Shown in pieces: positions 1 through 64,000 of a stretch of DNA of 64,000 nucleotides. Numbering within the stretch: the first letter of the stretch is position 1; each line of letters begins with the position of its first letter. Made by a program: the position numbers and the translations under genes. The stretch lies in assembly GCF_009914755.1 (NCBI RefSeq), contig NC_060938.1. One strand, written 5' to 3'. The DNA comes from the human T2T-CHM13v2.0 reference genome, Homo sapiens. The notes beneath the pieces were generated by a model. The model saw only the letters and a list, made by a program, of their open reading frames with translations, made no database searches and was not told the DNA's origin.

Positions 1-226
1 GCGTGAGCCACCGCGCCCAGCCCCAAGCATTTCTGATAAGGGATGCTCAACCTATAGTATAAAAAAAGAAGTGTAAGTTATCTCATTTTATATTTTTAAA
101 TGAGATAAAAGATATCTCATTTTTTATATTGATTGCATGCTAAAATGATTTTGCTATTTGTGGGTTAAATAAAGTACATATTTATTAACTCAATAAATGA
201 ATGTGTAATTAAATGTTACTAAATAA

Positions 227-667
<441 letters not shown>

Positions 668-964
668 TAGAGTCTGAGTGTTTAACATTGCTGCCTTAAA
701 TATGTAATAAAATATACAGTCATTAAATATCATATTTTAATATAATATGTAATTAATATAAAAATGTTAGTGATATAATGTTGTAAGGAAAAAACTGGAA
801 TACAAAACTATATGATTTTTTATACATAGAGAACAGTCTGGAGGGATAACCAGCCACTGGGCAGTAGTGGTTACTTCCAGGGAGTTTTAGGGAGAGCCAA
901 GCAGAGTGTGAAGGATGATTTTTATCTTTTTATTCTAGGTGTTTTTTTATTATTTAAAAATTTT

Positions 965-1563
<599 letters not shown>

Positions 1564-1699
1564 TCCTCCTCAAACTAGATACAGTATGATCCCGGTTTTA
1601 TGTAAGAGAGAAAGAGAGAGAGAGACTATATCCCTATTTATATCCAAACAAAGCAAAAAAAAAAAAAAAGACTGTACAGAAAGCAACTAAATGATAGAC

Positions 1700-1999
<300 letters not shown>

Positions 2000-2096
2000 G
2001 TGATAGGCTTTTCTTCTTTTATCAGCACTGCATGTTCCGAATGTTTTACAGGACTTTTATAATTAGAAAAAAGGAACATTAAAAACAAAAAACATG

Positions 2097-2252
2097 GGGG
2101 GAGCGGGGAGGGATAGCATTAGGAGATATACCTAATGCTAAATGACGAGTTCATGGGTGCAGCACACCAACATGGCACATGTATACATATGTAACAAACC
2201 TGCACGTTGTGCACATGTACCCTAAAACTTAAAGTATAATAATAATAAAATT
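2097..2252 (+). mobile_element. Short 3' end of a young L1PA (PA2/PA3-like) in the RDH12 last intron
   Basis: gggagggatagcattaggagatatacctaatg...cctaaaacttaaagtataataa; flanks aaaaacaaaaaacatg resemble a TSD. Confidence 0.9.
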
Positions 2253-2780
2253 AAAAAAACAAAAAAAAACATGATGAGAACTGTGTTCTGCTCCCACCCC
2301 CTATCCCTCTAGTCCTCAGGGCCCCTGCTCATTCCAAAGCAAATCTGGAGGGCTTGGTCTGGGGTTCATGGTATGCAAGTGCATCTGTCCCCAGAATTCA
2401 AGAGGCCTGTGAACTTGGATGGGAAAATAACTTCATCTTTAATTTAACCTCCAACTGAGATTTGGCATTTTCTTCAATTACGAATGTAGGCACTGAACTG
2501 TAGTAGTAGTAGTGATACCTGTGACTTTGTCACCAATAGAATTATAAATATTTTTATATCACATTGCAGTTGTTGCAGATATCCTAGAATGTCACTTCTG
2601 CTCCCCACTACTTTGAAATCCTTTGATTATTAGACCTGGTACTAGATCTTGTTATAGAATATATTAATAAATAAGCCTGTGTATTACTATATCACAAATT
2701 TGTTTTTAAAATATTTTTGGAGTGCATTTTGTATAATTAGTTTCTTTGAGTCTGGCATATATTGTATTTTATTCATTTAG

Positions 2781-2966
<186 letters not shown>

Positions 2967-3547
2967 CTGGTGGAAGAGCTGCAGCTTTATCAGGCCCAAT
3001 CCATGCCATAATGAACAGGGACCAAGGAGAAGGCCAACCCTAAAGGATTGTCCTCTTGGCCAGCTGGTGCTGCGAATCCTGCCTGCTCTGATCCTCTTGA
3101 CCCTTCTGGGAATGTTTGCACACCTGACACTCTTGTGAGACTGGCTTATGGCATGAGTTGTGGACACCTATAGAGTGTTCTTCTCTAAGACCTGGAAAGT
3201 CAGCAACCCTCTGGGGGCAGCAGGACTGGGCAGATCCCAGGCTGGGCATGGGGGTGGCAGAAGAGCCCGAGAAATTGGGTCAGTTCCCTCATCAGCACCA
3301 GAGGCTCAGCTGAGGCAAGAAGAGCACCATCACTGCCTATTTCTAGGGGCTATACACTCCAACTCTTGGTTGATCTCTTTCTTTTTAAAAATATTTGCCA
3401 CCACCCTGGAGTCTAGACCAACACACAAAGATCCTGGCTAACCCTGGCCTATTTAGATTCCTTCCTCTCACCTGGACCTTCCCATTTCAATCATGCAGAT
3501 GGTTTCTTTTTGTAAAGAGTTCCGTTTGCCTTTCAATTTTTAGAGAA

Positions 3548-3553
3548 AATAAA
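3548..3553 (+). terminator. RDH12: RDH12 polyadenylation signal AATAAA (3' UTR ~2967-3570)
   Basis: First AATAAA after the stop codon, followed by a T/GT-rich element (ttgtcttatttattttt). Confidence 0.85.
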
Positions 3554-4312
3554 GACTGCATTCATCTCATTGTCTTATTTATTTTCTCAGGGCAGCAAGG
3601 GAGAGAAATGGAACAAATCAGGAAACCAGCCTGCTAGTTTAGTGAGTAGCATTTCACCCTACCCAGCCACGGGAATTGGGAATAGCAAGGGAGCAGGCCT
3701 AGGCCTAGAACTCAGGGCAAAGACAGCAGCTGGAATGTAAGATCCTCAGAGTGTGTAGCTGCTGGGAGGAATCCATCTGAGTTAGGCAGACAGAGAAAAA
3801 GCAGTTTCAGTGAGAATCTGGCACCCAAAAGGAAAGGATTTTACTCCCCCATGGCCTAACTGCCTTAGGAAATTTGAGTGCTGACGGAGACACTCTTCCC
3901 CTTGAGTTTTAGGAAAGGGGTGCTATTCTCTGCGTTATCCCCATCTCCTTCCTTCCTGAAGGAGGCTCCACTTGCAGAATGCATCATTTCCTGCCGCCCT
4001 CAGCAAGGATCACAGCTTGGCCAGCTCACAGTGGTACAGGGCTGGGAGTGGATACTCCTAACTGCAATGCTGTACTGCCTCTCATTTAAAGACATTTTGT
4101 TAAATATCTGGCTAGAGAAAATATTTTAAATCTGAAAGTTTCCATCATATCCCAGATTATTAGATGCACTTACAACCAACAGCAAATGACACCAAATATC
4201 GGGAAGCTGAGCAGCAAAGAATGCAAAAGAAAACAATGATAGGCATGGGTGTTGATTCGACATGTTGTTGGCATTTTCAGAATATTAAGCCACAGTCGTT
4301 CCCCTTGTTCAG

Positions 4313-4447
4313 ATTCCAGACTCCATCATTTCTCGTGGTGTTCAGGTGCTCCCACGAGACACAGCCTCCCTCAGCACTACTCCTTCAGAATCGCCTCGTG
4401 CTCAGGCTACATCTCACCTCTCTGTAGTGTCTCGCCCGACACCAAAA
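4313..4447 (+). pseudogene. GPHN: Orphan copy of one gephyrin (GPHN) linker exon (residues ~244-288, P1 numbering)
   Basis: Translates to [45 protein letters not shown] vs recalled gephyrin [45 protein letters not shown] (41/45). Preceded by ccccttgttcag acceptor; no GT donor after it. Confidence 0.9.
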
Positions 4448-6196
4448 GGACCATCTAGTCTGCTCAGCCTGGGCAAGGAACATGTGCCAGTCTTGGCCTC
4501 TTGTCATGTTTCCAGAAAAGACTTGCCGCAAGTTAACATCTGAGCAAGTGAAAGGCCTTGGCTCTGCACAAACAATGCCGGGGGATTGGTGGCCGAGACA
4601 CCGTTCGACCTTCCCATCTTGGCTCCCTGAAATCCCCTGCAACCTTCGGGGCTGTTTTTCCGCTATTGACTTGTGCTTGGATATGGATATGGCTTCCTGC
4701 CTTGGCAGAGTGCCCCTCAACATACAGGAAACAAGATCCTGGATGAGAAGGGCTCAGGGATTTCAGTTGTTCCAGACTTCCCTCCTAGGTGCTTCTCTAA
4801 CTGCCCCAGTTCCACTGCCTTCACTATTCCTGGCTTCTCTTAGCCTCTGACACCCTTAGCTAATCTAGCCTGGGGTGGAAAATCTTTTTCTTTTGGCTCA
4901 GCTGAGACTGTCCTAATTTCCTAAAAATAACACTTCAATGGGAAACTAAAGGAAAAGGAAATCAAAGAGACATATGAAACTCAAGAAACAAACAGTTTCA
5001 GAGCACCGATTTCCTAGGTGGTGACTAGCTGCCACAGATTACCTTGGGTGGCACTTGGCCCTTGTCCAACTCAACTTCGTATACAATGTTGCCATGCGTC
5101 CCAAGCTCAGGAGGATATACCTTGTGTATTTGGTCTCTTTTAGTTATAAGATGGACACTCAGTTTGAGCAAGCTTAAGTCCCAAACCATGCAATATTTTG
5201 CTCATAAACTCAAGGAAGGGTTGAAACTGGAAAGTGGGAATGGGCAGAGATGTATCTTAGAAATAACTAGAACTCAAGCGCCAAGCAACACCAGACTCCT
5301 CTCCCTCTACCATTGAAGAGTTCCTGCAGCCATTTCCTATTTTTAGAATTTAAAAAATTCCAGGTTTGGCTTGGGTCAAATGCTCACTGTGAAGCATTCA
5401 ACTGTAGTTGGGTATTGGGTATTGAAACGTCTCTTCTACGGCTATCATATTCTCATATATGCTATTTTGATATCGCTATCATATTTTCATATTGTAGAAG
5501 AGGCATTTCAAATCAGTCAGAAAAACATAGACAATGTCATAAGTGGTGCTGGACAAATAACTATCCAAATGAAACATAAAGTTAGATTCTTTGCCTCACA
5601 CCATGCATACAAATGAGTACTATGTGGACTAAAAGGCAAAAAAAGTTGTGAAAATATTAGAAAAAAATATAGAAGAATATCTTTATGCCCTTGGAAGAGG
5701 GATAGCATTCTTAAGACATGAAAAGCAAAAAGCATATGGGAAAAGAGGAATACATCCAAAAAGCATACCTCAAACAAAGTTCAAAGTCAAGTGATAATGG
5801 TGAACATATTTGAAATTGTTTTACGTTATGTATTCTAGAAAACGGACTTCGAGATACAGACATTTGCACACAGCAAATTTATTAGGAGGACTGTTAGGAT
5901 TGGTATCTATAGGGGAGTGAGAGAAGCGGGACAGGGCAGAGGGTGAAGTTGATCTGCGATGCAGTCACACTAAAGGGTTAGGTGATCCTGTTCCACAGAG
6001 AGCTCTGGAGCTGAGCTGTCTTGAATTGAGGAAAGGAGGTTGGTCTTTAAACACCCGCAGTGACCAGTAATTGGGTGTGGGCAGCTTCCAGGGAGGGGGC
6101 ATGACCTGGGTGAGGGCAAGTTCTAGATAAAAACTCAGCTGAGAGTTGGCAGCTGTGTACATTTCCAGCATCTGGGAGAATAAGTGCTTCATTTCT

Positions 6197-6344
6197 TTTT
6201 CTTTTCTTTTTTTTTTTTTTTTTTCGGTAGAGACAAGGTCTCTCTCTGTTGCCCATGCTGGCCTTGAATTCCTGGGCTCAAGCAATCTTCCTGTCTTGGC
6301 GTATCAAAGTGCTGGGATTACAAGCATGAGCCACTATGCCTAGC
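6197..6344 (-). mobile_element. Alu monomer (FLAM-like) with TSD tgcttcatttct
   Basis: TSD at 6185-6196 and 6349-6360. Confidence 0.85.
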
Positions 6345-6369
6345 TGTATGCTTCATTTCTAAAGGGAGT

Positions 6370-6732
6370 ATATTAGTCCATTCTCACACTGCTATAAAGA
6401 TCCTACCCAAGACCGGGTAATTTATAAAGAAAAGAGGTTTAATTGGCTCATACTTCCACATGGCCGGGGAGGCCTCAGGAAACTTACAATCATGGTGGAA
6501 GGTGAAAGGGAAGCAAGGCACATCTTCATAAGGTGGCAGGAGAGAGAGAGAGTGCAGGGGAAACTGCCACTTTTAAAACCATCAGGTCTCATGAGAACTC
6601 TCTCACTATCACGAGAAGACAATGGGGGAAACCACCCTCATGATTCAGTCAACTCCCACCAGGTCCCTCCCTCAACACATGGGGATTACAATTTGAGATG
6701 AGATTTGGGTGGGGACACAGAACCAAACCATA
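6370..6732 (-). mobile_element. MaLR solo LTR (MSTA-like)
   Basis: tattagtccattctcacactgctataaag...ggggacacagaaccaaaccata, typical MST/THE1 LTR termini. Confidence 0.88.
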
Positions 6733-7424
6733 GGAGGGAATCTGGGTGGTGCAACACAGCATCTGCTGCAGATGTATATGTATATATGACCTATCTTATA
6801 TTTACATAGATAATATGTATCACACAAAAGAGCAGTACCCATATTTTTATTCATTTTTCTTTCGACTTGGGGTCTCGCTTTATTGCCCAGGCTGATCTCA
6901 AACTCCTGGACTCAAGTGATCCTCCCACCTTGGCCTCCCAAAGTGCTGGGCTTACAGGTGTGAGTCACCACTCTCAACTTATTATCATATAAAGAACTTC
7001 TACTTCTCAATAAGAACAAGACACAGAACCCAACAGAGAACTTTGCAAAAGTTATAAATAGGAAATTTTCAGAAGAAACGCAAATGGCCAATGTACCTAA
7101 GTCAAGATATTTAACCTGACCAGTGATCAGAGAACTGCAAATTAAAACAAGATGCCATTATACCATTTTAAACCATCACATTGTCAAAAATTTGAAAGCT
7201 TAGCAAATATTGGCAAAAATATAGAAAAATAGATATTTTTATACACTGCTGCTATGAGTGGAAGAAATGGTGGAGACATTTCTACCAGCAATTCAGCTTC
7301 TTAATATCTGCAGTAACATTAGCCTATGTATGTAAAGAGGAGGCATTGTTCATATTAGCAAAAAAATGGAAATAGCCTAAAAGTCCATCAGTTGGCGAAA
7401 AACTAATCTGTGGTATGATTATAC

Positions 7425-7570
7425 AATCTGACATGATTATATAATAATTATATACTAATATACTTATATATACTAATATACTTATAAATATATACTTATA
7501 AAATATATACTTATAGAAATATACTTATATACTTATAAATAATTATATACTAATCTCTGTATGATTATAT
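7425..7570. repeat. AT-rich degenerate minisatellite (tatacttataaa-like units)
   Basis: Multiple imperfect tatacttata/tatactaata units. Confidence 0.8.
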
Positions 7571-7894
7571 GATGAAATAATTATTTTGGAGTAGTTATTC
7601 CAAAAATCATTATATTAAAAAAATAATTATACACATATATACTTGGATAAATCATACTGAATTTCAGAATGATGTGTTCTGTGTAGTAAGACTTATATTT
7701 TGAAATTACACACATGTAATATATATTTTCTATGAGTACATATATAGGTATGTAAAAGCACAGAAAAAGATATAAAACAATATAATGAATGTGTAAGAGA
7801 GGTTATCCTGGGGAAGGATTAATGGGAAATGATTTTTCAATTTTTTAAAAGCAGAATATTCTTATATCTTACTTGAAAATTAAACATTAATAAC

Positions 7895-8555
7895 TTCAGC
7901 AGACACTGTTAGCTGTCACCCAGTAGTCATTCCCTATTCTGACTTTGTTCCAGTGTCTACCTCTGCTTTCTGTGAATGATTAACTGATCGCAGTTGTTCT
8001 CAACTCTGGCTGTGTATTTTTAAATATTTAAGATGCCAAAGTCCAGGCCTCCCCACAGAGATCCATATTCAATTGTTCTCGCCTTGGGAAAATGTTTTTG
8101 AAAGCAACCCAGGTGATTCTGATGGGCTGCCAGGGCTGTGAACCACTGGCCCAAGGCAACCGTGCGGATCACATTTTTTTGCAAGTGACGGTGATGGAAA
8201 AGTCACGTGGCTCAATCATGGCCGGTGGGATGTGGAAGGAGCCTCTTTGGTAGCTTCTAGGAAAGGCTTCCTCATTGGTTAAAACATGAGGCACAGGAAG
8301 AAATTTTCTGTCTTGTGTTGGATGCTGTCATGGCTAAACATGACACCTGAATCTGCCACAATCATCTTGAGACCATGAGTGAAGCTGGCTGGCCCAAAAA
8401 CTAGCGCACATGCCGAGGGTGGTGAAAGGAAAGATAGAGAGAATCTGGGTTGCTGATGACGTGGTGGTGAGTCACTGAATTAACCAAGACTGGAGCTGTG
8501 CTCCCTTGGGACTTCTTGTTACACAACATAATAAATTGACCTTATTAAGTCTGTG
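7895..8555. mobile_element. Old ERVL LTR (LTR16-like) with a MER5-type DNA transposon at ~7990-8148
   Basis: MER5 ends cagttgttctcaa / aaccactg; LTR16-like motifs catcttgagaccatgag, ggacttcttgtta. Confidence 0.55.
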
Positions 8556-9744
8556 TCCTACTGATGCTATCGTATTATGTTGAACCCTATAAAGTTGCTG
8601 ACATTCTACCATTTTTAACCTACTTTTTAATTTTTTTTTTTACTTTTTTTTCTTACCATTACTGCTAGTCCAAGGCAGATATCTTCCTGACCTACTTTTA
8701 TCACCCTCAATTTCCTCATCTGCCAAGTGAATATTTGACAACTTTTTCATTACATTTTTCTCCACCCCCAAGTTCTGTCATCTTCCATTGATTTCTGAAT
8801 ATGACAGATATCCATGGAGAAAACTGACCTAATATCCTAGCACAGAGAATCCTAATAGTCCTGGCACACCCTTACAGGTGTTCACCCAAGTTTTAATCTA
8901 TATGTACAATCTATTTTTTCTACATATGGATATATAATCTATATTAGCCAAAATGATCAGCTAAGAAAATCTCAAGAGAGGAGGTACAACTTGCTCTGAT
9001 AGGAGGAGATTAATTATTGTAACAAACAATGTTAACTTTAGTGGTACAATATAATAAAAGTTTATTTCTCGCTCATGTCACATTCCACTGCAGGAATGGG
9101 GGTGGGAGGGTGGTTCTGCTCCCCATGGCCAAGAAAAAAATCAATGGTTCCATTATTTCCCAGGACCTCAGTGTTCTCTATTGGATCCCCTGTATCCAGC
9201 TGCCAGATGATGCAAAAGAGTGCATCCAACTATATCCAGCTATTCCATTTCTGGGCCAGGGATGTACAGTAATAAAAGCCCACAAAATTTGTTTTTCCTG
9301 TTTTCATCTTAATAAAATCACTATGTTGTTATAGTCATCTAATAATTTATGTTCCAATGACAGCAGTTACTTAAAGGATTAAACCAATATAATTGTATTG
9401 AAAGTATACACAATTTAATATATTCTCATAAAAATGGAAATCAAAGAAATGCAAAAAAAATTATTTAAAAAATGTTTTAGATTATTTTTCTTTTAAAATA
9501 TTTAAATTATCTATTATAATTAAAAGACAAATTATAATTTTGAGTATCAACATTTTAAATCCAAATTATTTAAATAATGTGGAATATTTTTATTTTTTGA
9601 AAATTTAGTTAATTTTATGATTTTTGTAAAATAAAACAATTCACAATTCTGAAGTTCATTGTCCATTTAGTTGCTAATGTAAACAATGGATATCATACTT
9701 CATGCATGTTTCCTTTACACCTATACACCTACCAGTTTAAAAGT

Positions 9745-10037
9745 GCCAGGCACTGTGGCTCATGCCTGTAATCCCAGCACTTTGGGAGGCCAAGGCGGGT
9801 GGATCACGAGATCAGGAGTTCGAGACCAGCCTGGCCAAGATGGTGAAACCCCTATCTCTACTAAAAATAAAAAAATTAGCCGGGCGCAGTGGCAGGCGCC
9901 TGTAATCCCAGCTACTCAGGAGACTGAGGCAGGAGAATCATTTGAACCTAGCGGGGCAGAAGTTGCAGTGAGCCGAGATCACACCACTGCACTCCAGCTT
10001 GGGTGACAGAGTAAGACTCTGTCTCAAAAAAAAAAAA
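9745..10037 (+). mobile_element. AluS (Sg-like)
   Basis: Full dimer with A-tail. Confidence 0.94.
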
Positions 10038-11239
10038 GTAATATGAATTGTTTAATATTGCAAATTTTTAAAGACTCCATAGACAAATGTTGCAAACACA
10101 CATTGGAATATGAAGAAGGACAAGAATATAGACCCTCGACTACTGAAAATGATACCCGTTTTAATGCAAGTATTTATTATACTCATGCTGGGGAAGAATT
10201 TGACAAGTTAATGAATTTGTCTTTTCTCTTCCCCAACTGCTTCTTTTATTCCAATCCTCCCTATGCTCAGAAGCAGAAGCATAATCTGCACACCTTCAAA
10301 GCCTTTGAATGCAGTTAAGTAGAGTTTTCCTGGCACCTAAACAGTGTTAATCATGAGAGTAAATGTTTAGGGTATCAGGTTATGTTATGTCAGCACTGAG
10401 TTCCAGAGCCTTATGTATTTGTAAATACACTTATTATTTTCTTGTGCATTCTGGTGAAATATAAGGCTTTTAAAGTGGCTGGCCAAGGGAAGGAGCCCTT
10501 CTTGCCTGGGTCTAAGGGCAATACTATTCATGTAGTTCATATTCATGTAGTTCATATTCATGTAGTCCTCACATGTCCACTGGGGGCCTAACCCTAGGAA
10601 TTCTCAGAGAAGAGGGACCTTTGATGTGCCAGATAGAAATATGGTAGATGCCAGGCCCTAACTAGCATCTACCATAGACGTTTAATGTCAATCTGGCATA
10701 AAAGATCAAGTGTTTATTGAACATATGAGAATTCTGCCTTATAAAGTATTTGAGAAAGTGTGATTAAACAGTAAATAACTCACCTCAAATAACAACATGG
10801 TACTGAAGGAAGACCAAGTGAATGGTGTGATAACTGTAATACACATGGGTTGCCCAAAGCACTACTATTTGAAAACGTGACACATATTCACTCAGACTCA
10901 GTTCCCTGACCTTCTCCTAATCACTGACTCCTAATCACTGCCTTCTACTCTTCTTCAGTCCTCAATTCCCATGACAAAGACTACACCTCCATCACATGAA
11001 CTTTCTGCTCTCCAGATAACTTTTAACATCCTACTCTAGCCACAACCTCCTACTCCTCCAACTTTCTTCCTTGCTGATTCACTTGCCCCATTATCATCCC
11101 TGTCTAGTGAAGAACAAGCGCCCACGGAGCGGTCCATCTCTCTGATTTCTATATACCAAGAGTATGGCTGGAGAAAATCACTCAGTCTCACAGATTGGAG
11201 CTTCCATGAATCACTGGTCACCAACATCAACTGGGGTTT

Positions 11240-11548
11240 CCATTATGCTAAATAAACCAGACACAAAAGGACAAATACTGTATGATTCCACTTGCCTGAG
11301 GTACCTAGAGTAGTCACATTCACAGACAAAAAGTATAGTAGAGGTTACCAGGGACTGTGAGGAGGGGTAAATGGGGAATTAGTGTTCAATGGGTGCAGAG
11401 TTTCAGTTGGAGGATGAAAAAGTTCTGGAGATGGATGTTGGTGATGGTTGCACAACAATGCAAATGTACTTAATGCCACTGAAGTGTACACTTAAAAATG
11501 GTTAAAATGTTAAATTTTATGTCATGTATATTTTAGCATAATAAAAAA
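11240..11548 (+). mobile_element. L1MB-type 3' end
   Basis: ccagacacaaaaggacaaatactgtatgattccact...gtacacttaaaaatggttaaaatg. Confidence 0.85.
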
Positions 11549-11854
11549 TCTTTCAAGTCTTTCAAGGATCCTAGGCTCTGTATCTGCTTAGATTCTCCAT
11601 ACCTCAATATTATAGAGAAGTCCTTTGATTCTTCTAGAATTATTATTTGTTCATATGGAGTTGGTAGAAGGTGCAACTCTAGGATGAATGTTTGAGATGA
11701 AGAGTCTTCTGCAACAGTCAGGGGAGGAGGTGATAATGATCTGAACTACAGTGATGAAGTGGAAGGGACAGGTTCTTCTGGCTGGGAAGGTAGGATGATA
11801 GGATTTGGCTTTGGACATAGCTTGGACATAGCTTGATGCATGGCAGGTACTTGA

Positions 11855-12292
<438 letters not shown>

Positions 12293-12329
12293 TAGTAATA
12301 ACAACACTCCTTAATACTATATATTAACA

Positions 12330-12673
<344 letters not shown>

Positions 12674-13489
12674 CTATATATTCACTGAAGAAGGAAGTTC
12701 AGGTTTGTGGGTAGAATTGAATGCATTCCATTTTGGACATGCTAATATTTTTAGGTGCATGTCAGCCTTGGGGTGAGTTCCAGGAGGTAGTCAAAAGGCA
12801 GATCTGGTGTGGGAAAGAGTTAAGGGGGGCAGTCAAGATGACTGCTGAAGCTAAGGGATTGTATGGGAGAGTATGAGTGTCAAGAGGGAATAGCTAGAAC
12901 CTTGAGGAATTTGTCTTTAAGTGGGATGAAGAGAAAGCATAGGCAGAGAAGTGAATAATCTGTACAGGAGATGGCACTCGATGCAGGACTGAGGGAAGAG
13001 GTTTGACAATGGTAGACTTGAGGGTAGGGTAGAGGAGGTGCTGAAGGAAGGGCTCCAAGAAGAAATAACAACATGCAGAATTAGCGAGCAGGAAAGCATT
13101 CCACCAAAGAAGCCATTCAGTGACCAGACATCGAATGAATTTGTTGTGGAAGAACTAAACATTTCAAGGATAGGTCAGTCAACATTATCACTGTGGAATA
13201 AGAGATGAAGGCCAGGAAAAGGCCATTTCCTCTGGGGTTACTGTGGCTATCGATATTTGGTTGCTTGGGTATTCAAAGAGTCTAATAGCCTTTGATCTAC
13301 TTTGCTTAAGCTCCAGCCAAAGATATCTGGTAACCTTGGAGTGTCTCAGGTTTCTAAATATAGCAGTCATCTATCCTAGGTTTAGAGTGGGTGTTCCAAC
13401 TTTCTCTGTTGTGACATATCTTTGTGCTACGTCTACTACCAGGTGGTTTTCAGGTCTACTTTAATCATTACTGTTGTTTGTTTTTAGAT

Positions 13490-14511
13490 CTTTTTTAATT
13501 TTTAAATTTATTTATTATTTATTTTACTTTAAGTTCTGAGATACATGTGCAGAACGTGCAGGTTTGTTACATAGGTATACATGTGCCGTGGTGGTCTGCT
13601 GCACCTATCAACCCGTCAACTAGGTTTTAAGCCCTGCACGCATTAGGTATTTGTCCTAATGCTCTCCCTTCTCTTTCCCACCCACGACAGGCCCCAGTGT
13701 ATGATGTTCCCCTCCCTGTCTCCATGTGTTATCATTGTTCAACTTCCACTTATGAGTGAGAACATGCGATGTTTCGTTTTCTGTTCTTGTGTTAGTTTGC
13801 TGAGAATGATGGCTTCCAGCTTCATCCATGTCCCTGCAAAGGACATGAACTCATTCTTTTTTATGGCTGCATAGTATTCTATGGTATATATGTGCCACAT
13901 TTTCTTTATCCATTCTATCACTGATGGGCATTTGGGTTGGTTCCAAGTCTTTGCTATTATAAATAATGCTGCAATAAATATATGTGTGCATGTCTCTTTA
14001 TAGTAGAATGATTCATAATCCTTTGGGTATATACCCAGTAATGAGATTGCTGGGTCAAATGGTATTTCTGGTTCTAGGTCCTTAAGGAATCGCCACACTG
14101 TCTTCCACAATGGTTGAACTAATTTACACTCCCACCAACAGTGTAAAACCATTCCTATTTCTCCACAGCCTCGCCAGCATCTGTTGTTTCCTGGCTTTTT
14201 AATAATTGCCATTCTAACTGGCGTGAGATGGCATCTCATTGTGGTTTTGATTTGCATTTCTCTAATAACGAGTGATGATGAGCTTTTTTCATGTTTGTTG
14301 GCTGCATAAATGTCTTCTTTTGAGAAGTATCTGTTCATATCCTTTGCCCACTTTTTGATGGGATTGGTTTTTCTTGTAAATTTATTTAAGTTCCTTGTAG
14401 ATTCTGGATATTAGACCTTTGTCAGATGGATAGATTTAAAAAAATCTCTCCCATTCTGTAGGTTGCCTGTTCACTCTGATAGTGTCTTTTGCTGTGCAGA
14501 AGCTCTTCAGT
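13490..14511 (-). mobile_element. 5'-truncated L1PA (~1 kb: ORF2 C-terminus, 3' UTR, degenerate A-tail)
   Basis: ORF 13739-14338 reads ...[14 protein letters not shown]...[10 protein letters not shown] (L1 ORF2p C-terminus); L1 3' UTR follows. Confidence 0.95.
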
Positions 14512-14580
14512 CCATACTCTACACATTCAGAGAAACTTCTCTAGTAACGAACTATAGAAATGATCCCTCAAAGTATAGTT
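14512..14580 (-). pseudogene. U3 snoRNA 5'-fragment retrocopy (~70 nt) fused to L1
   Basis: Reverse complement ACTATACTTTGAGGGATCATTTCTATAGTTCGTTACTAGAGAAGTTTCTCTGAATGTGTAGAG matches the U3 5' domain (boxes A'/A). Confidence 0.92.
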
Positions 14581-14846
14581 TGTTTTTTTTTTTTCACATG
14601 AGAAATTGGATGAGATCATGTTTCCGGGGAAAGGAGATAATGAGCAGTGATGCCACTGTCCATGGCTCAAGTATCATACTGCAAACATATGCCTGAAGTG
14701 GGTGGCAAGAAAACAGTTTAAGCTAAGTTTGAGTTCTGCTTGCCCCAAAGACCCTACACCTGGTTTCAAAGATTGACAATTTGGTTGATATTGAAAAGAT
14801 ATGTAGAGCTTTTAAAATGACAACAGCTTTTTAAAGCATTTTAGAG

Positions 14847-15062
14847 GGCTGGGGCACAGGGCCAGGGGAAGTAGCCCTGTAATTCTAGCACTTTGGGAGG
14901 ATGAGGCAGGATTGCTTAAGCCCAGAAGTTCAAGACCAGCCTGGGCAACATAGTGAGATACTGTCTCTACAAAAAATAAAAAAAAATTAGCCAGGCGACT
15001 GCACTCCAGCCTGGGTGACAGAGCTAGACCCTGTCTCAAAAAAAAAAAAAAAAAAAAAAAAA
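14847..15062 (+). mobile_element. Alu with most of the right arm deleted
   Basis: ttagccaggcg joined directly to actgcactccagcc. Confidence 0.85.
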
Positions 15063-15614
15063 TTCACTAAAGAAGAAACCTTTCACCCATCGGACTAGCA
15101 TAGATCCAGAAAATTTGGTATTCTGAACAAGATAATTCAATGCAGCATAATCTGTAGTGGCGAAAGATGGCAACAACATAAAATGTCCATCATTAGAAAC
15201 TGGTTAAATAATTGTGGTATAGCTTCACAGTGGAACACTTTAGTCATTTGCTCTGGAACTGTACACTAGACACTGATAACAATGGTGGCCTCTGGGAGGG
15301 GACTGGGCTGGGTGGACAGGGTGGAAGGGACTTTTCACTTACCTTTTGCACCTTATAAACGTATTACCTATCTCTACCCATCCCCCAACTGAAGCAAAAA
15401 AAAAAGTTTTCTGGTGGTAGAGGGTGCACTAACAGTGTTTAAACACATAGGAAATGAGATAAATCCTAAGCAAAGTCATTAGTCATTATGGGGATTATTT
15501 AGACTAAGTCTGAATTGAAGGCCATCTGATCTTCCCCACTCACCTTTTCTTTCCACAAGGAAAAAGGATGCAAAGGGTAGGAGCAAGACAGCACCAAGAA
15601 GTTATGAAGCCAAG

Positions 15615-17531
15615 AAACATGTTGATAGACACTTTATTGTGGCTTGTTTGTAGTAAAACATTCAACCCCTCAACATGGGTATCTGTTTTGGTGGTGTTTT
15701 TCTGTTGGAGACTACAGCGTGGTGTTCAAAGGCTTTTAGCCTCATCTCATATCAGTCTAGTCAGTGGTTGCCTATAATTTGATAGTTCAATGAGTTAGAG
15801 GAAAATGTCAGGAAAATCTGGTCTTATCCCAAATTAAGGGCTGCAAGATTTGTGACCCATTAGTATAAAGTGCTTATGTTCAGTGCAAAAAAGGCAGACT
15901 CAGAAGGGCAAGCAGACGCCAGAGAAGGACATTTCCTGGGAGATGGATATGTTCTATGACTCAAGGAAGGAAAAGCCAAACTTTAGCCCAAATGGGTCTA
16001 GTAGTTTCATTACAGTCTTTCTCCTCTCTAACAGGACCAAAACTTCTCATCTGACAGATGTCCATGAGTTGTTTATTTTACTACTAAAAATCTTGGTTCA
16101 GAGGGAAATCCACAGGGTTTCTAAGCACCAGAGACACTGACTTCAGCTTCCAGTTTCTGTTTGTCTCAGCGTCATGGATGGGACCAATAGGCTGAGCTCT
16201 GGCCAGTGAGAGGTTCAGAGCTGCAGAGCTTTCTTTAGGCCCCACATTTGCAAATTGAAGTCACTGAGTATGACACACCTTTTCTCAAACATTGTCACAT
16301 CTTGCGTGGGAAGACAAGACAGTGCATATTAAAGAAGCACTTCACCTAGTTTTCCACCAACCAGATGTGACCTATTCATTATTCCCTCATTCTGACTCTG
16401 TCCAGAGGCCCAATTCCAAAGCCAACCCTTGACTCCCTTTTCTAAGACAGAGAAAAGAAGCGCACTCCCTTCCCAATGACCCCACATGTCTGCATATCCA
16501 TCCTGTGGTCCTGAAGAGACTGAAGGGAAGCAGGAGGGAAAAGGAAGCAGCTTCCTAACCAATTCAAGGAGCGCAAACAGGACTGCAGCTCAAATAGGTA
16601 AAATCGAGTCATTCAGTCCTAGGATCCTGGCCACCTTTTCTCTCCCCAGACTCTCAAAGAGGAAGTCCCATTCTCTCACCCACCAACTTTGCAGCAGGGA
16701 CATTCACAACAGGCAGCTCTGTGCTTGTGAGCACCCGCTCCCCCCACCACCCCCCACCGCCTCCCCTGTATCCCTGTTTGGATGGTTAGCCTTTCTTTCC
16801 CTCTTGCCCGTGTTAGCCTCACAGACCTGATCATTTATACACATACCCACAGCTTTCAGATGCCTGCACCTGAAAACCCTTCTATTCAGACTACCTTCCA
16901 AAGACTCCAGGACTTCTTGTGCTTGGGAGAAGAGACACCTGGAAAACAGGTTTATTCCACAGGTAGCACTTGCCCCAAAGCCATCTCTGAATTTTGGAAT
17001 GGGAAGGAAGGAAAAGAGGCAATCCTTTTGGTGTTGCTCTAATTCTCTGTAAAAGCCCTCTAGGTAAGAGGAGCTACTAAAGCACGTCCACAGAGGGGGG
17101 ACTATACAAACAGGACAACCCGGGTCAAGAACCAAAACGCAGGGAAGGTTTTCAGAGTGGCAAGTCTAAAGTAAAGTGCCTCTTTTAAATGGAGAAGAGT
17201 TTCATTTGTTCAGAAATGCTTGGGCGTAAACATCAGCGCACAGGAACATGCACACGTGTGTGCACACATACTCACTCACTCACTCTGAGGTAGAAAGAAC
17301 TGGCCATCTCCAGACAAACACACATAGATTCCACAATTTTAGAGAAACATGGCACTTGCGTGAAAGGTCCTATCCTTGCCCGGGAAGGCAAGTAGGGTCC
17401 AATCCAACTCTTTCCAACCTAGGGCAGAGCCAGAGAAGTCCCACTCCACTGGAGGAAAGAGGTGGAGGGCATCGCCATCACTGCTGTTGCCCAGCTCTCA
17501 GGCCACGTGTTCCTGGCCCCACTGCCCAAGG
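15615..17531 (-). other. ZFYVE26: ZFYVE26 3' UTR (end approximate)
   Basis: Lies between the TGA stop (17532-17534) and AATAAA on the - strand; no Alu seen in it. Confidence 0.85.
15633..15638 (-). terminator. ZFYVE26: ZFYVE26 polyadenylation signal AATAAA
   Basis: tttatt on the + strand; downstream on - is GT/T-rich (catgtttcttgg). Confidence 0.8.
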
Positions 17532-17735
17532 TCACTTCCTGGAGCCTGGGCCATGGGCACCCCGGGGGTGGCTTGTCAGAAGCCACTGGGCACAGATGTC
17601 TTGCACTACTGCATCCCCGCTGCTCTTGGCGGCCTGCTGCACCTGCTGGACAAGGGCTGTGGCCCGTGAGTGTTCTTGCTTCACAGCAATCAAGTAGGCA
17701 GAACGCAGTTTGCAACATATCAGGTAGGCCCGAAC
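17532..17735 (-). CDS. ZFYVE26: Spastizin exon 42 (terminal coding exon)
   Basis: CAG|VRAYLICCKLRSAYLIAVKQ...HPRGAHGPGSRK-TGA; 204 nt. Confidence 0.97.
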   Translation of the reverse strand, partial: VRAYLICCKLRSAYLIAVKQEHSRATALVQQVQQAAKSSGDAVVQDICAQWLLTSHPRGAHGPGSRK

Positions 17736-20147
17736 CTGGCAGTCAGTTATAAGAGACAGCGGAAAGGCATCCATCACCGACAAATCAAGTATACAGAGCT
17801 GCAGCAGAAAGCTCGGGCAGACAGACACCATGTCTCACCTGCCACGTTCATAACAGGATTCATGTATTTTATGGTATTATAACAACTCTTTCAATATTCT
17901 GGACATATGCTATAACACTGTGTTATTTTATAGTGTAAAAAGTTATTACAAATAAGCTAAGAATTTAAAAAAGAAGGCAGGCCAGCAGGCAGTTTGGTCT
18001 CTGTCCACTCCCTCTGACACTCTCCTCCTCACTCTCCCAGGCTCTCCAGCATCTTCTGGGGTTCAGGATCAGCATTGCTCTCGCCCAGAGTTGTGATTTT
18101 GTAGTTACTTGAGTGATTATTTGGTTATGCCTGTCTCCTTGACCAGACTTTAAGCTTCATGAGGGCAAGAGTAGTGTCTGTTTTTTCTACTCCTGTAGTA
18201 TTCCTGGCACCTAGCACGGGGCCTGGCATGTAGTAGGTGTTCAATGAATATGTATTACAGGAATGAATAAACCATCAGAACCCTCCCAGAATGGACACAT
18301 AGATCCTCCTCTATTTTTCTGTTTTCGGCCAGCTGAATCTAAAGTTTTTTTTATAATCACAGGAAATCTGGGGAGGAAGACACACACACACGATTGGAAA
18401 AAGTCGAATTAACGTCTAACCCCACTTAGACCTGATTTGACTCTGCCTGCTTGGACCAAAGGCAGCTGTTGCAGGATATGCGTATGTGTCTATGTCCCAG
18501 GATCGCTATCTCATGAATCCCCAGCTTGGTGGAGACAAAAGTCCCTTCCTTTCTGGCCCTGGTCTCCCCAGCACCCCCTGGTTAAACAGTGCTCTAGGCT
18601 GGTGAGCAGAGAGGCCTTCATAAGCTGCCACAGAGCTTCTGCCAGCAGCTCCCTTTCTGCTGCAATAATCCCTGTTGGTTAGTGGAGGGGACTCGCCTTG
18701 CTTCCTGTATCAATGCTCCATCTGTTATTTGTTTTGGTCACTAAAGTTTTTCTTTCCTTTCTAAGCTGAATTATAGATAATCTCCTACAGCTAGATGATG
18801 TCTGGCATGTTCTGAGGTCACTAAAGTGATCCAGTCCTGTGCCGCTTGGGAATCCACTTGCTGCCCTAGGATGTTAGCTCTCCCCAGGCCTTCAGCTCCC
18901 CTTAGCATCTATGTACACTAAGCTAAATACATATCACAAGTTGGCAGGCAAAATTCCTACCAAGAGAAGAAGGGCATTTTGCCAGAGAGTCTGGAATGGA
19001 GTTGAATGAAGTTGTTTTTTGGCAAGCCCCCATGGCCTAAGCTCATTTAACTGCATTAGACAGCTGCTGAGAGAAAAATACCTGAAAAAGTAATAAGGAC
19101 TGTCTCTATTTTAGAGCGTGTCTTTCCCAGAAATAGCGTCTCTGTCCTGCTGAGTGGGAGGCTCAGTGAAGGCTTGAGAAAGAACTGCAGTCTGGGAATC
19201 AGAGGACCTGGGCGTCTGTCCTGGCTGTTAGGTTCTCAGTCTGACTCTAGAAAAGTAATTCTCTACATTTCAGGATGTCAGAATTTCATCCTTTCTGACA
19301 TCATCATGATGTTACAGAAATAAATGAAGAAATGTTTAGAACTTATTCTCCTTAACCCTGGAGACTGAAAAATGCCCATTAAGTTCAGTCCCAGGATTAG
19401 CAATACTGCCATGGGGAGCGTGTAAGAAGCTCTTTGCCTGACGTCAGTTTTCATCACAGGGGACTCAGCTGTCAGATAATTTTTCTGCCACTGGCTTTCT
19501 CATGCCCCTCCTGGCCTGGGACCCTTCCTGCAGATGGCAGAAGGATCAATCCAGTGGTCAGCCACAAATGGGGGCATCTGGGAAGAATTTTATTCTGACT
19601 GGCACTCCTCCCAAAGGCAACGGGAAGCAAAGGTTCACCATTTTCCCAAACAGGGACGAGTTCTTTGGCCCCTGAGGAGAGGTTCATTCTGGAGACCGAG
19701 ACATTGTTGGACATTGTTGGTCAAAGTGTGGGGTGGGGATTTTTTTCTTACTGTACCTTTTTCCCTCTAGGATAAAGAGATACCTGCTTACTCTGGGAAC
19801 CTCAATCCATCAGTCCACCCAAAGATGGAGGTGAGGTGAGGGATTTCCTAGGGCTCTCTGAGAGAAGACATCAGTATAAAATGGAGATTCAAGAGCAGCC
19901 TAGGACATGTTTGTCTTGGGGATAAAGACTTGGGAAGGCAAAGACGCATGCAGTCCATGTTCACCTGCTCCTCATCTATTCCCTCCTTTCTACACCCCTA
20001 TCCAAGCCTCAGCTCCACCTCTGATAATACAGAAGCTGAGATACGGGTTGTATGGAACTATTGTGGGGAGCAAGGGATAAAGGTGACTAGGCAAGCCTGA
20101 GACACAATTCATTGGCATCACCAGCGTTTGGAGACAATTCCGCTCAC

Positions 20148-20192
20148 CTTGTTGTCATCATTGTGTATTGCCTGGATCAGGCCCTCCAGCTC
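20148..20192 (-). CDS. ZFYVE26: Spastizin exon 41
   Basis: ELEGLIQAIHNDDNK, 45 nt, CAG/GTGAG. Confidence 0.93.
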
Positions 20193-20309
20193 CTGTGCAG
20201 AACAGAAACAGCACTGTGAGAGGGAGAAGAGTCCCGCAGTCTGGGAGCCAGGGCCCAACCCAGCCTCAGCCCAGCCATTCTGACTTCAGAATGAAAATGT
20301 CTGCCTGAC

Positions 20310-20640
20310 TTTTTTTTTCTCAAAGACATGGGGTCTCACTATGTTGCCCATGCTGGAGTGTAGTGGCTTTTCACAGGCATGATCCCACTATTGATAGCAA
20401 AGGAATTTTAACCTGCTTCATTTCCAATCTGGGCCAGTTCACCCCTCCTTAGGCAACCTGGTGGTCCCCTGCTCCTGGGAGGTCACCAAATGGATCATGA
20501 ACTTAGTGCAAGCACTAAGTTCTCACACTAAGTATGTATCAGCGTAATACACTATAGTCCAAAACTCCTGGGCTCAAGTGATCCTCCCGCCTCAGCCTCT
20601 AGAACAGCTGGGATTACAGACATGTGCCACCACACCCGGC
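20310..20640 (-). pseudogene. Full-length 7SL (SRP RNA) retropseudogene in ZFYVE26 intron 40
   Basis: Alu-domain ends plus S-domain sequence (+ strand: ccagttcacccctccttaggcaacctggtggtcccc...ggaggtcacc...gaacttagtgc), A-tail at 20310. Confidence 0.93.
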
Positions 20641-20687
20641 TGACTCTTCTTTTTAAACTCAACTCCTGCTTTAAGAACAAGAAAGAA

Positions 20688-20970
20688 GGCCAGGTGCAGT
20701 GGCTCACGCCTGTAATCCCAGCACTTTGGGAGGCCGAGGTGGGTAGATCATGAGGTCAGGAGACGGAGACCATCCTGGCTAACATGGTGAAACCCCATCT
20801 CTACTAAAAATACAAAAAATTAGCCGGGCGTGGTGGTGGGCGCCTGTAGTCCCAGCTACTCAGGAGGCTGAGGCAGGAGAATGGCGTGAACCCAGGAGGC
20901 AGAGCTTGCAGTGAGCTGAGATACTCCAGCCTGGGCGACAGCGCGAGACTCTGTCTCAAAAAAAAAAAAG
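20688..20970 (+). mobile_element. AluY
   Basis: gagaccatcctggctaac, gaatggcgtgaaccc; TSD aagaacaagaaagaa. Confidence 0.93.
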
Positions 20971-21439
20971 AACAAGAAAGAAAATTTAACCATAACACTA
21001 AGCTTCAGAATTTAGGGAGAAGGAACAGTTCCCAAGAGGCCTGTCCTCGGCCTTCACAAATGGATGTGGCTCTGTTCACTCCACAAAGCCACCATGGGAG
21101 GACAATTCCGCAGATAACAGGCTTCAAAGTTCATCTGCTGGCCCACCCTGACCTCCTCTAGAATTGCAGGAAGAAGCTCAACTCCATAGACACATCCAGG
21201 TGCAAACAAATTTACACAATGGGATGTTGAGGGTCACCTTCTGGGTATAGATGTCATCTCCATAAATTTTCTTTACAGGGAAGGGTCAATTATGGTGAGG
21301 CCATTATTGCAGAGGGGTTCAGAATGATAAAAGGATCTTGTAGAGTTTCAGGCACATTATGGAAAACAGAACAATAAAGATGGGGATGTGAAGACACTGA
21401 AATTGATGGAGGAGCCAAGAGGTACGGGAGGGAGTGTAC

Positions 21440-21622
21440 CTGGGGCGGAATTCTCTTGAACGCTTCCAGGCAGTTGAGGAGGATGGTGTCCCCGTCACTT
21501 TTGGCTGCCATGCCTGACTCACTGACACATTTGAGCAGTTGCTGGATCTCACTGTACTTCTCTTTCTCCACCAACTGGCGGGCAGCTCTGCAGTAGGTCA
21601 TGGCAGCATCCAGCTGGAAGTC
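21440..21622 (-). CDS. ZFYVE26: Spastizin exon 40
   Basis: DFQLDAAMTYCRAARQ...FKRIPPQ, 183 nt, TAG/GTAC. Confidence 0.95.
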
Positions 21623-22802
21623 CTAGAACAGAACACAACATGATGGGCTTAGGAGCAGGAAACGTTAACGGTGGGGAGGGAGGCAGCATTTAAAAGCTCT
21701 CACTATGCTTGGTGTAGATAAGCCATATTGATTGTGGTCACAGTAGAAAACATAAATATACCAAACAAAAAGCAAGCGTCAATTCCTCTTTGGAGTTAGG
21801 TAGACCTTTAGGAAGCATCCACAAAAACTGCAGCTGTAGTATCTAAAATGGTACATTTCACTTGCTGCGGTGGCACTCACTGAAAATATTCTTATCAAAA
21901 TCCTAAGACTAGTTCACTTTCTTGAGAAATGGGCATTGGGGGATGGTATTTGCTGCCCTGGACACCTGGTGCTCTGTTAAGAGGCAGGTGACTTAGTGTT
22001 CAGAAACAGACCCATTCACTGAAAGACTCATTTGCTGAAAACTGCCAGATAAACACCTTAAACCTGGTCTAGGAGAACCCTTATGCCACAGGGCCTGGGT
22101 GGAGCTGCCCCTCTGCCTGCCTACCAGGGTATCTGTGTGTGGTGAGCTCTGTCCAACACCAAAAACAGATGGGAAGAAAAACACCTGACTAATCATGTAT
22201 GAAGCCATTGATCACTGACACACTCACAATGCATAAATACCCTGCCTGCCCTAAGCTGCCTGCTCTCAGCTCCTGGGGTATCTGCATGGAGCTGTGTGGT
22301 GGTGGGCAGGTCTGAAGAGACTCTGCCCCTCATGGTCTCAGTGCCCTGCTCCAGCCCCTGCTCCAGTGCCACAGCCCCACCTGTGTCCTTTTATCACAAG
22401 CAATAGGAAACATATTCCTCCAGCCAGCTCCTGTACAGACCAAGGATGGGGAACAGCCCTTGTGGCCAGTGGAAAGCCCCTGGCCACCCCTCCAGCCATA
22501 TTCCCTGTGAGAACCAGCAGTGTTTCTCAGGGAAACAGCTGTGGGGAACTGTCTGAGACCTGGCTCCTGGTATTTATTTGGTAGCTTTTGATGAATTTGT
22601 CATGGGTTACTTGGCTTCTGGCAAAGTGGCCTAGAGTCTTGAATTTGACCCAGTTCTGTAACAGTCACATCCTTGATTTCATCCCTAATGTGCATGTAAA
22701 TCCACTTTTCTTGGGATAAGAATTTCCTAAAGAATAATCTCTCCCGGAACTGTGGTCAGGTGCTGATTGTCCTCAGTATGATTTGAATGATCCAAGTCAT
22801 AC

Positions 22803-22862
22803 CTGCAGAACACGGAAAGCAATTCCAAAACCATCTTCTACATTTTTCCCTCCCAGCATGAC
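22803..22862 (-). CDS. ZFYVE26: Spastizin exon 39
   Basis: VMLGGKNVEDGFGIAFRVLQ, 60 nt, CAG/GTATG. Confidence 0.94.
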
Positions 22863-23166
22863 CTGAAAAGGAAAGGGAATCATGCTTAAAAACATGGCAA
22901 TTACTAGAGAATACTCTTGACCAAGAATGAAGGCCTCTATTTATTCAATTATTCAACAAATATTTGTTGAGACCCTGCTAAGTGCCAGGCACTAGGGATA
23001 TAAGAATGATCAAAATGGACCTGATCACCAGTCTTTGGTGGCTCATATTCTAGTGGGGAGGCAGCCATCAAACAAACAACTGAAATAATCACTAGACAAC
23101 TGCAATTATGATAAGTGTTCTAAAAGATGACAATAGTCTGCCAGAGGTCTGAAACGCTGCATGTAC

Positions 23167-23308
23167 CTTGCAGGCAACATCCATTTTCATGTGGTTATTT
23201 CCAAACAGGGTTGGCAGAGGCAAAGTGGTGATTTGAGAGGTCCCAGCACTTTCGCACCGATGCAAGAACCTGGTCACTTCCATCTGCAGCTGAAGTGTGT
23301 TCATGTGC
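23167..23308 (-). CDS. ZFYVE26: Spastizin exon 38
   Basis: (R)HMNTLQLQMEVTRF...MDVACK, 142 nt. Confidence 0.95.
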
Positions 23309-24146
23309 CTGTGGTGACAGAATATGCACAGTCCAGCCTCATGAGGGGCCCCAGGTGACTGAGGCCAGGAGACTGAGAAGTCGAATAATATGGCAATGAA
23401 AAAGGGAAAACAAATGATATAGTGGGAAAAGAGACCTCAAGTACCTTGTGAGCAGTTATGACAAGACCAAAAAAATGGTGATCTCGTGTCCTGCACAGAC
23501 TCACAATATTATGGTGCACTGTGGAACCAGATAGGGTCCAGTCATTGAATCGATAAGCATTTATTGAGCACCTATGTGCCAGGTACAATAACAGAGGTCA
23601 AGAGAGATGAGCCCTGCCCTCAGAGTTTATAGGCTGGAAGAGAAATGAATAGTAAACAAACACATAAAATAGTTAGCAATTAAGCCTCTGGAGGCAATAA
23701 ATGGTAGTGGTAGAGCATTTACTCCAGATGTTGTGTTCTATGTAGAGGGACTGGCAAGTATAAAAGCTGAGAGGAATTAAGGACTTGGTGTGTTGAGGAG
23801 CCCTGAGGAGGCCAGGGATCGATGCTTAGCAAGAAGAGAGTAGCAGGAGATAAAGATGGTGACATCAGTAGGGGCCAGAACGTGCAGGAGCCTTTTGGCC
23901 TACTGTAAGGAGTATGGAGTGTAGTCTGATTGTAGCCTGTGATGCTAATCCTCCCTCCACTCCCACTCCCACTACCAGCTCCTCTGTAGGCTTTCTAGGC
24001 TTGTACTACACACTGTCATCCAGGGATGATTCCCTTTAGATTTTTTTTCAGGATTCAAGGAATGGACAAGAGTAGCTTCATCACCTACAGACAACTGCTC
24101 CCACCCTTTCTGCCCCACACCAATAGTCCCCTGAACCTCCAGCTAC

Positions 24147-24346
24147 CTTGACACATCAGCTGCAGTCATCTTCTTTCTGAAGAATGTGGTTTTCTTCCTT
24201 CCAGAGCTGCGGGATGTTTCTTGGAGGTAGATCTTCAGGTGGTCCTTGGCCTTAAGTAGCCATGAGAGCTTCTCTCCCAGTTCTGTATATGACTTTGCTT
24301 TGTGACTGAAGAACCGAATACAGGTCATGGCGGCCCGAACTTGGTC
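24147..24346 (-). CDS. ZFYVE26: Spastizin exon 37
   Basis: DQVRAAMTCIRFF...MTAADVS(R), 200 nt. Confidence 0.95.
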
Positions 24347-25043
24347 CTAGAAGAGGAAAATAAATGTTCAGGTCAAAGTAGATCAGGGGTTTGGAGGGTG
24401 GGGTGTGATGAGAATTCTCATCTGATTTCTGCCTATGAGACCTTGTTTCCAGCACCCACTCCCACCACCAGCTGAACTGCTATTTTGAGCCAGTCACCCC
24501 CAAGGTCCAAGAGATCCTGAAGTGCACTGACTGGTGGAGCTCTTGGGTAGGACATTATTCCACCACCGAAGAGATGCTAAAAGAAGATATTTCTGATTCT
24601 CCACTCAAATTGGCTTCACTTGTACTTTGGCATTAAATAATTCAATTTAGTACTGACTATCCTCAGGCAGATTGGGAGGAACGTGTTCCTTCTCCCTTCA
24701 CATATTTTCTCTAAAAACACTAATGTTTCCATCATTCCTTATGAATTCTACATTCACGCCTCATGCTTATCTTGAAACTACCATTTATTTCTTTTTTTTA
24801 CCTGTTCATTTCTTGCTTTCTGAAGAATGCCTTTATTGACAGGATTAAAGTCTGCCCCCAAACTTAGGATGGAAATCCTAATATTATTTAACAATACTGG
24901 AGAGCAACATGGATTTGCTCTAGGGTCAGCCAAACAGCAAGGCCAGGGACCAATGACAGTCTCATTCCCTCATCGTGCACTGCCTCTCCTGCAGGGTGGG
25001 GCACCAGCAACAGAGGTAGAAGGCAGGAAGGGGCTGCCATTAC

Positions 25044-25241
25044 CTTCATAAACTGCTGCAGCTCATACAGAATGTGGTAGTAGTTCTTCTTCTGTAAATG
25101 TTGGCAGGCAGCAATCAAGTACTTTCCCCAGCTCTCCAAGGTTGGATCAATGGATTCTAGCAAGTTCTCCAAAGTGTGTAGCTTCCCACTTTTATAGCTT
25201 GGTTGGAAAATGCCTTCTATAAAAACTTCTGGAGGACTCTC
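25044..25241 (-). CDS. ZFYVE26: Spastizin exon 36
   Basis: ESPPEVFIEGIFQPSY...LQQFMK, 198 nt. Confidence 0.95.
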
Positions 25242-25399
25242 CTGGAGCAGGGCAGGGCGAGAAGTCAGAAGTCTTGAGCCTGGTTCTGGCACTGTCTGGG
25301 ATCCACTCTGAATTTCCTTCTATTGATGAACCTTCAGCATCCTCCCAATGCAGTGCTTCTTAATCTTTTATGTGTCACAGATACCTTTGAGAATCTCAT

Positions 25400-27191
<1,792 letters not shown>

Positions 27192-27679
27192 TAACGGAGA
27201 GTCAAGGATGGCTATAAAGTCACAGTGGTATAACATGCTAGCATAGTGACACTGGGCACAAGCTGTTTGGAAGCAGAATGGATCTGGGTTTTGAGAACAT
27301 TCATAGTGGGTGAGGGTTAGGGGCTTCTTTCCTGATTCAGGTTGTTCCTAACAGAGAAAACCAGACCTAATCTAAAAGTTGTAGGTCACATTTTAAGAAG
27401 CAGGGGCATTAGCTCTACAGGAGAGATAGAACACCTCAGAAGGGCAGCACCTCAAGAACTTCCATGCCATCCATTTATCTATCCACTCACTCATTCATAA
27501 TTGGTACTAGGTCAGGTGCCTGAATATACAGATAAGTAAAATATAGGCCTTCTTGGTCCAGATGGAAAGACTCAATTGTAAACAAACAGTGGCAATCCAG
27601 CAGGATAAATGCAGTACCAGGGGCAATGGTGGCTAATGCTGCTTGAGTGTTCTGTGAATGCTCAACAGAGAGGGCCTGA

Positions 27680-28008
<329 letters not shown>

Positions 28009-28033
28009 CAAATATGAATTTTTTAAGAAAACA

Positions 28034-28732
<699 letters not shown>

Positions 28733-30446
28733 TCAGGAAAATTTAAGTAATTTAATGAGTCTGGAATGTAAGGTACACATAGGATTTGTGGTGAAAATAA
28801 ATTAGAGAAATAAGGAGGCCTGATCCTGGTGAGTTCTGTAGCATGCTAAGGAATCTGAAGTTCTTCCTATGGCCATGGAGATCCTCTGAAAGCCTTTTAG
28901 GGAGGGGAATAACATGAATCTATTTATGTTTTAGAAAGCTCAGTCTTTGGGCAGAGTGGGCAAAGGGACAAAATACACAGGGAAAAGGCTAGGGACAGAA
29001 TGTCTTCCATGCTCCAGGCATTCAGGTGTAATTTTCACAATGTCTTTTCTCCTCTCCCTACCTGCTTGAGAATAAATGTAAGATATTTCAGTTCAAGGGT
29101 AACTATGATTACAGCAGAAAAAAAGAAGGCTTATTTCCTAGCTCTGACAAATATAAAGCAAGGGCACTGCTGTCGTCAGCTTATACCAAGCTAATGAAGT
29201 AAGCAGCTTAGCTCTCTGGATTACAGCTGTCAGAGGGAACGGAACTAGGTGATTTCCATTCCCAATTTGTGCCTGGGAAAAGCATCTTTACTGCTAAACT
29301 CATCTGGAAACTGAGGAAAAGGAAAAAAGTTAGCAACTCAACTCCATATAACATGACTTCTACATTATTCTTAAGACCTGGTTAGTAGCTAAGAATAGTC
29401 AGTAGCTAAGCACTGGTAAAAACACCCCCCTTCAGTGTCCTGTAGGGGTATAGTCATAATAACTTTGTGAACTGCTGATTTCACTTGGATCAATCTTAGA
29501 AAATATGTCTATCTGTACATTTGCATTGGCTGCTGTTTTGAATTAGGGTGGCAGAGTGAAATTAAAGTCTGCCTTGAGCTCCTTCAATTTCCTACAAAAT
29601 TTGGTACATCTCAGCCAATTTCTCCAAGTTATTATGGAACATTCAGATAAAAAAAGGAATGTAGCTGGGTGCAGTGCATGTGCCTGTAGTCCCAGCTACT
29701 CAGTAGGATGAGGTTGGAGGATTTCTTGAGCCTAGGAGGTCAAGGGTGCAGTGAGCTGTGATCATGCCACTGCATTCTAGCCTGGGCAACATAGTGAGTC
29801 CCCATCTTGAAAAAACAAAAACAAAAAAATGGGTCACGGTAAAACGAAGTCCTGATTGCTTATTAAGAGCTCCAAAGATGTAATGTTCTTCAGTGGTGCC
29901 TTTGCTTCCAGTGGGAGGGGGGCAGAGGATGGGAGAAGAAAAAAAGGAGAGCATATTCTTCTTTCATCATCTATTTGGGGTTCAACTATAGGATTGGCAC
30001 CATGGTTACTTCCTGGCCCTTGTAGTAACAACTCTGAATGGACCAGCAGCTGGGTCAGAAGCTGGACACCATCCCAGGCCAGGTAGGGAGGCGCGTGGAA
30101 GCAGACTCTAAGCAATATGCCCAAGGCCACACAAGACTCACACTGAGCATCTCATTCCAGAGACATGCTCTTAACCACTATCCGATTCTGCTGCATGTTT
30201 TGGCAGAAGGAATGAAACATGCCTTTGCTGGTGAGGGCAGTGATTTGGGATCTAGGCTAAGACTTTTCACACTCACTGAATAACAGTTGTGCAGAGTCCC
30301 CTGTTTTGACTTGACTCTGCTAGAGATGGCCCCATAGCTCAACACAGGGTTAAGTGTCAGGGGGTTATTGTCCCGCTTAAGGCTGAGTGGTCCAAGCCAG
30401 AGGAGTAAGGCAGGCACTGCCTTTTTGAGCTGTGTCCATGTCCCAC

Positions 30447-30665
30447 CTTGTTGAGAAGGTGCAGAAGAGCTTCCCGCAGGCAGCTGTGCCTCACGTAGAA
30501 GCTGATGATGGCCAGGTTGGTGCTATAGTTGTGCAGGTAGAAGAGGCATTCCTGGTAGTAGGTGTTGTTCATGATTTTCCCTTCAGGAATCACTGCCAGA
30601 GAAAGGCTCTGCGTCCGAAGGGTAGCTTCCAGTTCCCTCAGGGTGGCAAAGTAATCGTCATCTTG
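30447..30665 (-). CDS. ZFYVE26: Spastizin exon 35
   Basis: QDDDYFATLRELE...LLHLLNK, 219 nt. Confidence 0.95.
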
Positions 30666-30758
30666 CTGACAGCACAGGGAGCGAGAGAGAAAAATGAAAC
30701 TCAAAAAGTTCTCAGCAGGCACTGAAAATATTGCTTGCAAAGAATATTTAACAATGTG

Positions 30759-30856
30759 CACACCAACATGGCACATGTATACATATGTAACAAACCTGCA
30801 CGTTGTGCACATGTACCCTAGAACTTAAAGTATGATAAAAAAATAAAAAAACAAAG
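30759..30856 (+). mobile_element. ~100-bp L1PA 3' end with perfect 20-bp TSD
   Basis: TSD aaagaatatttaacaatgtg at 30739-30758 and 30857-30876. Confidence 0.93.
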
Positions 30857-31279
30857 AAAGAATATTTAACAATGTGGAAAAATGTTCATAATTTTTCAGT
30901 GTCAAAGGCAGAACAGGCAGGATACACAATTCTACATATTATGATATGGGACAACCCCAGTTTCATTAAACAACATAACATAGAAAATTCACCAGAATTT
31001 TAACACTAATCAGTCTGTGTATGGGATTATATGTCATATGTCATTTTTATCTTTTTAAAAATTGTCTCCTTTTTTTAAAAAAAATTACATCTATTACTTA
31101 TCTAACCATATATGGTTACTTATCTAACTATATGTGATGGAAAAAAAAAATTTTTAACCTGCTTGATGCTGAGCCAGGACTGACACTGTTAGCTGAATTT
31201 CCACTGATTCTTTTCCCAGGTCATTGCTATTCCTGGGTCTCCCTCCCTGAGCCAGGCACTCTTCCTGCCTTGCTCTTAC

Positions 31280-31489
31280 CAAGGATACAAAGGGCCTCAC
31301 TGTGGACTCTAGGTACTCAACCACATCCTGCACCAGCCTTGAGCCATGATTCAGCTGATTGAGGTCAAATGGGGGCTTCAGACAGCGACTGAACTTCTCC
31401 CGTGCAGCAGTGAGGTTCCCGGCTTTGAGGCAGGCCATGCCCCAAGCATGCCACGCCCCGGTGGTATCAAGCCCAGTCTTTGTGGAGAC
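31280..31489 (-). CDS. ZFYVE26: Spastizin exon 34
   Basis: VSTKTGLDTTGAWHAWGMACLK...RPFVSL, 210 nt. Confidence 0.95.
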
Positions 31490-31748
31490 CTGGGAGAAAA
31501 ATTGCCCCTTTTAGTGAGTGGTAGCTACATTCAGGCCTAAATGTCCCAAAGACCTATTCTATTCCCAAGTTGCCAACCACCTCATTCCCACTATCTGCCA
31601 TTACTTCTCTGCTGGCAAACTAGTCATGTCCCCGATTCTACCCCATGGGCAGGACAACTGAGAGACGGCAACACCTGTTTGCAAGGCTAAGCAAAAGCAA
31701 CTTGCTACAGTGGGGTGGAAGTAAGCTTTGTCTTTGTCTTTGTCTCAC

Positions 31749-31896
31749 CTCAACGCCCAGTTGGTAGTACTCGGCTTCCAAAAGCTGGTTCCTTAGCCTG
31801 GTTACTGCAGCTGGCTGCAAGATCTGATCCAAAGATGGCACGTGGCGATAGGCAGCAGCAACTAAAATATTCAGCACATCTACCTTGCTGATGTAG
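31749..31896 (-). CDS. ZFYVE26: Spastizin exon 33
   Basis: (S)YISKVDVLNILVAAAY...YQLGVE, 148 nt. Confidence 0.95.
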
Positions 31897-31935
31897 CTAC
31901 AAGGAGGAAAAGGGCAAGGCCATGAGGCTCCCTAG

Positions 31936-32297
<362 letters not shown>

Positions 32298-32440
32298 TGA
32301 GAGTTGCATAGCATAGATGTCATGAGTGAAAGCTCTGGAGTCACACTGAATTATGGCTCTATTACTTAGTAGCTCTATGACCTGGGGCAAGTTAGTTAAC
32401 CTTTCTCTGCCTTAGTTTACTCATCTGTAAAATGGATATA

Positions 32441-32767
32441 CAGTCATGTGCCACATAATGACATTTCAGTTAGCAATGAACTGCATATACAATGGTGGCC
32501 ACATAGGATCATAATATCATATTTTTACTATACTTTTTCTATATTTAGATACACAAATACCATAGTGTTACAATTGCCTACAGTATTCAGTACAGTAACA
32601 CGTTGTACAGGTTTGTAGCCTAGGAACAATAGATCATAACCTAGGTGGGTAGAAGGCTATACCCTCTGGGTTTGTGCAAGTGCACTCTATGGTGTTTGCA
32701 CAATGACGAAATCACCTGACAATGCATTTCTCAGAACATATTACTGTCGTTAAGCAATGCATGACTG
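32441..32767. mobile_element. Tigger3a/MER7-type DNA transposon inserted in a MIR
   Basis: TIRs cagtcatg...catgactg after a TA; MIR core (ctcatctgtaaaatgg) on the left and MIR tail on the right. Confidence 0.85.
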
Positions 32768-35260
32768 TGACAGTGGAGTTTTAAAGATAAAATGAAATAA
32801 CCCAAGTAAAAGGGCTTAGGATAATGTCCGGAACTTTTCTGGCACTCAATAAATGTTAGATATTAATGTTTGGAGTGGGGATGCTCAGGGGTATTTGAGG
32901 CAAGGCCTTTACACTGTATGTTAGGGGCTTACAAGTGACCCATCTGCTTTTTGGTCCTTTTGAACCCTTCTTCGTGAGTGAGAGAGCACAGATTCAGTAT
33001 CAATGGCCTGTATTCCTGGTCAGTGCACAGGCCACATCGCTACCATTCCCTGGAGATGCTGCTGGGTGGAAGCATCCTGGTCCTTCACTCTTATTCTAGA
33101 CTTGACATCCTCACCCTGGGTTAAGGATGGGCCCTCATTATAGCCTAGTAGGGCTGCCTTCTGTGATCTCACCTGATGCTTGTAAAAACCTTATAAGGAT
33201 AGAAAGCCCAGAGGGCTGGATTATACTGTCTAGTGCTGCTGAGACAAGCCTACACTCAAGGTTCCTGAATCTCGTCTCATAACTGCAGCAAAAACCTCTG
33301 TGGATCCTGACTTATCCACCAATTACCTAGAAAGGGATTCTGTACATCAGTGATTCTTAACAATGTAGGGATGGGGGAGAGGAAAGTATAGTGTATAAGA
33401 GCATCGGCACTCATAATATTTTTGCATATTTGGGAAATGAAAACATTTGTAGTAGGTGGTGAGTTTATTTTTATGTTTTTAGAGACAGGGTCTCACTACA
33501 TTGCCCAGGCTGGTCTCGAACTCCTGGCCTCGGGATCCTCTTCCCTCAGCCTCTTGAGTAGCTGGAATTACAGACAAGAGCCACTGCACCCAGCTGAGTT
33601 TTGTTTTTAAGCCTATATTTATTTATTTGTTTGTCTATCAGAAGGGGGTATGAGTTAAAAACATTAGAAAAATACTCTGAAATCCAAGAGTTTGTAAGTG
33701 ATTTGCATGGCGACACATGTGAGCAATGAATCCACTCCCATCAACAAACTGGTGCAAAGGGAAAGATTCTTAGAGTGGGCGTGTCTGAATGCAGGATCAG
33801 AGAAAAGGCTGTTTAAATAGAAACCATTGCTGTAAACTGTCAAAGACGCGCAAGACACCTTGGGGTGGGTGAGAATCCTATTAAAGTGAGGACTTCCTTA
33901 CTTTCTGCTGCCCTGAGCCTAAAAATGGATATTTCCTTCATCTGTATTACATTTTAAAGGAAATACAGGACTTGATGTGAAGTTTGTTTTCTCCCCAATC
34001 TAAATATCTTTTCCTTTTTTCATTTACATTACTGATACTTGAGATATATTTGAATATATTTTTACTTTTGCCTTAAGTCTTTTTTCATGTTTCCTTTGTT
34101 TTCCATCTTTTTTTTCCTCCTCCTATCCTTTTCTCATAATTAGGTAGATTTTTTATTCTTTTCATGGTTATTTCAAAAATTTAACACATATCTGTTTCTT
34201 CATTTATCAACTTGAAAAATGATGTAGAATCTATTACCTCTTGATATAAAGGAATCAGATTAGTTCCTTTTCACTTCCTTCTACTTTGTTTCACCTCCTC
34301 CTGCTTTTCTCAACCTTCTAGTTTTTGTTACTAAAAATAATAAAAATTACTAACATTTTCGGAATACACAGTATATACCAGGCTTAGTTCTTCACCATTT
34401 ACATGGATGATCTCATTTTATCCTCGTAACAGCCCCATGAGATCAGTATTACTACCCCATTTTATAGAGGAGGAGACTGAGGCCTAGAGGGGTTAACAGA
34501 GCTAGGAAGTCGTGAAGCTGGGATTTGCTGTGCTCCATGCTGGCTGCTGAGTCTGTAGGCAAGTATTCCAAGCAAATGTCTGAGGGAGGCAATGATACCG
34601 CAGAGAAAATTATGCTCCCTTCTCCCAAATCTGGTTAGGACTGAGTGCTGGGAACACACAATCTGAGTCACACATTTGAGTGGATAAGCAGGGAATTAGG
34701 AGTCACTGTCAGGTTAATGGATGGAGTCAAAACCGGTTGTACAGGAACCTGAGGGAGGTCTAATCATACCTTTTCCATACACACTTCTACTTTATGACCC
34801 CAGTTCCTACCTGGGACACAGGAATAGACCAATTCCCAGAGTGCTTTTTAAAATCTATTATCCAGAATTCACTGAAGTCACAGTTTGAATTTGGTCAGGA
34901 TTGGAGTAGAGTTTTGTTCAAGGCTAATCACTGGACATTCAAGGAGGACACATTTTCTTTAAAAGCCAGAAAGTCCCACAGAGACTAAAGGTGGTTCCCT
35001 ACATTGACTTTAATGACAAATCAACTAATGAAAGTCTTTACTCTCTTTCTGACTGGTATAGCTAGAGTAAACTCTGCTTTGAGGGTCTGCTCTGAAAAAG
35101 AAAAGGACACAGGGTGTCAGGTAGGACGGGGAAGAACACTTGAGATCTGGCAACACCGTTTCATCAACATTACACAGATGAAAAATCTTTCAGCATGTCT
35201 TGTCAGAGAGGATGGTGAGATAAAAAAATCACAGTGGGGTCAGAAAAAGAAGCTGGCTAG

Positions 35261-36133
<873 letters not shown>

Positions 36134-36780
36134 TAGTGCAAGTCCTTATTGCTGACTTGGACAACAATGGTCAGCTCACTTGTCTGACCACCTAGAGGAG
36201 TTTCTGCTTTAAGCCATGGACACACTGCTGCTAAATTAATATTCCTAAAGCACACTTGGAAACCTTTCATAGGCCCTTGAAACCTATCAAGTAGATAGTC
36301 CTTACTGCAGAATGTAAGGCCCTATATATAAATAATCCTTTTCAAGCCTACCTTTTATGAGCTCTCTATTAACCCTATTGACTCTATGTTCCCTTCAAAT
36401 TAAAGAGCTTCCACTTCTCCAATCATGCCCTGCAATTTTGGACACGGTGTCTTTGCTCAGATGTTTTAATTTTGTATTCTTTGTCCTTCCCCATCCCCAC
36501 TCTCCTCACGACCCCCAGCTTTCTGCTTGTCACACTCCTACCATTCTTCCAAAGCTCATCTTAAATGCTACCTCTTCCACGAAGGCTTTCCTGGTCTCCC
36601 CTTCTGCAATTCCCAAGATGTTCATTATTTTCTGCCTTAATGGATTTACTGGTTTAGCTCCCATATTATTGCACTATAAACAAGTAAAGGCCAGGTGTGT
36701 TCACCTACCTCTGTATTTCTTGTCATACTGCTACACATCATAAAGAAACTTAAGTGACCATTGCATTTTATTGCTATTAC

Positions 36781-36917
36781 CTGCTCATAGTAAAATTCAC
36801 TCCGCACCAGCTCATTTTCCTCCTCTTTGAGATCCAAAATCCATTCCACCTCATCTGCTTTGGGGACTCTCACCACAAACGAGTATGGAGGGCTTTCACT
36901 CTTGGAGCTGTCTAGAG
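36781..36917 (-). CDS. ZFYVE26: Spastizin exon 31
   Basis: (A)LDSSKSESPPYSFVVRVP...EFYYEQ, 137 nt. Confidence 0.95.
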
Positions 36918-37593
36918 CTGAGAAGAGAAATGCCATTCATGTGTCATTCACTGGCTGGCAGTTCAGTCTAACCCAGTCCAGTGAGCTGGCATGAGTTGCA
37001 GGTAGACACTTGCCTGCTATCTCAGGGCCCCTTTCTCTCTCCTTGGTTCCTTTTGTTTGCTTTAGGACACCCCACTAAGCACCTCAAACCATCTTCCCCA
37101 GGCATAGACCTGAGGCGAGTGTTACAGTATTTGTCACGTAACCTTCTTGCTTCACACAAGAAACCTTCAAAGGGGCGTGTTTCTCAAATAGATGGCTGAG
37201 CCACTGGACACTCTAAAAACTAACCTGTTGTGGACAGATACAGGCCAAACTGTTAACAGGGATTACCTAGGGGTAAGGAGGGAGCATGGGGAGGTAGGAT
37301 GGTAAAGGGAAACTTAAGAAAAACTAAAATAAAATCACCTACTAAAAAGTTAAGAACCAAATTATTTGGTTGCTGGCCTTCTCAATGCTGGAAGCTAATA
37401 GGCCAGTGTAATAGGTTAATATGATGAACTTCAGAGGAAACAGGCTGATACAAATGCCAAGAATTTGCTTTGGCAAACAAGTTGGATGGAGTGCATAAGT
37501 TGGACAAGTATATCAGTCACAGCTGATATGCTGAAGATAGAGTCAACTTAAGTACACAAATGAAGAGTCACAGAGAACGGGATTTGGCCTTAC

Positions 37594-37625
37594 CTTCTGG
37601 TTTTTCTGAAGGCTCCTCTGGTACA
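37594..37625 (-). CDS. ZFYVE26: Spastizin exon 30 (32-nt mini-exon)
   Basis: (D)VPEEPSEKPE(A); CAG/GTAAG; phases bridge exons 29 and 31. Confidence 0.92.
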
Positions 37626-38670
37626 CTGAAAACAGAGAAAGAAAAATTATTAAATAAATGCCTGAGTCACTTCTTTGTTTTGAGCTTCGTAGACAGCATC
37701 AACTTACAGTGTCTCCCTGGTACAATGGAGGGCTCTTTGAGGGTAGAATTGTTGAATGAAAGAGTCCCCCATCAATACTAACTGCCCATTTCAAATCTCA
37801 GCAGTATGGTGTGTGGGTAATTCCTCCAGGAGGGAGGGAGGCAGTGGTATGCTAGGGTCACGGAAACTGTAGAGTAAGTATGGTGTGTCTTCCTTCCTAT
37901 GCGATCAGTAATCATTATGGTAAATAATGACCAAAAATGTTCACATCAGGACAAACACAATAATGCTATGGAGGAGAATAGAAAATCTATTTAAGTTTGT
38001 AAATAAAACATGCAGAATTCAAAGTAACTGGTTTTGGATGGTTGCTTTGGCCCATATTCCTAGATGCTCTAGGAGTCTTAGGTTCATGCTTCTTTGCTAC
38101 TAGAAGTAGTGGAAACAATTGAGCAACACTGAGCCAACAAACAAAGTCTTGATCTGTCTCGCCAGAGGTATGAGCAGTTTCTGAAATTTGTTACCAGGTG
38201 AACTCTGTGTAGGCAAGTATGGAGGCTCTTCTAATTACGGATTACAAGCAAGAATGACTACCTAGATCAGAGTTGATATAAGCGATGCCCAACCATTCAG
38301 CAGGTGTGAACATGTCCATTTGAGTCCAGCTGAGACCAGTTGAAGCAAGAGAGGCTGGAAAATAGGTGAATTGGTGAACTAAGCTCAATGGCCTCTGTCT
38401 GGGGAAGGGCTAAGGAATCAAAGTCCTGATTTAAGAACATCATGTAAGAACCTTGAACACCTCTTCCTCTCACCCTACTTTCTCTCTTAGTGGTTTCTCT
38501 GACCAAAGTCAGTGTACAAACCCTTCAGTGTAGAGTTAATGGCATTTCAGTGTGAATGTTAAACATTTCTGGATTTGAAATGCTCTCATAATGAGACTCC
38601 TAGGAGTGTAGGGACCTGCGGAAGGGTGCAGCGGTCAATAATAGCAACAGCCCTGCTGTAGGACACTCAC

Positions 38671-38807
38671 TCTTTGTTGCAGTAACTATAGCACTGATCA
38701 CACACACGAGCAGGGTTCTCTCTGCAGCCTTCAACCACCATTTTCTTAGTGGAGCAGGAGCTGCACACTAGCCGGCCACAGCGGCGACAATGATGACGCC
38801 TGTTAAA
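38671..38807 (-). CDS. ZFYVE26: Spastizin exon 29, FYVE domain core
   Basis: FNRRHHCRRCGRLVCSSCS...RVCDQCYSYCNK: RRHHCR PI3P-binding motif and RVC motif. Confidence 0.98.
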
Positions 38808-39258
38808 CTGAGGAATGCCATCAGGAGGAGAAGAAAGAGGGAGGAGAGAAGGGGAGATTGCCATCAATCCATTTATACATGATATTAACTACCAGTGGCT
38901 TATACTTTCTAAGAACACCAACTGCTTGGGTCTCTATTGGAAAAGGACACACCAGTCCTTGCCCTCAAAAATTGAATGTTTAAAAATATCTGTCAGCTGA
39001 TGGGCAAAGGTGCGAAGTCATGGAGCTTTGCAATAGCTCCTGACAAGTTCTACTTGTGTATGGAGGCAACATGTGGAAAAACAAGAAAAAGTAGTGGAGA
39101 AGAAGTCACTTTCTAAGCCAGTGCAGATCACATTTCTACATGGTATTGATGACAATGATTAAAAAGTATCCCTTTCAAAATGCCTTTATTTGTTTTCCCC
39201 AGGGTTATTTTAGCAGGTGCCATTTGTAACACATGATAAACATGAAGCAAGACTTTTA

Positions 39259-39579
<321 letters not shown>

Positions 39580-40039
39580 TTAGGTACAATTTAATTTTAC
39601 ACACAAATTCTTAATTTGTATCAGTCAATTCAGAATGTCTCATCAGTCTTCTCCAAATTATATACCTTCTCTATACATCCATATTCTGATGTGTGTAATA
39701 TAGTAATAATATTACCAAGCTCATCAGGTTATTGTAAAATTTAAGAGAGATAACTTAAGCAAAGCACTTAGTATCATGCCTGGAACATATACAGTAGGCA
39801 GTCAATAAAGGCCAACTGTTGTCATTATTAGAATTTAAAGATTAGAAACTCTTTCTATAGTCTACCCTATATGTAAGTAAACCTTCTATATGGTGGTTTC
39901 AAAGCTAGAGAGCAGCTTGTCATGCAAAACTCCTTTTGGTGGCTTGTCATATGTCTCAACAAGCCACAACCAATTGTCCTCCTTGAAGATTTGTAAGTTT
40001 AAATAAGGAAAATACCTGACTTTGCTTTCCTAATATCTT

Positions 40040-40460
40040 TTTTTTTTTAAATCAACTTTTATTTTAGGTTCAGGGGCACATGTGCAGGTTTGTTACATAG
40101 GTAAACTCGTGACTCAGGGGTTTAGTGTACAGATTATTTTGTCACCTGGGTAGTAAGCATGGTACCTAGCAGTTTTTCTTCCCTGAACTTCTCCCTCCTT
40201 CCACCCTCCTCTGTCTCAAGTACACTCCGTGTCTGTTGTTCCCCTTTTTCTGTCCATGTGTTCTCAGTATTTAGCTCTCACTTAAAATTGAGAACATGTG
40301 GTATTTGGTTTTCCATTCCTGTGTTAGTTTGCTTTGGATAATGACCTCTGGTTCCATCCATGTTCCTGCAAAAGATATGATCTTGTTCTTTTTTATGGCT
40401 GCATGGTATTCCATGGTGTATATGTACCACTTTTCTTTATCCAGTCTACAGTGGATGGGC
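40040..40460 (-). mobile_element. Older L1PA/PB 3' fragment
   Basis: acatgtgcaggtttgttacataggtaaac...ttttttatggctgcatggtattccatgg. Confidence 0.85.
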
Positions 40461-41122
40461 ATCAAAGTGACTTTAAAGTACTGCTTCATTTCATTCTAAT
40501 AGAAATATTACACCTCTTTTATAGATGAGGAGGAAACAGACACAGAGCAATTACATCACCATCGTTTTCATCAGCGTTGAGCTGATGTGGCATACTGGGC
40601 AGGTACTGCGTTAAGTATGGTGACACATATTATCATATTTAATCCTAACAGCTCCATGAGCCTAAGAATATATCATCCTTAGTTTACAAGTAGGCACATG
40701 AGACCAAAATAGTGTATAGTCACACTGTCATTAAGAGGCAGAGCCAGGATTAGAACCCAGGCCCTCTGTCTCCTGAGTCAGTGCATATAACCACTGCTGG
40801 GTCACCAGTCTTACTGTCAAAGACATGGGAGCCAGAAACAAGATCCACTGACACCTGGTGACTCCTCCTGCCTCTTTTTTATTATCTCATGACAATGGCA
40901 AAGATTTTAGAATTTATGGCTGTTTGAGGGTGTCTACTACCTGTCTGAATCCAGAAAATACATTCTGGTCAGGTCAAAAATGAACCCAAAGTCTTAGATT
41001 TGGCAGTTCTGAAAATACCGATATTCTCCTGGGGACAGGCGGTGACTGTAAACTCAGGCTCATGAACTAGAATTCTCCTTTACCTTCTCCTGAGGGTGAC
41101 AGTGGAGACCGATGCTGCTTAC

Positions 41123-41286
41123 CATGGTGAAGTGCTCCCTGCAGCAGACCATGCAGATACTCTCAGTCTCATCCGGTACCCACTGGTGCCTGGCAGGGGG
41201 TGTCGCTGGGGGCACAAATTCCTGTGAGGGCTGGGTTGGTGGGAAACTCCTTTCCCTTAGACTAGGGGAATGTATACTGGAGATAC
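41123..41286 (-). CDS. ZFYVE26: Spastizin exon 28, FYVE N-terminal WxxD motif
   Basis: (G)ISSIHSPSLRE...WVPDETESICMVCCREHFTM, 164 nt. Confidence 0.97.
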
Positions 41287-41729
41287 CTGGGAGGCAGAGC
41301 CAGAGGTCAGAGTAAAAGGTAATCAATATACCAGCTTATAGATGAAGAGGGAATGATAGAATTTTACCATTTTACAAACCGTTATTGAAAGAATAGATCC
41401 AGTTAATGATCATCAGTGACTGTTTGTGTCATAAAAGAGAGACAACTGAACATTGTGTGCCTCCTGATGGATGTGTACACCACCTGCTATCAAGTATACT
41501 TACTAAAAAATATTAAGCCTGAATCAAGTCCAGCTTCTAGACCTAACTACAAGTGTCCTGGAAATTCTGGGGATGAAGACGCAGATTGCCACAGGAAGGC
41601 AGTCAGCAAAATCCAGCATGTGGGAAGCTCCGGGGAACAAATGACTAGTCTCCTCCACAAATAAAAAAGAGGTAGGGGGGATAAACAAGAAAAGAGGCAG
41701 GGAACCTATTGATTAAAGGCGCTTTAAGA

Positions 41730-42053
41730 GGCTGGTGCAGTGGCTCATGCCAGTAATCCCAGCACTTTGGGAGGGTGAGGCAGGAGAATCACTTGAGGCC
41801 AGGAGTTCAAAACCAGCCTGGGCAACTAGGCTGTCTCCATAGATGGATAGCAAGACTCCATCTATACAAAAGAAAAAAATACAGAAGTTAGCCAGACATG
41901 GTGGTGTGTGCATGTAGTCCCAGCTACTAGGGAGGCTGAGGTGGGAGGATTGCTTGAGCCCAGGAGTTCAAGGTTATAGTAGCCATGATCATACTACTGC
42001 ACTCTGGCCTGGATGACAGAGGGAGACTCTCTTAAAAAAGAAAAAGAAAAAAA
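41730..42053 (+). mobile_element. AluJ with a small internal insertion
   Basis: Dimer; extra ~20 nt after gcctgggcaac. Confidence 0.9.
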
Positions 42054-42347
42054 GATTTAAGAGATATTTCACCAAATGCCATGCCATGTATGGACATTAT
42101 TTAGATCTTGAGTCTGGAAAAAACAACTATAAAAAAATCTTGATGAGACAGCTGGAGAAATTTGAATACTGACTTGATATTTGAGAATAATAAGGAATTA
42201 TTATGAATTTGTTTCTAGATGTGATAATGGTATTATGGCTTTGTTTTATGAAAGTCCTTACCTTTCAGAGATTTATACTGAAATATTTATAAATGAAATG
42301 ATGTGATATCTGGTATTTGCAAATTTTCCATAATAAAAACTCATATA

Positions 42348-42628
42348 GGCTGGGTGCAGATTATGCCTGTAATCCCAGCACTTTGGGAGGCCAAGGTGGG
42401 AGGATCACTTGAGTTCAAGAGTTCGAGACCAGCCTAGACAACAAAGCAAGATCCTGTCTCTACAAAAAATAAAATAATTAACCAGGCAATGGTGGTGTGT
42501 GCCTGTAGTCCTAGCTACTTGGGAAGCTGGGGCAGGAGGAACTGACCTGCAGTGAGCTCTGATGGCACCACTGCACTCTAGCCTGGGCAACAGAGTGAGA
42601 TCCTGTCTCCAAAAAAAAAAAAAAAAAG

Positions 42629-42660
<32 letters not shown>
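42348..42660 (+). mobile_element. AluJ followed by a (CA)~15 microsatellite (42630-42660)
   Basis: Dimer, A-tail, CA repeat. Confidence 0.92.
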
Positions 42661-42662
<2 letters not shown>

Positions 42663-43311
42663 CAAAGCTGCTCAGGCTGCCATTTATGCTCAGGCTGCCA
42701 TTTATACAGATGCATGAAGCTGCTCATATACTTGCAAGGCTGAGCCCTCCCCTCAGCTCGGCTGGTTACCATGAAGCATGGCTAATTCTCAAAGTATGGC
42801 CAGAAAATGCCACAGTCTGCTTTATGATATGTAAAGAGATTTCTTACCATTTAGCAGAGCAACACTGGCTGGTCACAGAAAAAGAGAGATGTAAAACATA
42901 GTGACTCTTAGTAGCACTCAGAAGAAGAGACCTTAGAATCCTGCTCCTTTGACCATTTGGCAAAACAAAACACTTGGCTGAGCTTCTTTCGAGAGTAGGC
43001 CATTGTGTGGGGGCTGGAGACCAGGGGACTGGTGAAAAGGGTGACCAAGACATGGCTGAGGGCTTCAAGGAGCTTGTGCTTTGTGTGTGACAGTATGAAC
43101 TTGAGGGCTAAGTACGGTCAAGCCTCATTAATACTAGATTGCATATTTGTAAAGTTGCTTGTTTGTTAACATTTGTAACCTCAAAAACAATACTCATCTT
43201 GCTTTTGTGGTCATTTGCAAACACATGCGGTCATGAAAGTTTTGAGTCACCCAATACTCAACACTCAAATTCCCAACTGAGGTTGTTTCAACCTCTATAC
43301 AACAGTGACCT

Positions 43312-43700
<389 letters not shown>

Positions 43701-44101
43701 TTAGTGGGGGTGGCCTCAGGCAAGTCACTTAACACTTCTGAATCTCCTTTGTAGAAAAAAGGAAATAGAATAGAATCGTCTAGGAAGAGTTGTTTTTAGG
43801 ATTTAAGATTACCAACTATGTGAGATACGTGTATACATGTACACATTTCCCTTAGGAACAAGAGTTCTGGATTTGCTGGTTCAGTGTGGAGACTTTATAG
43901 ACATACTGCCACAAATAACAATAGTTGACTGTATGTTGAATCTTTTGAGATATATATAAATCTGGAATGAACCAAGATAAACGATTAATAATGTTGTAAC
44001 TGGCAATGAAAAAAAGAAGCAAAAAAAAAAAAATTCTGAAGGATAGAATAAGGCAAGACTAAACTGAAAAATTTTAGTGAATCATCAGAGCCAGTTCTTA
44101 C

Positions 44102-44200
44102 CAGGAGGAGCAGCAGGAGAGAACTCTGCTGATGGTGATCTAGGGAGGGTCTCGGGATCTGCAGCCTGGTGGACAATTTCTTGGAGGTGAATCACAGAAT
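44102..44200 (-). CDS. ZFYVE26: Spastizin exon 27
   Basis: (D)SVIHLQEIVHQAADPETLPRSPSAEFSPAAPP, 99 nt. Confidence 0.94.
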
Positions 44201-44945
44201 CTGTAGAGAGGGAAAATGCTGACAAAATATGGTTCTACCATAAGTATCTTGATTCACCACCCTAGGCATTTAGAACAAAGCTCTGTTGGCTTCTCTGATT
44301 GTCATTCCATGACTCTACTAGGTATTAAGAGAATGGAGGAGGTACCTCTAAGCCCATAGCACGCATGTTTCTTAAACGCCTCGAAAAACAAACCATGTTT
44401 AGGCATGTGAGATAATGAAATGGACACTAGGATTCTACAAAATAAATCAAAAAATGCCCAGAGGGAAGTGGAAGACGTTGAAATGATGCCCCTGGAGAGT
44501 AGGGAGTAAGAAAAAAGAGCTGGCTGGGAACATCAGTCCATACTTATTTCAGTTTCTTCAATGTAGAAGAGGCTGAGTCAGCTCACATACAAGTGATATC
44601 CGATGTGATCCTGGGAATAAGGCATACTCTCAATACCAAATGATGGCACTGAAGAGCCCACTATATCAAGGCCAGACAGAGACCATTTCCAGCATATTTT
44701 GCTTTCCAAACCTTTATGTTATTATGTGCATGCAGTGGTTATCTACCACCTTTTAATTCTGGTCATTATTCTACTTCCTCCAAGACCAAGATCTCTCCTA
44801 TATAATAAAGAGATAGCTCTTCTGAAGTGTATTCATTCACTCTAGATCAACCCAAAATATTAAAAGGGGAGCAAATTAAAACTAAGAATGCAGCATGGCA
44901 TTTCTTCCTCCATGTAGAATCCCCTTCTAGGATGCTAGCAGTTAC

Positions 44946-45192
44946 CTGATCGTTTCTCCCTCTGAGGGTATGGAAAGTCCAGGGCTTTCTCTGCGTATCT
45001 GGAAAGCAGTGAGTCCACCTCGTCCATAGTGAAGCCAATCTCCTGTCCAACCAGCAGCTGCTGGAGAGTCTGCACAGCCACAGTGGCCCAATCCACCTTC
45101 ATGTTCATAAGCAGCTGCTCCAGCATGAACAGGGGGTTAGAGGACAAGTGGGAATAGCTGGCCCGGTGCTGCTCAGGCAGGGTCAGCAGAAT
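44946..45192 (-). CDS. ZFYVE26: Spastizin exon 26
   Basis: ILLTLPEQHRASYSHL...YPQREKRS, 247 nt. Confidence 0.95.
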
Positions 45193-45403
45193 CTGTTTGT
45201 GGGGTAGATCCATAGAGTAAAGAAAATAGTACACAAATTTCAGAAAAAACTCAAGATTCTCACTGGAAAGGGGAAGGGTGCATGAGAACAAAAGGTGCAT
45301 AGCCAGCTACTGAAACAGACTCGCAGTCTTTTAGGAAGGCTGAGCTCCCCACTAAATTCTGCAGATGGTAATTGAGAAGTACTCCAAGTACCTTCACCAG
45401 ATG

Positions 45404-45620
45404 AGGGGTTAGTAAACTTTTCCTATAAAGGATCAGAGAGTAAATATTTCAGGCTTCATGGTCCATAATGTCTGTCTCAAACATTCAGCTCTGCACATGT
45501 ACCTTGAAAGCAGCCATAGGTAAAATGATAGTTGCACGTGTGTTCCAATAACACTTGCTTTACAAATGCAGGCTGGGGACTGGATTTGGCCCACAGGTGG
45601 TAGCCTGCTCACGCCTGGCC
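45404..45620. mobile_element. MER58A-like hAT element
   Basis: aggggttagtaaactttt...ggatttggcccacaggtggtagcctgctcacgcctg. Confidence 0.7.
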
Positions 45621-46592
45621 TGGACCCTCCAGGTATGATTGAGGTCTCCCTGACCCTTAATGCCACCATTCTGTTTATTTGAGGCTTTACTCAGAATGAG
45701 AAATACAAGGTAGTGTCAGTAGTCTAATGAAACCTGGCACCTCCTATGTCCTACAGGTAAACGATGAATCTAAGTTCTCCTTAGAAGTCACGATCACTAG
45801 GCTTGAAATATGTTCACTGACCCTGTTCACTGCCAGTTTTCAAGGGTTCCCCTACTCAGCTACAGCACATTGGGTGTATCTTCTTAAGGAACATGTTATG
45901 TAGTTCAACTCTTAGTAAGTGGGCCAGTGGTTATATTTATGGCTCTCTTAGCACTCATTCTATTTGTGGGGTAGTATATAGGACTGCCAGGCAGAATAAT
46001 TAGAAGAATGCCAGAGGGCCCTAGCTCTCTTCAAACTCTGCTTCACTGGATTACTTTTTCTAGCTGGAGGTTTCTTCTATTAATGTCTCCAAAGTTATAC
46101 ATCAAAGGTAAGAACTTATCTCATCTAATTACATAGACAACTAACCCTCTTCCACTAGCACAGACAAGTTTATCAAGCAGTCGTTTTAAATCCTTACATC
46201 AGAAGCCCTTTGGAAGATGTCCAGTCCCTATCCCAAGACCAGTTTTACTTGATCTGGGGTAGAGGTGAATAACCTGGTATTTTTTTCTTAAGTCCAGGTG
46301 ATTCTAATATATTGTCAGCATTGAGAAGCATTGATACAGCAGATACCATGGAAACCATAAAGGCAACTTAAGAGGACCAGGTAGAATTCCCTATGGAGGC
46401 AGGACAGGAAGAGAATGACAAGTCCTAGGAGACTCAACTAGGATACAGAGGGCTTCTAGGGTAAAGATTTCATATAGCACAGGCCAGGGATGGCAGGTGC
46501 CTGGCAAAAGAGCCATTGAAAAGGCAAGTTCTGAAGAAGAGCTAGGCTCGCAGTCTCTCCCTCAGGTATGTCTTCCCAACACCTCCTTTTCC

Positions 46593-46681
46593 TCCTTACC
46601 TTGGATCCCACATACAGCGCCTGGATTTCACGGTGTATCCTTACCTTGGATCCCACATACAGCGCCTGGATTTCACGGTGT
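46593..46681. repeat. Perfect tandem duplication (2 x 44 bp, period 45) spanning the exon 25 donor
   Basis: tccttaccttggatcccacatacagcgcctggatttcacggtgt at 46593-46636 and 46638-46681. Confidence 0.98.
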
Positions 46682-46821
46682 CGGACAGCAGTCAGTTGTC
46701 CATAGAAGTGGGTGGTGAGGTAGTTGGCCAAGAAGTGAGAAGTGGCCAAGCTAGTGTGCTGGTCGAGGGATTGCTCTGTCACTTCAAGGCACATGGTGGG
46801 GTCAGGGATTCTTCGCAGGAG
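46645..46821 (-). CDS. ZFYVE26: Spastizin exon 25 (proximal donor)
   Basis: LLRRIPDPTMCLEV...EIQALYVGSK, 177 nt; a second identical donor lies 45 nt further on. Confidence 0.93.
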
Positions 46822-47211
46822 CTATTGTCAAAGGGTAGAGGAGGAAGGTGTGGCCTGCAGAAGAGCTCTTAGACCAGCTTTGTTTTGTTTGAGAATAGAA
46901 TATTTAGGTTTACTCATTTTGGACTAACCCTTTCTCTATACTCCTTTTTTTTTTTAACCACCTCTGTAGTTTCCCAAATGCCATGGCTTTGACAGGACCA
47001 GAATTCAGCAGAATTCTGGACCCAGCCGCCCCATCTGGCACCTAATGCAAGGCTAGGCCCCTTCTGCTCAAGATGACTATAACCAGCTCCTGAAAGATCA
47101 GAAGAGGCATAGCTGAGATTGCATGGGATTCAACATGAAAATAAAGCCATCTGATTTGACTAAACTTCTTGTCCCACCCCAGAAGAAAAATGGAAAGAAC
47201 TGGGGGCTTAC

Positions 47212-47334
47212 TTGCAGAGCCTTGTCATGATCTCTTCTTTCTAGAAGGTGGAGAAGATGCTTTTGATGAAGGCTGATTAAATGTTCTCTTGGAATGGGGT
47301 ACAGGCAGCCCCACTCTTCACACAGTTCATACTC
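47212..47334 (-). CDS. ZFYVE26: Spastizin exon 24
   Basis: EYELCEEWGCLYP...HDKALQ, 123 nt. Confidence 0.95.
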
Positions 47335-48366
47335 CTGGAAGGAAACACACATGCCTTCAACCCCTTTACATGACTGCCTGATTCTTCTCAGCAGTCTTGA
47401 GTCTACAAAGCCCCAGGAATGTTTATAAGTGCTGATGGGAACTTCACTATGATGAAAATGATTGAAGCAGGCTTACTGTTCATATCACTTTCCTCTTAGC
47501 ACTACCATAAAAAAAAGCAGATGACATGTGGCAACAGACACTTGGTGTCAACCCTGGGAAGATTCTAAGGAAGTGGGAAAGACTGAAAAGACTGTTTAAA
47601 GGACATAGTCACCCATGCTATAAGAATGGGCAGGCCCAATGTTGTCAGACTTTAAAGTTACAAAACTTTTTTAAAATCATAAAATTTCTGTATTTTAAAA
47701 TTTTGGCAATAAAGTCAATATGAAAAAATAAAAATTCTGTAGACCAATACTACAAAGGCCAAATAAACATGTTGGTGGTTGGATTCTACCCATGTTCCCC
47801 CTCACTACCCCCCAACCCCAATTTGTGAACTGTAGATGAAGTTTGAGAGAATAGAATTCCTAGGGCTTTGTTCAAATATTCCCACATGGTGGTGTCTGGA
47901 ATGTCCTCCCCACAACCCTGCCTAGGACTGCCTTCTTCAGGATGCTTCCTTGTTTCTCAGGCTATGTTAGGTGCCCTGCCTGTGCTCCCACAATCTGAGC
48001 TTACTTCTGTCATTTGTATATTATGTTGCAGTCACCTAGGGATGCATCTTACATCACCCTCTCTCCAGAATGTGAGCCACTCCAGGGCAAGGACAGCTTA
48101 ATAATTTTTGTTTCACCACCATCTACCACAGTGATTGGCAAATAATAGGCATGCAATAAGTACTTCCTGAATGAACGAACATTTCAATGAGCATCTACAC
48201 AGTCAGCTTCTTAAAAGGTAGACAAAATCCTACTTACCACTCAGAAATCTAATAAACACATGAACAGATATTCAAATTTATTAGTTATCATGTAAATTAA
48301 AACAACAATGAGATACCATCTTATTGCAAACAATGAAAAGTTGGACAATATAAAAAGGTAACAAGG

Positions 48367-48781
<415 letters not shown>

Positions 48782-48877
48782 TCATGACCAATGACCCAGC
48801 AATTCCACTTCGAGAAATACATTCTGTACCTAACGTACACAATGTAGAAAATCTCAGGTATGAACACAGGATGATAA

Positions 48878-49200
<323 letters not shown>

Positions 49201-49326
49201 AGAATGTGGTATAGTTATTTTTTAAAAAAGTGAACATTGATATGTAGAAAGGGGCTTATACAGCCAGCTAAGGGGTTGTAACTCTGAAAGGAGGATGAAG
49301 GGGAACACCACCCAGGAAAACGGTAC

Positions 49327-49431
49327 CTGTGCTTCTAGAATCATGTTCATGACAGTTGATGGGTCCTCAACACAACAGCTCCTCAAGGTCTGCCAGTCAC
49401 ACCACACTGGGGGAGACTGCAAACCCAGAAT
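49327..49431 (-). CDS. ZFYVE26: Spastizin exon 23
   Basis: ILGLQSPPVWCDWQ...MILEAQ, 105 nt. Confidence 0.95.
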
Positions 49432-50418
49432 CTAAGGAAAGACAAGAAAATCCGTCAAACCACACTGCAGCTTCTCCCTCCATGAACAAGTCACTGGGCA
49501 TGTCCACAGATGGGCCATCCCTAGATCTCTGCCCCAAAGTCAGGCTGTCAGAACTTGCCAGAAAAGAGAGCAAATTGGGCAAAGATTATTTAGAGAGCAG
49601 AGTGAACCTATCCAGGAAGAACAAGCAGGGAGTGAAGGCTGAATATGGAGGCCAGGACTGGGGCCTTTCACTAGTGAAGACAGTGCTCTCATGCTTCCCA
49701 GATTGTTCTGGGGTCACCTGTCCCATGCTCCTCTACCCCAAACTCCACCCAAGATATTCTTCTGGCTTGAATGCTCTGTGGGATCACCTTTCATACAACA
49801 TTTTAGCTCTGCATGAAAACTGCCAAGGAAGAATAAAAAGAAACCTTTTTTCACCTGTCATTTTCACTACCCCTGGTAGGGTTTCTGGACTCTGTCTGCT
49901 CCAAGGATATGTTGGAAAATTAGCATCTATTTTATACTTGTTATGTAGCCGTGCTTCCTAAATTTGTCTCCCTAAGCCTCTTGAGCTTGAACATAACAAA
50001 TATCCCACAAGAATCTTTTAGTTTTGAAATTGTCACCTTCATATATCTTTTCAAAATAGCTCTTGAAATGTTGCTGAAATTTAAAACAAACTTTATAGAA
50101 GACACAATATACAAAAATATACACAAAGCTCAAAAAGACATGTGAAAAAGCCTTTTTGGACTGTAATACACCATTCCAATGTTAATTTTGTTATTTTTAC
50201 CCTCACTTCATGCAAATGTATTTAAAATTATAGGAATAAGTAACACAGCAACCAGCTAGGAGGCCTCCCTGCTGTTCACCTAAGAACTGAAGCCAGATGC
50301 AAAGCAAAACCCAGACCTATATTTTCTCTTTCTTAAAGTCCCCCATCATATAAGATAGGTTGGGGTTGATCATAGAGTGAGAAGCCCGTTCCCTTTCTCT
50401 TGATGCGAGGGCCCATAC

Positions 50419-50615
50419 CTTCTGATACACCTGCAGCTCCGCCAGCTTCCTCTGTAGCTCACACTTTAGTCCTTCTTGGACAGCCGTGTCTGAAATGCAG
50501 TAGGCCAGAATCTCCAGGCATGACTCCAGGGGCCACCTGTCCACAAACTGTAGGGCCAGCCGACTTCTCAGAGATGCATCCTTCACGGGAAACAGGTATT
50601 GCCAACCTTCTTTGT
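50419..50615 (-). CDS. ZFYVE26: Spastizin exon 22
   Basis: (D)KEGWQYLFPVKD...ELQVYQK, 197 nt. Confidence 0.95.
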
Positions 50616-51865
50616 CTATAAGACAAAAAAGATGCTCAGAGGCAGCAAGTGTGGGACCAGAAGAGTTCAAGAGTCCAGGTTACTTCTTGAGAAAGGGCTT
50701 TCTTCAATCTCGTAAAAGAGGAGCTTGGAGGATCCTTAAGATGGATGTGATCTTAACTAGTTTTTACACTTGGAACCATTATATGACAAGGAAAATGCTG
50801 TATCTCTACCCTATGTGTATCTTTAGGTAAACCTGATAATAGCCATGAGACTTTCAGAAGGAAGAGAGGGAAAAGAGAAAGGAAGGAAGGAATGAAGGAA
50901 GGACAGAAGAGATGAAGCTCTCCATGTTTTGGCATGCTGAACATATAGGACTGTTTCAGACTCACCTTGTCAGTGAAACTTTCCTTTTCCCTGTAATTTC
51001 CACCCTGTGCCATACATAACCACTTGAAAGTTATTCCAGGTAGACTAGTTTCACTCCCTGACTTAGATCTCTCTCTTCCACACCCATTTCACAGATCTGA
51101 TCTTGGAGATACAAAAAACAGACTCCAAGCAATTAAGAACACACAGCCAGTCAGTGGATTTCTCCACCTTTTCAAGGATGGATTTTCTCCTTTCCAAAGG
51201 GAGCCAAGCCTCCTACCCAAAAGTCATTCCCTACATCACACCCAACTCTTGTTGCAACACTGCTAGGAAATCCTAGTAGTGTTACAGCTCATTGGCTTTC
51301 CACTCTGGTTACATGTCAGAATTTCCTGGGGAGCTTTCAAAGCAGTGGTCATCAAACAGACCCACAATCTGCTTTTATAATACAGTTTTATTAGACTGTA
51401 GTCATGCTCATTTCTTTATATATTGACTCTGGCTGCTTTCATGCTGTACTGGAGGGGCTGGGTAGTTACGAGTGAGACTGTGGCTTACAAAGTCCTTTAT
51501 AGAAAAAATGTGCTGATCCCTATTTTAAAGTAAACACTTGCCTGAGCTCTATCCTGGGCCTCTGGGGAAGGGACCCAAACATTTGTAGTCTGTAGAATTT
51601 CACAAGAATTGTGATATACAGTATTGAGAATACTGGTTATGCGTGGCTGTTTAAAGTCAGATGGACTTGGGTTCTAAGCTCTACTCTACCACTTACCACC
51701 CTGGGCAAGTTTCCTAACCCCTCTGAGACCTGGTCTCCTCTTAATAACATGAGATTATAGTGGGGCTTCTCTCTAGAGTTACCGTGAGGATTAAATGTGA
51801 TAATATACCCAGTGAATACCAAATATTACCACTAGTGAAAAAGGGAGGCATAGCATTCTGCTCAC

Positions 51866-52611
51866 CACATGCCACAGCACAGCTCAGGACTGCATCCTTT
51901 ATGCTGCTCAAATCGTCCACATCTCGCCCGTACACTTCAGTGAGCTGAAGGGCCCGGGACCAATCTCTGGCCACCAAGGATTCCTCAAAAGCCTCACTCA
52001 GTACATCTAGGGCAATGGGAGAATGTAGGCCCAGGAGAACGGTAGAAAGACTGGCCCAACCACAGAGATTCACTGCCAGACTCTGCCCCTGCTGCAAAGA
52101 CCCTCGCAGGGGCTCCCAGGCAGCCAGGAGGAAGGCCTCAAACAGAGGGAATTGTTCCAGAAGGCGCTCACACTCCCGGGCTACCTGCTCTGCAGCCAGA
52201 GGCACCTCCCTGCGGCCACGAAGTTCCTTCCATGACAAGCTGGGTTTGCTGACCTTTAACCTCGGGGAAGCCCCCAGGCAGGCCACCGTAGCTAGGAGCT
52301 TTGAGCGTGACTTAAGAAAGGCCAAGGCAGAGGAGGTGAGGGCTGGGAGTGATGAGTCCCTTGGGGAGGAGTAGGGCTTTCTTTCCAATGTAGGGTTCTC
52401 AGTTGTCCTCGGGGAGCTCGGTGTAGAAAGTGGGAGGTCATCCAGGCAGTGAGAGGCGTGTAGCTGGGCCAGAGTACCCAGACGAGTCAGGAGGGAGGAG
52501 GTCTGCTGGCTTTGCCGGGATGAGCAAAGAGCAAGGGGCTCACAGCAGCAGCTGACGATGACCTGTGGCACACTTAGGCTGAGATTCTCTTGGGCCAGAA
52601 GGGCTGCCAGT
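51866..52611 (-). CDS. ZFYVE26: Spastizin exon 21 (746 nt)
   Basis: (R)LAALLAQENLSL...AVLSCAVAC; lies inside ORF 51741-52640. Confidence 0.96.
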
Positions 52612-53419
52612 CTGGAAGGAGAGAAGCAGAAAGCATACAAGGCCTGAATACACAGGCACCATTAACCAGTCTTACAATTTCTTTATGCTTACATGAGCAA
52701 ATGTAAATAAAAGTTCCTAATTGTCACACTCTTTTTTTAAAACACAAAAAGTAGCCTATTAGACATATCGCTCTGCCCTTTATGTTTTCACGAACACTTC
52801 TGCGAGATCTATCCATATCCCTCTACAGAGAGGACCCTCTTTAGTTTTTGCAGTTACATAGTATTCCATTATATAGATGAACCATAACTAGGCTCCTGTT
52901 AGTGGACAATGAATTTTCTGATCTCTTGGTACTATATACAAGATTGCAATGAAATGATTTTGCATATAAATCATTTATGTATAATAAAGCCGTAGGATAA
53001 ATTATCCAAAATGGTTTGCTAAATCAAAGGGCATATGAATTTGCAATTTTAATAAATATTGACAAACTGCCTTCCGACAGAGGCTGTACAAATTTATGTC
53101 CCACTTGCATTCTCTGAGAATGCTGTTTTCCTACAGTCTAATCAACTATCATGTTATTGAATTTTTAGATTTTTGCCTATTTATAAAGTGCAGAGTCACC
53201 CACTGATTTCATACTTAACAATATACATGCTAAAGGTATCGAGAGAGAAAGCAGGAAACAAGGCACATTAAATTTTCAGTTATATAAGAATAAAAAATTC
53301 AGTCAGGAAGAAATCCCCACTCTCTGTGCTAACCCCAAGCACCACCGCACTGAGCCCTTGGCTATATTGATGAAATCATCCGAAGGCCCATGGCTGACTT
53401 GCATGGAGGTGGCTCCTAC

Positions 53420-53522
53420 CTCTCTGGGGGAACTTGTCTCTCAAACAGGAGATGTGACACCAGTTGGGAAGAGCTCTGTTGCAGCAGAACAAAGGGATTT
53501 CCTACCTTGACCTCCACATGAT
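53420..53522 (-). CDS. ZFYVE26: Spastizin exon 20
   Basis: (D)HVEVKVGNPFVLLQ...QVPPE(R), 103 nt. Confidence 0.95.
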
Positions 53523-54144
53523 CTGCAAAGGTAAAGAACATGATCTTTGTTTGCACCACTGACTGCAAGAGTTCAGAGCCCTGTTTCCCAGAATTGAGAA
53601 AAAAGTACAGTGTCAAGATGAAGACAATATGGAGAGCCTTCTGTTAATTCATTCTAGGTAAAGGGTATTCTCAACATGAACCTGACCACAAGTTTTATCT
53701 ATATCTTACCACTGCTCTAAAGACTTCCAACCCCAGACGAACTTCAGTGGGCAGATCTAGCCACGGACAGCCAACTCCTGCTCTCTTCAACCCGACTGAA
53801 GTGCATGTAGTACTCACTCTGTGGACTTAAGAATCTGGTACTCATATCAGAGACTTGATTCCTCTGCTGGGTGCTCAAATTCACAATGGACCACAGGTCT
53901 GACAGAGATATTTTTGAGTCGCTAATTCCAAGAAAATTAATTGAGTACTCCCATGTGCTATACAGCTATACTAGCACAAAGATGAGTAAAATAGCCAGAG
54001 ATGAATAAGAGAGGACAACCTTATAAATCTAGTGTTCTTGGCTACTGCTGTATCCAGAGCCTTTCAATTGTGCATCTTTTCTCTTCCTTGCCCTGAACAC
54101 TTGCAGGTCTGCCATGAATCTATTGCCTCTTTCTTGCTACCTAC

Positions 54145-54363
54145 CAGGCTCAGAGCTCAAACTTTGAAGGAGAACTGCAGCAAGGGTGCTGCAGTAACTG
54201 AAGAAGGTGCCCAAGTAGTCCATCTGCCTGCTGCCTGATGGGGTCTGTTTGCCCAGGTTCTTCTGGAGGAGCTGAGTCTGGATCTGCACAGGGTGGGCCT
54301 CTGCCTCTGGAGCTTTCTGGGCTGCCTGCTCCACCAGGGAAGACAGTGGAGGAGTCCTGGGCT
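54145..54363 (-). CDS. ZFYVE26: Spastizin exon 19
   Basis: (E)PRTPPLSSLVEQ...QSLSSEP, 219 nt. Confidence 0.95.
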
Positions 54364-54943
54364 CTGAGAGGAGGATGGCAGGAGAAAGGACACAGGCTTC
54401 AGTCTGTGAGTCCAGCTTTGGGTCAATTTCTGACTGGATATGTGAACTGTGCCCCCTATACACTGCCTGGGGCATCTGATGGCCTGGACACTACACTTAC
54501 AAGGCAAATATAAAATCCTAAGTCAGTCACTTGGACAAGTGATTCCCAGCCAGGGAAAGCTTTGAGTCTGGAGTGTATAAAATTACTCTGGTGTGTATAG
54601 TTCTATTTTTATCCTTGTCTCTGGGGTGGAACAACTTTATGAAGAACACAGCAATCTTTTGGGGAAGGGTTCATCAATATTTACTAAGCACCTGCTGGCT
54701 GTATTTCTTATTCATCATGAGAAAATGTATCAGCTGATGGAGTGTTCACCATTCTTTCAATTGAGAGGTGGGAAAACAGGTGAAGTTAAGTTACGAGACA
54801 TTGAGACATGCCCTGGCTAACTAAAGGGCTGATAGATCCCAGTTCTGGAGTCCCAAGCCTCTGCTCCAAAGTGCTTCGTTACTCTCAGCTGTTTCCTCTC
54901 CCCAGTTCAGCTTTTATTTGTTCCCAAGCAGACAGCCTTATAC

Positions 54944-55108
54944 CTGGCAGCTCTAGTGCCTCTCTCAGTGACTGAAGGACCTGATCTAGCTGCTGGGAGA
55001 GGGTGGTGTGGCTGGCAACACAGTCCTCGCTTAGGCTGGGCCAGCACATCTGAAGCAGTTCAGTGATGCTGCACCGTGGAGGGCCTCCTCCCTTTTCTTC
55101 CACACTCT
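54944..55108 (-). CDS. ZFYVE26: Spastizin exon 18
   Basis: (E)SVEEKGGGPPRCSITE...EALELP, 165 nt. Confidence 0.95.
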
Positions 55109-55199
55109 CTATGGAAAGCAAATGAGAAAGAAAAAGTAAAGTCTGTTGCTGACCTAATGTTCCAAGTCCAGGAGAAGAAAAGAGAAAAAAGCAACTCAC

Positions 55200-55319
55200 C
55201 TGATTTGGTTTGACTGGCTGACATAAGCAGATAATTGAGACTCTTACTGATTTGCTGAAGAACAACTGGAAAACCTCGAATGCCATCAGCATTTAGGAGT
55301 ACGTGGTCTATCCGTCGAC
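55200..55319 (-). CDS. ZFYVE26: Spastizin exon 17
   Basis: (G)RRIDHVLLNADGIRGF...SASQTKS, 120 nt; followed by a 91-nt intron. Confidence 0.95.
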
Positions 55320-55814
55320 CTGGAAATAGATGAAGGAAGAGGGAATGCAAAAAAAAAAAAAAAAAAAAAATTGAAGTGTTTTCAGAGATTGACACTCAGT
55401 CCTGTATTTACCTGTGAAATTTTATCCTCTCCAATATTAAGGAGGAAATACATGCTGTGCCATTTTGGGTGACAACCAGTATACTTGGCTTATTTCATGC
55501 CTGAGATTCTAGGACTGACTCTGGCAAGATGCCTCAGCTGTCAACAACATCAGCAGATTCAGAATCTCTGGCACTCCTATGGAATTGTTGTCCCAAGCCA
55601 AATAGATTTGCCTTGGTACTGCCTTCAGTTGTACTCAACTTGAGCGGAGATCATATGTCTTCTTTAATTGCTTTAACTGGTATCTTGACACTCCAACTAG
55701 ACTATGAACAACTTTATGGACACAGATTATTCCTTACATCTCTCCTATACTCCCATATGCTCAGGATAATCTGGAAACACAGTAGTCACTAAATTAATTC
55801 CTAAATCAGTATAT

Positions 55815-56705
55815 TGAAGAGATATTTGCACTCCCATGTTTCTTGCAGCACTCTTCACAATAGCCAAGATTTTGAAGCAACCTCAGTGTCCATCAGTGGA
55901 TGAATGGATAAAGAAAATGTGATACATATACACAATGGAGTACTATACAGTTATGGAAAAGAATGAGATCCAATCATTAGCAACAACTTGGATAGAACTG
56001 AAGATCATTATGTTAAGTGAAATAAGCCAGGCACAGAAAGACAAACACCACATGTTCTCACTTATGTGTGGGATCCAAAAATCAAAATAACTGAATTCAT
56101 GGAGATAGAGAATAGAAGGATGGTTACCAGAGGCTGGGAAGGTAGTAAGGGGTGGGGGAAGATGGAGATGGTTAATGAGTATAAAAAATAGTTAGAGGCC
56201 GGGTGTGGTGGCTCACACCTGTAATCCCAGCACTTTGGGAGGCTGAGGTGGGTGGATGGTGAAACCCCTTCTCTACTAAAGATACAAAAATTAGCTGGGC
56301 GTGGTGGCACACACCTGTCATTCTAGCTACTGCGGGGTTGTGGGGGAGGGCTGAGACAGGAGAATCACCTGAACCCAGGAGTCAAAGGCTGCAGTGAGCC
56401 GAGATGGCGCCACTGCACTCCAGCCTGGGTGACAGAGTGAGACTCTGTCTCAGAAAAAAAAAAAGTTAGAAACAAGGAATAAGGCCTAGTATTTAATAGC
56501 ATAACATGGGGGCTACAGTGAATAATAATTCAATTGCACATTTAACAATAACTAAAAGAGTCTAACTAGCTTGTTTGTAACACAAAGGATAAATGCTTGA
56601 GGGGATGGATACTCAATTTTCCATGATGTGATTGTTAAGTATTGTGTGCCTGTACCAAAAAATCTCATATACTCCATAAATACATACACCGACTATGCAC
56701 CCACA
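55815..56705 (+). mobile_element. L1MA 3' end interrupted by an Alu (56197-56463)
   Basis: gatatttgcactcccatgttt...aaggataaatgcttgaggggatggatac; aaatagttaga/aaagttaga flanks of the Alu. Confidence 0.85.
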
Positions 56706-56927
56706 CACACACACAAATTCCTCATTGATTGACCTGAAACTGTTTCAGTGATTAAGAGCTTGAATAATATTTTATTTTAGGATATAAGTATTAGATGAGG
56801 GGAAGAGCAGATCACTGGACACAAACAGCATTGTATAAGCCACTGTGTACTTTCTTTGAAGGACTATAGGGACTATGTAAACATTAAAGGACATTTTAAC
56901 CAACAGCTCAGAGGTGATTTGGAGGGG

Positions 56928-57811
<884 letters not shown>

Positions 57812-58431
57812 TGGGGCTACTCATATCATAACCTATTCACCACTCCTCCCTCTATATTACTAAGGCAGAACAGGTTCCTTTCTCCTCCACTGCTCAGTCC
57901 TTCCAATGTTTGGTGCAAGTAGCAAGGACAGGTGTGGGGAGTAGAACGTTGCCTAATTCTACCTTCATATACTGATGCCTTCACATACCTGATTTCTCTA
58001 AGAATTCTGTATGCACATTCTGCACTGTTACTCACCTCAAGGTATGATCATCCCTCCAACTGTGACTCATTAAGTTTTCCCTTACACCTGGCTTACAAAT
58101 TCAAGATGGTCTCAGGTTTTAGGTTAAGTGAAGTTCACCAAGGAGAAAGGCATGGAGTCTTAAGGCTCGAATTCCATTGATACCATTTTAAAATGTATAT
58201 TTCTTCTTTGAATTCACCTATAATTCAATAAAGAATTTCCCCAAATTGCTATGTCTATTTTGTCTCTCAACAGACTGTATTTATGCCATCAGATTGTATG
58301 TGACAAAATTTCATAATCCATTCACCATCTGCCTCCTCCAATAACTGCTTTCTTCCTGGACAATTTATCAAGACTCTCAGAAACCCATCTCATTTGAGAA
58401 TGAAGGGATACAGCTAACACAGCACACTCAC

Positions 58432-58695
58432 CCCGCCTTTCAAGGCTACTATTCAAACGCCGTTCGGCTGTCTCCAAAAGCTGCTTGCAGGTTTTCCAGA
58501 GCTGGCACTGAGAGCAAGCTAGGTCAAATGCAGCCATGGCAGGGGGACTGAGGTCTTCCAGAACCTCTCTCAGGGGAGCAGTGGGCTCCACTAGAGCCGT
58601 GCTTATCCAAAAGTCCTCCTGGAGCATGGGGATGGGGTCTCCAGAGGTGTTGAGCAGCTTGTCAGTCACGTCAGAGATAGAGTAAAACACCATTC
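58432..58695 (-). CDS. ZFYVE26: Spastizin exon 16
   Basis: (G)MVFYSISDVTDKLL...NSSLERR, 264 nt. Confidence 0.95.
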
Positions 58696-59668
58696 CTGGC
58701 CGCCCAGCAGAGGAATAAAAAGCAAAGGGTTAAAAGGATTCTTACTACAACTTTTATTAGGTAAAGTAGTTACTTTCAAAATGTTTGAGGTTCATCTGCA
58801 CAGGGTATCTTTCATGTATATTAGCACTATCATTATGGCCCACTCTTATAGCTTCAAAACAGTGGCATGAAAGGAAGACCAAGAGACTCAGAGTGGTCCA
58901 GATGAGGGAGGGCTTTTTCCAAACGGAATCTCAAAGTAGGTTCAGAAAGAATGACGTAGATCTGTGTGTGCTAATCAGAAAAGATCTCTAGAACGCATCA
59001 CTAAAAAGCAAGGTAGACTATAGTATTGTCCTAAGAACCTATTTATATTAAAAACAGAAAGGATGTGTGTATGTTCTTGTGAATAGGCATAGAAAATTTC
59101 TGGGATAATATATAGGAAGCAATATGTGATGGTACCATGGTATGTAGGGCCTAGGCCAGTAAGAGTTGTGAAAATGTGGAACAAGATTCCAACTTCAAGA
59201 AGTAATGAAAGGATGGGCTCTTTTGCAGTGCATCCAAGGTTGGGAAACTGAGACCTGTGAATTCTAGGCCTTAAATTTTAATACCCAACTGCACTTTATA
59301 GAACAGTAAAACAATATGCTTTATCCCTGAGTAATTACATGGGAAGGAAATAAACTCCTAACCATTTCCTGAAGCCAGAGACAGTGGCCATCAAAACACA
59401 GGTTAAAAACAGCATTCACAGGCTTCATTTAAATCACACAGGATAAGCTTTATGCAGTAGGTCGAGTGGTGGTATCTGAACAGCCTGGGCAAGGAGGATG
59501 GGCACAGCTGGAAAACTGGACGTATCAGGTTTGCTGTTTTTCAAGGCAGGTGTCCTGTATTTAATTTCTGCTCACCCTCATGAGGAGCCTAGGATTTTAG
59601 TGGTTTCTCCCCTTTTACCCCCTCTCCCAGCCACCTCACCACTTATGGTGTTAGCAGGGAAGCCTGAC

Positions 59669-59870
59669 CTGCTGCTGCAGCGCTGCCAATGGCCTGTAGA
59701 GTTGAGCGGCCACTGCCAGTTCTCCGAATGGTGCTGCTACCCGCATCTGAGTTCTGGTTTTCAATCTTGTGCTCTACTTGGGCCAGTTCTTGGATCACTT
59801 CCTGGTAGCGCTCCATGAACATCAGTTCCCCTGAACTGGGTGAGGACTTCAGGTTGAACGTGAACAGCAC
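59669..59870 (-). CDS. ZFYVE26: Spastizin exon 15
   Basis: VLFTFNLKSSPSSGELMF...IGSAAAA, 202 nt. Confidence 0.95.
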
Positions 59871-60875
59871 CTGTCATAGGAGAGGGAGTGTGTGGGCCCT
59901 GGTGGTCCCACTGATTTAGGGAATGTCCATGGATAGGAGATCTTGCCAACCATTAGACTGTGGCCCTAAGATGTCTTTGTGCTTTGTAGGGTCAGAAGAG
60001 CACTGAATGTTAGAAGAGCAGGTCAACTATAAAAAATAATTCATAAAAGTAAGAAAACCACCAAAGCCTCAGTAGAAAATAGGCAAAAGATGTGGACAAT
60101 TTCAGAGGAAATATATATGACTAATATATAAATGAGAAAATATTTTTTCCCTTGTCAGTAATCTAGGAATTTAAGTAACAATAACATTTTGCATCTATCA
60201 CAATAACAAAGCACAAAAATAAATCCTCAGGAGATGGTGTAACATTAAGTGTCACAACTTTTTTGAAAAGCAATTTGGCAATCCATAAAGCTTTAAAAAT
60301 GTTTACATCTTTTGACTCAGTAGTTTTTATGAGGAACTTTCTTAAAAAAATAATTCAAAAGGCTTAATGCCTAAACGTAATCACCTTGGCACTATATATT
60401 ACAACTATTACAAGGTTAAAAATAATCTAAATCTTGAGCAACAGGAAAATGGTTAAATGCAGCTACTTGATCAGACTATTGTAAGGTCACTAAAATCAAG
60501 GTTAAAAGACAAATGCTAATATTAAAATGTAAAAATGCATGATATAAAGTTTTAGATTTGAAATAATCTCAGCTATATAAAAGTCATACATATTTTGGAG
60601 AAATATTGGCCAAAAAAGTAAATTTTTAATATTGGTTGTTCCATACTATAGGGTTAAAAGTAATTTTATTTTCTTGTTAATACTTTCTGATATTGTCGTA
60701 TATGTACAACTTATTCTGTCTGTATCCAGGTCAAAAAATAAAAGTTTTTATTGAAAAAAAAAAAAAAGACCACGGCTCAAGAAAAGGAGGAGAAGTGGAG
60801 GACATTTAGGGGTAAAATATCATGGGACTCCTAGCTAAATTCCTCTGGATTTGAGTATTAGAAAGGCTGGGGAGG

Positions 60876-61201
<326 letters not shown>

Positions 61202-61727
61202 CTATCCTCCTCCAAGGATCATAATTATAATTATCATTAAAGTATAAGATCTAAAATGATCAGAGAAGGTTAAGTAAAAATTGTCCTGTTACCTAGAGTT
61301 CCCTAGATTTATTCCTCAAAAACTGAACTCACATGAAAGAACAATTCTGACCTACATGTTAAGTAGATAAACTACCAAATACTTTACTACCAGTAAAAGT
61401 ATCATTAATATGCCAAGAGGGTTTTAAAAATTAGAAGAGTACTATTTTATGTTATTAAGTTTAATAACTTGTTATTAAGTTTAATCAATAGTAGAGGATT
61501 TTTATATTTCTCACGGCTAGAACATAATCCTCTTAACATTCCTATGAGGTAGAAAAACCAGGTATTACATTTAACTCCAATTTTCAAATGAGGAAACCAA
61601 AGCTCAGAGAGGTTCAGTCTTTCTGATTACCATTCCAGTGCTATTTTCTCTCTACAATACAAATATTCTAGTCTGCTAGCTCTCCATACTTCTTGTATAT
61701 TGAACTGGCATTCTATTTATAATTGAG

Positions 61728-62488
<761 letters not shown>

Positions 62489-62707
62489 TTAAAAACACTG
62501 CTTATGTTAAGAACCACAAACAATTCACTATCTTTCAATCCACCCTGCTGAAGACTGGGCCTGGGCACATGGAAACCCCCTCTTGCTTCTGCTTCTTCTG
62601 CTTGATGTGGACCCCTGAGTGCTCCCAGGTGGCTCTGGTTGTACATGCTCCGAGCCTTACCTGATGCTAAGTCATTCAGGGGCTGAAAAGGTATGGCCTC
62701 CCCTCAC

Positions 62708-62859
62708 CTGATGGGCTTCTGCGAAGTTCCCGCGAAGGATGCAGGATGCCAGCAGTGACTCAGGTGGGGAGAACATCATGGGGATGAGTGAACTTTGAGG
62801 ATGGGGGTGCAATCTACTGTGCAGCTCATTCCGGCCAGACATGGCACTCAGACTTCCCT
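62708..62859 (-). CDS. ZFYVE26: Spastizin exon 14
   Basis: (E)GSLSAMSGRNELHSRL...RGNFAEAHQ, 152 nt. Confidence 0.94.
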
Positions 62860-63270
62860 CTGTTGGGACACAAGAATGTGTGGGGCCAGAGAAGCAAGAG
62901 GAATTAAGGAAATGCTATATTGCTGCCACCTCCCACCAAACTTTTATCTCCTCAATGTCCTTCTGTAAAAGGCCTGTAAATAGGTCTTAATTTTTCCTCA
63001 AATGAAGGGCAAACCTATGCTACCATCTTTGAATAGAAGATGCTAAGTGCCAACTACCTTCTTTGGGTATTTACCTCTATTTCTCTCTGTTGCTGGATAA
63101 CTAAATTGAGAATGAAACAGTCCTTTCCCTTCTCCCAGCTAAAATCTGGCCATCTGCCAACCTTGAATAACAACCTTGACTGCTCAATCCTGGCTTTACA
63201 CCATGGTGTATGGCAACTCTATATCAGGGCAAAGCTGCTCAAAGTTGGCAACTGGTGGAAATCTGCATAC

Positions 63271-63339
63271 CTGACGTACTTGTGCTCAGCTCACTACTTG
63301 TACTTTCCAGGGATGGGTTTGAACCTCTGTCTCGGCCAT
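63271..63339 (-). CDS. ZFYVE26: Spastizin exon 13
   Basis: (D)GRDRGSNPSLESTSSELSTSTS, 69 nt, TAG/GTATG. Confidence 0.92.
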
Positions 63340-63762
63340 CTACAGGTATTGGGAAGAAGAGAGAAAGTCAATTATCAGCTCCTTATAGAGTAGGAAGTGT
63401 GAAGTTGGCTTGACAGCCAAGATCTGTGTAGTTAGAGACAGAGGATAATGAATAACTATGACACCTGCTGCTCCTTCTACAGCAAAACACAAGCTCCTAT
63501 AGACCAAAGGCAAAGGGTGGGCTGAATATGGCAACAGAGTTCACCTGGGTAATAGCCTATACCAGTGGTTCCCAACCTGTGGGTCTCAGAGCCCCAAGAA
63601 CTTTCAAGTTATTTTTAGGGGTCAGTGATCAGCACCTGCTCAGTAAGCACTGGCAGTATTCTGAAAAAATAAAAGCACAACTGTTATGACCAGGGAGTGG
63701 TAGGGACACAGTATTTCCTGACATAGAAAAAGGTATCTTCATACTTGAAAAGGCAGACAACT

Positions 63763-64000
63763 GGCTGGGTGCAGTGGCTTACACCTGTAATCCCAGCACG
63801 TTGGGAGGCCGTTGTAGCAGGATAGCTTGAGGCCAGGAGTTTGAGACCAGCCTGGGCAACACTGCAAGACCCCGTCTACACAAAAAATTAAAAACAAATT
63901 AGTTGGGCAAGGTGGCATGCACCTGTAGTCCCAGCTACCCAGGAGGTTGCGGCAGGAAGGATTGTTTGAGCCCAGGAGTTCAAGGTTACAGTGAGCTATG
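63763..64000 (+). mobile_element. AluJ (runs off the window end)
   Basis: Alu 5' end at 63763. Confidence 0.9.

What the first reader, a model, noticed from the sequence alone, without database searches (positions are those of the whole stretch)
4290..4543. Orphan, exon-precise copy of the gephyrin phospho-switch exon just past the RDH12 poly(A) site
Seen: 4313-4447 is exactly 45 codons, [45 protein letters not shown]. It has a plausible acceptor (gtcgttccccttgttcag|ATT) but no donor (AAA|GGACC). The frame stays open for 31 more residues ([31 protein letters not shown]) to TGA at 4541-4543. Established/recalled: this is gephyrin linker 244-288, between the C3 and C4 splice-cassette positions. 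It carries S268 (ERK1/2), S270 (GSK3beta/CDK5, mAb7a phospho-epitope) and palmitoylated C284. GPHN lies upstream on the same chromosome arm and, as I recall, on the same strand as RDH12. The copy keeps S268/S270/T276/S277 but has C284->R. No other gephyrin exon is visible in the window. Inference: it could be a dead duplicate, or a long-range alternative terminal exon giving a G-domain-plus-linker gephyrin without the E domain. It could also be an alternative RDH12 last exon: the phase-2 donor would read ...[38 protein letters not shown], stop at 4427. No AATAAA is visible nearby downstream, which weakens the terminal-exon idea.
Basis: partly seen in the sequence, partly recalled or inferred. 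Interest (0 to 1): 0.9.

Follow-up and report, generated by a model that had tools for sequence, protein, structure and literature searches.

The report
Stray gephyrin exon copy beside RDH12
A 396-base piece of the gephyrin gene (part of an intron plus the exon carrying its phosphorylation switch) sits as a stray copy 770 kb downstream, just past RDH12; it is most likely a dead relic whose perfect 118-base match to the real exon can mislead read mapping and gene models.

Summary
Window 4313-4447 encodes 45 residues of gephyrin (244-288 of the 736-aa form), and the frame stays open to TGA at 4541-4543. It is the only other copy of that exon in the human assembly; the real exon lies 770,008 bp upstream on the same strand.

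The copy is exon-precise only at its 3' end. Homology runs 4053-4447/8, so about 260 nt of the upstream GPHN intron were copied too. That excludes a processed retrocopy. Both flanks are unique, with no other GPHN exon, poly(A) tail or target-site duplication.

Divergence is uneven:
- Distal intron: 77% identity (K2P about 0.29), so the copy is old.
- Proximal intron: about 90%.
- 4298-4415: 118 nt with no difference (0 of 200,000 permutations reach this).
- Last 32 exon nt: 8 differences (R278H, T281V, A282V, C284R).

Best reading: a non-functional, unprocessed fragment duplicate, later patched by non-allelic gene conversion. It keeps a constitutive-exon acceptor but has no donor and no AATAAA. 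RefSeq already lists 4313-4473 as a GPHN exon. That model could come from multi-mapping reads or cryptic splicing alone.

Conversion versus constraint could not be settled, because no other mammalian DNA was available. Interest is modest.

The parts
4053..4312 (+). Copy of the last ~260 nt of the GPHN intron that precedes the linker exon
   Evidence: Local blastn of the window against L002 and the per-column map. 4053-4212: 37 differences in 160 aligned nt, 77% identity, K2P 0.28-0.30. 4213-4297: about 90% identity plus 11 gap columns.
4313..4447 (+). Copy of the 135-nt GPHN exon encoding gephyrin residues 244-288 (holds S268 and S270; C284 is R here)
   Evidence: It differs from the parent exon (C14:61172305-61172439) at 8 of 135 nt. 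Amino-acid changes: R278H, T281V, A282V, C284R.
4298..4415 (+). 118-nt tract identical to GPHN: the last 15 nt of the acceptor plus the first 103 nt of the exon, with 4 CpG kept
   Evidence: A run of 118 or more was reached in 0 of 200,000 permutations of 53 differences over 384 columns; the longest run seen was 98.
4416..4447 (+). Diverged 3' end of the exon copy: 8 differences in 32 nt (7 transitions, 1 transversion)
   Evidence: The chance that all 8 exon differences fall in the last 32 of 135 nt is 4.7e-6.
4448..4543 (+). Unique read-through sequence where a donor should be: GGACC..., 31 more open codons, then TGA at 4541-4543
   Evidence: It is unique in the genome and matches nothing in the 200 kb of GPHN downstream of the parent exon.
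4313..4473 (+). Exon of a non-selected RefSeq GPHN transcript. It sets the annotated GPHN gene end at 4473.
   Evidence: Hub annotation table only; the record and its supporting evidence were not seen. Position 4473 is followed by CAAGGA, which is not a donor, and no poly(A) signal precedes it.
3548..3569 (+). RDH12 poly(A) signal AATAAA (3548-3553) and the annotated RDH12 3' end (3569), 744 nt upstream of the copied exon
   Evidence: (the only AATAAA in 3500-8000) and the hub table.
4355..4434 (+). Copy-specific 8-nt inverted repeat: CGAGACAC at 4355-4362 and GTGTCTCG at 4427-4434, created by 4 of the 8 exon differences
   Evidence: The parent has GCTTCCTG at the second arm. A new inverted repeat of this length arises in 555 of 50,000 simulations (random positions) to 4,315 of 50,000 (same positions), so the signal is weak.

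Best explanation
This is a dead, unprocessed fragment duplicate of GPHN. A 396-bp piece was inserted 770 kb downstream on the same strand, 744 nt past the RDH12 poly(A) site. The piece holds the last ~260 nt of one intron plus the whole 135-nt linker exon, and it ends at the exon's last base.

Shown directly:
- The extent of the copy and its single-copy status.
- The unique flanks.
- The absence of a donor, of a canonical poly(A) signal, of a poly(A) tail and of a target-site duplication.
- The strongly uneven divergence along the copy.

Inferred:
1. The insertion is old. The distal intron has K2P of about 0.29, or about 0.145 per lineage if both copies drift. That corresponds to roughly 60-100 million years.
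2. The copy then drifted neutrally. This accounts for about 10% divergence in the proximal intron, where the parent is probably constrained, and for 5-8 mutational events in the last 32 exon nt.
3. A 118-nt stretch (4298-4415) was later overwritten from GPHN by non-allelic gene conversion. With no difference and all 4 CpG kept, this would have happened within roughly the last 20-25 million years.

The element still carries the acceptor and first 103 nt of a constitutive exon. It can therefore be spliced into now and then, for example by RDH12 read-through RNA. It also attracts ambiguous or chimeric GPHN reads. That is the likeliest origin of the RefSeq exon 4313-4473. I expect no protein function.

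How the piece was copied remains open. The exact stop at the exon/intron junction (CCAAAA|) suggests an RNA splicing intermediate as template, treated as a rival below.
For: - **Single paralogue.** The only other copy sits inside GPHN on the same strand.
- **Extent.** 332 of 398 aligned columns are identical over window 4053-4448, including intron.
- **3' boundary.** The parent continues CCAAAA|gtaagt, the copy CCAAAA|ggacca.
- **Unique flanks.** Flanks 3300-4052 and 4449-5600 each gave 1 genome match, to themselves.
- **No further GPHN homology.** Sensitive blastn and tblastx of window 3570-6500 against 200 kb of GPHN gave only this match plus Alu hits. The next GPHN exons (the cassette beginning LHSRLEGL, then VQSRCSSKENILRAS, then the following exon) do not match the 3' flank.
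- **Divergence profile.** 77%, then about 90%, then 100%, then 75%.
- **The identical run is not chance.** 0 of 200,000 permutations reach 118. P(no difference in 118 nt) is 5e-5 to 9e-9 for copy divergence of 0.08-0.145 per site.
- **Tract boundaries ignore the exon.** It starts 15 nt inside the intron and ends 32 nt before the exon end. That fits a conversion tract better than exon-level selection.
- **No synonymous change** in the roughly 34 codons of the tract, so protein-level selection alone does not explain it.
- **The palmitoylated Cys284 is lost**, and three neighbouring residues changed that are invariant in the 10 of 10 gephyrin sequences I fetched.
- **No terminal-exon signals.** No GT donor, and no AATAAA in 3549-8000.
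- **No RNA family or structure signal.** No Rfam family in 3000-7000. The tract shows no excess RNA structure: z -0.37 and -0.20.
Against: - **No outgroup.** No DNA from another mammal could be examined, so the age, the direction and date of the supposed conversion, and the absence of constraint are all inferred from one genome.
- **Conversion is mechanistically awkward here.** The two loci share only about 400 bp, at 77-90% identity, and lie 770 kb apart. That is unfavourable for homologous pairing.
- **Constraint cannot be excluded.** Perfect retention of 118 nt including 4 CpG is also what strong nucleotide-level constraint would give.
- **RefSeq lists an exon here** (hub table). I could not inspect its evidence, and it may rest on reads carrying copy-specific bases.
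- **The 3' end is unusually exact.** A DNA-level duplication ending within 1 nt of an exon boundary is improbable by chance, roughly 1% on my estimate.
- **Protein searches are weak evidence of absence.** The database is clustered at 90% identity and only the best 120 of 4,681 hits were listed. A model protein with the copy-specific tail could be hidden.
Confidence: 0.55

Rival explanations
1. The copy is a functional element kept by selection. In this reading the 118 identical bases are conserved, not converted. It could act as a real alternative terminal exon, giving a gephyrin with the G domain and linker (S268/S270 present, Cys284 lost) but no E domain. Such a protein would be expected to disturb clustering. 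Alternatively it could act at RNA level, as a sense or antisense GPHN-exon sequence inside RDH12 read-through or ZFYVE26 long transcripts.
For: - 118 nt with no change and 4 CpG retained, inside a copy that is otherwise 10-25% diverged.
- The acceptor is intact, and the three nearest intron differences (-16, -20, -24) include two pyrimidine-to-pyrimidine changes.
- The frame is open for 76 codons.
- RefSeq lists exon 4313-4473 under GPHN, and ZFYVE26 is annotated across this place on the other strand (hub table).
- GPHN deletions and irregular splicing in patients with neurological disorders are listed in Table 1 of PMC9206673 (passages).
Against: - No donor and no canonical poly(A) signal for 2.7 kb or more.
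- A GPHN transcript would have to run about 0.55 Mb past its own end, through the genes the hub table lists upstream of the window (VTI1B, RDH11, RDH12).
- Selection on a protein does not explain the complete absence of synonymous change.
- The tract starts in the intron and stops inside the exon.
- The functionally mapped Cys284 is lost.
- No RNA structure signal and no Rfam family.
- No protein with the copy-specific residues among the listed hits.
- Nothing in print joins GPHN and RDH12 beyond gene lists, judging by titles and abstract openings, with passages read in one paper: 3 papers, 10.
Confidence: 0.1
2. The origin was RNA-mediated; this concerns origin only, not present function. The template was a splicing intermediate of GPHN pre-mRNA. 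The upstream intron was still present, and the RNA had been cut at the 5' splice site of the downstream intron, so it ended in ...CCAAAA-3'OH. It was reverse-transcribed with 5' truncation, either by L1 machinery priming on the terminal A run or during break repair, and then inserted. The present state is the same as in the best explanation.
For: - Homology ends within 1 nt of the exon's last base, while 260 nt of upstream intron are present.
- The copied RNA would end in four A's.
- The 5' end falls at an arbitrary place in the intron, as 5' truncation would give.
- The sense orientation and small size (396 nt) fit.
Against: - No target-site duplication: only two 5-mers are shared between the 44-nt flanks, and neither abuts the junctions.
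- No poly(A) tail and no L1 sequence alongside; the flanks are unique.
- Retrotransposition of a splicing intermediate is, as far as I recall, not an established class. I ran no literature search on it.
- An old deletion or rearrangement could have placed the boundary there by chance.
Confidence: 0.3
3. The copied exon is a low-level alternative last exon of RDH12. The donor of the penultimate RDH12 exon occasionally skips the normal acceptor at 2864 and uses the one at 4313 on read-through RNA. The C-terminus is then replaced by [37 protein letters not shown].
For: - Same strand, 744 nt past the RDH12 3' end.
- The acceptor matches that of a constitutive exon over its last 15 nt.
- The RDH12 phase (coding part 2864-2966 is 103 nt, so one base completes a split codon) gives the frame read, with a stop at 4425-4427.
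Against: - None of the 3 RefSeq RDH12 transcripts uses it (hub table).
- It requires read-through of a canonical AATAAA site and has no poly(A) signal of its own.
- The product would lose the last 34 RDH12 residues.
- No transcript data could be examined.
Confidence: 0.1

Closest known systems
Unprocessed (duplicated) pseudogene fragments, meaning small ectopic DNA copies of part of a gene
   Same: It contains intron as well as exon sequence and lacks the rest of the gene. It has no poly(A) tail or target-site duplication and has drifted from the parent.
   Different: It is only 396 bp and holds a single complete exon. It ends exactly at the exon's 3' boundary, and its coding frame is still open.
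Gene/pseudogene pairs homogenised by non-allelic gene conversion (recalled examples: CYP21A2/CYP21A1P, GBA1/GBAP1)
   Same: A patch of perfect identity lies inside otherwise diverged paralogous sequence. Its boundaries do not follow exon limits, and its length (118 nt) is typical of conversion tracts.
   Different: As I recall, the classic pairs share kilobases at over 95% identity and lie close together. Here only about 400 bp at 77-90% identity is shared, across 770 kb. Conversion is inferred here, not shown.
Truncated or irregularly spliced gephyrin variants reported in neurological disorders (Table 1 of PMC9206673, passages seen)
   Same: A transcript ending in this exon copy would encode the G domain plus part of the linker without the E domain.
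   Different: The reported variants arise from deletions or exon skipping inside GPHN. This one would need splicing to a copy 770 kb away, and nothing examined here shows that it is made.
Processed retrocopies and semi-processed retrocopies
   Same: One boundary is defined by RNA processing, since the copy ends at the 5' splice-site cleavage position with a terminal A run.
   Different: Intron sequence is retained. No adjacent exons are joined, and there is no poly(A) tail or target-site duplication.

Membership tests
Copy of the GPHN exon for gephyrin residues 244-288 | Significant sequence identity to the exon, with matching length and frame | tested here: met
   127 of 135 nt and 41 of 45 aa are identical to C14:61172305-61172439. 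E 3.3e-16 in the genome protein search. Residues 244-288 in P0044.
Unprocessed (DNA-type) duplicated fragment | Contains intron sequence contiguous with the exon | tested here: met
   About 260 nt of the upstream intron aligns at 77-90% identity.
Unprocessed (DNA-type) duplicated fragment | Breakpoints unrelated to RNA-processing sites | tested here: not met
   The 3' breakpoint coincides, within 1 nt, with the exon/intron junction. The 5' breakpoint is at an arbitrary place in the intron.
Processed retrocopy | Introns removed, with neighbouring exons joined | tested here: not met
   Intron is retained upstream. The 3' flank matches none of the downstream GPHN exons within 200 kb.
Processed retrocopy | Poly(A) tail and target-site duplication | tested here: not met
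   Only the exon's own AAAA is present. The flanks share no repeat longer than 5 nt, and none at the junctions. Old duplications may have decayed.
Non-allelic gene conversion tract | A run of identity significantly longer than the overall divergence allows | tested here: met
   The run is 118 nt. 0 of 200,000 permutations reach it, and the longest run seen was 98.
Non-allelic gene conversion tract | Phylogenetic incongruence: the tract groups by species and the flanks group by locus | not testable with these tools
   No other mammalian genome is held. The protein databases returned only parent-type sequences.
Alternative terminal exon of GPHN | Usable 3' splice site and open frame with a stop codon | tested here: met
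   The last 15 intron nt are identical to the constitutive exon's acceptor. The frame is open to TGA at 4541-4543.
Alternative terminal exon of GPHN | Poly(A) signal downstream | tested here: not met
   No AATAAA in 3549-8000, and the nearest ATTAAA is at 7141. Only weak variants lie nearer: ACTAAA at 4945 and CATAAA at 5203.
Alternative terminal exon of GPHN | Transcripts that carry copy-specific bases | not testable with these tools
   No transcript data were available. The hub table lists a RefSeq exon at 4313-4473, but its supporting evidence was not seen.
Alternative last exon of RDH12 | Phase-compatible reading frame and an annotated or observed junction | tested here: inconclusive
   The frame gives 37 residues and then a stop at 4425-4427. 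None of the 3 RefSeq RDH12 transcripts uses it (hub table). There are no transcript data.

The most novel reading that the evidence does not exclude
The 118 bases have stayed identical to the gephyrin exon because they are used, not because they were recently overwritten. One possibility is that the acceptor plus exon body serves as a real distal terminal exon. This would yield a G-domain-plus-linker gephyrin that keeps the S268/S270 switch but lacks Cys284 and the E domain, and that could act as a natural dominant-negative regulator. The other possibility is that the sequence, transcribed within RDH12 read-through RNA (sense) or long ZFYVE26 transcripts (antisense, 118 nt perfectly complementary to GPHN mRNA), regulates GPHN RNA in trans.
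Probability: 0.1. Interest if true: 0.7.

Novelty: new member of a known kind. Interest (0 to 1): 0.3.

Why it matters
**Practical consequences**
- The first 103 nt of the exon encoding gephyrin's S268/S270 phospho-switch, plus 15 nt of its acceptor, exist twice in the human genome.
- Short reads, junction reads and probes that fall inside those 118 nt cannot be assigned to one locus.
- Chimeric cDNAs can form across the identical stretch.
- A RefSeq GPHN model ending at 4473 stretches the annotated gene about 0.55 Mb past its normal coding exons and across RDH11, RDH12 and other genes. Variants in that interval may therefore be labelled 'GPHN intragenic'.

**Biological interest**
- The piece is a compact natural example for two questions: how far apart, and how short, paralogous sequences can be and still undergo gene conversion; and whether a splicing intermediate can be copied back into DNA.
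- If the tract instead proved to be under constraint, it would point to an unrecognised regulator of gephyrin.

Tried and rejected
1. **Spliced-RNA retrocopy.** I fetched 200 kb of GPHN from the parent exon downstream. Window 3570-6500 was compared with it by blastn (word size 9), and window 4440-4700 by tblastx. Only the known 398-column match and Alu hits appeared, and the best tblastx E-value was 0.33. The cassette and constitutive exons that follow the parent exon were located and do not match the 3' flank. Rejected. The whole-genome searches of both flanks found only themselves.

2. **Cross-species dating through protein databases.**
   - The 'longer' search gave 4,681 hits at E<=0.001 among 4,743 candidates, of which 120 were listed. 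All but one are ordinary gephyrins (91% over the exon, 63-89% where the alignment runs past it); the exception is P0002, which carries the exon twice.
   - The 'near' search gave 9 hits.
   - I fetched 7 of those 9 plus 3 from the longer list. All 10 carry the parental SRLSTASCPTPK, and those from short contigs read on into the GPHN intron.
   - No orthologue of the copy was found, so its age and constraint remain untested.

3. **Apparent alignment extensions past PTPK** (53-56 residues). These are chance similarity to other cassette sequences.

4. **RNA structure or a known RNA family as a reason for constraint.** There is no Rfam hit in 3000-7000. The tract folds no better than shuffles. The whole copied exon has z -2.2 (6 of 200 shuffles fold as well), owing to the copy-specific inverted repeat.

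5. **Template-switch origin of the 3' mutation cluster.** Four of the 8 differences create an exact 8-nt inverted repeat. Simulations produce a new one in 1.1% (555 of 50,000), 7.7% (3,874 of 50,000) or 8.6% (4,315 of 50,000) of trials, depending on the model. This is suggestive only.

6. **A voided script.** One search used a parent slice shifted by one base. Its difference list and simulation are void and were redone.

7. **Literature.**
   - 'gephyrin' + 'RDH12' found 3 papers and 'GPHN' + 'RDH12' found 10. By titles and abstract openings all look like gene lists.
   - The one I opened (PMC13491712, passages) lists both genes within +/-0.5 Mb of a cattle SNP, which decides nothing.
   - 'GPHN' + 'ultraconserved' found 4 papers, none relevant. 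PMC12064997 (passages) concerns a lncRNA in Gphn intron 1.
   - Passages of PMC9206673 mention five novel Gphn exons but nothing about a distal copy. Its supplements were not opened.

Full report
**1. The observation**

Window 4313-4447 is 135 nt and translates to 45 residues, IPDS...PTPK. It is preceded by ...gtcgttccccttgttcag| and followed by GGACC, so there is no GT donor. The frame stays open for 31 more codons to TGA at 4541-4543.

A DNA search of the window's own assembly with 4100-4900 found two places: the window itself and C14:61172111-61172440 at 85% identity. A six-frame protein search scored 22 candidates and gave four matches at E<=10:
- the window itself;
- the GPHN locus, at E 3.3e-16;
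- two noise hits, at E 0.84 and 5.07.

So there is exactly one other copy. It lies inside GPHN on the same strand, 770,008 bp upstream; the parent exon is C14:61172305-61172439. In a 736-residue gephyrin (P0044) the exon is residues 244-288.

- S268 is phosphorylated by ERK1/2 and S270 by GSK3beta (passages of PMC5103071).
- Cys212 and Cys284 are palmitoylated (abstract and passages of PMC4099074).

**2. Anatomy of the copy**

A sensitive local alignment gives 332 identities in 398 columns between window 4053-4448 and the parent. The copy therefore starts about 260 nt inside the intron upstream of the exon. It is not exon-precise on that side.

At the 3' side it is precise. The parent reads CCAAAA|gtaagt and the copy CCAAAA|ggacca, and no similarity follows.

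Both flanks are unique in the genome: 3300-4052 and 4449-5600 each gave one match, to themselves.

I fetched 200 kb of GPHN from the parent exon downstream. The following exons were placed at these offsets from C14:61172000:
- a cassette exon, at +56,865;
- the exon beginning VQSRCSSKENILRAS, at about +58,740;
- the next exon, at +93,772.

None of them, and nothing else in the 200 kb except Alu elements, matches window 3570-6500. A gephyrin protein run against all 64 kb of the window finds only 4310-4447.

There is no poly(A) tail beyond the exon's own four A's. There is no target-site duplication either: only two 5-mers are shared between the 44-nt flanks, and neither lies at a junction. No Rfam family was found in 3000-7000.

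**3. Divergence profile**

The per-column map comes; the exon was re-checked.

| Segment | Content | Result |
|---|---|---|
| 4053-4212 | distal intron | 37 differences in 160 nt, 77% identity, K2P 0.28-0.30 |
| 4213-4297 | proximal intron | about 90% identity, plus 11 gap columns |
| 4298-4415 | last 15 intron nt + first 103 exon nt | 118 nt without a single difference; all four CpG intact |
| 4416-4447 | last 32 exon nt | 8 differences (7 transitions, 1 transversion) |

The eight exon differences give R278H, T281V, A282V and C284R.

The identical run is not chance:
- 53 substitutions placed at random over 384 ungapped columns never gave a run of 118 in 200,000 trials; the longest seen was 98.
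- For a copy-lineage divergence of 0.08-0.145 per site, the probability of no change in 118 nt is 5e-5 to 9e-9.
- The chance that all eight exon differences fall in the last 32 of 135 nt is 4.7e-6.

The parental 45 residues are invariant in all 10 gephyrin sequences I fetched, from fish and lungfish to mouse. The exon differences were therefore made in the copy.

Four of them (4428, 4429, 4432, 4433) turn GCTTCCTG into the exact reverse complement of 4355-4362. This may be the trace of one template-switch mutation. However, such a repeat arises in 1.1-8.6% of simulations, so I treat it only as a possibility. If it is real, the last 32 nt hold five events (16%). That is in line with the proximal intron.

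**4. Interpretation**

*Age.* The distal-intron distance is about 0.29 in total, or about 0.145 per lineage if both sides drift. This implies an old event. Using my recollection that the human lineage has accumulated about 0.16-0.17 substitutions per neutral site since the human-mouse ancestor, the insertion would be roughly 60-100 million years old. This is inference; no outgroup was available.

*Drift.* The 90% zone and the exon's 3' end fit a model in which the parent is constrained and the copy drifts.

*The 118-nt tract.* It needs a separate cause. Protein-level selection cannot explain the total absence of synonymous change. The tract also ignores the exon limits: it starts in the intron and ends 32 nt before the exon end. 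Both features are typical of a gene-conversion tract copied from GPHN. With no differences and all CpG kept, conversion would have happened within roughly the last 20-25 million years (inference from a rate of about 1e-9 per site per year).

*The counter-argument.* Only about 400 bp at 77-90% identity is shared, across 770 kb. That is poor substrate for conversion, so nucleotide-level constraint cannot be excluded. I put conversion well ahead of constraint but cannot settle the matter here. The tract shows no unusual RNA structure on either strand (z -0.37 and -0.20).

**5. What it does now**

The copy keeps the last 15 nt of a constitutive exon's acceptor unchanged. The next three intron differences lie at -16, -20 and -24. 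It has no donor. There is no AATAAA between RDH12's own signal (3548) and 8000, and the nearest ATTAAA is at 7141.

It lies 744 nt past the RDH12 3' end on the RDH12 strand. According to the hub table it also lies within the span of ZFYVE26 on the other strand.

The hub table lists 4313-4473 as an exon of a non-selected RefSeq GPHN transcript, and this sets the gene end. Position 4473 has neither a donor nor a poly(A) signal. The GPHN frame is still open at 4473, because its stop is at 4541-4543.

Such a model would need a GPHN transcript to run about 0.55 Mb beyond the last coding exon I could place (residues 488-513 at C14:61,366,535-61,366,612) and across several genes.

A read that spans the upstream GPHN junction and ends within the first 103 exon bases aligns equally well to either copy. 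cDNA chimeras can also form across 118 identical bases. The model can therefore arise without any real use of this exon (inference). Occasional cryptic splicing of RDH12 read-through RNA is also possible; in the RDH12 phase the exon reads FQTPS...TSL and stops at 4425-4427.

I found no protein carrying the copy-specific residues. This is weak evidence, because the database is clustered at 90% identity and only the top hits were listed.

**6. Origin**

Retained intron excludes a processed retrocopy. The stop exactly at the 5' splice-site cleavage position, on a run of four A's, is unlikely for a random DNA breakpoint. It suggests a reverse-transcribed splicing intermediate with 5' truncation. 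The lack of a target-site duplication, of a tail and of nearby L1 sequence argues against this, or reflects age. I give this origin about 0.3.

**7. Comparison with what is known, and novelty**

The element is best filed as a small unprocessed pseudogene fragment with a probable conversion patch. Both phenomena are known. The exon itself already appears in RefSeq.

My searches found nothing in print about it:
- 'gephyrin' + 'RDH12': 3 papers.
- 'GPHN' + 'RDH12': 10 papers. By titles and abstract openings all look like gene lists; I read passages of one, PMC13491712.
- Passages of the gephyrin long-read study PMC9206673; its supplements were not opened.

**8. Verdict**

This is an old stray copy that is most likely inert. 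Its main practical significance is mapping ambiguity at the gephyrin phospho-switch exon and an over-extended gene model. Whether the perfect tract reflects conversion or constraint is a clean, cheap test in existing mammalian alignments. Interest 0.3.

Noticed in passing
Protein P0002 (database hit; predicted gephyrin-like protein of a cyprinid fish, 824 aa): The same 45-residue exon occurs twice in tandem in this predicted protein (...PTPK followed directly by IPDS...PTPK). This is either an independent tandem duplication of the exon or an assembly or model artefact. It explains why this protein scored highest (119 bits) (sequence seen).
   Followed up: no
window 4355-4362 and 4427-4434: Four of the eight copy-specific substitutions make an exact 8-nt inverted repeat with an upstream part of the same exon. 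The copied exon consequently folds better than shuffles (z -2.2; 6 of 200 shuffles fold as well). It may be a single template-switch mutation, but simulations give 1.1-8.6% by chance.
   Followed up: partly
window 4271 (-42 from the copied exon): The parent intron has TTGAC here, which fits the branch-point consensus yUnAy as I recall it. The copy has TTGGC, so the best-looking branch-point A is lost in the copy (by eye). The effect on splicing was not tested.
   Followed up: no
window 1-17735, minus strand: The hub table gives ZFYVE26 a span reaching -1989, beyond its selected last exon (15618-17735). Some ZFYVE26 model therefore runs antisense across RDH12's 3' end and across the gephyrin exon copy. 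Such an RNA would hold 118 nt perfectly complementary to GPHN mRNA. The structure of the model was not visible to me.
   Followed up: no
window 6200-6500: This stretch gave many 70-85% matches on both strands throughout the 200 kb of GPHN. It overlaps the masked repeat at 6407-6734. By hit length and abundance it is an Alu-type element, unrelated to the finding.
   Followed up: no
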